Assembly (NCBI GenBank): GCA_963755715.1
Contig: CAVWLW010000068.1
Span: 32,001 to 96,000 of the forward strand
DNA: 64,000 nucleotides
From: an uncultured delta proteobacterium
GTDB taxonomy: Bacteria; Desulfobacterota; Binatia; UBA9968
Direction: 5' to 3'
Shown: piece by piece, positions 1-64,000 of the stretch
How the letters are laid out: every line of letters starts with the position of its first letter
Numbering within the stretch: position 1 is the first letter of the stretch
Translations under genes and position numbers: made by a program
Notes under the pieces: generated by a model
Seen by the model: only the letters and a program-made list of their open reading frames with translations
Databases searched by the model: none
What the model was told of the DNA's origin: nothing

Positions 1-1
1 C

Positions 2-781
2 GAAGCACTGCGCAAAAGCCGCGATGATATCAAGCGGCCGCCCAAAGACGACGAGGAGCGCGAACGTTTGGCGCGCTGGCTCGCGCACCGCGGCCGCGAC
101 GAGCTCGAAGTCACGGTCGGCACGGCGTGTTACGCCATGGCGCACTTCGAAATGGATTCCGAATGGCGTTATTTTCTCGCCGAGCATGCCGGCACCGAAG
201 CGGGCCACGGCTGGGGTTATATACGCCAGGCCAACGCCATCGACCCAAGCCGCGATCACTCCAAACCCGATCCTGAGTTTGAGCGCAAGTACGGCCTTAC
301 CCCGCGCATCGAGCACCACCAGATCATGAAGCGCGATTTTTTGAGCTACATTTTTTCCGGCAACTTGTGGCCCTACGGCCACGTCACCGCGGCGAGCATC
401 CAGAGCATTCAGATCACGACGCCGAAGCTGCTCGATTTCGAAGAACGCGTGGTGCACGCCGAAGAGCGCAGCCATCACGACGCGATTTTGCAAAAACTCC
501 ACGACTACGTCTGGGAGCAGATCGAGATTTGGGGCGAAGCGCCGATTCGCCGGCGTATCGGCGAGATCGAGAAGCAGGCGCTCAACAGCCGTCCGCGCAC
601 GGTCTTCGATCCGCCGCGACGGGAGTTCCTGCGCAAATACTTCAACGTCCCGGTGGAGAATGTGCGGAAATTCCCCGCCTGGAGAGAGTATCTTTATCTC
701 AATGTCCTCGGCTTTCCGCCGGAGCCGGTTTACATCGAGAACTGGCCCGCGGAAATTCCCCAGCCCAAGGCGGGATTATAA
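2..781 (+). CDS. Ferritin-like (diiron carboxylate) superfamily protein, 5'-truncated by window edge
   Basis: Frame is open from base 2 (EALRKSRDDIK...) to TAA at 779-781. Helical protein with paired ExxH-type motifs (TEAGH, EERSHH) and an upstream DELE. Confidence 0.5.
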   Translation, partial: EALRKSRDDIKRPPKDDEERERLARWLAHRGRDELEVTVGTACYAMAHFEMDSEWRYFLAEHAGTEAGHGWGYIRQANAIDPSRDHSKPDPEFERKYGLTPRIEHHQIMKRDFLSYIFSGNLWPYGHVTAASIQSIQITTPKLLDFEERVVHAEERSHHDAILQKLHDYVWEQIEIWGEAPIRRRIGEIEKQALNSRPRTVFDPPRREFLRKYFNVPVENVRKFPAWREYLYLNVLGFPPEPVYIENWPAEIPQPKAGL

Positions 782-845
782 GACGCGTTTGCGCCTTGAA
801 GGGAGATTAGCTGCTGGCGACTGAGCGACGAGTGATATTCTGAGT

Positions 846-1846
846 TTAACGGTAGAGCCCATCGATATAGCCGGAACGATCGAGCTCTTCGAGAAATCGA
901 GTGTCGACGAAATCCCTCGGGTCGGCGGTTTTCGCCGCGGGAATTTGTTCGGCCAGCTCGGCGAAAACCATCTTGAAGCCATCGAGAGTCGGGTAGGGCT
1001 TTCGCGGCATGAAGCCGCGCAGGATCTGATAGGCATCGTCGAGATCCCGTTCCTGCTGCAGACGCATATGTTTGCGAAACGCGCGCTTGGCGACCTCCGG
1101 ATTGACGGTCGCGAGTTGAATTCCTTCGACGAACGACTTCATGACCCGGCGCGCGATGTCCGGTGACTTTGCCAGGTGCGCGCGCGTCGTTACCAGACCG
1201 GTGTGCTGGAAGGGGATGCCCATTTCCTCCATGTTGGCCAATACTCTCATGCCTGCTTCCTGCGCCTTCTTGTGATCCGGTGGCTCGACAATGGTCGCAT
1301 CGATGGAATTGGCGGCCAATGCCGCCAACCTTGTCGGCGCGCCACCGACCTGTACAAGCACGACGTCTTTTTCCGGATTGAAACCGAGCTTCGTCAATAA
1401 AAATCTCGTCGCCCGATCCGCGCCGGCGCCGAAGCGAGACACGGCCACCCGTTTGCCCTTCAAATCGGCGATTGTTTTGATTTCCGGCCGCGCGACCAGG
1501 CGGTAGATAAGCTGATTCAAAAAGCCGGCGACCATGGCCAGATCGGCGCCTTGCAGCTTTGGCGCCGCCATCAACGAGCCGGTCATCTCGCCGTAAATTA
1601 TATTGCCGGCAATCAGCGCCCGCTGCACAAGGGCGCTCTCCAAATAAAGCACCTCGACGTCCAAGCCGTTCTTCTCGAACACTTTGCCTTCTTTGGTGAT
1701 CCACAGCACCGCCATCGCGACCGATGGCGCGCCGTAGCCGATCCGCAGTTTGTCACGGCGGCCGCGTGCCGGCGGGTGCGTAGGACGCATAGGACGAAGA
1801 AAGCGCATAACCCAGCCGCTGAACGCAGCCCGTTGCTTTTGGCCAT
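846..1846 (-). CDS. ABC transporter substrate-binding protein, NMT1/SsuA/THI5-like (frameshift in signal-peptide region)
   Basis: Body KLRIGYG...FEKNGLDVE...DLKGKRVAVSRFG lies in ORF 846-1808. The signal-peptide-like start MAKSNGLRSAAGLCAFFVLCVL is in another frame (ATG 1846); frames switch near 1755-1785. Confidence 0.85.
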
Positions 1847-1862
1847 AAGTTCATTGACTCGA

Positions 1863-2939
1863 TTACGGTGCTGACAGTTTTTTTAGGATATTCGCCGATT
1901 CTTTGGGCGCTTTGAGAATCGACGCAGCGATGTTGCCGGCTTCTTCGCCGGGCACCAAGCGCGGCAACGTGCCCTGGCTCTTGGTCCATTCGGCGAGAAA
2001 CGTTTGATCTTTACCCATCGCATTGAAAGCCTGGCGCAGCTCAGTAACCAGCGCCGTTGGTGTCTTCGGCGCGACCGCGAGCAGCCGCGTCAGCGAGTAA
2101 CCGCCAATCACGGCTTTCTCCGCATCCCACGCGGGACCGCTTGGCTCTTTGCCGGTGATGGCGCGAAAGACTTCGGCGAGCGAGGGCGTGTCAATGCCGA
2201 GATCCTTCCACACGGGATCTTTGACTACGTTGCCTTTGCCGTCCAAGAATCCGACCTGGTAAAGCATTGTCGTCCAGCCTTCACGCACCCAAGGCAGCAC
2301 GGAGCGGGAAATGCCAACCGCGGTCTCTTGGGTGAAATTTATTTCCGCGCGCTCGAAGGCGAGGCGAATCGGACCGGCGCCGCCATAGCCGGTGACATAG
2401 TTCGGGCTCTTGACGCCGAGCAGATTCATCGCCGCCAGCATCGAAACGTCTTTGATCGACCCGTAACCGGAGCCGCCGATAACGATGGGACCCTTCGGAT
2501 TCAACAAATCTCGCGCCGACTTCACGCCGGTTTTGTCGTTCCGAATGAAAGCCGCAACGGACTCGGAGCTGCCCCCAACGATCGGCATTTTTGTGATGTC
2601 GAACTCGATGCCGGACAGCTCGATCAATTGATTGATCGGTGTGCCGGTGGCAAACAGGGCGGTAAGTCCATCAGGCTTAGCTTTGCCATACACGTAGTTC
2701 GTGCCGATGATCTCGCCGCCGCCGGGCATATTTTCAACAACGATCGTTGGGCTCCCAGGAATATGACGCGACAAATGTCGCATCATCAAGCGCGCGACGA
2801 TGTCGCTGCCGCCGCCGGCCGCCGAAGCGACGACGACGCGGAGTGTCTTGCCCTGGTAGAAGGGCTCCGCGGCGAAAGCACCGGGCGAAATAACGAGAAG
2901 AACCGTTATCAAAAGAATCGATTTTAGAAAAATACACAT
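1863..2939 (-). CDS. Tripartite tricarboxylate transporter substrate-binding protein (TctC/Bug family)
   Basis: Signal peptide; FYQGKTLRVVV..AAGGGSDIVARL, IPGSPTIVVENMPGGG and AKPDGLT motifs. Confidence 0.88.
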   Translation of the reverse strand: MCIFLKSILLITVLLVISPGAFAAEPFYQGKTLRVVVASAAGGGSDIVARLMMRHLSRHIPGSPTIVVENMPGGGEIIGTNYVYGKAKPDGLTALFATGTPINQLIELSGIEFDITKMPIVGGSSESVAAFIRNDKTGVKSARDLLNPKGPIVIGGSGYGSIKDVSMLAAMNLLGVKSPNYVTGYGGAGPIRLAFERAEINFTQETAVGISRSVLPWVREGWTTMLYQVGFLDGKGNVVKDPVWKDLGIDTPSLAEVFRAITGKEPSGPAWDAEKAVIGGYSLTRLLAVAPKTPTALVTELRQAFNAMGKDQTFLAEWTKSQGTLPRLVPGEEAGNIAASILKAPKESANILKKLSAP

Positions 2940-2984
2940 AGAACGATGAAGCTTAGGTCTTGTGACCGATTAAAGTTTTCACCC

Positions 2985-3129
2985 TCTTCCAGTGAAATTG
3001 TGTCGCAATGTCATTCTGAGCCGCAGGCAAAGAATCTGTTTTACGCACTGATCAGATTAGTTCGCTATCGCTAAGGATGACATCCAGACAACTCAGCACA
3101 TTGCGACAGAGTTCTCTGAGAGTGGAAGA
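2985..3129. repeat. Nested palindromic (REP/MITE-like) intergenic element
   Basis: Perfect 11-bp IR tgtcgcaatgt (3001-3011) / acattgcgaca (3098-3108); inner IR tgtcattctgag / ctaaggatgaca (10 of 12 match); aatctg / cagatt; outer tcttcca / tggaaga. Confidence 0.6.
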
Positions 3130-3177
3130 AATATAGATCCGAGCCGTCAATGCTTCTCACTAATATTTAAGGACGCG

Positions 3178-4581
3178 TTAAGCGGTTAACAACTGGGCAA
3201 GCACCGCGACATCGTCTACTTCTTCCAACCGCAGCGCGAGCGCGAGCGCGTCATCGATCTTTGCTACGCTCAGCGGTTTAGCCGCATAGCTCGCCATGCC
3301 GCGAAAGGCGCTGACGAGTTCTTCGGAGGTCACCGGGTTGTTCGGATTGCCTTTCGGATAGACGACTTTCTCGCTGAAGACCTTGCCGTCGCGCATGACG
3401 ATTTCTACCGCCTGCGGTTTGACGTCCATCGGTCCATGATCGAATTCTGGGGTGAGAACGGTTTTCACCCGTGCCGCGAGATCGAGGATTTCTTCGCCGC
3501 GCAATTTCGCATCGGTAAATTCTTCCAGCGACAGCCCGCCGCTGACGAGCGTGGCCGCAACCGTATAAGGAATGCTGAACTGTGCATCGACCACCCCTTC
3601 GGGGTGATGCTTTTTCTTTTTTTCGTCTTCGCTCCAGCCGCCCACCGAGCGCATATCGCGCTCGCCGATCTGAACCCGTATTTCCTGAATGTCATGCGCT
3701 TTGATCGAATACTTGTGGAGCAGACTCAAACAAGCGGTGACGGCGCAATGGGTATAGCGGCAAGACGGAAAGGGCTTCGGTCCAACCAGAACGATTTCAA
3801 AACGGCTGCCGAGTTGATCGAGCAGCTGGGCATAATCACCTTCCTGCTGATAAAAGGTTTGGAAGAAACCGGCAGACCCCTGAAAAACTTCACCAGCAGC
3901 GGGAAAATCTGCCCTCGCGAGCAACGCGGCAATCACGCCGCTCTGCGCCGCGAAACCGACGCCCAATCTTTTGGTCAAGGACGGCGCCACCGTGCTGTTG
4001 CCCGCAACTGTGGAACGGCAAAAGGCGATGCCGAGAGCATTGTGCAAGCCATTCTCGTCCAAGCCGAGAATTTTGCCGCACGCGGCGGCAGCCGCGAAGG
4101 GCCCCAACGCGATAGCGCGCGCATGCACCGGTTTCGGATTAGTCGCGAGTCCCAAGCGAATACCGAGATCGACGCCGAGGCAAACAGCCGTGATGAAATC
4201 TTTGCCTGAAATTTTCCCGACTTTTTCGGCGACGGCTAATGCTGCCGGGATAACCGTGATGCTCGACTTGTAAGCGATGCGATCGTCATTGATGTCGAGC
4301 TCGCGGCTGTGCCCCATGGTCGCGTTGACCAACGCGGCGAAGGCCGCCGGAAGCTTATCTCCGGTCACGAGTACCGTACTTTCCTGACTTGCGCCGCTCA
4401 AAGCGCGCGCGCCGGCGAGCGCCTGCTTGATTCCCGGCGCGCTCGATCCGGCGAGAATAGTCCCAAGCGTATAAAGAATATGTTCCTTGGTCGCGCGCAG
4501 CGCATCGTCATCGAGCGCATCAAATCCGGTGCGCGCCAGATAGCCGGCGATTTCTTTTGTCAGTGTGCCGCTGCCGATCAT
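3178..4581 (-). CDS. MmgE/PrpD family protein
   Basis: AALVNATMGHSRELD, KPFPSCRYTH, AQFSIPY and PKGNPNNP motifs. ATG 4581 is preceded by a GAAGGA SD. Confidence 0.9.
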   Translation of the reverse strand: MIGSGTLTKEIAGYLARTGFDALDDDALRATKEHILYTLGTILAGSSAPGIKQALAGARALSGASQESTVLVTGDKLPAAFAALVNATMGHSRELDINDDRIAYKSSITVIPAALAVAEKVGKISGKDFITAVCLGVDLGIRLGLATNPKPVHARAIALGPFAAAAACGKILGLDENGLHNALGIAFCRSTVAGNSTVAPSLTKRLGVGFAAQSGVIAALLARADFPAAGEVFQGSAGFFQTFYQQEGDYAQLLDQLGSRFEIVLVGPKPFPSCRYTHCAVTACLSLLHKYSIKAHDIQEIRVQIGERDMRSVGGWSEDEKKKKHHPEGVVDAQFSIPYTVAATLVSGGLSLEEFTDAKLRGEEILDLAARVKTVLTPEFDHGPMDVKPQAVEIVMRDGKVFSEKVVYPKGNPNNPVTSEELVSAFRGMASYAAKPLSVAKIDDALALALRLEEVDDVAVLAQLLTA

Positions 4582-4742
4582 TTGTTTTCCTTCGTCAATG
4601 AATAGGAACGGCCCGTGACTTAGAGTCGAAGCGCCGCCACTACTTTGTGACCGCTTTTCGCAACTGTCAGTATATTGCGGGCCGGACGAGGAGTGTGCTT
4701 TCTGCGCCATTAACGTCAACGGCCGGTAATAAAAGAGTCGAG

Positions 4743-6062
4743 CTATGCATACCGCGACATGGTGACCGGCTCATGCTCGTCAGGCGCCTGAGTCACAACT
4801 AGTTGTGGTTCTATACCATACAGCCGGCGCGCATTGGCGCCGAGCATCTTTTCTTGAACTTCTCGCGGTACTTGCCATTTGTCCATGTGATCGATCGCCT
4901 CCCAAACATCGGAAGCATCGAGATGCGGCATGTCCGAAGACCACAGACCAATGTTTTCGTACAGATCCCACAATCGAAACGTCATTTCTTCGTCGCTCTC
5001 AAAAGCAATGTAGCAACTCTTATTAAAAACCTCGCGCGGATCGCCTATCTTCTCTCCTAGATGGCGGTACAACTCGAGATAGGTCTCGGCTTTCTCCAAC
5101 ACCAATGGCAGCCAGCTTGAGTTGGACTCTAGAATCGCCACCTTGAGCCGCGGGAACTTTTCGAGCCAACCGGTCATTAAAACAACTCCGGTCCAGGTCA
5201 TCGCCTCGGCGATGAACCCGTACGCTTGGTCCCCGGCTTGCCTGGAGCCCATGATTTGCATGATGTTCGCTATAAACTGCCCCGGTGAATAAACGAGCAC
5301 GTCCTCGTCCGCGAACAAGCGATTCCGCTCAGCTCCCATGCGTTTTCCCAATCCAGGCGACAAAGCCTCGCCCCGCGCTGGGAACGTATGCATTCCCAGC
5401 ACCAGGCCGAGTTCTTCGAACTCCCGCCACAGGGGATCGAATTCCGGAAATGTGGGGTACTTATTCTGCGCAATAATGGGACGAACAAGCGCGGATTTAA
5501 ACCCTCGCCTTGCTACGCGCCGCAGTTCCTCTATCGCATAGTCCACGTTCTGTATTGGGAGAACCGCTGCAGGGAACAGTCTCTTTGGATCCGCGCTGCA
5601 ATAGTCATAGACCCAGTCGTTGTAAGCTCTCGCGCAGATCTGTGCTGCCTCGGCATTGTCGACTAGCGGCAGATAGACGTAGGTAGACGGAAAGATCATG
5701 ACTTGGTCGATACCAGCAGCGTTCATGTCCTTCAGCCGCACACGAGGGTCTCTCCCGCTGGCATTTCTACCAATCTTTTCATCCCATTCTTTCGTCCCTG
5801 GCTGTGTGGCACCAATGATCTTTTTGGTCAGTCCGGGATGCCAAGTTTCCGCGGCATATTTACACTTGTCCGGATCTCGAAAGCTGATTTTTGAGTTACG
5901 AACCAAGATCAGGCGGTCCGCGTCTCTGTAAAAATGAGTTTTGGCGAAATGTTGCTGGTTCTTAGGAATGTATTTGTCCCAGATCTCTGGAGGTTCGTAA
6001 ATGTGGCTATCGCAATCGAAAACAGAAAAAGCCTTGTTTCTGCCCTTAGCGTTGTATGCCAT
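4743..6062 (-). CDS. Amidohydrolase family 2 protein
   Basis: FDCDSHIYEP, RLKDMNAAGID, AYNDW, MH, FPRLKVAILES, WSSDMPH motifs. Confidence 0.9.
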   Translation of the reverse strand: MAYNAKGRNKAFSVFDCDSHIYEPPEIWDKYIPKNQQHFAKTHFYRDADRLILVRNSKISFRDPDKCKYAAETWHPGLTKKIIGATQPGTKEWDEKIGRNASGRDPRVRLKDMNAAGIDQVMIFPSTYVYLPLVDNAEAAQICARAYNDWVYDYCSADPKRLFPAAVLPIQNVDYAIEELRRVARRGFKSALVRPIIAQNKYPTFPEFDPLWREFEELGLVLGMHTFPARGEALSPGLGKRMGAERNRLFADEDVLVYSPGQFIANIMQIMGSRQAGDQAYGFIAEAMTWTGVVLMTGWLEKFPRLKVAILESNSSWLPLVLEKAETYLELYRHLGEKIGDPREVFNKSCYIAFESDEEMTFRLWDLYENIGLWSSDMPHLDASDVWEAIDHMDKWQVPREVQEKMLGANARRLYGIEPQLVVTQAPDEHEPVTMSRYA

Positions 6063-6101
6063 GACTATCTCCTTAGATATGCAACGCTGAACGAGTTCGA
6101 G

Positions 6102-7497
6102 TTATTGCCTCGTCACGCAGCCCTTGAGCCCTTCATTAAACCCTCGGTCCCACGCTTCTTCGTAATCCGGCAACTCATTAAGCAGAAGGATGTCGTCGTA
6201 AGTGCCGTGGCCGGAGCCGATGCGCCGTTCGGGGTGGACGCACTCGCGGCGCGGCATGGGCAGATTGTATTTCTTCCAGCTGTTGTAATAGTTGCCCATC
6301 AACTGAAGATAATATTCCAGCGGGATCGGCGGCTGCTCGTGCTGTGAGCCAAGGTTCGAGCCCGGCTCGCGGCGCCATTGGTTGAAGCGCGGGATGATGC
6401 CGTGGCTCATCATGAAGTCCACCCCATCCGATGTCGACTTCACGGCTTCGCCGACTGTCTCGAAACCGTAGGGTTTCGCCATCTCGACGCCGCCAACGAA
6501 ATTGGGCCGCACGTTGCCTTCGCCGAAAACATCCACCTCGTCGATCATGCTTCTCACCCAACCATCCCAACCTACGCGCCGGTTTTTCCCCGGGTTGATC
6601 CACTCGAACAGCCGTTTGTCCCACACCTCCATATTCGAGTGGTGACAATCCACACCCGCGGCACGGTAATGCTTCATGGTTTCTTTACCCTGCGCGTTGG
6701 TCTGCAGATTCACGAAGCGCCGCCGCCCGCCCCACTTGAGCGCCGAGACGTATTCGGAATAGAAACTCAGCTCGTCTTTGCCGTGCAGGGTTTTCAAAAT
6801 CGTCCCGCCGGTGATCAGAAAATCCATCGGCGGCGCGAAGCCGACTTCTTCGGTGGCGTCCTGCTCGATGGAGCGCGCGACTTCCACCATGTAGGCGACC
6901 GGCTTTACCGGGGCGTTGAAAGTAAAGTCTTTGGACTCCTTCATCTGGCGCGCGTTAATATTGATATCGCAGAAGCGGCATTCTTCGTCGGGACCCCAAT
7001 ACTGGCAGTTGCGAAAAACGGTCACGAAATAGCCGAAGGCGATGATCTCGTGATAGGCCGTGCCGTCGTCGAACTTGCGCGTGTAGTATTTCATCGGCTT
7101 GGGAAAGTAGACTTCGCAGATCTCTTTGCCGTTGAGCAATAGCTTGGGCTGGCCGTCGACCGACATCGATGACGTAAGGCGAATTCGAATCGAGCGTCGT
7201 CTGGATGCTCACCGGTCTCAGTCCGTACAGGCCGCGGCGAATCGTAAACCACTCGGGAATCTTGCGGTGCTCTTTGCGCTTCATGTCCTTCATCGCCATG
7301 AGATCGTAGGAAAACAGGCGGTAGGATTTCACCAGCGCTTGGGAAGCGAGTTCGAGCGCAGCGTCGGTGAACCAGTGGCCGACGCGCAGTAGATCGTGCT
7401 TCAAGATAATTTCTCGCGGCAGATCGCCATAGCTCGAAAAATAATTTTCGAGTTGACCCAAGGTTCGCGCACTTGTCGCCTCTGCGATTGCTTCCAT
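6102..7497 (-). CDS. Radical SAM protein with CX8CX2C motif (one +1 frameshift near 7160)
   Basis: ORF 6955-7497 (ATG with GGAAAGGA SD) joins ORF 6102-7166 when one C of CC at 7160-7161 is removed (PYVIDV|VDGQPK). Motif CQYWGPDEECRFC and a TGG motif. Confidence 0.8.
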
Positions 7498-7701
7498 CTT
7501 AATGATTTCCTTTCCGCAAAAGGTTCATTTTCAAGCCGGCTCAAGGAGACCGCGATCGGTTCGACGATGCAAATCAGTTGTCTTTCATCGACAACTCATC
7601 TAATGGAAGGTTTAGGCGTCTGTCAATATGTCGAAAGCTAAGCGAATAGCCTTGGAATCATCCACAACAAATTCTCGGTTGATCTTGCAGGAGGTATTGC
7701 G

Positions 7702-8778
7702 ATGCCAACGATCGACGGCGATGCCCACGTGATGGAAGGCCCTCAGACTTGGGAATATTGCGATCCGTCAGAGCGCAAGTTCATGCCGGTGTTAATTGAT
7801 CCGGGCGCCAACTCCGACCGGCAGTTCTGGCTGGTCGATGGCAAGATCCGCGGCCACGTGCGCCACGTGATCAAGCCAAAGGATTTTCAAGCGCTGGCCG
7901 AGGCCAGCGGCCGCGACATGGTCGTGCCATCGGAGGCGCAGCATCTCGAAGACGTCCAGGCGCGCATTCGCCATATGGACGAGATGGGCATCGATTTTCA
8001 GGTGATGTATCCGACGATCTTCATCCAGCAGGTCACCGACAAGCCCGAATTCGAAGTGCCGATCTGCAAAGCCTACAACCGCTGGATGGCCGATGTCTGG
8101 AAACAGGGGAAAGGCCGGTTGCGCTGGGTCTGCGTGTTGCCGCTCTTGAGCATGCAGGACTCCATCGACGTGCTGCCGTGGTGCAAGGAGAACGGCGCGG
8201 TGGCGGTGTTGATGCGCCCGTTCGAGGGCGATCGCTTGATCCAAGATCCTTATTTTTATCCACTCTACGAAGCGATGACGGAACTCGATCTGCCGGTGGG
8301 CATGCATATCGGCAACGCCAACCCCAATATCATCGACACGACCCGCCAGCGCATCGGTTACGGCGCCGGCTTCTGGAGCATGTCGGCGAACACCGCCGGT
8401 GCATGCCACGCGGTGATTACCAGCAAGCTGCCTGAAATCTTCCCCAAGCTGCGCTTCGGCTTCATCGAAGCATCGGCGCAATGGATTCCCTGGGTGTTCA
8501 AGGACATCAAGCGGCGCGCCGAAGGGCGCAAGCTGCCGGATAATTTTTTCGAGACCTACCGGCTTTATGTGTCCTGCTACAGCAGCACCGACGACATCGA
8601 ATACATCGCGCAGTATTCCACCGAGAATGTACTGATGACCGGCACCGACTACGGCCATGTCGATATGTCGGTCGAGATCGACGCCTTACGGACGCTGGAA
8701 AAGAACGGCAAAGTACGGCCGGAGCTGGCGCGGAAAATCTTGTACGACAATCCGGCGCGGTTCTACGGAATTCAATAA
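7702..8778 (+). CDS. Amidohydrolase family 2 protein
   Basis: IDGDAHVME, AYNRW, MHIG, FPKLRFGFIEA and GTDYGH motifs; SD AGGAGG. Confidence 0.9.
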   Translation: MPTIDGDAHVMEGPQTWEYCDPSERKFMPVLIDPGANSDRQFWLVDGKIRGHVRHVIKPKDFQALAEASGRDMVVPSEAQHLEDVQARIRHMDEMGIDFQVMYPTIFIQQVTDKPEFEVPICKAYNRWMADVWKQGKGRLRWVCVLPLLSMQDSIDVLPWCKENGAVAVLMRPFEGDRLIQDPYFYPLYEAMTELDLPVGMHIGNANPNIIDTTRQRIGYGAGFWSMSANTAGACHAVITSKLPEIFPKLRFGFIEASAQWIPWVFKDIKRRAEGRKLPDNFFETYRLYVSCYSSTDDIEYIAQYSTENVLMTGTDYGHVDMSVEIDALRTLEKNGKVRPELARKILYDNPARFYGIQ

Positions 8779-8789
8779 TACAGTTCCGA

Positions 8790-8823
8790 AGGTCCCAATC
8801 GTTCAAAACGTTTCAAGCCGTTA
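8790..8823. repeat. Short intergenic repeat, copy 1
   Basis: aggtcccaatcgt (8790-8802) is identical to 13433-13445; both copies are followed by cgtttcaa..cgtt. Confidence 0.5.
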
Positions 8824-8844
8824 AAACCGGAATACCCGAAAGAA

Positions 8845-9834
8845 ATGCACATAGCATTGATTCGTATCGCGGCTTCATTTGTTTGCGCTGCGCTATTTTT
8901 CGAAGCTCAAGCGTTCGCGCAGCTCACCAAGCTCAACGTCGGGTATGTCGGCATCACTTCGGACAACGCGGCGGCGTTCATCGCGCGCGACACCGGTATT
9001 TATGCGAGAAACGGCCTGGACGTGCAGCTGATCTATTTCAACAGCGGCACTACCGCGGTGACCGCGCTGATCACCGGCGAGACACCGATCTCGCAAACCG
9101 CCGGGCCCGGCGTCATCAATGCGACGATGAATGGCTCCGACACCGTCATGATCGCCGGCGGCAACGTGACCTTGGATTACTGGATGCTCAGCCGTCCGGA
9201 AATCAAGACGCCGGAACAGCTCAAGGGCGGCGCGGTCGCGATCAGCCGCTTCGGCTCCGCGTCCGACTTCATCGTCCGCTACGCCTTGCAGCGGCTAGGA
9301 TTAACTCCCGTGAAGGATGTCGCGATACTTCAGGTAGGCTCGCTGACCGAACGCCTTGCGGCGATGGAAACCAAGCGCGTGCAGGCCACCGTGCTGGCGC
9401 CGCCGGCGATGTATCAAGCGCAAACGCGCGGCTTCAATATGCTGGTCGACATCGCTGCGCTCGGTCTGCCGTATCAGGCAACCGGCGTCGCGACGACGCG
9501 AAAATTCATTCGTGAGCGGACAGATACTGTGCGCCGCTACATCAAAGCTCATATCGAGGCCGTGCACCGCTTCAAGACCGACCGCGAAACCTCGATGAGA
9601 GTGCTGGCCAAGTCCTTAGCTCTGTCCGACAAGCAGTTGCTCGAAAGAACTTATGACGGCGCGATCGCCGAGCACAAACTGCCGGCGAAGCAGTACCCGA
9701 CATTAGAGGGATTGAAAACAATTTTAGCGAGCGACCCAAAAGCAAAGGCTGCAAAAGCTGAAGACTTTGTCGATCTCCGTTTCATCAAAGAGCTCGACGA
9801 CAGCGGCTATATCGATAATCTCTATAAGAGATAG
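8845..9834 (+). CDS. ABC transporter substrate-binding protein, NMT1/SsuA-like
   Basis: Signal peptide ending AFA; KLNVGY, NGLDVQL, LKGGAVAISRFGS. C-terminal FVDLRFIKELDDSGYIDNLY parallels the gene at 846-1846. Confidence 0.9.
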   Translation: MHIALIRIAASFVCAALFFEAQAFAQLTKLNVGYVGITSDNAAAFIARDTGIYARNGLDVQLIYFNSGTTAVTALITGETPISQTAGPGVINATMNGSDTVMIAGGNVTLDYWMLSRPEIKTPEQLKGGAVAISRFGSASDFIVRYALQRLGLTPVKDVAILQVGSLTERLAAMETKRVQATVLAPPAMYQAQTRGFNMLVDIAALGLPYQATGVATTRKFIRERTDTVRRYIKAHIEAVHRFKTDRETSMRVLAKSLALSDKQLLERTYDGAIAEHKLPAKQYPTLEGLKTILASDPKAKAAKAEDFVDLRFIKELDDSGYIDNLYKR

Positions 9835-9956
9835 TTTTCTCACACGCTCGGCGTAATGAACGCGAAACCAAATTCGGATTTCGTCTCTTCGCCGGCCCAT
9901 CGATTTTAATTTGCCCTCAAGCTGTCGGAAACGACGGTTTGATCGGCGCCGCACTT

Positions 9957-10964
9957 TCATGCAACCGTCAATTTAAAAACTGCTTTGGCATTGTCCTCGA
10001 AGATCTTCTTGCGGTCCGCCGCGCTTAGCCACTCGATGTTCTCGATCATCGGTTTCACGTTGTCCATGGAACGGCCGGTTGCCGGATCGACGGAAGAGCC
10101 AACCCCCGGGCACTCGGTGCCGAAGAGGCAACGGTCGACGCCCACGGTCTTGATCAGCAGGCGGAGCGCGTCCTCGGTGTACAACACGGTGTCGTAATAG
10201 AGCTTGCGCAGGCCGTCGGAAAATCGCCCGCCGGTGCCGCGCCGCAGCGACGGCGCTTCGAAACGGCCGAGCTGGTAGGGAATCGCACCGCCGCCGTGGC
10301 TGAGAACGATTTTAAGATTGGGGAAATCGTTCAAGACGTTGGAGTTGACCAGACCGAATACCGCAATGGATTCTTCATTGATGAAGTGCACCGAATACGG
10401 GCTCCGCTCCGAGCGCGAGCCGGTCCCATGGATGTGCGCGGGTACGTCGAGCTCGCAGAGTTTTTCATAGAGCGGATACCAGTAACGGTCGCCGAGGGGC
10501 GGCGCTTCGGTGCCGCTGTTTTCGTACGGGTCCGGATTCAACAGACAACCGACAAAGCCCAGCTTCACGCAGCGTTCGAGCTCCGGAATCGCCTGCTGAA
10601 TTGGATCGCCCGCGGTCTGCGGCAGGGCGCAGACACCGATCCATTTGCCGGGAAAAAGTTTCATCTGGCGGTGGATGATGTTGTTGCATTCTTCGGTAAA
10701 CCAATGGACGAGTTTGGTCGGCTTTTCCGACTGCATCAACTGAAACGGCCGCGGTGAAATGAGCTGGACGTCGGTGCCGTGGTCGCGCATGTAATCGAGA
10801 TGGCCCTTGGCCCAGTTTTCCTTGCGATTGGCCGCCGCGCGGATCTCGTCGTCCGAGACGTTGACGCCGCCGCGCCCGTGCGCGCCGCGGGCTGATAATA
10901 AACCTGCCTTGTACGCCCATAACTCCGTCGGGGCCGAAACATGGCCGTGTATATCGATAATCAT
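9957..10964 (-). CDS. ligY: LigY-like meta-cleavage product C-C hydrolase (amidohydrolase fold)
   Basis: MIIDIHGHVSAPTELWAYKA..RGAHGRGGV, QLISPRPFQ, NPDPYEN..EAPPLGDRYWYPLYEKLCELD and ERSPYS.HFINEE closely match recalled Sphingobium LigY. ATGA overlap with the upstream gene. Confidence 0.75.
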   Translation of the reverse strand: MIIDIHGHVSAPTELWAYKAGLLSARGAHGRGGVNVSDDEIRAAANRKENWAKGHLDYMRDHGTDVQLISPRPFQLMQSEKPTKLVHWFTEECNNIIHRQMKLFPGKWIGVCALPQTAGDPIQQAIPELERCVKLGFVGCLLNPDPYENSGTEAPPLGDRYWYPLYEKLCELDVPAHIHGTGSRSERSPYSVHFINEESIAVFGLVNSNVLNDFPNLKIVLSHGGGAIPYQLGRFEAPSLRRGTGGRFSDGLRKLYYDTVLYTEDALRLLIKTVGVDRCLFGTECPGVGSSVDPATGRSMDNVKPMIENIEWLSAADRKKIFEDNAKAVFKLTVA

Positions 10965-12208
10965 CGCTTGGGTTCCTCCCTTTCTTCGAAAACCTTTCGC
11001 CAAGAAACGCTGTCAGGCAAATAGGCAACGTCGCAGCGGATGCGCGAAAAGTCGGCTTGCGCCGCATCGTAAACCAGACCCGGTGGCGGTTTGCCCGTTT
11101 GCAAATCTTTTACGGCCTTGAGCAAAAACCGGCGCACTTGAATGACGTATGAGTCGCTCGCGCCGAGGTGCTCTTTGGTTCTGTCCGCGATCGGACCCAT
11201 ACTCTCCGTGGCGCAGGCGTCCTGATTCAAGAATTCTTCTATGCCGGTGAAATTGACGGTCTTCTGAACCTGCCGGTCCTGGAGATAGTTGTTGCGCATG
11301 TTGCGCAGCTTGCGGTAGTCGGCGTCGACGAAATCGCGCTTTGACGAATCTTCCTTCGTCATCGGCTTGGACCATTTGAAAAAAAAATCGTACCTCCAGG
11401 TGTTATGGTCGTCGGCGGGAACCTGGTAGACGGCTTTGAAGCCGTCGAGTTTGCCGTCGACCTCGCGGCCCACCGGAACACAGCCGATAAACGGCATGAC
11501 AAATTGTGAGATGCGAACGTAACGCTTGTCAGGCGCGATTTTCCTGATCGCGGCGACTCGGAAACCGAAGTCCATTTCGTCGATTTCGAAAGCCGGCGAT
11601 TGATCTTCGTGCGTGAGAAAATTATGCCGCCCGTCAGGCTTGAATACTTTATGCAGGTAATTCAAGTGAGAGGAATCGCAGTCGCCGTCCAAAGCTTGAA
11701 GATAGTTACACTCCAAAAGACTCTTGGCGATGTAAATTTGCTGCTGCGGCACGCCGAGCCAGGCGTAGGTTGGGAACACCGGCTTTTCTTCTTTGACTCC
11801 CATGAAAGTGAATACCACTCCGCCTGCCTCGATACAGGGATACGCCGTATGATGAACTTTGTTTTTTAACTGGCTGCCGGCAGGCTCCGCCGGCGTTTCG
11901 AGCACATTGCCTTCGATGTCGTACTTCCAACCGTGATAGATGCACCGCAGGCCGCAATCTTCGTTGCGGCCGAAAAACAGTGAGGTGCCGCGATGGGCAC
12001 AGTGTTCGTCGAGCAGGCCGATCCTTCCCTGAGTGTCGCGAAAAGCGACGAGATCTTCGCCGAGCAGGCGCACGCGCACAGGAGGACCATCGGGCTCGGG
12101 AATTTCTTCCGAGAGCAGAGCGGGAATCCAATAGCGCCGCAATAGTCGTCCCATCGACGTGCCGGGATGCACTCGGGTCAACAGCTCGTTTTCTTCTTTC
12201 GAGAGCAT
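10961..12208 (-). CDS. Rieske non-heme iron oxygenase alpha subunit (phthalate 4,5-dioxygenase / LigXa-like)
   Basis: MLSKEENELLTRVHPGTSMGRLLRRYW; Rieske CAH...CIYH; mononuclear Fe DSSHLNYLH and NQD; C-terminal EHLGASD. Confidence 0.9.
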   Translation of the reverse strand: MLSKEENELLTRVHPGTSMGRLLRRYWIPALLSEEIPEPDGPPVRVRLLGEDLVAFRDTQGRIGLLDEHCAHRGTSLFFGRNEDCGLRCIYHGWKYDIEGNVLETPAEPAGSQLKNKVHHTAYPCIEAGGVVFTFMGVKEEKPVFPTYAWLGVPQQQIYIAKSLLECNYLQALDGDCDSSHLNYLHKVFKPDGRHNFLTHEDQSPAFEIDEMDFGFRVAAIRKIAPDKRYVRISQFVMPFIGCVPVGREVDGKLDGFKAVYQVPADDHNTWRYDFFFKWSKPMTKEDSSKRDFVDADYRKLRNMRNNYLQDRQVQKTVNFTGIEEFLNQDACATESMGPIADRTKEHLGASDSYVIQVRRFLLKAVKDLQTGKPPPGLVYDAAQADFSRIRCDVAYLPDSVSWRKVFEEREEPKR

Positions 12209-12220
12209 GATTTCTCTTTC

Positions 12221-13372
12221 CTACGGTCGCTTCGCGAGAATCGTTTTGAGCAGCTTGGTCGCTTCGGCGGTTTCCTGATCCACGTTCGGCCCGTTTTCCC
12301 AGAAAACTGCGTCGTCCTTCAAGCGGTATTCGGGCGCGATGACGTCCTTGGCGATATCGGTGCGGCGAGAGTTGGCGTTGCGCTGGCCGGACTTCACCGA
12401 CTGCTCCTGGAACAAGCTTTGTCCTTCACGCGAAAGAAACCAATTGAGAAAGATTTGTGCCGCATGGGGGTGAGGAGCCGGAGTGATCAAGCTGATCACG
12501 CCTTGGCCGCCGGCGATATAGTCGCCTTCTTTCAGGGTCTGGCTTGCCGACTCCACGGGAAGCCGCTGCTCTTTGGCACTCGCCAATTCCGCGTCGTCGC
12601 AGGGAACGCAGACGGCCGCCTTCCCTGCGGCCAACCAATCGACGAGCTGGCGATGATCACGACTCAAAGTCAATTGCATATCGCCGTACAACTTGCTGAT
12701 GAATTCCGGACCCAGGGCCTTATTCATATAGAGATACCATAGAACATTGCGGGCCACTCCGGCGATGGTCGGGTCGTAGCCGATGATTTTTCCTTTCCAC
12801 TTCGGGTTGATGAGATCCCACCACGACTTGATTTCATCCGCCTTCCCTTGCTGGCTGTTTGTGGAGATGTAAAGGCCGCGATGCCCTTGAAAGACAAACG
12901 AGTGACGCGTTTCAGGATCGACAAACCGATGCTTGCCTTTGAACCATTTCGACTCGTCTTTCACCTCGGGCAAGATAAAGGCGGGCGGCATGGGAGCCAG
13001 AGCTTTCGCCGGATACAAAATCGAAACGTGAGTCCCTTGTCCGGCGATATAGAGATCGGCTTGATATTTTCCCGCTCTTCGCTCGGCCATCAGTCGAGAG
13101 GCAAGGGCGGGGCCGCTTGGCCCGTCTACCTGGTTGAGCCTGATCTTGGGAAAAGCTTTCTGAAACTGGCTGACAGTGAACCTGGGATAGTCGACGACAT
13201 AGACGGCGACCTCGCCCTCTGTCTCCGCCGACTTAAGCGTTTTGTCCCACTCGCTTTGCCTCGACTCTGCCGCTCCGCCAGCCTGGCTCGCGACAGCGAG
13301 AAGCAAGGTGACGGTCAAACTAATAAGGAATAGTCGTCTTGTACTCAAACTAACCATCGATCTGTCCGTCAT
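12221..13372 (-). CDS. ABC transporter substrate-binding protein (AfuA/Fe3+-type family)
   Basis: Signal peptide; RLMAERRAGKY.AD, SWWDLINPKWKGKI and APHPHAAQIFLNWFLSREGQ. Confidence 0.85.
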   Translation of the reverse strand: MTDRSMVSLSTRRLFLISLTVTLLLAVASQAGGAAESRQSEWDKTLKSAETEGEVAVYVVDYPRFTVSQFQKAFPKIRLNQVDGPSGPALASRLMAERRAGKYQADLYIAGQGTHVSILYPAKALAPMPPAFILPEVKDESKWFKGKHRFVDPETRHSFVFQGHRGLYISTNSQQGKADEIKSWWDLINPKWKGKIIGYDPTIAGVARNVLWYLYMNKALGPEFISKLYGDMQLTLSRDHRQLVDWLAAGKAAVCVPCDDAELASAKEQRLPVESASQTLKEGDYIAGGQGVISLITPAPHPHAAQIFLNWFLSREGQSLFQEQSVKSGQRNANSRRTDIAKDVIAPEYRLKDDAVFWENGPNVDQETAEATKLLKTILAKRP

Positions 13373-13432
13373 GGCCGCATGGCAAATCCTTTACATCAAA
13401 TGCCGCGGAAGAAGGAAAGAACCCTGGCTTGG

Positions 13433-13507
13433 AGGTCCCAATCGTCCCAAAAGCCTGTCCTGAGTCCCATCGAAGGGTTCAACCGCTGCGCTCCGTTTCA
13501 AATCGTT
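13433..13507. repeat. Short intergenic repeat, copy 2, with internal REP-like insert
   Basis: Same 13-mer and cgtttcaa..cgtt tail as 8790-8823, plus an internal segment cctgtcctgagtcccatcgaagggttcaaccgctgcgctc. Confidence 0.5.
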
Positions 13508-13530
13508 GAGGATTTTTAGTATCGGCAGAT

Positions 13531-14511
13531 TTACCGAGGCAGCGCTTTTCTGGCTTCTTCAAGATAGCTGGAATCGACGATGTCCTCCGGTTTGGGCAAA
13601 GGTTTTTTCAGCGCGCCTTCCTCGGCGATCAGATTGAGCACCGTTTGTACGCCTTTTAGGTTGACCTCGCCGTTGCGCGGCCAGATCTGTGTCTGCGTGT
13701 AAGTCTCCCAGGACTTGGCAATATACTTCGGGTCGAGCTTGGTGATGCCAGGAAGAATTTTGATCGCTTCTTCCCGATTGTCGTGCAGCCATCGGTAAGT
13801 GGACACCAGCGCTTTTGAGTACCGCACCACGATACTGCGATTTTTCTGTGCCCAGCCTTCGCGCGCGCCGATCGCCGAGAGCTGGTAGTCGGGCATGAGC
13901 TTATAGGCATCCCCTAAATTGCTAAGACCCTGCTCGACGGCCATGATACTCAGCGGCTGCGCCAGCAAAGCGGCGTCGACCTGGCCGCTCTGCAAGGCCG
14001 TGAACTGCGGCGTCGAACCGCCGATCGACAATAGACTGTAATCCCTTGGATAAAGGACGCCGCGCTCCTTGAGCATCTGTTTCATCATCAACGCGGCGGC
14101 AGAGGTAATGCCGGACATAGCCAATTTGGTCCCGCCTTTAAGATCCTCCATTTTTTTGTACTTGGGCAAGGCGATGAGCGAATAGGTAGTGCCGTTGAAC
14201 GAACCGGCGATCAGCTTAATGTCACGGTTGCCTTGCTGCAGAAGTACGGCCAGCAAGTTCGGCGGCACGTTGCCGAACTGAAGCGAATCGGAGATCAGAG
14301 CCTGAACGATTTGCTCGTTCCGACTGATGATGACGATCTCGGGGTAGAGACCTTCGCGCTTGAAAAAGCCTTTTTCTTTCGCGACGAAAACCGGCGCGTA
14401 GCCAAACGTTGCGGCGATGATGCCGATGCGAATGACATCGTCGGCCTTGATCAGCTGGGGACAAATAAAAACCAGAGATAGCGCGAACAAACCCAGTTGT
14501 ATGTGTCTCAT
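13531..14511 (-). CDS. ABC transporter substrate-binding protein, NMT1/SsuA-like
   Basis: Signal peptide; VAKEKGFFKREGL and ALQSGQVDAALL. Confidence 0.9.
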   Translation of the reverse strand: MRHIQLGLFALSLVFICPQLIKADDVIRIGIIAATFGYAPVFVAKEKGFFKREGLYPEIVIISRNEQIVQALISDSLQFGNVPPNLLAVLLQQGNRDIKLIAGSFNGTTYSLIALPKYKKMEDLKGGTKLAMSGITSAAALMMKQMLKERGVLYPRDYSLLSIGGSTPQFTALQSGQVDAALLAQPLSIMAVEQGLSNLGDAYKLMPDYQLSAIGAREGWAQKNRSIVVRYSKALVSTYRWLHDNREEAIKILPGITKLDPKYIAKSWETYTQTQIWPRNGEVNLKGVQTVLNLIAEEGALKKPLPKPEDIVDSSYLEEARKALPR

Positions 14512-14852
14512 CGGTCATCGATCCGCTACTCCCTTCAAAATAGCCCAATCCATTACCCGCACTCTGCACGCAAGGAGTGAAACGGTCAAGTTGTGACACA
14601 ACGACATGGCAGCCCCTCGTTGGATTAATCAATTTTGCCCCCGCGGCGGTGCAGAGTTCGCTGAGATTTAAGGAAAAGAGTTCGGCGGGTTGGGTCCCTT
14701 TCCACCGGTCCAAAGCTGATGCCCGACCGATTTTCCGATTGCCGTGCAGAAATAAAAGCTTACTTTAATTGATCCCTTGTTTCATCTTCACGTCAGAAGA
14801 AATAGAATCGTGCTAACCGCATCCTGATCCAGTTTATCGCCGGGTGACCGTA

Positions 14853-16472
14853 ATGAATGTCTTGATGCTTTACCCGAAATTCCCTGAGCAGACTTTTTGG
14901 AATACCGCGCGTTCGGTGAAACTTCTCTGGGGCCGCAAGGCGATCATGCCGCCGCTGGGGCTCCTCACCATCGCTAGTTATCTGCCGGAAGATTTTTCTC
15001 TGCGCCTGATCGATCGCAACGTCGCCGCAGAATCGGATTCCGACTGGGCGTGGGCAGATGTTGTTTTTCTGAGCGTCATGATGGCGCAGCGGGACGATTA
15101 CCGCGAATGCGTGGCCAATGCCAAAATGCGCGGCAAGCCGATTGCGGTCGGGGGTCCTTTTACCCATGCGCTGCCGGAGGACGCCTGCGCCGATGCCGAT
15201 TGGGTCTGCTTCGGTGAAGCGGAAGATATCATGGAGCAGTTGGTGAGCGACTTGCGCGCCGACCGCCGCGGGCAAAGGTATCAAGGCGGAGCGGGTACGA
15301 ACATGGAGCGCGTCAAGATTCCGCGCTTCGAGCTTTTACCCGACGTGAATGACTACGCCACGATGGCGCTGCAATTCTCGCGCGGCTGTCCTTTCAAGTG
15401 TGAGTTCTGCGACATCATCGAGATTTACGGCCGCGTGCCGCGGACGAAAACCCCTTCGCAGGTCTGCGCCGAGCTGGCGGAGGTCGAACGGCTGGGCTTT
15501 CAAGGTTACATTTTTTTGGTCGATGACAATTTCATCGGCAACAAGAGAAAAGCCAAAGAAATGCTCGCCGAGCTGGCAACGTGGAATCGCGAACATCATT
15601 ATCCGTTTCGCTATTACACCGAAGCTTCGATCAATCTGGCCGACGATGACGAGCTCCTCGAGCGCATGCGCCAAGCCGGTTTCTTCCACGTTTTCATCGG
15701 CATCGAGACGCCGGACCCCAAGCTGCTGAAAACCACGCAGAAGATGCAGAATATTCCCGGCAGTCCGTTGGCGAAGCTGGCGCGCGTTCGCCGACAGGGT
15801 CTCCACGTCACCGCGGGTTTTATCGTTGGCTTCGACGGCGAAGAGCGCGGCGTTTTCGAGGCACAACGCCAATTCATCCAAGCTTCCGGTATCGGCGTGG
15901 CCATGGTCGGCTTGCTGCAGGCCATTCCTCACACCCAGCTTTCACGGCGCTTGAAAGCGGAAGGGCGTTTATTGGAAACACTCAGCTCGACCGGCAATCA
16001 TACGGTGGAGGGAATCAATTTTATCCCGAAGGGCGAGATGACCAAACGCGAGTATCTGGAAAGCTATCGCGAACTCGTGCGCGATATCTTTCAACCGCGG
16101 GCCTATTTCGCGCGAACCGTGCCTGCTTTGCTGGAGCTACAGGCAAGAGCGCCGCTCGGCGCGGTGCGCCGCCATGGGGCGCAATTGTTTCGGGTTCTTC
16201 TGAAGGAATCCTATTATTTTGGTCTGCGCGCACAGGCAATCCGGTCTTATTTTTGGCAGGCTCTTTGGCAAATACTGTGGAAGCGGCCGGCCGCGCTCGA
16301 GTCGTTCGTCTTCGACTGTGCGGTTTTTCACCATCTGCATGAGCACGCCGATTACATCCAGCGCGAGCTTGCCCAGTACCTTGCCACGCCTCATCCGGAT
16401 GACGTGCTCGACGCCGTCATCGACCCGAATGATGCGCCGGCTTCGCACCGGATGGGTGCGGTCGGCAGTTAG
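14853..16472 (+). CDS. Cobalamin-binding radical SAM protein (DUF4070 / HpnP-related clade)
   Basis: N-terminal B12 domain (MPPLGLLTIASYLP, GGP, GEAE); QFSRGCPFKCEFC; VDDNFIGN; GIET. Confidence 0.88.
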   Translation: MNVLMLYPKFPEQTFWNTARSVKLLWGRKAIMPPLGLLTIASYLPEDFSLRLIDRNVAAESDSDWAWADVVFLSVMMAQRDDYRECVANAKMRGKPIAVGGPFTHALPEDACADADWVCFGEAEDIMEQLVSDLRADRRGQRYQGGAGTNMERVKIPRFELLPDVNDYATMALQFSRGCPFKCEFCDIIEIYGRVPRTKTPSQVCAELAEVERLGFQGYIFLVDDNFIGNKRKAKEMLAELATWNREHHYPFRYYTEASINLADDDELLERMRQAGFFHVFIGIETPDPKLLKTTQKMQNIPGSPLAKLARVRRQGLHVTAGFIVGFDGEERGVFEAQRQFIQASGIGVAMVGLLQAIPHTQLSRRLKAEGRLLETLSSTGNHTVEGINFIPKGEMTKREYLESYRELVRDIFQPRAYFARTVPALLELQARAPLGAVRRHGAQLFRVLLKESYYFGLRAQAIRSYFWQALWQILWKRPAALESFVFDCAVFHHLHEHADYIQRELAQYLATPHPDDVLDAVIDPNDAPASHRMGAVGS

Positions 16473-16547
16473 AATTCCCGATTCTTGCCAGTGCAAAAGC
16501 GCGGGGCTCGCTGAGGAAAATCGTAACAAATTCACTCATGGCGCGGC

Positions 16548-17510
16548 TTACTTGCCGCCTTTTTTATCCAGCTCCGCGACAAAGCGCATATCCAGGAAAT
16601 CGTCCGCCTTGGCAGTTTTCGCCGCCGGGTCGGGGATCTCTGCGAGCACGGCCTCCATCCCTTTGCGGCTCACGTAAGGCGGATACTCTAAATAATCGCG
16701 AAACTGATTATAAGTATCTTCCTGGATTTCCGGCTCTTTCACCTTTAATTGATTCTGGATCATTTTGAGCGCGGCGCTTTTGTTGGTCTTAAACATTTGC
16801 ACGCCTTCGGCGTAAGCGCGCACCACGCGCCGCACCGTGTCTTCATTAGCCTTGATATAGTTCCGGCTGCTTCCGACGGCGACGGAAACGAATTCCGGAC
16901 CTTCCTTGGCGACGTTCATCAACTCGACGAAACCGGCCTTTTTCGCGCGCGCGTTGGTCGGCGGTGACATGACGCCGGCGTCGATTTGGCCGGCCGCCAG
17001 CGCGGTGAAGATGTTCGGCACCTCCATCAAAGGCAAAATCTGATAATCCGACGGCTTCAAGCCAGCCGAACCGAGCGCGTAAAGCGCCGACGTATGAGTC
17101 GACGAGCCCACTCGGGTAATGCCGATCTTTTTACCTTTTAAATCCGCGATCCTTTTTATTTCCGGTTTTGCCATCAGCGAAAAGACCTGGCGATTGGTGG
17201 CGCCGGCAACCAGGGCCAAGTTCGCTCCTTTTAAGTTTGCCTGTGCGGCGTTTACACCATCCATAAACGAGAAAGCGATTTCACCGGCAAGAATGGCCTG
17301 GATGCCGCGCGAGCTCGACGGAATATGCAGCAGCTCGACCTCCAAGCCGTTTTTCTTAAATAGGCTTTCCTGCTGCGCCATGAACATGCCGCTTTGCGCG
17401 CCGGTGACCGCGGTCCAATTGAAGCGCACCGGGTTTTGCGCCGCTGCCTTATCGGACAGCAAAAAACTCAATGCCGCTACGGTCACTAGGTGCCAAATTC
17501 TAAGTTTCAT
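16548..17510 (-). CDS. ABC transporter substrate-binding protein, NMT1/SsuA-like
   Basis: Signal peptide MKLRIWHL...AAA; FKKNGLEVEL and DLKGKKIGITRVGS. Confidence 0.9.
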   Translation of the reverse strand: MKLRIWHLVTVAALSFLLSDKAAAQNPVRFNWTAVTGAQSGMFMAQQESLFKKNGLEVELLHIPSSSRGIQAILAGEIAFSFMDGVNAAQANLKGANLALVAGATNRQVFSLMAKPEIKRIADLKGKKIGITRVGSSTHTSALYALGSAGLKPSDYQILPLMEVPNIFTALAAGQIDAGVMSPPTNARAKKAGFVELMNVAKEGPEFVSVAVGSSRNYIKANEDTVRRVVRAYAEGVQMFKTNKSAALKMIQNQLKVKEPEIQEDTYNQFRDYLEYPPYVSRKGMEAVLAEIPDPAAKTAKADDFLDMRFVAELDKKGGK

Positions 17511-17632
17511 TATCGCTTCTTGAGCTCCCTTCGACTTTAAGCCAACTCTTGGAAATATCAGCACAAGCGTAACAATTCGCGCGGCTAATGCAACTGTTTG
17601 GTTTGGCCCTGGAAGCGTGGTAATTAGCCCTC

Positions 17633-18592
17633 ATGAGCAGGAAGATTCACCTCACCTTGGCGACCGGCGACTACGAAAGCATCCGCGCATTGAAAGAAGG
17701 AACGGTTAAACCCGACGGCATCGAGCTTACTGTCCTCACCGACATGAATTCCGATATCCGCCACTGGCGCATGTTGCGCAATCGCGAATTCGACGTCGCC
17801 GAGCTGTCGATGTCGAATTATTTGATGGCCAAGTATACCGACTTGCCCTTTGTCGCGATCCCGGTATTTCTCCATCGCCGTTTTCGCCACGGCTTTATTT
17901 TTCTCAACGCCGCCAAAGGCATCACCAAACCCAAGGATTTGATCGGCAAGAAAGTCGGGCTGCGCAACTTTCAAGCGACTGCCAATCTTTGGATTCGCGG
18001 CGTCTTGGAGCACGAGCACGGCGTGCCGCATCGCAGCATCGACTGGTTCAAGCAGGATGACGAAGAAGTCGATTGGACACCGCCGGGGGATTTAAAAATT
18101 CAGCGCACGGGCAAGAGCGTTGAGAAAATGTTGCTCGAAGGCGAACTAGACGCGCTGATCCACCCGGAAGTGATCCAGCCGATTCTCGATAAAGATAAGC
18201 GAGTGACGCGTTTGTTCCCCAATTATCGCGATTTGGAAATGGATTACTTCAAACGCACCGGCATTTTTCCGATTATGCACACCACCGCGATCAAGCAGGA
18301 GATCGTCGACAAATATCCCTGGATACCGATTAACCTGATGCAAGCATTCGAGGAATCCAAAAAGATTGCTTACAAGCGCATGGAAAATCCGCGCATCGTG
18401 CCTTTGGCTTGGTTCCGCCACTTTCTCGAAGAACAGGAAGAAATCCTCGGCCAAGACCCTTGGGTTTACGGCCTTGGCGAGATCAACAAAAAAACTTTGG
18501 AGACGCTGATGCAATATTCACAGGAGCAGGGTCTTTTGGGCCGGAAAATGTCGCTCGACGAATTGTTTGTCGGCAGCGAAGCTCATTCATAA
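17633..18592 (+). CDS. 4,5-dihydroxyphthalate decarboxylase-like protein (SBP fold)
   Basis: LTLATGDY, EFDVAELSMS, AIPVFLHRRFRH, YFKRTGIFPIMH and DPWVYGL are typical of the Pht5/OphC family. Confidence 0.75.
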   Translation: MSRKIHLTLATGDYESIRALKEGTVKPDGIELTVLTDMNSDIRHWRMLRNREFDVAELSMSNYLMAKYTDLPFVAIPVFLHRRFRHGFIFLNAAKGITKPKDLIGKKVGLRNFQATANLWIRGVLEHEHGVPHRSIDWFKQDDEEVDWTPPGDLKIQRTGKSVEKMLLEGELDALIHPEVIQPILDKDKRVTRLFPNYRDLEMDYFKRTGIFPIMHTTAIKQEIVDKYPWIPINLMQAFEESKKIAYKRMENPRIVPLAWFRHFLEEQEEILGQDPWVYGLGEINKKTLETLMQYSQEQGLLGRKMSLDELFVGSEAHS

Positions 18593-18594
18593 AT

Positions 18595-19302
18595 ATGGAA
18601 GCTGCCATCATCGCCGGCGTTGGACCGGGAACTGGAGCGGCGCTCGCGCGCGCGTTCGCCAAAGAAGGCTATGCGATCGGCTTGCTATCACGGCACGTGG
18701 AATCCAGTCAGCCAGTGGCTGACGAGATTCGCGCGCGCGGCGGCAAAGCGCTGGTTGTGCCGACCGATGTCACCGTCCGTCAGAGCGCACAAACCGCGGT
18801 CGCAGAAATTCGTAACCATTTCGGACCGATCACGGCATTGGCCCATAACGCCAGCGGTTACGGCCGCGCCAGTTTTCTGGAAATGGATCCTGAGCAAGTG
18901 CGCCAATCCTTTGACGCGAACGTGATGGGCGCTGTTTATTTAGCACAGGCTGTGATCCCCGACATGCTCAAGGCCGGGCATGGCTTCATCTCGCTCACCG
19001 GCGCCACCGCCGCGCTGCGTGGCCGCGCCGGCTTCGCGCCCTTGGCCATCGGCAAGTCGGGATTGCGCATGCTCGGCCAAGCGCTCGCGCGCGAGTTTCA
19101 CCCGAAAGGAATACACGTCGTGCATGTGATCGTCGACGGGCAAATCGACAACCCCAGGCTCCGTGCCAGGGAGCCAAATCGGCCGGTCGAAACCGTCATT
19201 CCGCCAAGCGCGATCGCCGACGCAATCATCGCCTGCCTGAGACAACCGCGCACCGCATGGTCTCAAGAAATCGACATTCGGCCCGCCGGCGAATCTTTTT
19301 AA
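18595..19302 (+). CDS. Short-chain dehydrogenase/reductase
   Basis: AIIAGVGPGTG Rossmann motif; TGATAALRG; LAREFHPKGIHVVHVIVDGQI. Confidence 0.9.
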   Translation: MEAAIIAGVGPGTGAALARAFAKEGYAIGLLSRHVESSQPVADEIRARGGKALVVPTDVTVRQSAQTAVAEIRNHFGPITALAHNASGYGRASFLEMDPEQVRQSFDANVMGAVYLAQAVIPDMLKAGHGFISLTGATAALRGRAGFAPLAIGKSGLRMLGQALAREFHPKGIHVVHVIVDGQIDNPRLRAREPNRPVETVIPPSAIADAIIACLRQPRTAWSQEIDIRPAGESF

Positions 19303-19417
19303 CCGTTACTTCGGCGAGTTAAATCCGACATTGATCTTCGCCTTGTATTGGCGTAGATTTTCCACCTGTTAGATTTGTTTACACCAACTCGCGTGTAGCT
19401 TCGGAAAAGGAGGATTT

Positions 19418-19780
19418 ATGTTCGGCAAGGGAGTGTTTCAAGAAGAAGAGAACGTGCTCAGGAACATTATCCGCAGTATCGATAAGCGAGTCGATTATAG
19501 CGCAAAAGAGGGTGAAGGCTCGCGCTTCACGGTCCATGTCAAACTGCGCAATCGCGAAGCCGATGTCATACTCGATTTGGAGGATTTAAAAGCCGCCAAG
19601 TTAGATATGGTCAGACGGCACCAAATTCGCCAGAAAATCAAAGCTCGCTGCGATCACCTCGACAAATCGCGCTATGCTGACGATATTCTGGGGCTCAAAC
19701 CAGCACGAATTCTAAAAGCCGCGCCGAAGCCCGAACCGATGGCGCTGCGGGGCGGTTTCGGGCGTGGGCCGAGACGATAA
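19418..19780 (+). CDS. Hypothetical basic protein with RGG-like C-terminal tail
   Basis: Strong SD AAAGGAGG; 120-aa ORF; upstream TTGATC-17-TAGATT promoter-like sequence (19331-19359). Confidence 0.7.
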   Translation: MFGKGVFQEEENVLRNIIRSIDKRVDYSAKEGEGSRFTVHVKLRNREADVILDLEDLKAAKLDMVRRHQIRQKIKARCDHLDKSRYADDILGLKPARILKAAPKPEPMALRGGFGRGPRR

Positions 19781-19828
19781 ACTGCCAGCTTGTTATCTCG
19801 TGCATGAGCAAATTGACAGGACGGATTC

Positions 19829-20692
19829 TTGAGTAAAGGGCAATTGATACGCCAGGCACTGCACGCGCAAGGTCAGTTGATCATGCCCGGTGTCTACGAT
19901 GCGCTGAGCGCAAAGATCGCTGCGCGCGCTGGTTTCGAAGTAATCTTCATTACCGGTTACAGCCTCTCGGCGACGTTGCTGGGCGAGCCCGACTTCGGCC
20001 TGCTGACCCAAAGCGAAGTGGTCGGCGCCGCGCAGAGGATCTGCGCCGTGGTCGACACGCCGGTGATCGTCGACGCGGATACAGGATATGGCAACGCAAT
20101 CAACGTCATGAGAACAGTTCAAGATCTGATCCGCGCCGGCGCCGCAGGTATGTTTCTCGAGGATCAAGTCTGGCCCAAGCGCTGCGGCCACATGAAAGGC
20201 AAGCAGGTCATCGCGCTCGATGAACAACTAAAGAAATTGCGAGCCGCCGTAGAAGCAACGCAGGGAAGCGAATTCTTTATTGTCGCTCGCACCGACTCGC
20301 GCCAAGCGCTGGGTCTCACGGAGGCGATTACGCGCGGCTTAGCTTTTAAAGAAGCCGGCGCTGACGCGGTTTTTATCGAAGCGCCTGAATCAAAAGAAGA
20401 GATGAAGGAGATAGCGCATCAAGTACCGGGGCCGTTGGTGGCGAATATGCTCGAACGCGGTGTGACACCGCTGATGGGACCCAAAGAATTAAAAGAGCTG
20501 GGTTTTGACTTGATAGTTTGGCCGCTGGCGCCGCTTTATTCTGCCGCCCAGTCGCTGACCGAAGTTTACACGACCTTGCGCCGGGATGGCTCAACTCTCG
20601 CCATTTTGGATCGCTTGATGCCGTTCGATGACTTTAACCGCATCGTCGGGCTTGAGGAAAAATACGCGCTCGACGCCAAGTACCGAGGTTAG
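19829..20692 (+). CDS. Isocitrate lyase/PEP mutase family (2-methylisocitrate lyase / oxaloacetate decarboxylase-like)
   Basis: PGVYDALSA, DADTGYG, EDQVWPKRCGH, ARTD and GADAVFIE motifs. Confidence 0.88.
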   Translation: MSKGQLIRQALHAQGQLIMPGVYDALSAKIAARAGFEVIFITGYSLSATLLGEPDFGLLTQSEVVGAAQRICAVVDTPVIVDADTGYGNAINVMRTVQDLIRAGAAGMFLEDQVWPKRCGHMKGKQVIALDEQLKKLRAAVEATQGSEFFIVARTDSRQALGLTEAITRGLAFKEAGADAVFIEAPESKEEMKEIAHQVPGPLVANMLERGVTPLMGPKELKELGFDLIVWPLAPLYSAAQSLTEVYTTLRRDGSTLAILDRLMPFDDFNRIVGLEEKYALDAKYRG

Positions 20693-20739
20693 TGCGCAAC
20701 TGCGAGATTTGACGGGCAGTTAAGAATTCGTGCCGAATT

Positions 20740-21846
20740 TTACAATCGCATCGGCATCAACACATAAAGGTAGTTATCGACTCCGGCTTTGCGAATCACG
20801 CTTGGACTCAGTTCGTCTTTAAGCTCGATATCGATTTCGCCGTCCCCGCCGAGCACACCCAACACGTCGATCAAATAACGCGCATTAAAACCGATCGACA
20901 GAGTTTTGCCCTTATATTCGGCCTCGATTTCTTCGACCGCTTCCCCTAGATCGGGATTGTTCGCCGAAATCGAAACCTTGTCGTCGGAAAACTCCATGCG
21001 GATTCCTTTGTAACGCTCGCTTGAAAGAATCGACACCCGACGCAACGCTTGCAGCAGCTCGTCATGTTCGAGCTTGGCGATATTTGGGTTACCTTTCGGG
21101 ATCACCTTGGTATAATCCGGGAAATCGCCGTCAATCAGTCGCATGAAAAGCTCTATTTTATCTTTTATGACAAGGCCCATGTTTTCTTTGAAACCTAACG
21201 AAACGACTCCTTCGGTGCCGGCTTCGAGTAACTTCTTAAGCTCCGCCAAGCCTTTGCGCGGCAGTATGACGCCTTTCGATAATCCCAAACTTCCGACCGT
21301 CTTTTCTTCAAAGGCCAGTCGATGACCGTCGGTCGCAACCATTCTTATCTTGCCACCGTCCCCTTCTTCGACAAACACGCCATTCAAGCTATAACGCGTT
21401 TCGTCCATCGAAACCGAAAATATCGTCCGCTCGATCATTTCATGAACTGTCGCCGCCGGCGTCGAAGACAGAGACTTGGCATCGAATTTAGGAAACTGGG
21501 GAAACTCCTTCGCATCCATGCCGACGATTTTAAACACCGATTTGCCGCTGCGGATCTCAACCCAGTCGTTGTCCAGTCGTTTTAGCTGCACCTGCTCGTT
21601 GGGAACTTCTCGGATTATCTCGTAAATCTTTTTCGCGTTGACGGTGACGGTGCCTTCTTTGACGACTTCGGCGTCAACTGATCCTCTGACCCCGACTTCC
21701 AAGTCCGTAGCGGTAACCCGAACCGAACCTTTTTGTGCTTCAATCAAGACGTTGCCGAGTATCGGCATCGTGTTGCGCCGTTCGACAATACTTTGAGTCC
21801 AATAAAGCGTTGCGAGAAGCTCATCCCGCTTGGCCTTAATTTCCAT
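20740..21846 (-). CDS. dnaN: DNA polymerase III beta sliding clamp
   Basis: MPILGNVLI, ATDLE, VATDGHRLA, FPDY, GFNARYL and C-terminal LMPMRL; downstream of dnaA. Confidence 0.98.
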   Translation of the reverse strand: MEIKAKRDELLATLYWTQSIVERRNTMPILGNVLIEAQKGSVRVTATDLEVGVRGSVDAEVVKEGTVTVNAKKIYEIIREVPNEQVQLKRLDNDWVEIRSGKSVFKIVGMDAKEFPQFPKFDAKSLSSTPAATVHEMIERTIFSVSMDETRYSLNGVFVEEGDGGKIRMVATDGHRLAFEEKTVGSLGLSKGVILPRKGLAELKKLLEAGTEGVVSLGFKENMGLVIKDKIELFMRLIDGDFPDYTKVIPKGNPNIAKLEHDELLQALRRVSILSSERYKGIRMEFSDDKVSISANNPDLGEAVEEIEAEYKGKTLSIGFNARYLIDVLGVLGGDGEIDIELKDELSPSVIRKAGVDNYLYVLMPMRL

Positions 21847-21864
21847 ACATCCTCCGCTCACTCC

Positions 21865-22070
21865 TGTTTCTATCTATATATATAAATTTCAGAAGTAATA
21901 GTAGGGGCTGTGAACAAAGTGGAAAAGGGCAATTTACTGAAAGAAATTGGGGATGTGAGCTGTGGTCTATTCAGCGGCGATAAGCCGCTTTTCAACCGAT
22001 TTACGTCGTCGAACGCGTTGCCGCAAAGTCATCCACAGCGCTGTCATCGGTTGATCACAGCTTATTCACA
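21865..22070. other. oriC: Chromosomal replication origin (oriC, dnaA-dnaN intergenic): DnaA boxes, GC motif, DnaA-trios, AT-rich DUE
   Basis: Minus strand reads TTTTCCACT TTGTTCACA GCCC CTACTATTACTTCT GAAATTTATATATATAGATA (21926->21871). Further boxes: TCATCCACA 22029, TTGATCACA 22051, TTATTCACA 22062. Confidence 0.88.
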
Positions 22071-23406
22071 ACCTTTTGCGAATATTCAGATTGCGCTCGA
22101 GTTTTTCGATCGTCGTTTGCATGTGCGGGTCTTCTTTGATCTTGCGCTCAATGGTTTTCGACGCGTGGATGACCGTGGAGTGATCGCGCCCGCCGAATTT
22201 ATCGCCGATCGCTGGAAAGGAGGTCTCGGTATATTTGCGGCAGAGATACATCGCCACCTGGCGCGGCATGGCGATGTTCTGAGTGCGCCTCTTTGCTTTT
22301 AAGTCGCCGATTTTGAGGTTGAAATAATCGCAGATCGTCTTTTGAATATTTTCCACCGTGATTTCTCTCTGGGCGCTCTTCAAGGTGTTACGAAGGACAT
22401 CCTTGGCAAGATCGACGGTTATCGTCGCTTTGGTCAAAGAAGCAAAGGCGCCAAGACGAGTCAGCGAGCCTTCGAGCTCGCGCACGTTCGAGTCGATATT
22501 CGAGGCCAGGAAAAATCCCACCTCCTGAGGTAGCTTGACCCCCTCTTCTTCAGCTTTCTTTTGTAAGATCGCCACTCGCGTCTCCATGTCCGGCGGCTGG
22601 ATGTCGGCAATCAATCCCCACTCGAAACGATTGCGCAGGCGGTCCTCGATTCCCGGAATTTCTTTGGGAAATTTGTCCGATGTGATGACGATCTGTTTGT
22701 GCGATTCGTAGAGGGAATTGAAGGTGTGAAAAAACTCCTCTTGGGTTCGTTCTTTCCCAGCGATGAACTGGACATCATCCAGGATCAGAATGTCGACGTT
22801 TCTGAATTTCTTTTTAAACTCGTCCATCTTGTCTCTTCGGAGTGATGCAATCAGTTCGTTCATGAAGGACTCAGAACTGAGATAGACGACTTTCAAGGCG
22901 GGTCTTTGGGCCACGGCTTGATGCCCGATGGCGTTTACCAGATGAGTCTTGCCGAGACCGACCCCGCCATAGATGAATAGAGGATTGTAGTGATCGCCGG
23001 GCTGGTTGGCGACGGCAACGCAGGCGGCGTGGGCGAATTGATTGCTTGCGCCCACAACGAAGTTTTGAAACGTATATTTGGCAACTAGATTATTATTTCG
23101 CTGGGGTTTTTCGCGCTCTTTTTCATCTTTTTTCAGCGGTTTTTCAATGTTCGATTGGCCAGCCAATTTGTCATTGATCTCGAAAACAACTTTCACGTCT
23201 TGCTTGGCCAAGGATCTCAGGGTGGTCTCGATTTCCGCTAGGTAATGCTCCATCAACCATTCACGGAAAAATTTACTCGGCACATCGAGAAGAATCTCGT
23301 TTTTGTTTCTCGAGACAAAGGAAATCGGCTTTATCCAAGTCTCGAAGTTTTGCTTACCAATCCGCTCTTTTATTTCTGCTACAGCCGTGGTCCACAGCTC
23401 GGGCAT
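22066..23406 (-). CDS. dnaA: Chromosomal replication initiator DnaA
   Basis: YTFQNFVVGASN, YNPLFIYGGVGLGKTHL, DDVQF, RELEG and GGRDHSTVIHA; ATG at 23406. Confidence 0.99.
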   Translation of the reverse strand: MPELWTTAVAEIKERIGKQNFETWIKPISFVSRNKNEILLDVPSKFFREWLMEHYLAEIETTLRSLAKQDVKVVFEINDKLAGQSNIEKPLKKDEKEREKPQRNNNLVAKYTFQNFVVGASNQFAHAACVAVANQPGDHYNPLFIYGGVGLGKTHLVNAIGHQAVAQRPALKVVYLSSESFMNELIASLRRDKMDEFKKKFRNVDILILDDVQFIAGKERTQEEFFHTFNSLYESHKQIVITSDKFPKEIPGIEDRLRNRFEWGLIADIQPPDMETRVAILQKKAEEEGVKLPQEVGFFLASNIDSNVRELEGSLTRLGAFASLTKATITVDLAKDVLRNTLKSAQREITVENIQKTICDYFNLKIGDLKAKRRTQNIAMPRQVAMYLCRKYTETSFPAIGDKFGGRDHSTVIHASKTIERKIKEDPHMQTTIEKLERNLNIRKRL

Positions 23407-23453
23407 AATAACACCGCTATCTAGTTGAAAGGTTGAGATAAACGTGAAAATAG

Positions 23454-23488
23454 TTACACACAAAGTTATCCACAGCTGTGGATAACTT
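23454..23488. promoter_or_regulatory. DnaA boxes upstream of dnaA (autoregulation / oriC1)
   Basis: Perfect inverted pair TTATCCACA-GC-TGTGGATAA (23466-23485), plus TTACACACA at 23454. Confidence 0.9.
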
Positions 23489-23799
23489 GATGAGGGCGCG
23501 ATTTTTCTGGTTTGAGTAAAAAAGTAATCAAGACGAAAACACTCAATCAATAAGACGGCCGGTCATCATCGCGACGCTCGCTGAAAAAAATCATTGGCTA
23601 ATCGATAATGGATAAGCATTTTTTCTCGCCGTATCGGAGAAAAATCGCAGTGAAAAAGATGCGTCGAATATTCGAGAAAATTTTTAATAGTCCTTTTCAA
23701 ATTTCTTTGCAAGAAAAAAGAAATAATAAAATATTTTTCTGAGCTTTGATTCACCTTGACAGGTTAGCGTCGTGGTGTTAGCACCATTCACCCGTTGTC

Positions 23800-25086
23800 G
23801 TGATAGCCTCGAAACAACTTTTTCGCCGCGCCATCACCAAGATTCCTGGTGGCGTGAATAGCCCTGTGCGTGCGTGGAATTCGGTTGGCGGCACGCCGCT
23901 TTTTATCGCGCGCGGGCGGGGCAGCTCTATTTTCGATGTCGAGGGCAGGCGGTATATCGATTTTGTCGGATCCTGGGGCCCGTTGATTCTCGGCCACGCG
24001 CATCCAAAGATCGTGCAGGTTCTGCAGCGGCGAGCAGCGAGCGGTTTTACCTTCGGTGCGCCAACGAAGTTGGAGCTGGAGCTGGCCGAGCTGGTTGAAA
24101 AGCTAGTTCCGTCTATCGAAAAGCTCCGTCTCGTCAGCTCCGGCACCGAGGCGACCATGAGCGCAATCCGACTGGCGCGCGCCTACACCGGTCGAAGAAA
24201 AATAGTCAAGTTCGACGGCTGTTACCACGGTCATTCCGATGGTTTGCTGGTTAAAGCGGGTTCCGGCGTCGCCACGTTAGGGCTGCCGGACAGCCCTGGT
24301 GTGCCGCCCGGTTTTACTCGCGAAACCTTGACGGCTAAATACAACGATGCCAATTCACTGAAAAAAGCTTTTGACCGCTACGGTAAAGATATTGCGGCTG
24401 TCATCGTCGAACCGATCTGCGGCAATCTCGGCGTCATCAAACCCCAGCCAGGTTTTCTCGAGGCTTTAAAAGAGATGACGCGGCGGAATGATTCCCTGCT
24501 GATCTTCGACGAGGTGATTAGTGGTTTTCGCGTGGCTCTCGGCGGCGCGCAGGCAATTTTTAAGATTGAACCCGACTTGACTTGTTTAGGGAAAATCTTA
24601 GGTGGCGGATTGCCGTTGGCAGCGTTTGGCGGCCGTAGAGAAATTATGGATTTACTTGCGCCGGTTGGGCCGGTCTATCAAGCCGGCACGCTTTCCGGTA
24701 ACCCGCTCGCGGTTTCGGCCGGCATCGCAACGTTGAAACTGTTGAGTCGTCAAGGTGTTTACGATCGGTTGGAGGCAAAGAGTAAATATCTCGAGGATGG
24801 TATTTCAGCTGTGCTCCATCAATGCCGCCTGCGCGCAGTTATCAACCGAGTCGGCTCGATGATGACGCTATTTTTTGGCGTCGATCAGGTGACCAGTCCG
24901 GATCACGCGCGAAAATGTGATCAAAAACAGTTCAGTAGCTTTTTCCACGCCATGCTCGAGCGCGGCGTCTATTTACCGCCCTCACCATTTGAGGCCATGT
25001 TCGTTTCCCTTGCCCATTCAACCGCTGATTTAAAAAAGACAATTTCAGCTTTTTCTCAATGGGCCCAAGCCGCTATGCGTGGTTGA
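23800..25086 (+). CDS. hemL: Glutamate-1-semialdehyde 2,1-aminomutase
   Basis: IPGGVNSPVRA, SSGTEATMSAIRLAR, GCYHGH, FDEV.SGFR, GKILGGGLP and YQAGTLSGNP. Confidence 0.97.
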   Translation: MIASKQLFRRAITKIPGGVNSPVRAWNSVGGTPLFIARGRGSSIFDVEGRRYIDFVGSWGPLILGHAHPKIVQVLQRRAASGFTFGAPTKLELELAELVEKLVPSIEKLRLVSSGTEATMSAIRLARAYTGRRKIVKFDGCYHGHSDGLLVKAGSGVATLGLPDSPGVPPGFTRETLTAKYNDANSLKKAFDRYGKDIAAVIVEPICGNLGVIKPQPGFLEALKEMTRRNDSLLIFDEVISGFRVALGGAQAIFKIEPDLTCLGKILGGGLPLAAFGGRREIMDLLAPVGPVYQAGTLSGNPLAVSAGIATLKLLSRQGVYDRLEAKSKYLEDGISAVLHQCRLRAVINRVGSMMTLFFGVDQVTSPDHARKCDQKQFSSFFHAMLERGVYLPPSPFEAMFVSLAHSTADLKKTISAFSQWAQAAMRG

Positions 25087-25101
25087 CCCCTTGGGATAGG
25101 C

Positions 25102-25407
25102 ATGCTAGAAAATCTGCCCAGTGGGAAAAATTGGCGGCCGCCCCAAGGCCGGCTCGATAATCAACCTCCCTTCCTGCGACGGGCAGGCTTATATTTAGGA
25201 GTCGCATTTGAGCTGCCAGGTACCATCCTTGGCGGTCTGGTATTGGGATATTTTCTTGACGCTTACCTCGGCACGTCTCCATGGCTGCTGCTCGCGCTGA
25301 CCGCGCTCGCTTTCGTCGCCGCCTTCGTGAGACTGATGAAATGGGTAAGGTTTTTTGCCAAAGAGCGTAATGGAAGCCGCGGCGAGAAAGATGATCCTGA
25401 GAATTGA
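25102..25407 (+). CDS. AtpZ/AtpI-family membrane protein (ATP synthase gene 1)
   Basis: Two TM helices with GYFLDAYLGTSPW; first gene of the atp F0 cluster. Confidence 0.8.
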   Translation: MLENLPSGKNWRPPQGRLDNQPPFLRRAGLYLGVAFELPGTILGGLVLGYFLDAYLGTSPWLLLALTALAFVAAFVRLMKWVRFFAKERNGSRGEKDDPEN

Positions 25408-25768
25408 GCTGTGGCACGTGATCTTGCTTGCGGCGCTGTTGGCGACGCTCGGCCAAAGCAGATTTTTGGACCCGACGGCACTAGTCGCCGGCGGCATTTT
25501 CATGGGCGTCAATTTTCTCCTGTTGGCGTATGGCATCGCCTGGATATTGAGGCCGCTAGCTGGAAAAGGGCGAGTCAAAACAGGTGTCAGTTTACTGATT
25601 TTGAAGATTGCTATTTTTTTGGGACTGTTATCGACGTTGTTTTTTCGTTTTAATCTTGACGCGGTCTCGTTTGCCGCAGGCTTTTCGACCTTGATCATCG
25701 CGATTATTCTGGAAACGCTTCGCACGGCCGTAAAGGTAGGGACATCGAGCAATGGAACATCCGTTTAG
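25370..25768 (+). CDS. atpI: ATP synthase protein I
   Basis: Four-TM hydrophobic ORF overlapping the atpB start. Confidence 0.72.
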   Translation: MEAAARKMILRIELWHVILLAALLATLGQSRFLDPTALVAGGIFMGVNFLLLAYGIAWILRPLAGKGRVKTGVSLLILKIAIFLGLLSTLFFRFNLDAVSFAAGFSTLIIAIILETLRTAVKVGTSSNGTSV

Positions 25769-26537
25769 TTGGCATAACTTGCTGCCGGAGGGATGGCAGC
25801 ATTCGATCGGCGATCACACTTTCTTCGCGATCGTATCAGCAATTCTATTGATCCTCTTCGCACTTAAAGCTCGTGGCGCTTTGGCCAAAGCCAGCGATCC
25901 GGTGATTCCGCCGGCAGAGCTCGGCACGCAGAACATCGCTGAGCTGTTGGTTCAACTGGTGGTCAGCCAAAGCGATCAAATCATCGGCAAGCAGGGGCGA
26001 AAATACGTTCCGTTCTTCGCGACCTTTTTCTTTTTCATTCTGTTCAGCAACTTGATGGGACTTCTGCCCGGCTTTGCCGCGCCCACAGGCAATCTCAACA
26101 CCACCATCGGATTGGCGCTCTGCTCTTTCATTGGCTACAACGTTATTGGAATACGCGAACAAGGGGCGAGCTACTTCAAGCACTTCGTCGGTCCGATGAC
26201 CAGTCTGCCCGGTAGCAGCTTGATCGCTAAATTGGCTTTCGTGCCGGTGCTGTTAATTTCCGTCTGCTTTTTTCTAATCTTAGAGCTTTTCTCTCATGGA
26301 TTTCGGCCGGTTTCTCTGTCATTGCGTCTATTCGGCAACATGATGGGCGACCATGAGGTTATCGGAGCGTTCATTGGCTTGACCAAACTGGTGATCCCAG
26401 TGGCGTTTTACGCCATGGGAACATTGGTTTCGATAATTCAGGCCTTTGTTTTTACATTGCTGAGCATGATCTACGTCGCCCTGGCGATCAGCCACGGCCA
26501 CGACGAAGAACCCGGACACGAAGCGCATCAATCTTAA
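25752..26537 (+). CDS. atpB: F0F1 ATP synthase subunit a
   Basis: NLMGLLPG, PTGNLN, RPVSLSLRLFGNM and IQAFVFTLLSMIY. Confidence 0.97.
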   Translation: MEHPFSWHNLLPEGWQHSIGDHTFFAIVSAILLILFALKARGALAKASDPVIPPAELGTQNIAELLVQLVVSQSDQIIGKQGRKYVPFFATFFFFILFSNLMGLLPGFAAPTGNLNTTIGLALCSFIGYNVIGIREQGASYFKHFVGPMTSLPGSSLIAKLAFVPVLLISVCFFLILELFSHGFRPVSLSLRLFGNMMGDHEVIGAFIGLTKLVIPVAFYAMGTLVSIIQAFVFTLLSMIYVALAISHGHDEEPGHEAHQS

Positions 26538-26632
26538 CATGCACATCAAGCACATCATTAAGCGATGGGCCGCCGTTGCGAGGATGAGGATAGAGGAGTG
26601 GCAGGCATAAGTCGCTGGAAAGGAGGAAGGAA

Positions 26633-26959
26633 ATGAAAAAGCTGTTTTCGCTCTTGAGCTCTTTTGGCATAACCCTTCTCAGTGTTGGGGTAGCCGTGGC
26701 GGCTGAAGGCGCAACTGCCGGGGGTGGTGATTCCACCAAGGCGGCCATTGCCCTTGCCGCTGGGCTTGGCGTTGCCATCGCCGCATTCGGCGCGGCGCTC
26801 GGTCAGGGTCGCGTCGGCGCGGCCGCGATGGAAAGCATCGGGCGCAATCCCAATGCCGCCGATCGGCTGTTTCTGCCGCTGGTTCTGAGCCTTGCGCTCC
26901 TTGAAGCGTTGGCGCTTTACGGCTTCGTTATCGCGATTATCTTGACCGGTAAGATTTAA
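26633..26959 (+). CDS. atpE: F0F1 ATP synthase subunit c
   Basis: GAALGQG, GRNP and LEALALY; SD AAGGAGGAAGG; signal-peptide-like N-terminal extension. Confidence 0.96.
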   Translation: MKKLFSLLSSFGITLLSVGVAVAAEGATAGGGDSTKAAIALAAGLGVAIAAFGAALGQGRVGAAAMESIGRNPNAADRLFLPLVLSLALLEALALYGFVIAIILTGKI

Positions 26960-26979
26960 CGGGCTGTTTAAAGACTGCA

Positions 26980-27013
26980 AAAAGGGCGGGAAGAGAATTC
27001 TTTCCGCCCTTTT
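26980..27013. terminator. Bidirectional intrinsic terminator
   Basis: aaaagggcgggaag-agaatt-ctttccgccctttt between convergent genes. Confidence 0.8.
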
Positions 27014-27015
27014 CT

Positions 27016-27477
27016 TTATCTTCCCGGCAATTCTACTTTGTGCAGATGTACCTGGGTGTAACGGAGCAATTCCTCCAGAGTGGGCAACTTATAGGGCTTC
27101 TCGTAGTAAATCTCTTTGATGCCCGTGTTGACCAAAACTTTGAGGCAGTGGATGCAAGGCGTGTGGGTGATGTAGATCGCGCCGTCTTTGATGCTGGCGC
27201 CGTTCTTCGCCGCCTGAGCGATGGCGTTCATCTCCGCATGAATGGTGCGAAAACAGTTTTGCTCCGTATCGCCGTTAGGCGTTTTTGATTCGTAAACGAG
27301 ACAGCCGACATCGGTGCAATGGGGCATTCCCGCCGGCGCGCCATTGTAACCGGTGGCGAGGATATTTTTATCGCGCACGATGACCGCGCCGACCTTCGCC
27401 CGGCTACAAGTGGAGCGCTCGGCCACCTGTTGGGTGATGGTCATGAAGTATTGGTCCCAGCTCAACCGTTCACTCAT
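27016..27477 (-). CDS. dCMP deaminase / ComEB family
   Basis: SWDQYFM, RSTC, GYNG, HAEMNA and PCIHC. Confidence 0.92.
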   Translation of the reverse strand: MSERLSWDQYFMTITQQVAERSTCSRAKVGAVIVRDKNILATGYNGAPAGMPHCTDVGCLVYESKTPNGDTEQNCFRTIHAEMNAIAQAAKNGASIKDGAIYITHTPCIHCLKVLVNTGIKEIYYEKPYKLPTLEELLRYTQVHLHKVELPGR

Positions 27478-27494
27478 GCATAACCTCCGCGACA

Positions 27495-28278
27495 CTACGC
27501 ATCCGCGCTCAATATAACCTTGTCACCGACTTTAACACCGCAGTTTTGCTGCGCGTTTCCTTTGTAAGCGGCGATCTCCAACATGCCCCAGCTGTTCACC
27601 AAGGCAGCCAGCTCGTTGGTTTTTACCGAGTCGTAGCTCGGTGCCAAACCGTGGATTACGCGCGCCCCGACGCCGATAGTTAATTTACCCAGCGGCAGTC
27701 CTGTCAAATCATGCTCATCGATGTTTGTAAACAGGTTGCCGTAGCCGTCGACGTATACAACCTCGCCTTCCAATCGGTTATGACTTTGCATGACTTTGGG
27801 CATTCTGAAGCCTAGTAAATGAAGCCAATTTGCCGCCAAAGGCGGACGGCGTAACACCCAAAGAAAGGTGCGCCGCCGCTGGCGCGAAGATATCCCGACC
27901 GTGGAAAGTCGCGCTGGTCGGCTCGAGACGATAATCCGGATTACTCAACTCAAAAACTTGCAGCGATTCCGCGGCTGCTGTAGCCAAGCTGAGCACGCCG
28001 TTATCAGGCCCGATGAAATAGTTTCCAGCCGATTCGATCAGGAGCGGGCGGCGCGAGCCACCGACGCCGGGGTCGACCACCACGACGTGAATAGAGTCTC
28101 GCGGAAAGTACGCGACGGAATGGCGTAGAGCCAACGCCGCCGCCATGACGTCCTGCGGCGGAATGCCGTGTGTTAAATCAATCACCTGCGCTTTTGGATT
28201 GATCCCGGCAATGACCCCTTTCATGATCCCGACGAAGGGATCGCGATGGCCGAAGTCTGTGGTGAGCGTAATCAGCAT
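27495..28278 (-). CDS. SAM hydroxide adenosyltransferase (DUF62, chlorinase/fluorinase family), +1 frameshift near 27803
   Basis: ITLTTDFG, VVDPGVG, GPDNG and SATFHGRDIFAP in one frame; YVDGYGNLFTN and LEIA in the next frame. Confidence 0.9.
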
Positions 28279-28435
28279 AAAACCGCGTTCAAGGCAGGAA
28301 TCATCTAACCAGAAAAGGTTTTGCGCGTAAAGAATGCCCGGGCGACCTGTAGCCATGCCGCCCTTTCCACCGCCGGCCGGAAGGGCTATAAGAAGTGTTG
28401 CTTCCCCTCCAGTTCTGCTTCTGAGGAGTTTTCTA

Positions 28436-29686
28436 ATTCACGTCCTACAACCATTACGCCATAAAAACTACGCTCTTTTTGGCAGCAGCGATTTTATCGC
28501 TTCGATCGGCCAGTTAGTTAGAGAGATCGCACTCTACTGGCTGGCGTACGAGATAACCGGCTCGGCCATGGCGCTCGGAATCCTCGCGCTCTGCGAAGCG
28601 ACGCCCCGCCTTGTCCTAAGCGTCCTTGGCGGCGTCATCGTCGATCGCTATGACCGATTGCGTCTTCTTACCGTGATTCAATTCCTCTGCGCGGTACCGG
28701 TTTTTGCGATGGTTGTGCTCTACTTTCTCGGCGTATTGCGGTTTTGGCACATCGCCGTACTGGAAACCCTATTATCGATCATTCGCAGCATGAACCCGAC
28801 TGCGAGCCAATCGTTGCTGCATGACTTGGTGCCGCAAGACGAGCTGATGAATACCGTCGCGCTGTATTCGTTGGGGTTTAATTTCGCGCGCATCGTTGGC
28901 CCATCCCTTGGCGGTGTTCTGGTTCTTTGGATTGGCGTGGGCGGCTGTCTTATTTTTTACGGCGTGGCGCTGTTGATTTCAGGATTTGAATTACTGCCTA
29001 TCCGGCTTTCGGTCGAAACCAAGATAAGACCTTCATCAAACTGGGTTCACGAGATTAGAGAAGGGCTGGATTTCATCCGATCTTCTCCGCTGGTGCTGGC
29101 CAGCACGTTGGCGGCTTACGCACTCAGTGCATTCGTCGGAACCTACCAGCGGTTTTTGCCCATTTTTGCCAAAGATATTCTAAAAACCGGTCCGGCAGGT
29201 TTGGGCGCGCTTACGGCGGCGTCTGGTATCGGCGCCGTTCTGTCGCTGGTTTTTTTGGACGCTGTGGGGCGGCGTTGGCGGCGTGAGACACTCCTTTGGT
29301 TTAGCTCTAAAGTGACTCCTTTGCTCCTCGTTCTTTTTTGTCTGTCGCGCAGTTTGTGGTTTTCGGTTCTCTTGATGGGATTGCTGGGCGCCGCGCAGAT
29401 CCTTTTTCGCACGGTCAGTCGGTTGATTATACAAGTGGAAGCGCCGCGTGAATTAATCGGACGGGTTATGAGCGTCTTCTTGATGGATCAAGGCATGCGT
29501 TCAATTGGATCGATGATCATGGGCGCCTTTGCAACGATCTTCGGTGCTGCGTTGGGGCTTTCTTTATGTTCGGTTGTCTCTATCGGGTTTACCACCTTGA
29601 CCTTCTATCGCTTAATCGGTTGGCCGAATTGGCTGAACTTGAAAATCGTGAATGAGCCCGGATCAAATCGTCAGCGAACGTTATAA
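28436..29686 (+). CDS. MFS transporter (MFS_3/H+ antiporter-like); start uncertain
   Basis: LRHKNYALF, GGVIVDRYDR and FNFARIVGPSLGG; about 12 TM. SD GAGGAG lies 7 nt before ATT 28436; an alternative ATG is at 28334. Confidence 0.85.
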   Translation: MHVLQPLRHKNYALFGSSDFIASIGQLVREIALYWLAYEITGSAMALGILALCEATPRLVLSVLGGVIVDRYDRLRLLTVIQFLCAVPVFAMVVLYFLGVLRFWHIAVLETLLSIIRSMNPTASQSLLHDLVPQDELMNTVALYSLGFNFARIVGPSLGGVLVLWIGVGGCLIFYGVALLISGFELLPIRLSVETKIRPSSNWVHEIREGLDFIRSSPLVLASTLAAYALSAFVGTYQRFLPIFAKDILKTGPAGLGALTAASGIGAVLSLVFLDAVGRRWRRETLLWFSSKVTPLLLVLFCLSRSLWFSVLLMGLLGAAQILFRTVSRLIIQVEAPRELIGRVMSVFLMDQGMRSIGSMIMGAFATIFGAALGLSLCSVVSIGFTTLTFYRLIGWPNWLNLKIVNEPGSNRQRTL

Positions 29687-30628
29687 TTCCTCCAATATCG
29701 CCGCAAACAACAGCGGCACCATGATTTCCATGTGACCGGTCAACTGGTACCCCTTGCCGCTTTGCATCGTCGGGCGATTGACGACATTGGTCAACGGCCG
29801 GTAATGCTGAAGAAAGTCAAGATTCACCGTCATGAGGTTCTGCACGGGATGACCCAAATTGCGCGCCAAGCTCACGGCTTTCAGAAAAACTTCGGGTAAA
29901 ACCACCGCCGAGCCGAAATTCAAATAAACCCCCCGATCCAAAGTCGCAACCACGGACGTGAGTGTGCGAAAATCACGCAAGCTGCAATCGCCGAGCGCTT
30001 TGCCGTCGGCCTTCGGGTGCATGTGAATAATGTCCGTACCGATGGCGACATGACAGGTAACCGGGATCCCCAATCGCGCCGCCGTAGCGAGAATGCTTAG
30101 CTTACGATGCGGCAGGCGATTTTTTACAATCGCTTGTCCGACGGCGGCGCCGATGCCGAGCTGATTCTTCGACCCTTCGCTGATCGCTTGATTGATAAAC
30201 GCGCCGGTCTCTTCGCCCATGCCGAAGCTCCCGTCCTTCAGCGTCGCTGCGACATCTTCGGACGTCTCGCCCATGAAAGCGAGTTCGAAATCGTGAATCA
30301 CGCCGGCGCCGTTGAGCGCCAAGGCGTGAATAATACCGCGCTCCATGAAATCGATGATCAACGGACTCAGCCCGACTTTGACCGGATGGGCGCCCATCCC
30401 CAGCAAAACGGTTCTGTTCTTGCGGTGGCATTCGGCAATCTTAGCAGCGATGATTTTGAGATTCTCCGCGGCAAGAATGTCCGGCAAGCCGCGTATGAAA
30501 GCGCCGAGGCTAGCGCCCTTCTTAAGGCGTTTGCCGAGCAGCGAAGTTTGAACTTTACTGAATCTTTTTGTGACCGGATAAGTGCGGACTTTGGCGAAAT
30601 CGAGAGGTTTAAATTGTTTGTGCGCCAT
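29681..30628 (-). CDS. Conserved hypothetical protein, deoxyhypusine-synthase-like features
   Basis: GMGAHPVKVGL, FGMGEETG, GIPVTCHVAIGTDIIH and GSAVVLPEVFLKA; follows gmhA. Confidence 0.65.
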   Translation of the reverse strand: MAHKQFKPLDFAKVRTYPVTKRFSKVQTSLLGKRLKKGASLGAFIRGLPDILAAENLKIIAAKIAECHRKNRTVLLGMGAHPVKVGLSPLIIDFMERGIIHALALNGAGVIHDFELAFMGETSEDVAATLKDGSFGMGEETGAFINQAISEGSKNQLGIGAAVGQAIVKNRLPHRKLSILATAARLGIPVTCHVAIGTDIIHMHPKADGKALGDCSLRDFRTLTSVVATLDRGVYLNFGSAVVLPEVFLKAVSLARNLGHPVQNLMTVNLDFLQHYRPLTNVVNRPTMQSGKGYQLTGHMEIMVPLLFAAILEEL

Positions 30629-30645
30629 GCTGCGAATCAAGGTAG

Positions 30646-31222
<577 letters not shown>

Positions 31223-31226
<4 letters not shown>

Positions 31227-32341
31227 GACGCCTTCTCGTAGTGTCTGGCCATCTGGCTTTGCAAGCCGCGCTGCGCCAACGCCTCTTCGAACCATTGGCG
31301 CACGATCGGTTCTTCGTCGCCGTATTCGATCTGCGCGCCGCCTTTTTTGCGGTCGACGGCGCCCTGATAGCGTGGGCGGACGCCCTGGTATTTCTTGCTG
31401 CCGAAGGCGCGCAGCGCCAGATAGCGCGCCGGTTTGGCGCCGGCGTTGAAATGCTGATGCCACCAGTTTTCCGGCGGCACGACCATGCTGCCTTCATGCC
31501 ACTCGTATTTTTTAAGCGGCGCGCCGTCGGGCCAGATTAGCGAGTAACCCTCGCCGCCGAGGATAATCACATGGGCACCGGCGCCATGGCGATGGGCCTT
31601 TTTATAGGTTCCGACGGGGAATTCTGAAATATGGCAAGCCGTGGTGTTTTCCGATAGCTCGAATTTAATGTTGCTGCCGCCGGCGCCACGTTCGTTGTAG
31701 TCCAGCAATTTGAAACCGCGGGCGTCAGGAACAAAATTTGTCTCCCAGACATTGCCCGCGAACTTGAACCCTTTGTAGTCGCCGGCGTACAGAATACCCT
31801 CGCCGTTGAAATAACTCTGGCGCGCGTCGAAGCGGTCGGCAAAGGCGAAATCGTTGTGGAAAATGAAATCCAAGTTATGCAGCAGATTGATCATTGTCGG
31901 CGCGGTGGTGACGGCGAGGTAACGCGCCGGCTCGCTGCCGCTGCCGTTGAAAAGCTGGTGCCAAGTATTGAGCGGCGGTGAAAAGAGCGAGCCTGCTTGC
32001 CATTCGAAAGTCTGCTTGCGATCCTCATGGTTCCAAACGGTGGTCGCGCCGCGGCCGCTGATGATGTAAATCGTCTCTTCGAACAATTGGCGCTGCGGCT
32101 TGAGGCTCTTACCGGGCGCGATCTCGCAGATGTAGCAATTGTTGACCTGCCCGGCGCCTTCCATTTGCAGGAACGCACCGTTGCCGCCTTTGCGATCCCA
32201 CCGTTCGAGCTTTACGTCGCGAATGTCTTCGACGAAAAAAGTCCTGATGACGGGAATGCCTTCGCCTTCGACCCACTTTTCATAGCTCGATTTGTTGCCG
32301 TCGACGGTCGCAGCAGTTTCAGATGGTTCAGGTTTAGCCAT
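31223..32341 (-). CDS. Bicupin protein (gentisate 1,2-dioxygenase-like superfamily)
   Basis: Two cupin motifs: EETIYIISGRG...PLNTWHQ and HRHGAGAH...PENWWHQH. Confidence 0.75.
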
Positions 32342-32405
32342 GATTACTCCGAATTGAATCGAGGATTGTTGTTTACCATAGGGCCTGCCGCGATGAAAGC
32401 AGACT

Positions 32406-33605
32406 TTAGCTGCGATAAAAGTCGAGGATTTTGTCTACGATCAGCTCTTGCTGTTGCCGAGTGAGCTCAGGATAGAGCGGCAGGGCTAAAACCTGACTAG
32501 CGGCGCGCTCTGCTTGAGGAAAGTCCCCCAGTTTGTAGCCTAGCCTCGCGAAACAGTTCTGTAAGTGCAGCGGCAACGGATAGTAAATCTCACTCTGAAT
32601 TCCTTGTTCGGCGAGAAACTGTTTGAGGTCGTCGCGTCGGGTCGCGCGGATCACGTAGTTATTGAACACGTGCGACTTATCTTTGCTGAGGGGTGGAATG
32701 CCAAGGAGGCGTTTGCCGACCAATTCGCTTTCCTCGATTAATCGGCGATAGGTCTCTGCCCGTTGAATTCTCTCTTCGCACCATTCTTCAAGGTATTTTT
32801 GCTTTACCGAAAGCACGGCCGCCTGAAGGGAGTCGAGACGGGAATTGATGCCGATTTCTTCATGGTAATACTTGGCGCGCTCGCCGTGCATGCGGAGCAT
32901 TTTGAGTTTTTCCGCGACCTCCTCATCGTGGGTTGCTATCAGGCCGCCATCGCCGAAACCGCCTAAAGTTTTACTCGGGAAAAAGGAAAAGCAACCGAGA
33001 GCGCCGACCGTGCCGGCGAACGTTTCTTTGCCACCGACCAAGGTTCTGGCGCCGCAAGCTTGAGCGACGTCTTCGACAATCTGCAAACTGTATTTCCGGG
33101 CCAGCTCTGTTAATTCGTTCATCGCGCAGCACTGGCCGAACAAATGCACTGGCAGCAAAGCGCGAATCCGCAGGCCGGTTTCGACATCTACCGTTTGACC
33201 ATCATGCGGCCGACCGCGCGTTTCGAGAAACTTTCTTAATTCCTCGACAGAAAGCAGACACGTGTCGGCATCGATATCGACGAATAAAGGTTTTGCCCCG
33301 AGTCGGACAATCGAGGAAACCGTCGAAAAGAAAGTGAAGGGCGTTGTAATAACCGCGTCGTCGGGCCCAATGCCGAGCGCCATGAGTGCCAAAAGAAGCG
33401 CGTCGCTGCCGGAAGCAACGCCGACGGCGTGTGCACAGCTTAGGTACGCTGCCGTCTGCTCTTCGAAACCCTTCACCGCTGGGCCGAGAATGAACTGTTG
33501 CGACTCAATGACTTCGTCGATGGCCTGGCGCACCTCGTTGCGAATCTGACGGTACTGCGCGCGCAGGTCGACGATCGGGATTTTGTACGGCGCGGGGCTA
33601 GACAC
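32406..33605 (-). CDS. DegT/DnrJ/EryC1/StrS PLP-dependent sugar aminotransferase
   Basis: SGSDAL, PVHLFGQ, EDVAQA, SFFPSKTLGGFGDGG and NSRLDSLQAA. Confidence 0.95.
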   Translation of the reverse strand: MSSPAPYKIPIVDLRAQYRQIRNEVRQAIDEVIESQQFILGPAVKGFEEQTAAYLSCAHAVGVASGSDALLLALMALGIGPDDAVITTPFTFFSTVSSIVRLGAKPLFVDIDADTCLLSVEELRKFLETRGRPHDGQTVDVETGLRIRALLPVHLFGQCCAMNELTELARKYSLQIVEDVAQACGARTLVGGKETFAGTVGALGCFSFFPSKTLGGFGDGGLIATHDEEVAEKLKMLRMHGERAKYYHEEIGINSRLDSLQAAVLSVKQKYLEEWCEERIQRAETYRRLIEESELVGKRLLGIPPLSKDKSHVFNNYVIRATRRDDLKQFLAEQGIQSEIYYPLPLHLQNCFARLGYKLGDFPQAERAASQVLALPLYPELTRQQQELIVDKILDFYRS

Positions 33606-35001
33606 TGGTTTTGACCGCTGGCGACTGACCTTTCAAAGCGTTCTCCGCCACCTCGGCGAGCAACTGATCATGCTCATGGTCGAGAGCAAACACCCGGAAC
33701 TGGACGACTTTGGAGGGAATAAACTCAAACAGCTCAGCCAAGGACTCCTTGGTAATTTCGCCGCTGGAGGGATCGAAGATATGGATTTGTTTTTTGCCCA
33801 TGGCAAAGGGATTTTCTGGGCGTGGATCCTGGGTCGCCATGTCGACGCGAAAAACCAAATCTCGCGACGCCGCGGGAAGCGCGCCGCGAATGCGCTTTTC
33901 CCAGTCGGTGTCCTGAATCAGCGCCACGCCGTAACGAAGCTCGTTCAACGAAAGCGTCCGGTCGTACGCCATTTTCCATTTGACCTCCCGGTGCAGCACC
34001 GTTTCCCATTCCTTGGCGAGCGCTTCGCGATCGCCCTTTTGTCGGCGCCAGCGCGACACGTCTTCGAGCAACGACCAATCGGTCAAATATAGATAATCCT
34101 CCATGTGGTCCAGAGGATTGCCCGGAAACAAAACTTTCATGGTTTCCGGAAAAATTTCTCTAAGATGCAAGTCGATAGCGCGGGTCGTGCGGTGATAATA
34201 AACATTGGTGTAAAGATAGAGCCGGGCGTTCAGAAACGTCGTGAGCGCGCCGTTGCCGGCTTTGTGAACGGTCAGGCCCTTCGACGTGAAAAAGGTATAA
34301 TGAATCAGCCGCTCACGGTCGATGGGGCCGGGGTGAACGCCACACATGTACGAATCGCGCGAGACGTAGTCGAGGTTATCGAAAGTAAAAATACCACCGG
34401 TCAAAGGCTGAAGAAAGCGCACCCACTTGGGCTTGCGATTGTCTTCTTTGCCATTCTTTTTGATCGGAAAAGCGACGTCTTCAGGGCGTAACTCCTCGCC
34501 AGCGGCGAAAGGTCCGCTCGGACTGCGGCGTAATTGGCGAATGATGTCGCCCAGATGGTTTTGAATGATCGTCTGACCGAGATCTTCGTGCGTGAGATCG
34601 TAATTGGCGAGAAAATTATCATCGAAGAAGTGGCCGAACGGGCCGTGGCCGATATCGTGCAACAGCCCAGTGACGCGCATGTATTCCTCGATGAACGGCG
34701 CCGACGGACACTCGTCGCCCAGAACTTTTCTGAGGGACGGGTAGAGATGCTTGGCAAATTCTCCGGCGAGGTGCATGGCGCCGAGGGAATGCTGAAAACG
34801 GCTATGCTCGGCGGACGGATAGACCCAGCGCGCGCTCTGCAACTGATAAATATAGCGGAGCCGCTGCACCCAGGGCGAATCGATCAAAGCTTTCTCAGTG
34901 ACCTCGCCCTTTGTCTGCGGCACCGTAAACTGAATATAACGATGGATCGGGTCGGCGATCAGCGCCGTGCCTTCGTATTCGTTATCGCTTACTGGGAGCA
35001 T
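33598..35001 (-). CDS. HD-domain phosphohydrolase (dNTPase-like)
   Basis: DPIH, QRLRYIYQL, HSRFQHSLG, LLHDIGHGPFGH, DNLDY.RD and VYYH. Confidence 0.9.
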   Translation of the reverse strand: MLPVSDNEYEGTALIADPIHRYIQFTVPQTKGEVTEKALIDSPWVQRLRYIYQLQSARWVYPSAEHSRFQHSLGAMHLAGEFAKHLYPSLRKVLGDECPSAPFIEEYMRVTGLLHDIGHGPFGHFFDDNFLANYDLTHEDLGQTIIQNHLGDIIRQLRRSPSGPFAAGEELRPEDVAFPIKKNGKEDNRKPKWVRFLQPLTGGIFTFDNLDYVSRDSYMCGVHPGPIDRERLIHYTFFTSKGLTVHKAGNGALTTFLNARLYLYTNVYYHRTTRAIDLHLREIFPETMKVLFPGNPLDHMEDYLYLTDWSLLEDVSRWRRQKGDREALAKEWETVLHREVKWKMAYDRTLSLNELRYGVALIQDTDWEKRIRGALPAASRDLVFRVDMATQDPRPENPFAMGKKQIHIFDPSSGEITKESLAELFEFIPSKVVQFRVFALDHEHDQLLAEVAENALKGQSPAVKTSV

Positions 35002-35073
35002 CGTTTGTCTTACGCAGGGTAGTGTGCCATTTGCAATCGTGCTGAGAATTTCGCCAACCTTGGCACACTCTTG

Positions 35074-35502
35074 TTAGACTTCGAAAATCACCTGTGCCGT
35101 CCACTGATTGCCGGTCTTATCCATGCGGCTCTTATGAAAGGCGATGGCGGCGATTTCCTGCTTGATCTCGTGGCGGTCAGGATCGATTTTTTCGCCGGCG
35201 ACTTCCGCTTTGACGATCGTGTCTTTAACTTCGCGAATTTGAAAGTCCTTCAGCAGGTAGCCGCTTCCTTGGTATAAATAAAGCAACTCGCGCATCCAAT
35301 TGACCATCAAATCGTCGCGATCCGTGCCCTCGATCTCCAAGGGGATATGGTCTTTGCAGTCGACCTTGTCCAGGTCCGCTACCATGACGTCGAAAAGCGT
35401 GTACGCCGAGTTCGCGAAAAGATCGGCCTGAGAAGCACCGACGACTTTCACGGCCAATTCCGATTGATGTTTGGTGATACGGTATTTCTTTTGGTTCTCC
35501 AT
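35074..35502 (-). CDS. Archease family protein
   Basis: H.SEL, LFANSA..LF, LMVNWMRELLY, GEKIDPDRH and EIAAIAFH...AQVIFEV. Confidence 0.82.
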   Translation of the reverse strand: MENQKKYRITKHQSELAVKVVGASQADLFANSAYTLFDVMVADLDKVDCKDHIPLEIEGTDRDDLMVNWMRELLYLYQGSGYLLKDFQIREVKDTIVKAEVAGEKIDPDRHEIKQEIAAIAFHKSRMDKTGNQWTAQVIFEV

Positions 35503-35528
35503 GATTCGTCGACCTTCCGGATTACAGA

Positions 35529-35816
35529 CTATTCATGATCTGCCTTTGGTCGCACTTGAGTGAGTTCGTGACGGCCGGTGAAATCATCGTCCAAAAGTTG
35601 CCGGATTTCCGGGCGAGCATAACATTCAACACATGACAGAATGTCGATCGGCTGGGTTAATTTGCGGTATCGAAAAGGCGGCACATTCTCTTTAGTATTG
35701 ACTAAATACTCCCATTCGGTGTGGCCTGTGTGAAGCAGATAAAAGTCAACTCGGTAACTCTTCTGCGTATGGGTCGTCCCAAAAACCTCTCTGCCGCAGT
35801 GATAACACTGGAGCAT
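35529..35816 (-). CDS. Small hypothetical protein with two CxxC pairs (putative Zn ribbon)
   Basis: CYHC...CVEC; SD GAAGGA; in operon context. Confidence 0.65.
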   Translation of the reverse strand: MLQCYHCGREVFGTTHTQKSYRVDFYLLHTGHTEWEYLVNTKENVPPFRYRKLTQPIDILSCVECYARPEIRQLLDDDFTGRHELTQVRPKADHE

Positions 35817-35827
35817 TCCTTCTGTAT

Positions 35828-36577
35828 TTATACCCGGTTTATGAGGCTCGCCGCAAACCCGGCGCCGAAGCCATTATCGATATTCACCACCGTTACACCG
35901 GCGGCGCAAGAGTTGAGCATGCCCAAGAGCGCGGCCAAACCGTGAAAGCTCGCTCCATAGCCGACGCTGGTCGGCACGGCAATGACCGGTTTATCGACTA
36001 AACCGCCGACCACGCTCGGTAGCGCCCCCTCCATGCCTGCCACGACGACGAGCACTGCAGCGGTGTCGAGGCGATGGCGGTTGTCCAGCAATCGATGAAT
36101 GCCCGCCACGCCGACGTCATAAAGCCGGTCGACCCGATTACCCATCATCTGCGCGGTGAGAATCGCTTCTTCCGCCACCGGGATATCGGATGTCCCAGCG
36201 CACACAACCAGAACCGTGCCTTTGCCGACGATCTTTATCGCTCTGCCGCTCCAAGTGGCCGCGCGCGCCGAGCTATGAAACTTTAAGCCCGTGCGCAATC
36301 GCTTCAACTGCGCCATCTGCATAGCGTCGACGCGAGTAACCAAAATATTGGCATTGCGCCGACGCATGGCGCGGACGATCGCGGCGATCTCCTTGGCTTG
36401 TTTGCCCTGGCCCATGATCACTTCAGGAAAGCCTTGGCGCAGCGCGCGGTGATGATCGATCTTGGCGAAGCCAAGGTCTTCGTAGGGCAAGTGACGCAGG
36501 CGCAGAACCGCCTGGGTGACGCTCGCCTGTTGTTGTCGCACTTGCTCGAGTAATTCTACCAGACGCTCAGAGTCCAT
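35828..36577 (-). CDS. larB: Nickel-pincer cofactor biosynthesis protein LarB (PurE-like)
   Basis: FAKIDHHR, GFPEV, AGTSDIPVAEEA, DVGVAGIHRL, AGMEGALPS and NIDNGFGA. Confidence 0.93.
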   Translation of the reverse strand: MDSERLVELLEQVRQQQASVTQAVLRLRHLPYEDLGFAKIDHHRALRQGFPEVIMGQGKQAKEIAAIVRAMRRRNANILVTRVDAMQMAQLKRLRTGLKFHSSARAATWSGRAIKIVGKGTVLVVCAGTSDIPVAEEAILTAQMMGNRVDRLYDVGVAGIHRLLDNRHRLDTAAVLVVVAGMEGALPSVVGGLVDKPVIAVPTSVGYGASFHGLAALLGMLNSCAAGVTVVNIDNGFGAGFAASLINRV

Positions 36578-36630
36578 CGTTTACCCATTGACAAGGCTCG
36601 TCCTTGCTCGAAAGCATATTTTGGCGGCCA

Positions 36631-37641
36631 TTAAACGGACAAGCGAGCTTTTTTAAAGTGATCGTGGCCCTGGACACGCATGGGAACAGCTTTGCCGGAA
36701 GGGTCAAGAACGACTATTCCTCGATCGGCCGGAACGCAAGCTCCGATCCTGGTGATCGCCACCTGCGCGCGAATCGACAATTTTTCGATTTGCGTGCGGT
36801 TTTGTCGCCGGGCGCAGAACAAAAGCTCATAATCCTCGCCGCCACTCAAGGCGTCGCCGCATCCCTCTTTGCCGGCAAGCGCGCAGTAGGCCGGCGAGAG
36901 CGGCAACCGTGCAGCTTCAATAATTGCGCCGATCGCGCTTGCCCGGCAAATATGTCCCAAGTCTTGTAATAAGCCGTCGCTGACATCGATCATCGCCGTT
37001 GCTAGTTTTTTTTTAGCGAGCTGCGCGCCGGCGGCCAGTCGCGGCGCGGGCCGATGGTGGCGCGCGAGCAGCGTGATGGCCTGTTGTCCTTTTCGCGTGC
37101 TATTTCGCCGGACGCGACGTAAAAGTTTCAGGCCGAGAGCGGCATCGCCCAGTGTTCCGGTCACATAAATATCATCGCCCGCTTTGGCGCCGCGCCGCTG
37201 TACGGGCTTAGCCGACGAATGACCGATCACGCAGACGGAGATGATCAGTTTCTCGGCGGCGTTGGTGTCGCCGCCTACCAGCGCCACGCTGTATTCTGCG
37301 GCGAGTTCTTCGAAGCCGCGGTAAAAGGCGTCGATATCCTCGCTGTCAAAATGAGCCGGAATGCCGAGCGATAAAATCACGTAATCGGGGATTCCTCCCA
37401 TAGCAGCAATATCGCTTAAATTAACCGCGAGGGCCTTATGGCCAAGATCGCGCAGGGAAGTCCAACGCAGATCAAAGTGGCTGCCCTCGATTAAAAGATC
37501 TGCTGTGATCAGAGATGAGTCGCCGCGATTTTTTACCGAGGCGGCATCATCGCCAATGCCGATTCGGACGCCGCGCCCAGCGGGCGTGCGGCGCCGAATT
37601 TTTTCGATCAGACCGAATTCTCCAAGACGACTGAGTTTCAT
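36631..37641 (-). CDS. thiL: Thiamine-monophosphate kinase
   Basis: GEFGLI, GIGDDAA, NLSDIAAMG, GGDT, DVSDGL and GGEDYELLF. Confidence 0.96.
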   Translation of the reverse strand: MKLSRLGEFGLIEKIRRRTPAGRGVRIGIGDDAASVKNRGDSSLITADLLIEGSHFDLRWTSLRDLGHKALAVNLSDIAAMGGIPDYVILSLGIPAHFDSEDIDAFYRGFEELAAEYSVALVGGDTNAAEKLIISVCVIGHSSAKPVQRRGAKAGDDIYVTGTLGDAALGLKLLRRVRRNSTRKGQQAITLLARHHRPAPRLAAGAQLAKKKLATAMIDVSDGLLQDLGHICRASAIGAIIEAARLPLSPAYCALAGKEGCGDALSGGEDYELLFCARRQNRTQIEKLSIRAQVAITRIGACVPADRGIVVLDPSGKAVPMRVQGHDHFKKARLSV

Positions 37642-37726
37642 CGCACCGAAGTTAGTTTTATCAGGTCGGGCAGGCTCTCTCCGAGGCCTCTCGGTGCAAA
37701 CGACGGGGCGACGCTAAAGATTGGCT

Positions 37727-40225
37727 TTACGGCCGGACGGGAATGGACCTTTCCCGCTGGCCCTTTCGGTATAGCCGCGCGTTTCTCTTCGCGAGCAATC
37801 GCCGCCGGCTTGAAACCAGCTTTTTCCCGCGCTCGACCTTTCCCGGGGCGGTCGTTTTGCGCCGGTCCATCAAGGCGACGGATAAAACATCCGACATGTT
37901 TTTTGCCACGACCCAATTAAGTTTTCGCCGCAGCGGTTTGGGAATTTCATCCAAATCTTTTTCATTGCGATCAGGAATAACGATCGTCTTCATACCGGCG
38001 CGAAACGCCGCCAGCGATTTTTCTTTGAGCCCGCCGATGGGCAACACGCGGCCGCGCAATGTGATCTCCCCCGTCATGGCGACATCGCGGCTGACCGGCC
38101 GTTTCGTCAAAGCGGAAATCAGTGCAGTCGCCATGGTGATACCCGCCGACGGACCATCTTTCGGGATCGCTCCCGCCGGGACGTGAATGTGGATATCGAG
38201 CTTTTGGTAGAAGTCGGCTTCGATGCCCAGCGTCTTGGCATGAGCTCGGGCGTAACTCACCGCTGCTTGAGCCGACTCTTTCATCACATCACCGAGTTGC
38301 CCCGTAAGAGTTAAATTGCCACGGCCGCGCGACAGTGAGGCCTCGACGTAAAGAATCTCGCCGCCGGTGCTGGTCCAGGCCAAGCCGGTAGCGACGCCAA
38401 TCTCATGATGCTCTTGTTCGGGTTCAGGCAAAAACTTCGGCGCGCCGAGAAAAGAATGGATATTCGCGCGCGTGACGCGAGTGAGCTCGCTTTTGCCTTC
38501 GGCCACTTTACGCGCCACTTTACGGCAGATCGAAGCGATCTCGCGCTCTAAATTTCGCAGCCCGGCTTCCTTGGTATATTCCGCGATGACGCGCAGAACG
38601 GCGTCGTTGGAGATTTCCAGGTACTTGGTCGAGATGCCGTTGTCATTGAACTGGCGTGGAATTAAATATTTGCGGGCGATCGCCAGCTTTTCCTCGTTGG
38701 TGTAACCGGAAAGCTGAATAACTTCCATGCGATCTGCCAACGCGGCCGGTATGGGATCGAGCAGATTTGCGGTGCAGATAAAAAGCACGTTGGAAAGATC
38801 GAACGGCAGATTCAAATAGTGATCGCTGAAGGCGTGATTCTGCTCCGGATCCAGGACCTCCAATAATGCGGCGGACGGATCGCCGCGAAAGTCGGCGCCC
38901 ACTTTGTCGATTTCATCGAGCATGAAAACCGGATTGTTCGAAGCCGCCTGTTTGATGCCTTGGACAATTCGACCGGGCAGAGCGCCGACATAGGTGCGCC
39001 GGTGGCCGCGGATTTCGGCTTCGTCGCGCACTCCACCGAGAGACACACGGACAAAATTACGCCCGAGCGAACGGGCGATGGATCGTCCCAAGGAGGTTTT
39101 GCCGACTCCCGGAGGACCGACGAAACAAAGAATCGGTCCTTTGAGTTTGCGGCGCAACTTGTTGACCGCGAGGTATTCAAGAATGCGCTCTTTTATTTTT
39201 TCTAAGTTATAGTGATCCTCGTCGAGCACTTGCTTGGCTTTTTTGATGTTGAGATTGTCCTGGGTTTTTTTGCTCCAGGGTAGGTCGACGAGCCAGTCGA
39301 GATAGGTCCGCACGAGCGAAGCCTCTGAAGATTCCGGGTGCATCTGTTCCAGACGGCGCAACTGTTTGTCGGCTTCGCGCTTCACCTCGGTGGGCATCTT
39401 GGCCTTGGCGATTTGTTTTTTGACCTCGTTGATCTCTTCGGCGCGTTCGTCGCCCTCGCCCAATTCTTGCTGGATTTGCTTGAGCTGCTCGCGCAGGTAG
39501 TAATCCCGCTGCGTCTTGCTCATCTCTTCCTTGGCCTGGTTTTGGATGCGCGCCTGCATCGTTGACAGCTCGAGCTCGCGGGTCAACAGTTCGTTTACTT
39601 TCTTTAAACGTTCGATCGGATCGAAAATTTCGAGGACCGTTTGGCTCTCGTCGATTTTGAGCCGCAAATTCGAAGCGACCAGGTCGGCCAATACACCCGG
39701 ATCACTGATGTTGTCGGTGACCATGACGATCTCGGGCGGCAAATTTTTGAGATTTAAAATCTGCTCGATCTTTTCCTTGGCCGTGCGCATCAAAGCCTCG
39801 ACTTCGATGGGCACTTCGGCCAAGGTGGGCTCGACAACCTTGCGAATCTTGACTTCGAAAAATGGACGCTCCTTCAGGTAAGTGTCGACCTCGCCTTTGG
39901 CCAGACCCTGGACAAGGATTTTGACCCGTCCGTCGGCCAATTTGAGCATGCGCATGATCGATGCGATCGTGCCGACTCGATGAATGTCTACCGGAGCCGG
40001 ATTTTCCTCGGCGGAATTCATCTGCGAGACGAGGAAAATCAAACGATCGCGGGAAAGCGCTTCCTCCACCGCGCGGATCGAAATGTCGCGCCCGACAAAC
40101 AGCGGCAGCATCATATACGGGTAAATGACAATGTCGCGAATCGGCAGAAGCGGCAGGACATCCGGAATCTCCACCTGAGAAGTCTTGTTGTCCGGACTTT
40201 CGGCTTTCCATTCAGCTTCGCTCAT
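37727..40225 (-). CDS. lon: ATP-dependent protease La
   Basis: [24 protein letters not shown] and PKDGPSAG; catalytic K in GGLKEK. Confidence 0.98.
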
Positions 40226-40378
40226 GATGACTCCAATCCTCGGCCAACTTAACCAGAGTGGCACCCCAGGTCAACTAGAATATCACCGTTGAAGCGATTT
40301 CTTTAGAAAGTGCGACGCGGCACAAAACGCCAACGGGGTTGGGATGTGAATCCGTTTAAGCGTTTAAAAGGAATGACC

Positions 40379-41491
40379 TTATCCAAATAGTTCTTTCACC
40401 TTGTCGAAGAAGCCTTTCGAAAGCGGATTAACTTCTTCGCCACCGAGCTCGGCGAAGTCTTTCAGCAGCTCTTTTTGTTTGGCTGTCAAGCGTGTCGGTG
40501 TCTCGACGATCACACGGACATGTTCGTCGCCCTGTTGCAATCCCTGGACGTCCTTGATGCCCTTGCCTTTCATGCGAAAGACTTTACCGGACTGAGTTCC
40601 GGAGGGAATTTTCATTTTGACCTTGCCATCGAGCGTCGGCACGTCGATCTCCGCTCCCAAAGCAGCCTGCACGAAACTGATTGGTACATCGCAAATGATG
40701 TCGAGATTATCACGCACGAAAATCGGGTGGGATTCCGTTTGGATCACGACATATAGATCGCCTGGCACTCCACCGACCGGACCTGTTTCACCTTCGCCTC
40801 TTAATTTCAAACGCGACCCGGTGTCGACGCCGGCGGGAATTTTTACGCTCAGTGTGTGCATCGTCCGCACGCGTCCGGCTCCGCCGCAAGTCGCACAAGG
40901 CTCTTTGACGATCGTGCCTTGGCCGTGACATTGGCTGCAGGTTCGGGAAACGCTGAAAAACCCTTGTTGGAAACTAACCTGACCGCGGCCGTGACAAGTG
41001 GGACAAGTCTGCGGCGCGGTGCCCGCTTTGGCACCGGTGCCGCGACAAGTTTCACAGGGTCCGTGCCGCGGAATTTTAATTTTTTTCTCGACGCCAAAGG
41101 CGGCCTCTTCGAACTTCAATGTCAAATTATAGCGCAGATCTTCGCCGCGCCCTCGGCCGCGGCGTCTGCTTCCACCGCCGCCGAAAAACTCGCCGAAGAT
41201 ATCGCCGAATACGTCCTCAAAGCCGCCAGAAAAATCGAAACCGCCTGAGAAAGGACCGCTCTCGCCGAACGCCGCATGGCCGAACTGGTCGTATTGGGAT
41301 CGCTTCTGCGCGTCCGATAGGACGGAGTACGCCTCAGAAACTTCCTTGAACTTTTCTTCCGCCTGCTTGTCGCCCGGATTTCGATCAGGATGATGTTGTA
41401 GGGCCAGCTTCCGGTAGGCTTTCTTGATCTCGTCTTCGCCGGCGCTGCGATTTACGCCGAGCAATTCATAGTAGTCTTTCTTGCCGTTCAA
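40379..41491 (-). CDS. dnaJ: Chaperone DnaJ
   Basis: J domain with HPD, G/F region and four CxxCxGxG repeats. Confidence 0.98.
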
Positions 41492-41537
41492 GCGCGATCC
41501 TCTACGTGATGAATGTTAGGTTAAGTACAAGCAAGAA

Positions 41538-41571
41538 AGCCCCTATCCGCTAATTGCGAGGAGTAGGGGCT
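41538..41571 (-). terminator. Hairpin between dnaK and dnaJ (terminator/attenuator-like)
   Basis: agccccta...taggggct inverted repeat downstream of the dnaK stop. Confidence 0.5.
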
Positions 41572-41602
41572 CTTGGGTGAGAAATCTAGGGTCTCGCCGC
41601 GA

Positions 41603-43528
<1,926 letters not shown>

Positions 43529-43562
43529 TTAATGACTCCTAAAAACTTTTGTGACAAGTTAT

Positions 43563-44186
43563 TTAATCATCGCTCTGCCCGTTTTCAACCTTGCTTTCGT
43601 GGTTTTTTTTCTCTCGTGTTTTTACTGCTTTAGCCACGCTGACCAAGGCCGGCCGCAGCAGTCGATCGCGCAGCATATAGCCCTTGTGAAGCTCTTCCAC
43701 CACCGAGTTTGGTTCATGATCATCGGTTTCCACTTGGGTCATCGCCTCGTGTTTTGTTGGATCAAACGGTTGGCCTTGGGCCGAAATAGGCATGACCCCG
43801 TGTTTTGCCAAAACGTCGGTAAGACCCCGAAGCACCATCTCCACGCCTTCGACAAGCGGTTTGCCATTGCCACCGCCCGACGCATGGGCGATCGCGCGTT
43901 CGAGATTGTCGACCACCGGCAGGAGATCCTTCAGCAAACTTTCGTTGGCATAGCGAATCGCATCATCACGCTCACGCCCACTACGTTTTTTATAATTTTC
44001 CAGCTCCGCGGCTTGGCGTAACAAGCGTTCATAATAATTTTTTGCTTCCGTTTCCTTGGTTTCTAGCTGTTGTCGAAGAGATAGGAACTCCGCTTCTACT
44101 GAGTTCGAATCGATTTCTTGAGGTGAAGCCTCGTTGGATTGCTCCGCACCTGATTCGTCGGCGTCTTTTTTAAATTCCTCGCTCAT
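43563..44186 (-). CDS. grpE: Nucleotide exchange factor GrpE
   Basis: AELENYKKR, LLPVVDNLERA, FDPTKHEA and GYML.DRLLRPA.V.V. Confidence 0.97.
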   Translation of the reverse strand: MSEEFKKDADESGAEQSNEASPQEIDSNSVEAEFLSLRQQLETKETEAKNYYERLLRQAAELENYKKRSGRERDDAIRYANESLLKDLLPVVDNLERAIAHASGGGNGKPLVEGVEMVLRGLTDVLAKHGVMPISAQGQPFDPTKHEAMTQVETDDHEPNSVVEELHKGYMLRDRLLRPALVSVAKAVKTREKKNHESKVENGQSDD

Positions 44187-44347
44187 CTATGGCAGTTCTC
44201 CCGCTCGGTTTAATCGTAAAAAAGCTAATCACGAAGACCATCACTGTCAAGGCTTGCTATTCTAAATTCTCCTTTTATTTTAATTAGTTGTCTGGTTTAA
44301 AAAAAAATGTTACGGTGGCAAGAGTCAGTTCCGCAAATGATTCGCTT

Positions 44348-45122
44348 ATGCGACCGAGTCATGTCACCGCCGCAATTGTACTGCGTCATCGGCCTTTTGG
44401 GGAGTCTGATAAAATAATCTCATTTTTGACGGAGGACTTTGGCAAACTTACCGGCATTGCCAAAGGAGCAATGCGGTCGCGCAAGCGGTTCGTAAATTCT
44501 TTGGAACCGTTTGCCTTAGTGAACCTTCGCTTTCACGACCGTCCGCACAGTAGCTTGGCGTTTATTCTAGCAGCGGATACTGGTTACGAGTTTTAGCAAG
44601 CTGCTCAATAGCCTGGAACGAATTTCTTACGCCTCGTACTTGGTTGAAATTACCGATGGATTGGTCGGCGAACGGGAAGAAAATGGCGAGATTTATCGCC
44701 ACCTAAGGGACGGACTGAGTTTTCTCGAACAAAATGAAACGTCGCTTCGATTTCTCACGGCCTTCGAGTTAAAACTTTTGCGCCTAGTCGGCTACCAGCC
44801 GTTTTTGGACAACTGCAAAGGATGTCGCAGTGTTCTCGACGAGGCCAGATCCCAATGGCATTTCAGTCCGATCGATGGCGGCATACTCTGCGAATCCTGT
44901 GCGCGTGCACGCAAGCAGATTCTGCCGCTTGGGGCGACGGCGGTAGAAGTGCTAACCGCATTACAGATGGAAACTGAACTCTCCCGCGTATCGCTGCCGC
45001 GGTCGGTCATACATGAAATTCGCGCGGCGCTGCTGGGTTTTATACAGTTTCAAATGGATCGAGAAATCAAATCGGCAGCTTTTTTATCCGCCTTTTCTGC
45101 CGCGGAATCCGACACGACTTAG
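44348..45122 (+). CDS. recO: DNA repair protein RecO (+1 frameshift at 44579)
   Basis: AIVLR..FGESDKI and AKGA.RSRKRF; after removing A44579 the frame continues to FELKLL..GY.P..C..C...GGILC..C. Confidence 0.9.
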
Positions 45123-45181
45123 ACTCGCCAACACAGCAAATCTACAGCAAAGTTAAATAACCTCGACGAGGACGCAAAATC

Positions 45182-47893
45182 ATGCCGAACAAGAAAAGGA
45201 ATATTTTCTTTTTTGGAAACGGGAAAGCCGAAGGCAATGCTAGTATGCGCGATCTGCTCGGCGGCAAAGGCGCAGGCTTGCATGAAATGACTCGGATTGG
45301 GATCCCCGTCCCGCCGGGATTTACGATCAGTACCGCCGTATGCGGCTACTACGATTCGCACAGCCATCGTTATCCTAAAGGTATCGAGGGGCAAGTCGCA
45401 CAAGCCCTCGCGCGGGTGGAAAAAATCCTCGATCGGCGTTTCGGCGCCGCCGACAACCCTTTGCTCGTCTCGGTTCGCTCGGGCGCGCGCGAATCCATGC
45501 CAGGGATGATGGACACGGTTTTGAATTTGGGTCTTAACGATCGAACCGTGCAAGGTTTGATTCAGCGAACCAAGAACCCGAGATTCGTATTCGACTCTTA
45601 CCGGCGATTCATCCACATGTACGCTGATGTGGTTCTCGGCATCAAGGCGGCGAGTAAGACTAACGGCGATCCCCTCGCTGCGATCCTGGAGCGCAAAAAA
45701 AACAGCCGCGGAGCGCGTTTTGACACGGATCTCGACGCCGCGGACTTACAAGACCTGGTTTGCGAGTATAAGGCCGAGATCAAGAAAACATTAGGGAAAG
45801 ATTTTCCCGAAGATCCCATGGATCAATTGTGGCGTGCGATCGGCGCCGTATTTGGCTCGTGGAACAACGATCGCGCGATCGCTTATCGCGAGCTTTACCA
45901 AATTTCCCACAATTGGGGCACGGCTGTGAACGTCCAAGCCATGGTCTTTGGTAATCTCGGCGATGATTGCGCGACCGGAGTCGCTTTCACACGCGACCCA
46001 GCCACCGGCGATAAGCGGTTCTATGGCGAGTTTCTCGTGAATGCCCAGGGCGAGGACGTGGTCGCGGGCATTCGCACGCCTAGGCCCATTGCAGAACTTT
46101 GCCAAGCGATGCCCAAGGCGGCAAGTGAGCTGCAAAAGGTTTGCAAGCTCCTCGAAAAGCATTATCGAGAAATGCAGGACATCGAATTCACGATTGAAAA
46201 GGGCAAGCTCTGGATGCTGCAAACACGCGCCGCCAAGCGCACTGGGTTTGCCGCGGTGCGCATTGCCGTCGACATGGTCGAAGAACGCATCATCAGCAAA
46301 AAAGAAGCTTTGCTGCGCATCGAGCCGGATCAGCTCAACCAATTGCTGCGACCGGTTTTCGACCAGAAAGGCAAAGAAAAAGCTCATCTATTGGGCAAAG
46401 GTTTACCCGCGGGGCCTGGCGCGGCCACCGGCCGGGTGGTTTTTGATGCCGAGGACGCCGTCGAGTGGAAAAAGCGCGGCGAGCGAGTCGTGCTCTGTCG
46501 CATTGAAACCAGTCCCGACGATATCCGCGGCATGGACGCGGCGCAGGGAATATTGACAGCCCGCGGTGGCATGACCTCCCACGCGGCATTGGTGGCGAGA
46601 CAAATGGGCAAAGTGTGCGTCGCGGGTTGTGAGGTTTTGCACGTCGACTATGCCGCTCGTACCTTGCGAGTCGATCAGACCGAGCTCAAAGAGGGTGAAT
46701 GGATTTCGATTGACGGTAGCACGGGCGAAGTTTTTCAAGGCGAAATCCAAACTTTGCCGTCGGAGGTTTTGCGAGTTGTGCTGACGCACTCGTTAGATCC
46801 AAAAGAGTCACTCATTTATCGACAGTTCGCCAAGCTCATGAATTGGGCGGACGAAGTGCGCACGCTTGGGGTGCGCACCAACGCCGATCAACCCGATCAA
46901 GCGGCGATCGGTAAAGCGTTCGGCAGCGAGGGCATCGGTCTTTGCCGCACCGAGCACATGTTTTTTCAGGGCGAGCGCATCCAGGCGGTGCGAGAAATGA
47001 TCCTCGCCGATGACGAGGTCGGACGGCGGCGCGCGTTGGCAAAGCTCTTGCCGATGCAGAAACAAGATTTCAAGGGCATTCTTGAAATCATGGGAACCTT
47101 ACCTGTAACCATTCGGACGCTCGACCCGCCATTGCACGAATTCTTGCCGAAGCATGACAGCGAGATCGTCGAGCTCGCTCAGGTCATGGGAGTCGCGGTC
47201 GAAGTGCTGCGCGATAAGGTGAACGTTTTGCACGAATTCAATCCGATGTTGGGTCATCGCGGCTGCCGCTTGGGGATTTCCTTCCCCGAAATAACCGAAA
47301 TGCAAGCACAGGCGATTTTCGAAGCCGCTTGCGAGCTGCGGCGCGAAGGCAAGAACCCATTTCCCGAGGTCATGATCCCTCTGGTCGGCTCTCTACCTGA
47401 GCTGCACGAGCAAAAGGCCATCGTAGAGCGGATTGCGAACGCGACCCAGAAGTCTTACGGCGTCAAAGTGCGCTACCTAATCGGCACGATGATCGAGTTA
47501 CCGAGGGCTTGCATGGTCGCTGACGAAATTGCCGAAGAAGCTGAGTTTTTCTCCTTCGGCACTAATGATCTTACACAGACCTGCCTGGGCTTATCGCGGG
47601 ATGATGCGGGAAAATTCTTGCCGAGCTACGTTTTACAGGGCATCTTGCCGGAAGATCCGTTCGTCACCATAGACCGAGACGGGGTCGGTGCACTTATGCG
47701 GATCGCCATAGCAAAAGGCCGGAAAACCCGCAAAAAACTCGAAATCGGCATCTGCGGTGAACACGGCGGTGATCCGAAATCGGTAGCTTATTGCCACGAC
47801 ATCGGCCTCGATTACGTGAGTTGCTCACCGTACCGGGTTGCGATTGCTCGATTAGCTGCGGCGCAAGCCGCGTTACGAAAAAAATTTAATTAG
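45182..47893 (+). CDS. ppdK: Pyruvate, phosphate dikinase
   Basis: LLGGKGAGL, SMPGMMDT, GGMTSHAA, GIGLCRTEHMF and FSFGTNDL. Confidence 0.98.
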   Translation: MPNKKRNIFFFGNGKAEGNASMRDLLGGKGAGLHEMTRIGIPVPPGFTISTAVCGYYDSHSHRYPKGIEGQVAQALARVEKILDRRFGAADNPLLVSVRSGARESMPGMMDTVLNLGLNDRTVQGLIQRTKNPRFVFDSYRRFIHMYADVVLGIKAASKTNGDPLAAILERKKNSRGARFDTDLDAADLQDLVCEYKAEIKKTLGKDFPEDPMDQLWRAIGAVFGSWNNDRAIAYRELYQISHNWGTAVNVQAMVFGNLGDDCATGVAFTRDPATGDKRFYGEFLVNAQGEDVVAGIRTPRPIAELCQAMPKAASELQKVCKLLEKHYREMQDIEFTIEKGKLWMLQTRAAKRTGFAAVRIAVDMVEERIISKKEALLRIEPDQLNQLLRPVFDQKGKEKAHLLGKGLPAGPGAATGRVVFDAEDAVEWKKRGERVVLCRIETSPDDIRGMDAAQGILTARGGMTSHAALVARQMGKVCVAGCEVLHVDYAARTLRVDQTELKEGEWISIDGSTGEVFQGEIQTLPSEVLRVVLTHSLDPKESLIYRQFAKLMNWADEVRTLGVRTNADQPDQAAIGKAFGSEGIGLCRTEHMFFQGERIQAVREMILADDEVGRRRALAKLLPMQKQDFKGILEIMGTLPVTIRTLDPPLHEFLPKHDSEIVELAQVMGVAVEVLRDKVNVLHEFNPMLGHRGCRLGISFPEITEMQAQAIFEAACELRREGKNPFPEVMIPLVGSLPELHEQKAIVERIANATQKSYGVKVRYLIGTMIELPRACMVADEIAEEAEFFSFGTNDLTQTCLGLSRDDAGKFLPSYVLQGILPEDPFVTIDRDGVGALMRIAIAKGRKTRKKLEIGICGEHGGDPKSVAYCHDIGLDYVSCSPYRVAIARLAAAQAALRKKFN

Positions 47894-47941
47894 TCCAAAT
47901 AGTTAATGGAATTGTATACGGAAATAAAACCTCATTCCTTT

Positions 47942-48001
47942 ATTTGTCACCAGCTAGATTTTATTGACAGAATCTTGGTGATCTACGATAATTTGTCACT
48001 T
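47942..48001 (+). promoter_or_regulatory. Sigma-70 promoter of pilB operon flanked by ATTTGTCAC motifs
   Basis: TTGACA (47964)-17 bp-GATAAT (47987); atttgtcac at 47942 and 47991. Confidence 0.65.
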
Positions 48002-48014
48002 ATCGTAGGAACCT

Positions 48015-49742
48015 ATGGAACCACGTTTTGCGGAATTGTTGGTAAAGGGAGGCGTAGTAACCCGCGAGCAGCTCACGGAAGCGCAAAAAAAAGAAAGAGA
48101 GAACGCTTCCAGTATCATTAAAGAAGTCGTTCGACTGGGGTATTCGAGCGAAGAAATCTTAAGCGCATTTCTCGCCAAACAATTTGGCATTGAAACCGCG
48201 GAACTCGTTCCCGGCGAAATTGAAGACGCGGTATTTGCCTTAGTCCCGCCGCAGATAATTCAGAAGCATCAGTTGGTCCCTTATAAACTTTTCGGCTCGA
48301 CTCTTACCGTCGCCATGTCCGACCCGACGGATCTGGTCGCGATCAACGAAGTCAAATTCGTGACCGGTTACGGTGTGCGCGTCGTGCTGGTGACCCCATC
48401 GAATATCAAAAAGATGCTGGATCACCGCTTTGGCGGGGTGAGTTATGACGATGTGCTGAAAAAGTTCGGTGACGGCGAGATGGAGGTCGTCCAGGAGAGT
48501 GACGATGTAAACCTCCAGGAGTTGCAACAAGCCACCATGGACGCGCCCGTGGTGACCCTGGTCAACGCAATTCTTGCCGATGCGGCAAAACGCCGCTGCA
48601 GCGATATTCATATCGAGCCCTACGAAAAAATCTTTCGGGTTCGGTTTCGCATCGACGGCGTGCTGCAGGAAATCATGAGTCCGCCGCTGCGGCTGAAAAA
48701 TGCTCTGGTGTCGCGCTTAAAAGTCATGGCTGGTTTGGATATCGCGGAGCGGCGGCTGACCCAAGACGGCCGCATCAAGCTCAAAATGGGCATGGGCGGT
48801 GAATTGGACGTTCGTGTTTCCATCCTGCCCACCTTGTTCGGCGAGAAAGTCGTGATGCGCTTGTTGGATAAGTCCAATCTGCAACTCGACATGGCCAAGT
48901 TGGGTTTTGATCCGCAGAATTTGAAAGATTTCCACGAGGCGATTCATAAGCCTTATGGGATGATTCTGATTACGGGTCCGACCGGAAGCGGCAAGTCGAC
49001 CACGCTTTATTCCGCTCTATCGGATCTCAACAAGCCTGATGTAAACATTTCCACCGCTGAAGATCCGGTGGAATACAATTTGGTGGGAATTAATCAAGTT
49101 CAGGTTAGAGAACAAATAGGCCTCAATTTCGCTGCCTGTCTGCGTTCATTCCTTCGCCAAGACCCAGATATCATCATGGTTGGCGAAATTCGTGACCTCG
49201 AAACGGCGCAGATCGCTATTAAAGCCGCTTTGACGGGCCATCTGGTCTTGAGCACGCTCCATACCAATGACTGCCCGGCGACTGTGGATCGCTTGATCAA
49301 CATGGGAACCGAACCGTTTCTTTTGACGTCGTCGATCAACATAATCCTAGCCCAACGGTTAGTGCGGAAAATATGCGATCAATGCAAAGAGCCAATTGAA
49401 ATAAAACCGGAGGTTTTGATTAACCTCGGCATCGATGCTGCGGAGGTAGGCGCAGGTTTTCCAACTTTTCACGGTCGAGGCTGCAACAATTGCGGCGGTA
49501 CGGGGTATCGGGGCCGATTAGCGGTGTATGAGGTCATGGTGATGCGTGAAGAGCTCAAAGAAATGATCTTGAAAGCAGCCTCAGCCATGGAACTTAAGCG
49601 TGAGGCCGTCAAACTCGGCATGAGCACGCTGCGCATGAGTGCATTGCAAAAGGTGCGCGAGGGCCTGACCACCGTCGACGAGACTATTCGGGTTACCGAC
49701 AACGATAAAGGTTTCGGTTCGGTTTTTTCGCTTGGATTCTAA
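48015..49742 (+). CDS. pilB: Type IV pilus assembly ATPase PilB
   Basis: SDIHIEP, LDIAERR..QDG, GPTGSGKSTTLY, EDPVE, LRQDPD, STLHTND and a tetracysteine motif. Confidence 0.96.
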   Translation: MEPRFAELLVKGGVVTREQLTEAQKKERENASSIIKEVVRLGYSSEEILSAFLAKQFGIETAELVPGEIEDAVFALVPPQIIQKHQLVPYKLFGSTLTVAMSDPTDLVAINEVKFVTGYGVRVVLVTPSNIKKMLDHRFGGVSYDDVLKKFGDGEMEVVQESDDVNLQELQQATMDAPVVTLVNAILADAAKRRCSDIHIEPYEKIFRVRFRIDGVLQEIMSPPLRLKNALVSRLKVMAGLDIAERRLTQDGRIKLKMGMGGELDVRVSILPTLFGEKVVMRLLDKSNLQLDMAKLGFDPQNLKDFHEAIHKPYGMILITGPTGSGKSTTLYSALSDLNKPDVNISTAEDPVEYNLVGINQVQVREQIGLNFAACLRSFLRQDPDIIMVGEIRDLETAQIAIKAALTGHLVLSTLHTNDCPATVDRLINMGTEPFLLTSSINIILAQRLVRKICDQCKEPIEIKPEVLINLGIDAAEVGAGFPTFHGRGCNNCGGTGYRGRLAVYEVMVMREELKEMILKAASAMELKREAVKLGMSTLRMSALQKVREGLTTVDETIRVTDNDKGFGSVFSLGF

Positions 49743-49836
49743 AGCGAATGGGGTGATCGGCCGCATGCGCATAGATCAATTATTTTTTACGTGTTCGCGA
49801 TGAAATCGATTTATTAGCAAGTTAACGGAAGAGGTT

Positions 49837-51063
49837 ATGGCGACATTTGTTTGGGAAGGCCGAACGGCCCAAGGAAGGGTGGTTAAAGGTGACAATCTCG
49901 AGGCGCCGAGTTTGGAGGCCGCACTCGCCCGCCTCCGCGAGCAGCGCATTCGACCGATTGCCAACCGCGTTAAAGAAAAGGGCAAAGGATTCGACAAAGA
50001 GATCTCGATACCCGGCTTTGGCGACAAGGTCACGACGAAGGATCTCTCCCTAGCTACCCGGCAATTGGCCACCATGATCGATGCCGGTTTGCCAATCGTG
50101 CAGTGCTTAGACATTTTGGCGGAACAATCGGAGAGCAAGCTTCTGCGCACTACGATAGGTACCATTAAAAAGGATGTTGAGGGAGGCTGCACGCTCGCGG
50201 ACGCTCTAAGAAAGCACCCCAAGATCTTCGATGACCTTTACGTGAACATGGTCGAGGCCGGTGAAGCCGGCGGTATTTTGAACACGATCCTAAATCGGAT
50301 TGCGTTGTTCATCGAAAAAGCCAACCGACTGAAGAAAAAAGTCAAAGGCGCCATGATCTATCCTTGCGCGATCGTCGGCGTCGCGGTGATCGTGGTCGCG
50401 GTCTTGATGATTTTCGTTATCCCCGTCTTTGCCGAGCTTTACGGCAGTATGGGAAAAGCTCTTCCAGCACCGACTCAGATTTGTATCAATATCAGCAACT
50501 GGTTCGTTGCCTACTGGTATGTGCTCGTGGCCGGCATAGCCGGCATCATTAGCGGCACTTCCTTTTACTACAAGACGCCGCACGGCCGCATGAAAATCGA
50601 TGGGATCATGCTCCGGATGCCGATCATCGGCGATCTTTTGCGCAAAGTAGCCGTGGCGCGTTTTTCACAGAACATGGCGCTGCTGCTGAGTTCCGGCGTC
50701 CCGATTCTCGATGGTCTGGCGATTACCGGCAGGACCGCAGGCAATAAAGTCGTTGAAAAAGCAATCATGGAGAGCCGCATAAGCATCAGCCAAGGTAAAA
50801 CCGTTGCCGAACCACTGCGTGACAGCAAAATTTTTCCGCCTCTGGTCTGTCAGATGGTGGCGGTCGGCGAAAGTACCGGTGGGCTCGATACGATGCTCAA
50901 GAAAGTAGCCGAGCTTTATGAAGAAGAAGTCGACGACGCGGTCAACAACCTAACGGCAATGATGGAACCGATGATCATGATCGTTCTCGGTGTCGTGCTG
51001 GGCGGCCTAGTCATCGCCATGTATCTGCCGATATTCCAGATGGGTTCATTAGTCGGCGGATGA
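49837..51063 (+). CDS. pilC: Type IV pilus platform protein PilC
   Basis: TRQLATMIDAGLP, EAGEAGG, KVKGAMIYP, VGESTG.LD and MYLPIF. Confidence 0.96.
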   Translation: MATFVWEGRTAQGRVVKGDNLEAPSLEAALARLREQRIRPIANRVKEKGKGFDKEISIPGFGDKVTTKDLSLATRQLATMIDAGLPIVQCLDILAEQSESKLLRTTIGTIKKDVEGGCTLADALRKHPKIFDDLYVNMVEAGEAGGILNTILNRIALFIEKANRLKKKVKGAMIYPCAIVGVAVIVVAVLMIFVIPVFAELYGSMGKALPAPTQICINISNWFVAYWYVLVAGIAGIISGTSFYYKTPHGRMKIDGIMLRMPIIGDLLRKVAVARFSQNMALLLSSGVPILDGLAITGRTAGNKVVEKAIMESRISISQGKTVAEPLRDSKIFPPLVCQMVAVGESTGGLDTMLKKVAELYEEEVDDAVNNLTAMMEPMIMIVLGVVLGGLVIAMYLPIFQMGSLVGG

Positions 51064-51116
51064 TTCGAATAGCGTTCGATACCAACAGGTGAAAGACCGG
51101 CACGAGACGCGCTTTC

Positions 51117-53159
51117 GTGAATGATGAAAACAAAAAATTGACGGAAAAGATCCGCTGGCTGCTGCTGCTGCGGGTAGTGATTCTATCTTTTTTTCTAGGC
51201 GCGACGGCGCTGTTTCATTTCTTTGGAACAGAAGGAGACGTGGCCTATCTGATCAGTCTCTCCATCCCGCTGGTCCTCGCCTACGTCATATCGATTATTT
51301 CCGTCGCTGTCTTGCCCAAAGTAGGCAGCTTGCGCCTATTCGCCCACGCACAAGTCTGCTTCGACGTCATTCTGATCACCGGCATCATCTGGATCACCGG
51401 AGACATCGCCAGCCCGTTCTCGGTTCTTTATAACCTCGCCGTCATGAACGGCGCGATTTTGCTTTTTTATCGCGGTGCGTTTTTTACCGCGGCGTGCTCA
51501 AGCCTGTCCTATTCGGGATTGCTCCTCTGGTCGCGCTTTCTCAATTCGGGCCAGGGAACGCCGCTTACGTGGTCGACCCTCATCCCGATCGTGCTGAGCA
51601 TCAGCAGTTTCTTCGTGATCGCATGGCTCAGCGGCTTTCTGGCCAATAAACTGAGCGAGACCGAACAACTGCTAAAAGAAAAGCAAATCGACTACCAAGA
51701 GTTGGATGCGTTCAAGGACGCGCTGTTACAAGGAATCGGTAGCGGCGTGGCAATCACCGATCCCGATGGACGAATCAACTATTTCAATCAGCAGGCGCAA
51801 GCGCTGACCATGCTCGATGAAGCGAACCTAAAGGGCAAGCGGCTCGATCAAGTCTTCCCGGGTTTGAGCTATGACTTTCAACGCAATCGCAGCGCCGGTG
51901 CGCTCGTGACGGATGAATTGGCTCTTGCCAATTCCTCGACTCAGGGTGCAGCCAAACAGATTCGCCTGACGCTTGCGCCGCTCAATAATTTGAACGGCCA
52001 ACCGATTGGCTTTCTTTCGATCTTCGAAGACATCACTCGACAAAAACAAATAGAAGAAAAAGTACGGCTAGAGGAAGAACTGCGCAGGGGAAGGGAAGTT
52101 GAATTGAACCAGACCTCACCTGCGAGGGATAACCCCGAGTTTCACTTTGAAGGCGTGATCGGTAAAAGCGGTGGAATCGAAAAAATCTATCACCTGATCC
52201 AGAAGGTTGCGGCCAGCAGCACAAATATTCTGATCTCCGGTGAGAGTGGCACCGGCAAAGAGTTGGTGGCGCGCGCGATCCATCTAAACGGGCCGCGCCA
52301 CGGCAAACCGTTCATCGCCGTCAATTGTGGCGCGATTCCGGAGAACCTTATTGAAAGCGAGCTCTTCGGACATGTGCGTGGCGCTTTTACCGGCGCCGTA
52401 TCGGATCACACCGGACTCTTCAAGCAGGCCGACCAGGGAACGATTTTTTTAGATGAGGTCGGTGAGTTGCCGCTCCACCTTCAAGTCAAGCTGTTGCGAG
52501 TTCTCCAGGAAAAGAGTTTCACTCCCGTCGGCGGCAGCAAACCGATCAAGGTCGACGTGCGAGTGATTTCGGCCACTAACCGGGAATTGCGCAAGGAACT
52601 CGAAGAAGGACGATTTCGCGAAGATTTGTTTTATCGCCTGAACGTCGTCCAGATGGTCATGCCGCCACTGCGCACCAGAAAGGAAGATATCTCCGCTCTC
52701 GCACACTACTTCTTGCGGAAGTTTGCCGCCTCTCATGACAAAAAGGTCGAAGAAATTTCTAGCGGCGCCCTGATGCAACTGATGAATCACACCTACCCGG
52801 GAAACGTACGGGAGCTCGAAAATATCATTGAGCATGCTGTTGCGGTGACCAATAAGAATATTCTGGCGGAAGAGGATTTGCCGCAACATATTAAGAGCCT
52901 GCCGCTTGGCGAAGAAGTGGATCTATTCGAGAAAACCGCGCCCGGTGGCGCGGACCTATTTTTTAGCAAAGGCTTGTCGTTAGACGTGGAGCTCGAAACC
53001 CATGAAAAGTGTATTTTGCTAGGGGCGCTGAAGCGCGCCAACGGCGTGCAGAAAAGGGCCGCTGAGATCCTTGGTATTAACTATCGATCGCTCCGTCATC
53101 GTCTGGAAAAATACGATCTACTCAATTCTAAAAGCGATTCCCCCAGCGACCAGCAGTAA
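51117..53159 (+). CDS. Membrane-anchored sigma-54 activator: PilS-like TM sensor + PAS fused to PilR-like AAA+/HTH (no kinase, no receiver)
   Basis: About 6 TM helices with PilS-like DVILITGIIWITG..SPFS.LY; PAS (aa ~200-307, ending FEDIT); ~36-aa linker; GESGTGKE, ESELFGH..GAFTGA, FLDEV, FREDLFYRL, YPGNVREL and Fis-type HTH AAEILGINYRSLRHRL. Confidence 0.88.
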   Translation: MNDENKKLTEKIRWLLLLRVVILSFFLGATALFHFFGTEGDVAYLISLSIPLVLAYVISIISVAVLPKVGSLRLFAHAQVCFDVILITGIIWITGDIASPFSVLYNLAVMNGAILLFYRGAFFTAACSSLSYSGLLLWSRFLNSGQGTPLTWSTLIPIVLSISSFFVIAWLSGFLANKLSETEQLLKEKQIDYQELDAFKDALLQGIGSGVAITDPDGRINYFNQQAQALTMLDEANLKGKRLDQVFPGLSYDFQRNRSAGALVTDELALANSSTQGAAKQIRLTLAPLNNLNGQPIGFLSIFEDITRQKQIEEKVRLEEELRRGREVELNQTSPARDNPEFHFEGVIGKSGGIEKIYHLIQKVAASSTNILISGESGTGKELVARAIHLNGPRHGKPFIAVNCGAIPENLIESELFGHVRGAFTGAVSDHTGLFKQADQGTIFLDEVGELPLHLQVKLLRVLQEKSFTPVGGSKPIKVDVRVISATNRELRKELEEGRFREDLFYRLNVVQMVMPPLRTRKEDISALAHYFLRKFAASHDKKVEEISSGALMQLMNHTYPGNVRELENIIEHAVAVTNKNILAEEDLPQHIKSLPLGEEVDLFEKTAPGGADLFFSKGLSLDVELETHEKCILLGALKRANGVQKRAAEILGINYRSLRHRLEKYDLLNSKSDSPSDQQ

Positions 53160-53174
53160 CAAAATTTGTCACTT
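53156..53174. promoter_or_regulatory. Candidate upstream activator sequence for the pilA promoter
   Basis: Dyad GTAACAAA-A-TTTGTCAC (one mismatch), about 185-200 bp upstream of the -24 element. Confidence 0.55.
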
Positions 53175-53354
53175 GGCTCGCTGGCAAAATTCCGTAATAC
53201 CAAAGTTTAAATTTTGCGTGGTGTTTGCCAGGCGCCACAAGATCGAGCTGATATAGGGAGCAACTTGCTAAAAGATAAAGGCTTTGGTCATGGCTAGGAG
53301 ATTTATCGATGTGCCGATTGTGGCCGTTATATGACAGGAGTAGGCGAATTTATT

Positions 53355-53371
53355 CTGGCCCTGCTTTTGCT
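53355..53371 (+). promoter_or_regulatory. Sigma-54 (-24/-12) promoter of pilA
   Basis: CTGGCCCTGCTTTTGCT: GG (53357-58), N10, GC (53369-70); located between a bEBP gene and pilA. Confidence 0.82.
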
Positions 53372-53544
53372 CGCTAGGCGTTGCAACGTTTCAGTCGAAA
53401 ATACGACATCGACACCCAAAGGAGGTGACGCATCATAAGCATGCAGATCAGAAGAGCATTGGACATCGAACGCAGGTAGTTAGTTTAGAAGAAGTCACTA
53501 ATAGAGATTACAAACAACCTAATAATAGAAGGGAGTATTGGTAG

Positions 53545-53943
53545 ATGAATAGACTAAGATTACAGAACGAATCGGGGTTCACCCTGATTGAGTTGTTGGT
53601 TGTCGTTGCCATCATTGGTATCTTGGCGGCCATCGCGATTCCTCAGTTTGCGGCATATAGAAAGCGTGGTCATGAGGCGCAGGTCAAGTCTGACTTGAGA
53701 AATGCAGCGGTGGCCGAGGAAGCGTATTTTGCAGCTCAATCTGCGTACAAATCATCTTCTTCTGCATGGACCGGTGGTGCATCGCCGACCGTCCCGGGTT
53801 TCAACGCCACCACTGGAGTAGCTGTATTTTCGGTGGCTGGAACCAACACGTTTTTGCTGACAGCGACGCACGCGAACTGCGGTACCAATGTCTGGACTTT
53901 CAGTAGCGGTAACGGCACGATTAGTGGTAGCGCTTGTCCATAA
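53545..53943 (+). CDS. pilA: Type IVa major pilin
   Basis: Class III leader MNRLRLQNESG|FTLIELLVVVAIIGILAAIAIPQF, with E5 and P22; C-terminal Cys pair; own terminator. Confidence 0.93.
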   Translation: MNRLRLQNESGFTLIELLVVVAIIGILAAIAIPQFAAYRKRGHEAQVKSDLRNAAVAEEAYFAAQSAYKSSSSAWTGGASPTVPGFNATTGVAVFSVAGTNTFLLTATHANCGTNVWTFSSGNGTISGSACP

Positions 53944-53980
53944 GCGGCAAATACATCGGGTAACCCGATTATCGGGATTC

Positions 53981-54013
53981 AAAAAAGGGGGCCACGCTAG
54001 GCCCCTTTTTTTT
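53981..54013 (+). terminator. Intrinsic terminator after pilA
   Basis: aaaaaagggggcc-acgcta-ggcccc followed by T8. Confidence 0.88.
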
Positions 54014-54071
54014 CAGCTTTAAAAAATCATACGACGAGGTCAATTCCCACCAATTTTATAGGTCACAAGAC

Positions 54072-56717
54072 GTGCTCGAGAGTCGTAAATCCGTTAGAGA
54101 AGAATTTCTTGCCATCGCAGCCCTATCGGCAATGGTGATCTGGTTTTGCGACGAGATGATTTTCTCGCAAAAAATCCCATTCTTTCGCGACCTGGTCACA
54201 TATTTTTATCCGATTAAATTCAGCGTTGCGGAAGCCTTCAAAGCTGGCTCACTACCTATGTGGGACCAGCATATGGCAACGGGTTTTCCAATCATGGCCG
54301 AGTTTCAATCAGCGGTGTTTTATCCGCCCAGCATCGCCTTTTATCTCCTACCGTTTTTTACGGCCGTACGGTTTATCTTCGTTTTTCATTACGCCATTGC
54401 CGCGATCGGTTCCTACATTCTGTTCCGATCATGGAAATCACCAGTATATGTTGCTCTTATTGGAGCCGTCCTGTTTGCCTTTGGCGGCACGATGGTTTCG
54501 CTGACAAATTTATTAAATCATTTTCAAAGCGCGGTTTGGTTACCCTGGATTATCTATTTCTGGGAAAGCGCGGTTAGAGACAAGCGAGCAAGAAATGTTG
54601 CCATTTTCACGATTATTGCGCTTTGCCAATTACTCGCGGGATCGCCCGAGATATTCTTGCTTTCCATTGGATTGGCACTGCTTGATGCCATTCGGCTCCA
54701 TCGCGAAGATCAAAGCCACGGCTTGTTTCGGGCAACGATTGTACTATTGGGGTCGGGATTCGTGATTATGGGGCTCGGCATGGTTCAACTGTTGCCGACC
54801 GCTGAGCTTGTAATGCAATCCCGTCGCGACCAACCGATCCCGGTCGCCGAAGCGCTCGCGTGGTCTTTACAGCCGTCAAGCTTGATCGGGCTTTTGTTAC
54901 CCACCCTCGAAGCTGACTCGTCCCTATCGGTCGGTGTTCGGTTGTTACTTACGGACGGAGTGCCTTTTCTCCTTAGCCACTATATCGGCGTCATCGGAAT
55001 TTTGGGCTTGTGTTGTTGGTTCAAGGCTGCACGAACAAAAGAGCGCGTTATCATAACGGGACTAATCGGGCTCTCGTTGGTACTGGCGTTCGGAAGCTAT
55101 ACACCGATCTACGCGTCTCTCTACGACGCGATACCTGTACTACGTGTCATGCGTTTTCCCGAAAAATATTTCTATTTAACCTTTGCAATCTTGGTATTCA
55201 CGATCGTTCGCGGATTATCTCAGACGACGGACGCGAAAAATTCTCGGATGTGCTGGGTCTTTGCGTCCTCAATGCTTGTCCTATGGCTCGTTGTTTATGT
55301 AATTTTTCGATCACAACCAGAGTTACTCGCAAAATTTCTTTATTCTCTGAACACTCACCGACGTGCGGGCGAAGTCACCCCTGCGACAGTAGCGGCCATC
55401 CTGGTGGTCCTAGAAAAACAAATTGCCGTCTCTTTGGTTTTGTCATTGCTATTTTGCCTAAACCGTTACGGAATTTTGCGCGTAACATTGTTTCAACCTT
55501 TGCTCGTTTTATCGGTGTTTCTCGATCTGAGCTCTGCTAATAAACCGCTGCATTTTCTGCGGGACGAAAAGCTTGTCCAAAACGTAGCGCGAGTTATGGA
55601 AAAACCGCCCGTCGATCACGGCCGCTTTTTCTATTACCCACCGTCAAATAATCTACACCCTAGTTTCATGAGAGTAAGCGGCAATCTGACTTACGATAAG
55701 GCAACAGAGATTGCGCTAAATAATTTACTGCCCAATGCCGGCATGTTGTACGGTTTTGAATATTTTCAAGATATAGACGCGCTTGGCCGCCGCAGCTACA
55801 CCGATTTTCTGAATTTCATCAATTCTCTGCCAACCGACCGACGGGGCAAACTGCTGCGCGCCGTAAACGTGAAACATGTCGTGGCGTTTCATTCATTGGA
55901 AGTGAAAGGTCTGGAGCTTGTCGGAGAATTTCCCGAACATTACTCCAAGCTATACGAGGTCACCGATGCGGTGCCGCGAGCTTATGTTGCGGCGCGCGCG
56001 ATCTATGATCTGGACCCGAAGAGCACTTTGGAGCGGATGTCCAGCGACAGCTTCGATCCGCTGCGAGACGTGGTACTCGACGTGCCGATTCATTTGGAGA
56101 CGAAAGGTATTTTTCATGGTGAAGCGGCGATCAAACTTTACGAAAACAATCGCGTGCAGATTAACGCCCAGCTTAGCGAACCCGGTGTCCTCGTGTTAAC
56201 CGATGCATTTCATCCGGGATGGAAGGTTTTTGTCGATGGTAAAGAACAAACAATTCGACGCGCCAACTATCTGTTTCGCGCCGTAGAATTGCCAGCCGGG
56301 AATCACCGAGTGGAGTTCGTCTACGATCCCATTTCATTCAAACTCGGCTTGGTTATCTCATCGCTGACTGCGGCTTTATTCATCACAATACCCCTGGTTG
56401 GTTGGCTTCGCCGGCGGGCCGCTTTTACACAATCTCGCAGTGCATTTTCGCCATCGCCAGTGTCGCTCAATTGCGGATCGTTCGGGCTAGCTATGGCTCG
56501 GCTGTTTAGGAACTATTTTCTAATGTGGTCAGGCTTAGCCGCCGCTTTGAACTCAAAAACGGAAACCAAAGGGACACCCGCAAGATCGATCGCTAGAAAT
56601 GGCTTAGTTGGCGAGCTGATTAGACGCCTTTCCCTTGGTGCCAAGCACACTTCGGCGATGGAGTATAATGTAATAATTAAAGCTTTGGCCGTCGGTGAGT
56701 TTGATATCGGGCCGTAA
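54072..56717 (+). CDS. YfhO-family multi-TM protein (putative GT-C glycosyltransferase); true stop probably ~56490
   Basis: FFRD...YFYP, LPMWD....GFP.....QSAVFYPP and QLLPT.EL; C-terminal LVLTDAFHPGWKVFVDG...RANYLFRAV..PAG.H.VEFVY. The tail overlaps the convergent gene, suggesting a late frameshift. Confidence 0.8.
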   Translation: MLESRKSVREEFLAIAALSAMVIWFCDEMIFSQKIPFFRDLVTYFYPIKFSVAEAFKAGSLPMWDQHMATGFPIMAEFQSAVFYPPSIAFYLLPFFTAVRFIFVFHYAIAAIGSYILFRSWKSPVYVALIGAVLFAFGGTMVSLTNLLNHFQSAVWLPWIIYFWESAVRDKRARNVAIFTIIALCQLLAGSPEIFLLSIGLALLDAIRLHREDQSHGLFRATIVLLGSGFVIMGLGMVQLLPTAELVMQSRRDQPIPVAEALAWSLQPSSLIGLLLPTLEADSSLSVGVRLLLTDGVPFLLSHYIGVIGILGLCCWFKAARTKERVIITGLIGLSLVLAFGSYTPIYASLYDAIPVLRVMRFPEKYFYLTFAILVFTIVRGLSQTTDAKNSRMCWVFASSMLVLWLVVYVIFRSQPELLAKFLYSLNTHRRAGEVTPATVAAILVVLEKQIAVSLVLSLLFCLNRYGILRVTLFQPLLVLSVFLDLSSANKPLHFLRDEKLVQNVARVMEKPPVDHGRFFYYPPSNNLHPSFMRVSGNLTYDKATEIALNNLLPNAGMLYGFEYFQDIDALGRRSYTDFLNFINSLPTDRRGKLLRAVNVKHVVAFHSLEVKGLELVGEFPEHYSKLYEVTDAVPRAYVAARAIYDLDPKSTLERMSSDSFDPLRDVVLDVPIHLETKGIFHGEAAIKLYENNRVQINAQLSEPGVLVLTDAFHPGWKVFVDGKEQTIRRANYLFRAVELPAGNHRVEFVYDPISFKLGLVISSLTAALFITIPLVGWLRRRAAFTQSRSAFSPSPVSLNCGSFGLAMARLFRNYFLMWSGLAAALNSKTETKGTPARSIARNGLVGELIRRLSLGAKHTSAMEYNVIIKALAVGEFDIGP

Positions 56718-58162
56718 ACGTCCTTCTTTTTGATAAATGCTGAACATGAAATTGGCTACCGATGCATTCACGCTTGCGTTCATTGGTAGTTTGTCATTGA
56801 GCGCGCGCAAGAAGTTGGGCGTGATGGCTTCCATAAAGTAAGTCGTCTCCAGTCCACGCTCATACGCACCACGGATACCGCCAACAAACCGGTTATAAAA
56901 ACTAAGTTGAAACGGGTGACACAGGTAGACATCCAACACAGGACTGAAGCAAGCCAGTAGAACGAAGATACCGGCAACTTTTGTCTTCAGTCTGGTAATT
57001 TGCATCGGCACATGCCGGTTTCGGAAAAAACTCATCGACCAAGCTGAGCATAGTGTGAAAACCCACTCCTGCCAAAGCTGCAATGAAAGGTAGCACTGAG
57101 AGCATCTGCCGGACGCCATCGTGAAGGACGGCACCGGGCATAAGGCCCAAACCCAGGATGAAAGTTGCATGGAAAAAAAATAGGAGGGCGACGGACCAAT
57201 GCTCTTTTCTCAAAGTAATTGAGAGGGTGCCTAACAAGGCCAGCGCGATGAACGGTTCGGGTGTGGTGACGCCGATCATGAAAAACGAGTAGTACCAAGG
57301 CAGCTGATGCGTAAAATAAAGTTGGTTGAAAAAATAGATCATGAAGTTTGCGTCTGGCCGATACGCACGGCTGATACCTTCATACAAAAACTCCAAAATT
57401 CGCAAACCGGTTTGATGCCAAAGGTAGGGTTGCGTGCCGATCATGACAATCGGTGCAATAAAGAGCAGCGCAAAGACATTGTTCACATACTTGTCCCGGT
57501 GAAACAGATGCGCCCACAGAATCAGAGGAACCGGAATGAGCACCGCAGGAAATTTGGTGGCGAGCGCCAAGCCCCATAGGACACCGAGCACGACACTCCA
57601 CTTCCAGTTGCTGAGACCTTTCCAAAAGGCAAAGACTGTCAGGAACCACATTGAAGCCAGCGGTAGATCGGTGACCGCGAAATGCGCGTAGCCAAACAGG
57701 TTGGGCGTCAGGATGACGCTCAAGGCCGAAAACAAACCTGTAGCCCTGCCGAAAAGCTCCTTCATCCAAAGAAACATCACCGTAACGAGCAGGGCGAAAA
57801 AAAGCGCCGGCCCGATGCGATACGCTGAAAACTTGTCTACAGATTGTGGCGAGATATCCTTAGCAAATCCCGAAATAATCCGCGAAAACGGCGGATGGGG
57901 TACGTTGTACGGATTCCAATGCCAAGCGGCCTGGATGGTTTGATCGTCGAGGCTCTTTCGATAACTCGCCGTAGGTCAGGTTATCCACGAAACCGCGGAT
58001 CCACCGCACATGGAGATCGGATGCGTGAAAATAGGGGGGCTCGTCCCACGTTACTCCATAATCTTTTGCTGTCGCACCAATGAGCAGCAGAGTTCCGAAG
58101 AACAAAACAAACGGTATCAGCCAACGTGTTGTTCGAGATTCGAGGGATATCGTTTCATTCAT
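56513..58162 (-). CDS. GT-C (PMT/ArnT-like) membrane glycosyltransferase, three +1 frameshifts (~57957, ~57027, ~56640)
   Basis: DYGVTWDEP.Y, HPPF, HFAVTDLP, GLALATKF, LPWYY and LHDGVR are split over four frame segments. Confidence 0.78.
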
Positions 58163-58275
58163 GGGAAGAGATTCTAAGTTTTTAGTAGGTTGGATTACTT
58201 CACGGTGCTGTTTTTTAGCGCCGTACCAAAACCGCCTCGCGAGCATCTCGTCGAAAAAACCGTACCAACTTTTCA

Positions 58276-58993
58276 TTATCGCTTACGCCAAACGGCTAGA
58301 ACTGACTTGCCGATCGTGCCGCGAAACAATCGATCGACAATACGCGATGCCGGCACACAGATCGTATCCCATATTCTAATTTGCGGTTCGGTTGGCATGG
58401 ATTGGCGAAGTCCAAGAACATTGCCGAGGGATAGAAACACTCCCGAGTGAGTCAAGATAAGCAAGCTTCACTTCGAGCCATCCGGCGGGCATCATCGATC
58501 TGAGATGAGCTTTGTTGTAACGACGAAAGTGACCGATGCTTTTGTCAAATTCACTGAAGAGCCAATGATGAGCTGGAGACAGGATGACGACATGACCGCC
58601 GCTACGAACGAGCCGTGCGGCGGCATCGATCTGCGCGCGATCATCTTGGATATGTTCCAGGACATCGATATACAATATGCAATCGAAAGATGGACGATCA
58701 GAAAATGTTCGAAGGGATCCGACAATCACATTCGTTGCCGACCGGCCCCCGCACGAAGTGAGTCGAGCCTTTAGACGCAGTGCTAAGCGCTCGTCCGGTT
58801 CGAGGCATACCCAGCGACGCGCCGTACCATCGTGAAGCACTACGGTGGTGGCGCCGATGCCCGCACCCACTTCCAACACATCGCCGGTAACGTAACGGGA
58901 AATTTCGCGCTTAATGTAGCCTTTCCAATTCTTGGCTAAAGCAAACAGATCGAGTTCGCCGCCAATATACGAGATTTCATGCGTGTCAGCCAT
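58276..58993 (-). CDS. Class I SAM-dependent methyltransferase (+1 frameshift near 58443)
   Basis: VLEVGAGIG, FDCILYIDVLEHI and D..IGHFRRY. Confidence 0.85.
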
Positions 58994-59966
58994 AAATCCG
59001 GTGGCGAGCACCTATAACGTGAACATAATCGTGGGTCGGGAGCACGTTGGTGGCATTGCGTGCGGCGAGGATCACAAAGACAAAAACCAGAATCACCAAA
59101 AGCATCTGGGTCAGCATCACAAGCAAAAGGCCTGTGACATACGTAGCCCATCCGGGGATAGCGAGATCGGTTACCAAGCGGACGGTGATGACACTCGCTA
59201 GCGCGGTCACCGTCACACCCATTCCAACGGACACTACAATGAGAAGTCGGACACCAATGCGGTCGCCAAAAACCGCCATAGCGCTCAACCCATGTACTAC
59301 CAGGGAGACCATATCCATGCGTGTTGGCCCCTCTAATCTCGTGCCGCGCTCCGACGGGATGAACTCCATAGGAAGTTTCGCCTTATGCACAGCGGCAGCG
59401 TAATGGTTCCACAACTCGGATACGGCCACCAATCGTTTCAGAACGTCGGGGGGGACGATACTGAAATTGCCGACACGAACTCGAACCCCCGTCAATAGAA
59501 AGTGGATAATGCGGTACAGGTGGTAAAAGAACGTGAATAGCCAACCCTCAGATCGCTTGGTCCGAGCGGCGAACACAATTTTTTCTCCTCGATTGGCAAC
59601 ACACTTGCGCACAAGCCGGGAAACGTCTTTGGGGTCATCCTCGCCATCCGAGTCCATGACAACAACCAAACACTGTGGTTGATTTGCTTCGATGTACGAA
59701 AGGCCGACCGCAATCGCTCGTTGATGGCCTAGATTGCGTCGAAGTGAGAGAACTTCAATAATCTCAATGGATTCGAATCGTGCTGGCGCCAAATTTTCCG
59801 GCACTGCCTCCGTCGATCCGTCATCGACGAGGATAATACTAGCTGTAAGCCCATTCTCTTTGAGCTCACGATCTAAGATGGGTAGAAGCAGCGAAAGCGC
59901 CCGCCAATCGTTATACACCGGCATCAAGATGATCAAATTGTCGTCGTGCGTCTCTGAAGGGCTCAT
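58986..59966 (-). CDS. GT2 glycosyltransferase (polyprenol-phosphate sugar synthase, GtrB/DPM-like)
   Basis: LMPVYND, LVDDGS, RNLGHQRA and MDSDGED; two C-terminal TM helices. Confidence 0.9.
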   Translation of the reverse strand: MSPSETHDDNLIILMPVYNDWRALSLLLPILDRELKENGLTASIILVDDGSTEAVPENLAPARFESIEIIEVLSLRRNLGHQRAIAVGLSYIEANQPQCLVVVMDSDGEDDPKDVSRLVRKCVANRGEKIVFAARTKRSEGWLFTFFYHLYRIIHFLLTGVRVRVGNFSIVPPDVLKRLVAVSELWNHYAAAVHKAKLPMEFIPSERGTRLEGPTRMDMVSLVVHGLSAMAVFGDRIGVRLLIVVSVGMGVTVTALASVITVRLVTDLAIPGWATYVTGLLLVMLTQMLLVILVFVFVILAARNATNVLPTHDYVHVIGARHRIYG

Positions 59967-60405
59967 GACTATGGCGAGGTGCAAATAAGCGTTGAGAAAA
60001 CAGGATTATTTTAGCAGGTCGCGAAAGAATCGTCACTCAGCTTTTTGACCCGGCTCACGGTGAAACGAGGTCGCTGTGAATTTACCAGTCAGTTTCCGTT
60101 CAGGCGGAGACCTATGCAAGCGTGAAATGTCATTTGTGGTGATCTGTTATCATGCCGACAGTTCTCGAACCGCAGGTATGAATTGGTTGACCTTGATGAT
60201 CGACGCACGACTTGCCATTTTTGCCAAAAACTACCACAAATCCCTTTTGTCAGAGAAAGGCTTATTCGAGTCAGCGCTCAACCCACGGAAATTACGGCGA
60301 CGAGGGGACTTTCATCATTCCTACGTGGAGACGTAAACTTTTCTTGTCGGCTCAAGATAGACGTTGTATCATCCTTTGAGACAATAATCGTCAAGGAAAA
60401 ACTTT

Positions 60406-60825
60406 ATGTGCAAGAGACCCATGCTTTATATAATTGGCCTCACCGCGTTACTTATTCCGACGGTTGTTTTTGCTCAAGCCTTTGGAGAGTATGGCAGAGC
60501 AGTCGGGAGTATTCCGCATGGACAAGGGATCACCGGCGGGAAAACTCCAGGCGGCGTGAGCCAGGGAAATGTCTCTGGCGGTGGCGTGGGCGAGGTCGGT
60601 GGGCGCGGGTTGCCGGTCCGATTGGTTGTTGTATCGCAGAATACAGGACTTTATCCACGGCAGGATGGTGAAGCAGAAAAAATCGCTCAATTGACCCAAG
60701 GCGAATTTCTGGTTCCGATGGTTCAGGCGGCCGGCGGCAGCGACTGGTTTATGGTCAAGACTCAAAAAGGTCTAGTCGGCTGGGTCATGGGCGCGGACGT
60801 TCGCGACGAAAAAGCAAAAAAATAG
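60406..60825 (+). CDS. Secreted protein with C-terminal SH3b-like domain
   Basis: Signal peptide ending VFA; Gly-rich linker; DWFMVKTQKGLVGWV motif. Confidence 0.7.
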   Translation: MCKRPMLYIIGLTALLIPTVVFAQAFGEYGRAVGSIPHGQGITGGKTPGGVSQGNVSGGGVGEVGGRGLPVRLVVVSQNTGLYPRQDGEAEKIAQLTQGEFLVPMVQAAGGSDWFMVKTQKGLVGWVMGADVRDEKAKK

Positions 60826-61152
60826 TTTTCGATTGCTACAAGGCACAATTTTTTCACACTTGGCTGCGTAAAAACGAAATCCGATCGATACCGTCATTTC
60901 GAACCGCTGGTCATTTTACCATGAGGCTGGCTCGGCGTAGCCGGTGCACTCGCCCCGCAAGCGCATTCAATAATCAGATACCAGGCAAACTTGTCGCCGC
61001 TAATATTTGAGTGAAGAAGCAGGCTGATTCGCCTCCTTCATTCGCTCTGTCTGCACTTCCAATTGTCCGCAAAAGTCAGCCAAAGGTTCTAGTTCCTGCC
61101 ACAGGTTGCGTCTTTCCCAGCCTGGCATCGAAGATGCTCAAGGGGATCTCCC

Positions 61153-61308
61153 ATGACGCTTCGAATAAAAAGCAAGAAGATACTCATTCCTGATGTTCCG
61201 CCGCCATTGGCACGGACCACCAAACAGGGTTTAGTCATAGCCGGCATCGGAGCTTTCTGTGCCTCGGTAGTTGTCGCGGCTGCTCTGTTTGTTTTTTTCG
61301 GCGCGTAA
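61153..61308 (+). CDS. Small membrane protein (51 aa, below the ORF-track cutoff)
   Basis: SD-like AAGGGGA; MTLRIKSKKILIPDVPPPLARTTKQGLVIAGIGAFCASVVVAAALFVFFGA, with a single C-terminal TM helix. Confidence 0.55.
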   Translation: MTLRIKSKKILIPDVPPPLARTTKQGLVIAGIGAFCASVVVAAALFVFFGA

Positions 61309-61564
61309 GCTTCAATCAGGGTTCAGCCTCTGGGGTTTTGATCGCGTTAACATGAAACGGATCTTTAGAATATTTTCACTCGCAGTCGTGTTGCTCTTGG
61401 TTGCATGAGAAATGATTGTGACTTTCGAGCGCCGATGACGCTTCTGCTTTCTCTCATTCGCCACCAACGATCTCTTTCCTGGGCAACTAAATCTGCGGGG
61501 TGACACACGCGGAAGCGGGTTTATTCGACCGGCAGCGGGGCGGACTGCGACAGATTACGATTGA

Positions 61565-62005
61565 CTAAGCGACTTTTAGGCGCTTGAGCACCGAGTCGTT
61601 GCCGATTACATGAAACTCCATATAGTCGATCAAGCGTCGCGCCACGAAAAAATATCGTTGCAATTTTTCCGCGGAGGACTCTTCGGAGGGCACATCAGGA
61701 GGCGCCTTGGCAAGCGCGACATCCGTCGATCGATAGGACTCGATTTCTTGAACTAGACCCCGTAAGGCCGGCGGCAATACGTCCCACACGCCGGTTGATT
61801 GGCAGATCGAAACCAGTTGGCTATGATCATGCTGTTGAGGCAAGCTGCCGTGGCTTTCGATCAGCGCCGCTTTAATGGCCTTTTCCACAGCTTCCGCTAA
61901 CTGATTGAAGTCCGCCGCCTCAGCGCTCTCACCGGCCGTCTCGTGATGAAGAGATCGAATCCTGTCCCGCGCCTCACGCAACCACGGCTCCGCGTAGAAA
62001 CCCAT
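61565..62005 (-). CDS. HEPN-domain protein
   Basis: W...A, then AVEKAIKAAL...HD; all-helical; SD AGGAGG. Confidence 0.65.
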   Translation of the reverse strand: MGFYAEPWLREARDRIRSLHHETAGESAEAADFNQLAEAVEKAIKAALIESHGSLPQQHDHSQLVSICQSTGVWDVLPPALRGLVQEIESYRSTDVALAKAPPDVPSEESSAEKLQRYFFVARRLIDYMEFHVIGNDSVLKRLKVA

Positions 62006-62181
62006 CGTGCCTCCTAACCCGAATTACTTCCATCAGCAGTATGATAAAGTCACGGTCGGTTTTTCGCAAGTAAAGCTTTTTACCGCAGAGGAGACGGGAT
62101 CACCGCAAACGGCCAAAGAGTTTGTTTAGCTGCCCATGTCCCTTGTTGCGGTGAGCGCCAAGTTGTCGGCAGTATAAATCT

Positions 62182-62216
62182 AAAAAAAAGCCCCCGGAGA
62201 GTTCCGGGGGCTTTTT
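62182..62216 (-). terminator. Intrinsic terminator
   Basis: A8-gcccccgga-gagt-tccgggggc-T5. Confidence 0.88.
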
Positions 62217-62236
62217 GCGAATCAAGTCGGCTGGTT

Positions 62237-63196
62237 TCAGGCTGCCGACCGGGAACGGGCGGCCTCGACCAATGGACGATATTTCTCGTTGAGCGTTTTC
62301 CAGTGCGCCGCGCGCCCTTTCGCTTCGGCAAGCTTAGCTTCGGGGAAGGTAACAAAGGGCACGCGCGTGGGCCCGACTTTACAATAGTCGGCGAATTCCT
62401 GCGGCCGTTTGTTGCCCGAACCGGGAACCGGTTTGCCAGCCCCTATGCCGCCGAGGTCCGCGATCACTTCAATAGCTTTTTGAGTGTCACCCTTGCGGAC
62501 TTGCTCCAACAGGTAAAGTATCGGCCACGGACCCATCCAAACTTCGGTTGACCAGCAACCAGCGGCGCCCATCTCATAGTAGGGGTACAATTGTGACTGG
62601 TTGACAAAGACGCTGATCTTGCCGCGCACGATCTTTTGCAGATTCATGAATGCCTGAGTCGTGCGGTGGCTGTCTTTCATGCCGATGATGTTGGGTTTTT
62701 TGACTAGTTCGGTAAACGCCGCCACCGGAATTGTAAACTTATGATTGTCCGGGTTGTGATAGACCACGATATTCAGGTTCGGATAGAGGTCAGCGATGTC
62801 ATGATAGAATTTGATCGCGTCTTGCACGTGCAGGGGTTCGTAGTACGGTACGCCGAGGAGAACGCCGTCCGCGCCGAGATCTTTGACGAAGTTCATCTTC
62901 TGGATAACTTCGCGCGGATTCGGACTGGTAACGCCGATAAAAAGCGGAACGCGCTTTTTCACCGTTTCGACGGTTGCGACCGCGAGCGTTTTAAATTCGT
63001 CGAAAAGCAAACTATAGCACTCACCGTAGGTTCCCGTGGTAGCGATGTTTTGGATCCCGTCTTTGATGATCTTGTCTACGCCCTCTTTGAGATTATCGAC
63101 CGCAATAGTTTGTGTCGCCTTGATGTCGGCCGCGTCGGGCGTAGCAAAGGCGGGCATCATTCCCAAGACCCCTTTTAGTTCGTTTGCGCTAAGCAT
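62237..63196 (-). CDS. DHDPS/NAL-family aldolase, NahE-like hydratase-aldolase
   Basis: MPAFATPDA, GTYGEC, RVPLFIG, LLGVP, YHNPDNHKF and the Schiff-base GMKDS. Confidence 0.8.
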   Translation of the reverse strand: MLSANELKGVLGMMPAFATPDAADIKATQTIAVDNLKEGVDKIIKDGIQNIATTGTYGECYSLLFDEFKTLAVATVETVKKRVPLFIGVTSPNPREVIQKMNFVKDLGADGVLLGVPYYEPLHVQDAIKFYHDIADLYPNLNIVVYHNPDNHKFTIPVAAFTELVKKPNIIGMKDSHRTTQAFMNLQKIVRGKISVFVNQSQLYPYYEMGAAGCWSTEVWMGPWPILYLLEQVRKGDTQKAIEVIADLGGIGAGKPVPGSGNKRPQEFADYCKVGPTRVPFVTFPEAKLAEAKGRAAHWKTLNEKYRPLVEAARSRSAA

Positions 63197-63357
63197 TGCT
63201 TTCCTCCTTATCCGTTATTGGATTGTTCTTGATATTCGACCTAAACCTAAATGCTGGCGGATACTTTTTAATTATGCCCTTGTTAACAGGTCAGCGGAGC
63301 GGTTGTCAAATTGCGGGAGAGCGATGAAAGTACAGTTAAAGCGACGGCTTGGCCGCT

Positions 63358-63801
63358 TTAGCTTGCGCGTTGCCGAGGAAGAGTCAAGGTGCACCGGCCG
63401 GTAAGAATTTGTTTATCCTCTTGGTTTGTTCCTATGAGATCACAGGCGATCCAAGAGTCCAATGGATCGCTCGACTTCTCGACGATCTTGGCCGCAAACC
63501 GCATCGTGTCCCCTTCGAATGTCGAGTAAATATGGCGAACGCTGATTTTCTTAAGCCAACCGCGCGGGCCGATCCAATCGGTGAGCATGCGCATCAGCAA
63601 AGCCTGGCGGTAGGCGCCGCTGGCGATAAAAGTCTTGAGCCCATTGTGCTGGCGTACGTGGTCGCGATCATAATGCAGATGCTGCCAATTTTCCTGCAGG
63701 CCGGCCCAGCGCACCGTGTCGACGATCGTCAGCGGTCCGTATTCACGCGGCGGAATCGCGTCGCCAACGGCGACATCGTCGAAATAAATCGGTTGGTTCA
63801 T
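63358..63801 (-). CDS. MaoC-like hotdog-fold dehydratase
   Basis: YFDDVAVGD.IP, N.QHLHYD, WIGPRGWLK and NQE. Confidence 0.82.
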   Translation of the reverse strand: MNQPIYFDDVAVGDAIPPREYGPLTIVDTVRWAGLQENWQHLHYDRDHVRQHNGLKTFIASGAYRQALLMRMLTDWIGPRGWLKKISVRHIYSTFEGDTMRFAAKIVEKSSDPLDSWIACDLIGTNQEDKQILTGRCTLTLPRQRAS

Positions 63802-63817
63802 AAAAACTCCGAATGAA

Positions 63818-64000
63818 CTATTTTGCGCCTGTGGCGGCGCTTTTCGGCAATATCTCGGTGTTATGCTCGCCAAGCTTCGGCGCTGCGCTGAGCTGGTTGC
63901 CCAAGACGCTGGCGATGGCGCCTTGAGGAAAGTTGATTCTGCCGAACTCCGGATGATCCATCTCGGTCAAAAATCCGCGCGCGATAAGTTGCGGATCGTT
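63818..64000 (-). CDS. CoA-transferase family III (CaiB/BaiF), C-terminal fragment
   Basis: Translation NDPQLIARGFLTEMDHPEFG...APKLGEHNTEIL; truncated by window edge. Confidence 0.82.
   Translation of the reverse strand, partial: NDPQLIARGFLTEMDHPEFGRINFPQGAIASVLGNQLSAAPKLGEHNTEILPKSAATGAK

Follow-up and report, generated by a model that had tools for sequence, protein, structure and literature searches.

A PilS-PilR-like fusion as a probable one-component membrane activator of pilin transcription in the Binatia

The PilS-PilR system is the textbook case of pilin autoregulation, and the question raised by this locus is how pilin transcription is controlled when a single gene stands where pilS and pilR would be expected. 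A preliminary description of the window (by which we mean the whole 64-kb stretch of DNA analyzed) had placed one 680-amino-acid open reading frame at the pilS-pilR position between pilC and pilA, and this was confirmed by the extent of the reading frame and by the Pfam families of its neighbors. Our preferred reading, to which we give a probability of about 0.65, is that the gene encodes a one-component "PilSR" that acts from the membrane on pilA via sigma-54, with its activity set by pilin. With the kinase and receiver parts absent, control of pilin transcription in this uncultured soil lineage is thus probably exerted from the membrane and independent of phosphorylation. A natural version of the system without kinase, phosphatase, and receiver separates sensing from phosphotransfer. 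The locus contains the following genes:

48015 to 49742, forward strand: pilB, type IV pilus assembly ATPase (TIGR02538, 731 bits against a cutoff of 675.65; Pfam T2SSE and MshEN)
49837 to 51063, forward strand: pilC, platform protein directly 5' of the fused regulator (Pfam T2SSF twice)
51117 to 53159, forward strand: fused pilS-pilR gene, putative one-component membrane sigma-54 activator of 680 amino acids (GTG start; Pfam)
53545 to 53943, forward strand: pilA, type IVa major pilin of 132 amino acids (N_methyl, E 1.8e-9)
54072 to 56717, forward strand: YfhO-like polytopic membrane protein 3' of pilA (PF09586, E 1.7e-20)

The gene order of pilC, fused gene, and pilin is kept in the class loci examined. 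The pilC product scored 489 and 402 bits against the NCBIfam PilC models, both under the cutoff, and translation of pilA gives a mature N terminus of FTLIEL... that carries E5 and P22. The YfhO-like protein is possibly a pilin-modifying glycosyltransferase and lies outside the regulator. In the same genome, rpoN is found in its usual order lptB-rpoN-hpf-ptsN-rapZ (Sigma54_DBD, E 6.9e-63), and the 6TM_PilS family has a single match.

The fused protein had been described as a PilS-like segment of about six transmembrane helices and a PAS domain ending in FEDIT, followed by a complete bEBP and lacking HisKA, HATPase, and REC domains. Pfam and the motifs bore out each part of this, giving the expected series of membrane module, PAS, Sigma54_activat, and HTH_8 only, with no HisKA, HATPase_c, or Response_reg match in the 680-amino-acid protein at E <= 0.1:

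51123 to 51671, forward strand: six-transmembrane PilS-type sensor module, amino acids 3 to 185 (PF25323, E 5.9e-19, 68.9 bits against a cutoff of 27)
51714 to 52046, forward strand: PAS domain, amino acids 200 to 310, with FEDIT at its end (PAS_4, PAS, PAS_9)
52038 to 52160, forward strand: junction and linker, amino acids 308 to 348 (comparison with PilS and PilR)
52155 to 52898, forward strand: sigma-54 interaction AAA+ domain and lid, amino acids 347 to 594 (PF00158, PF25601; Walker A, GAFTGA, Walker B)
52992 to 53114, forward strand: Fis-type HTH_8, amino acids 626 to 666 (PF02954, E 8.9e-11)

Within the AAA+ part, Sigma54_activat covers amino acids 347 to 513 (E 2.1e-72) and AAA_lid_14 amino acids 519 to 594. 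FEDIT lies at amino acids 303 to 307, GESGTGKE at 375 to 382, and GAFTGA at 422 to 427, and the charged stretch RQKQIEEKVRLEEELRRGREVELNQ corresponds to amino acids 308 to 332. An AlphaFold model of the protein places helices of the sensor module at residues 2-37, 42-68, 72-94, 100-142, and 152-206 and the beta strands of the PAS domain at 210-305. Features by which a bEBP is recognized, namely an AAA+ domain with Walker A and B, GAFTGA, an HTH, and a nearby -24/-12 promoter with an upstream palindrome, were present. No NCBIfam equivalog reached its cutoff for the fused regulator, all scores being far below, and the best alignments (PrdR, TyrR, and DhaR) span PAS, AAA+, and HTH. Matches to solved structures were confined to the bEBP core from about amino acid 313 and left the membrane and PAS part uncovered.

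Both halves of the protein are well conserved. In 41 aligned sequences, down to 41% identity, the Walker A sequence GESGTGKE, the Walker B DE, and the arginine positions are invariant, as are G422, T425, G426, and A427 of the GAFTGA loop, with A423 and F424 conserved in at least 90%. On the sensor side, four residues are as conserved in the fused proteins as in 116 PilS kinases or nearly so (fused proteins and kinases, respectively: R19, 100 and 100%; Q79, 98 and 98%; D83, 96 and 96%; S99, 100 and 96%). With dN at 0.04 to 0.48 and dS saturated, dN/dS was at most 0.2 in every domain wherever it could be computed, including the transmembrane part (0.06 to 0.20). All domains of the fused protein are thus under strong purifying selection.

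By sequence comparison and phylogeny, the N-terminal half is kin to PilS and the C-terminal half to PilR. The sensor and PAS half is approximately 30% identical, over amino acids 5 to 323, to kinases encoded between pilC and pilR, and the N-terminal halves from the class form a clade among PilS kinases (support, 98). The C-terminal halves of the fused proteins and the PilR proteins adjoining PilS form one clade (support, 99) that excludes 23 bEBP paralogs from the window's own genome; with the AAA+ core alone and all 30 own-genome paralogs, none fell within the PilR-type clade (support, 67). When the tree was built from concatenated sequences, the clade of the class reached a support of 100. 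Separate trees for the two halves, which the preliminary description had proposed, therefore group N with PilS and C with PilR.

The junction can be read against both parents. FEDIT followed by KQIEEKVRLEEEL matches the FQDLT and subsequent KEMEE.VRR.ERLA of PilS, located immediately ahead of the H-box, and the fused sequence departs from the PilS alignment just ahead of the H-box AHEIRNPL. On the other side, F.FEGVIGKS is the counterpart of the PilR segment immediately ahead of the AAA+ domain. The linker runs from a PilS-type signaling helix through a variable, low-confidence stretch to the F.FEGVIG segment that precedes AAA+ in PilR. The fused gene sits at the ancestral pilS-pilR position, and its origin is explained most economically by a deletion that took out the 3' half of pilS together with the 5' part of pilR and kept the reading frame. 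By such an event, the sensor half of PilS (six membrane helices and PAS) would have become continuous with the output half of PilR, with the kinase core (HisKA and HATPase) and the receiver domain lost.

The region between the fused gene and pilA contains four candidate elements:

53156 to 53172, no strand assigned: palindrome GTAACAAAATTTGTCAC, overlapping the stop codon (family alignment)
53190 to 53197, no strand assigned: box TTCCGTAA, conserved in part and reading TTACGTAA in some relatives (18 family intergenic regions aligned)
53356 to 53371, forward strand: predicted -24/-12 promoter TGGCCCTGCTTTTGCT (match TGGCCCTGCTTTTGC at 53356 to 53370; consensus match, predicted start at about 53382)
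53419 to 53428, forward strand: Shine-Dalgarno-like box AAGGAGGTGA, conserved in the leader of pilA (family alignment)

The sigma-54 promoter that had been proposed ahead of pilA is present and conserved. The match TGGCCCTGCTTTTGC lies 197 nucleotides 3' of the stop codon of the fused gene and is one of five one-mismatch -24/-12 matches on both strands of the window. Of 33 intergenic regions between a fused gene and a pilin gene, 32 contain a GG-N10-GC element and 25 match at least 9 of the 11 consensus positions, and TGGCC and TTGC of the promoter are invariant in the family alignment of 18 intergenic regions. The palindrome is probably an upstream activator box of the PilR type. It is conserved at 80% or more of the 18 aligned family loci and occurs with at most one mismatch in 17 of 20 family loci, and the same box also stands 5' of sigma-54 promoters in the classical pilS-pilR loci L070, L077, and L078 and twice in L074. 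The palindrome has one further exact copy in the same genome, ahead of a chemosensory operon (C54:195670); the exact pattern was not found at such a place in 30 family genomes. Of the two remaining elements, TTCCGTAA is conserved at 80% or more in its T, CG, and A columns, and AAGGAGGTGA has no conserved open reading frame behind it. Rfam gave no match within 53100 to 54100.

RNA-library contigs from three studies cover pilA, and those of two studies extend to 53332 and 53337, 45 to 50 nucleotides 5' of the predicted start, which may reflect read-through, DNA carryover, or another promoter. The RNA and DNA contigs do not span the whole of the stretch. Contigs of this type cannot place a transcription start site, and the sigma-54-dependent initiation of pilA therefore stays a prediction.

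The fused protein would be located in the inner membrane, bound to the palindrome approximately 190 bp 5' of the promoter. Its AAA+ ring would assemble there and remodel the sigma-54 RNA polymerase, leading to transcription of pilA. The promoter would be within reach of a membrane-bound activator because the target adjoins the regulator gene. The PilS-type membrane module would set the activity, most likely by the unassembled pilin pool, as reported for PilS of Pseudomonas aeruginosa. Pilin is suggested as the signal by homology to that kinase and by the conserved sensor residues; in PilS-PilA interaction, E5 and P22 of pilin and R24 of PilS are described as important (PMC6528607, citing Kilmury and Burrows 2016; PMC6058289). 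If the fused protein responds to pilin, then transmission of the signal needs no more than the membrane and PAS part, which can also be coupled to another output. If the protein is indeed a membrane activator, it is a rare integral-membrane member of the sigma-54 activators, and it raises the questions of how an AAA+ hexamer forms from anchored subunits and how enhancer DNA gets to the membrane. Among characterized sigma-54 activators, we know of none whose AAA+ hexamer is held at the membrane by 36 helices.

How the membrane part would act on the AAA+ domain is where our reading departs from the preliminary description, in which coupling went through the PAS domain and a coiled coil. That proposal is weakened by the linker. 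The distance from PAS to AAA+ varies from 13 to 44 amino acids in 51 fused proteins, which speaks against a rigid coiled coil as a conserved feature, and residues 329 to 344 have a pLDDT of <50 in the AlphaFold model (pTM, 0.40). Given this variability and partial disorder, control by the oligomeric state or by intramolecular repression of the AAA+ domain would be more likely than control by a rigid signaling helix. An N-terminal module that represses ring assembly is the usual logic of one-component sigma-54 activators.

The same property of the linker lends some weight to the strongest alternative, that the protein and its target are as described but the input is not pilin. The membrane module would then do no more than anchor the activator or place it, for instance, close to the pilus machine, and activity would be constitutive or set by a cytoplasmic PAS ligand. 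With the linker unconserved and modeled at low confidence, no defined allosteric path from the membrane to the AAA+ domain is evident, and the binding of small ligands is common among PAS domains. By its published description, moreover, pilin sensing by PilS has been demonstrated in P. aeruginosa only (PMC6058289). However, a plain anchor would not need R19, Q79, D83, and S99 to be kept as they are in the kinases, and the transmembrane part has a low dN/dS; we regard this alternative as unlikely, while still the one to be taken most seriously.

It is considerably less probable that the protein is a latent membrane precursor from which regulated proteolysis in the flexible linker frees a soluble AAA+-HTH fragment, as with some membrane-tethered transcription factors. 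An exposed, low-confidence linker that is rich in proline and acidic residues in several Binatia families would suit a protease, but the linkers compared share no conserved cleavage motif, and no protease gene is conserved in the loci examined, which keep pilC, the fused gene, and the pilin gene. A released truncation of the NtrC1 type would also be expected to be constitutively active, a poor fit to homeostasis.

Compared with known systems, the fused protein is closest to the classical PilS-PilR pair of P. aeruginosa and of the pilC-pilS-pilR-pilA loci L069, L077, and L082 of the same phylum. It has in common with them the six-transmembrane sensor and PAS domain, the AAA+ and HTH output of the PilR clade, the genomic position, and a sigma-54 promoter with a TGAC...GTCA palindromic box before the pilin gene. 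It differs in having no HisKA H-box, no HATPase_c, and no receiver with its aspartate, and in that the activator itself is predicted to be an integral membrane protein. PilR proteins in neighboring lineages do carry the receiver domain. With these parts missing, switching between kinase and phosphatase cannot be the mechanism. A sensory domain directly ahead of AAA+ and control without phosphorylation are shared with NifA, DmpR/XylR, NorR, TyrR, PrdR, and NtrC1/DctD-type control. NifA, DmpR/XylR, NorR, TyrR, and PrdR are soluble proteins, and to our knowledge, none of them carries a polytopic membrane sensor. The available portion of the Desulfovibrio vulgaris sigma-54 regulome paper mentions no membrane-bound activators. 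Proteins of the ToxR, CadC, and TcpP type are likewise single-component DNA-binding factors at the cytoplasmic membrane, but as surveyed in PMC10269533, their winged helix is N-terminal, they cross the membrane once, their sensor is periplasmic, and they work with the sigma-70 polymerase. The fused protein, in contrast, is predicted to cross the membrane six times in its N-terminal part, to carry its AAA+ motor and HTH at the C terminus, and to work with sigma-54. The words Fis, NtrC, and enhancer are absent from the main text of that survey.

The architecture had been taken to be undescribed, and this did not hold. Rsp of Neisseria gonorrhoeae is described as a chimera of the membrane N terminus of PilS (Nps) and the C terminus of PilR (Npa) formed by fusion of adjacent genes (PMC10269533 and PMC6528607, from which we also take the original report, Carrick, Fyfe, and Davies 2000, FEMS Microbiol Lett 186:197). 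The idea of a PilS-PilR fusion is hence not wholly new. Rsp is presented as a species-specific remnant and pilE transcription as RpoD dependent in pathogenic Neisseria; PMC6528607 assigns Rsp no apparent role in pilE transcription, and PMC10269533 describes it as repressing pilin expression. As far as these descriptions go, Rsp and the Binatia protein both join a PilS N terminus and a PilR C terminus in one polypeptide, but the Binatia family extends over the class, evolves under purifying selection, and goes together with a conserved sigma-54 promoter.

The Rsp precedent makes it necessary to consider that the fused gene is a decaying two-component remnant without a role in pilin expression. 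A match was found in 60 of 151 Binatia genomes, and our census comprised all 57 genomes of the class, other than the window's own, with a match to the membrane and PAS part. The activator is joined behind the sensor in 56 of these 57 and a kinase in none; in the 57th (G227), a contig end falls before the point where the activator would begin. Four of the 56 fused copies are broken by a frameshift or stop (G319, G211, G329, and G334), which would be in keeping with decay, and three run into a contig end (L056, L101, and L106). In two of the four interrupted copies (G329 and G334), however, the neighboring pilC is also in pieces. In the window's own assembly, rpoN reads in two frames of 209 and 333 amino acids, which could likewise be taken as a sign of decay; cheA is split in the same way, as expected from small indel errors in this assembly, and we read the rpoN split as one of these, with a real frameshift as the alternative. 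The fused architecture is spread over at least 10 families of the class, and the invariant catalytic motifs, the low dN/dS in every domain against a saturated dS, and the conserved promoter and activator box all speak against decay, so that we regard a remnant as very improbable. A two-component system reduced to one component has here been retained for a long time throughout a class of abundant soil bacteria, in contrast to the Neisseria fusion in its description as a remnant.

That approximately 1 kb of kinase and receiver sequence was collapsed at the junction during assembly, in which small indels do occur, is refuted by the presence of the junction in at least 120 protein clusters, which come from assemblies of NCBI, JGI, ENA, and Logan, on contigs of megabase size, in the 56 class genomes, and on an independent rhizosphere DNA contig (run X3, record 30) that spans 51408 to 52390 with nine differences and no gap or joint and so bridges the PilS/PilR junction. 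The preliminary description had already argued against an artefact and had proposed a search for homologs with the same junction in independent genomes; these were found throughout the Binatia, and the relatives do not all have separate pilS and pilR genes. All 120 matches listed carry PF25323, PF00158, and PF02954 without a kinase or receiver family, and they are 77 to 100% identical and 609 to 720 amino acids long. The Pfam architecture also holds for nine divergent representatives and for three fused proteins outside the Binatia. Sixteen species-level genome loci are 64 to 80% identical, some on contigs of 1 to 2 Mb, and at least 72% of sampled words are present in 14 DNA runs from seven studies.

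Outside the class, the classical arrangement prevails: 15 of the 18 genomes examined have a PilS with the order 6TM-PAS-HisKA-HATPase, and a REC-AAA+-HTH PilR adjoins it in 10 of those 15, which are all in which the neighboring gene is visible in the stretch. The free trees put the fused proteins from outside the class among classical PilS and PilR proteins, and the starred branches force at least two label changes. A single clade of all fused proteins was not rejected by AU tests, either for the C-terminal half (P = 0.232) or for 25 fused proteins against 8 concatenated classical pairs (P = 0.25), the fused group having been named for these tests after the trees had been inspected. We hold only tentatively, with the odds somewhat against it, that PilS-PilR collapsed more than once into a membrane-embedded sigma-54 activator free of phosphorylation, once across the Binatia and independently, with other breakpoints, in one to three or more further deep lineages. 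On this view, the level of inner-membrane pilin would directly gate the assembly of an AAA+ ring that remodels the sigma-54 polymerase at a membrane-held promoter beside the regulator's gene. Searches for relatives of the fused proteins outside the class (G026, G020, and G036) returned only those genomes. As a separate observation, the Atlas lists a look-alike cluster of 677 amino acids that is labeled Bdellovibrionota.

The gene between pilC and the pilin gene is a real and conserved fusion, in which PilS-PilR is cut down to one membrane-bound component. Its parts and neighbors are as follows:

48015-49742: pilB, upstream of the fused gene
49837-51063: pilC, upstream of the fused gene
51117-53159, + strand: fused pilS-pilR gene, one open frame of 680 codons with a GTG start
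aa 3-185 of the fused protein: PilS-like six-helix membrane domain (Pfam, E 5.9e-19)
aa 200-310: PAS domain (Pfam)
aa 347-513: sigma-54 interaction AAA+ domain (Pfam, E 2.1e-72)
aa 519-594: AAA+ lid (Pfam)
aa 626-666: Fis-type HTH (Pfam)
53545-53943: type IVa pilin gene, downstream of the fused gene

All motifs quoted for this 680-aa frame in the preliminary description are found in the translation, and Pfam agrees with the domains expected there (membrane helices, PAS, Sigma54_activat and HTH_8); even at E <= 0.1 it reports neither HisKA nor HATPase_c nor Response_reg. NCBIfam alignments are confined to the activator part or to PAS plus activator, and no NCBIfam equivalog exceeds its cut-off. 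The PilS membrane domain has only one match in the whole genome.

The fusion had been judged unlikely to be an artefact, and independent sequences bear this out. A word-indexed search scored 8000 matches; the 120 listed, from NCBI, JGI, ENA and Logan, have 77-100% identity and 609-720 aa, and all 120 combine the PilS membrane domain with Sigma54_activat and HTH_8, while a kinase or receiver family occurs in none of them. Sixteen genome loci with 64-80% identity, titled "uncultured delta proteobacterium" or Candidatus Binatia, include some on contigs of 1-2 Mb. Fourteen DNA runs from 7 studies contain 72% or more of the words sampled from 51000-53950, and a rhizosphere DNA contig runs through 51408-52390 without gap or joint and with nine differences, so that the PAS-to-AAA+ junction is crossed.

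The two halves can be traced to the two partners of a classical system. The sensor half (aa 1-340), searched against 1.84 billion representatives, gave 14,910 matches at E <= 0.001. Among the best 150 of these, at least 101, with a length of about 530-620 aa, run on into a kinase core and have roughly 30% identity over aa 5-323 of the fused protein (one of them, P0146, is 6TM_PilS-PAS-HisKA-HATPase_c by Pfam), and nine are full-length fused proteins of identical five-domain architecture. In genomes of the phylum outside Binatia, such kinases lie between pilC and a REC-AAA+-HTH gene plus pilin gene, in the classical order pilC-pilS-pilR-pilA or, in some, pilR-pilS-pilA. As the preliminary description had proposed, the N-terminal half falls among PilS kinases, where 49 Binatia proteins form a clade (support 98), and the C-terminal half falls in a clade of fused proteins and PilS-adjacent PilR (support 99). 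Outside the latter are 23 activator paralogs from the same genome, 7 further paralogs with short alignments having been omitted; in a tree of the AAA+ core with all 30 paralogs, none lies inside the fused-plus-PilR clade (support 67). The fused protein tracks PilS across the final PAS strand and the beginning of the signalling helix, where FEDIT followed by KQIEEKVRLEEEL matches FQDLT followed by KEMEE.VRR.ERLA in PilS. The PilS alignment ends just short of the H-box AHEIRNPL, and the PilR alignment is re-entered at F.FEGVIGKS, immediately ahead of the AAA+ domain. The simplest account would be that an ancestor with pilS and pilR side by side lost, in frame, the stretch from mid-pilS to early pilR.

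A sensor-half match was present in 60 of 151 sampled Binatia genomes. We inspected all 57 genomes other than the window's own that have a membrane-plus-PAS match (the other two have weak PAS matches only). The activator is joined behind the sensor in 56 of these, the contig of the remaining one ends before the point of decision, and no kinase follows the sensor module in any of the 57. A frameshift or stop interrupts the fused gene in 4 of the 56, two of which (genomes G329 and G334) have a broken pilC as well, and three copies (loci L056, L101 and L106) reach a contig end. Two Binatia loci, L113 (G217:C53) and L114 (G295:C56), hold an additional histidine kinase, not near pilC, whose membrane part weakly resembles aa 9-186 of the sensor module; it looks like a separate paralog. 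Across the phylum, 157 of 201 sampled genomes match the sensor half, and most of the open frames concerned have 540-600 aa. Among 18 non-Binatia genomes inspected, 15 are classical and 3 fused (G026, G020 and G036), a count tilted toward fusions since 7 of the 18 were chosen for long frames.

The sequences make it likely, if not established, that the fusion arose several times. In free trees the non-Binatia fused proteins fall among classical PilS and PilR, and breakpoints vary: the protein of locus L074 retains a PilR-type linker, LKKDLKKRYNLENIIG, and the linker of protein P0208 is only 13 aa. Against several origins, AU tests fail to reject a tree in which all fused proteins form one clade (p = 0.232; p = 0.25). 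Each of the three non-Binatia genomes is the sole member of its class in the set searched, and the L074 protein stands almost alone, its next match having 45% identity.

The fused protein has kept signature residues of both the activator and the sensor part. In an alignment of 41 sequences that reaches down to 41% identity, Walker A (GESGTGKE), Walker B (DE) and a number of arginines show no variation, and the GAFTGA loop is invariant at most positions. Against 12 relatives, dN is 0.04-0.48 with dS saturated, and dN/dS is <= 0.2 wherever computable, whether for the membrane, PAS, AAA+ or HTH part. In the membrane module, the polar and glycine signature shows the same degree of conservation in the 49 Binatia proteins as in 116 kinases (R19 100/100%, Q79 98/98%, D83 96/96% and S99 100/96%, respectively). 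A passage in the Neisseria Nps/Npa paper (PMC6528607), citing Kilmury and Burrows 2016, states that R24 of PilS and E5 and P22 of pilin matter for the PilS-pilin interaction. E5 and P22 are present in the mature N-terminus of the window's pilin.

The original suggestion that the pilin signal is coupled through a coiled coil is weakened. A conserved, charged 21-residue helix is kept within the window's family, where 24 of 29 loci have a 41-aa linker, but across 51 fused proteins the linker varies from 13 to 44 aa and is rich in Pro and acidic residues in other Binatia families. The AlphaFold model (mean pLDDT 77.9; pTM 0.40, leaving the domain arrangement uncertain) has membrane helices to residue 206, the PAS fold, a helix at 307-330 and then the AAA+ domain, with pLDDT below 50 for segment 329-344. 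Given the variable linker and this low-confidence segment, we favor a model in which oligomeric state or intramolecular repression controls AAA+ ring assembly, rather than a rigid coiled-coil relay.

The -24/-12 promoter noted earlier ahead of pilA recurs in related loci, along with further conserved elements (family alignment, 18 intergenic regions):

53156-53172: palindrome GT(A/G)ACAAA-n-TTTGTCAC, overlapping the regulator stop codon, about 190 bp upstream of the promoter; conserved in the family alignment
53356-53370: -24/-12 element TGGCCCTGCTTTTGC, one mismatch to the consensus
53419-53428: Shine-Dalgarno-like AAGGAGGTGA in the pilA leader, a perfect anti-16S box about 115 nt before the ribosome site of the pilin, conserved in the family
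family alignment: conserved box around TTCCGTAA
family alignment: conserved CAACGTTT in the predicted start region

Of 33 intergenic regions that separate a fused gene from its pilin gene, 32 have a GG-N10-GC element, and in 25 it matches at least 9 of 11 consensus positions. In the family alignment the promoter's TGGCC and TTGC are conserved. No conserved open frame behind AAGGAGGTGA and no Rfam match were found, and the box might serve mRNA stabilization or as a ribosome standby site. RNA libraries from three studies yielded contigs over the pilin gene and leader (run X17, 53337-53950, one difference; X18, 53332-53517; X15, 53529-53669 and 53640-53950), and X15 contigs also cover the regulator (51132-51276 and 51380-51622); such contigs are no proof of transcription and cannot locate start sites. 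The X17 and X18 contigs have their upstream ends at 53337 and 53332, where the DNA run compared has no coverage; the start predicted from the -24/-12 element would lie 45-50 nt further downstream.

Allowing one mismatch, 17 of 20 family loci contain the palindrome; TTGAC-N(about 17)-GTCAA takes its place in other Binatia families, and in L074 the box stands twice in tandem. Upstream of sigma-54 pilin promoters, classical loci carry GTGACAAAAATTGTCAC (L070) and TGACAAATCCCGTCA (L077 and L078), and from this like box the fused protein appears to retain the DNA target of PilR. In L047, L052, L053, L063 and L065 the presumed activator box keeps the TGAC and GTCA cores with a spacing unlike that of the window's family; the spacing is about 7-9 bp in that family, and a further Binatia family has about 17-20 bp, longer by roughly one turn of the helix. 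In 31 family genomes the exact pattern gave 8 matches, 5 of them at the fused-gene end, and a reversed control pattern gave 2. A second exact palindrome in the window's own genome, TAACAAATTTTTGTCA (G000:C54:195670-195685; locus L115, 3671-3686), precedes a -24/-12-like TGGCCGATATCTTGC and a cheY-cheD-cheA-cheW operon by about 295 nt, and the regulator may have another target at this site; no palindrome at a comparable chemosensory place was found in 30 family genomes with the exact pattern.

The closest known system is the two-component pair PilS-PilR, as described in PMC6058289. The architecture had been thought undescribed, but there is a published precedent in Rsp of Neisseria gonorrhoeae, which is, like the window protein, a PilS-PilR fusion, although its published interpretation differs from the one given here. 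One paper describes a chimera that joins the membrane part of PilS to the DNA-binding part of PilR (PMC10269533), and another an nps-npa fusion with no apparent role in pilE transcription (PMC6528607). A conserved functional PilS-PilR fusion family, or the Binatia proteins, was not described in the main texts searched.

Small indels exist in this assembly, with rpoN and cheA each in two frames; the fusion junction is not among them. The rpoN gene (G000:C34, about 25690-27170, - strand; locus L084, 1483-2962), within the usual lptB-rpoN-hpf-ptsN-rapZ order, is split into 209 aa (N-terminal region) and 333 aa (core-binding and DNA-binding regions), probably by such an indel; were the frameshift real, any sigma-54 model would be undermined. 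The split of cheA (L115, 5012-6695) into Hpt plus dimerization domain and HATPase plus CheW domain is a further sign of small assembly indels, and recO may likewise be split, its C-terminal domain opening its own frame, which differs from that of the preceding one (44288-44596 and 44640-45122). Between pilB and pilC (49742-49837) there is no pilT, and a PilT-like ATPase lies there in several related and classical loci. Immediately 3' of pilA is a gene for a YfhO-like polytopic membrane protein (54072-56717, + strand), with a PMT_2-type glycosyltransferase fragment on the opposite strand (56902-57780, - strand), and the two may function in pilin glycosylation.
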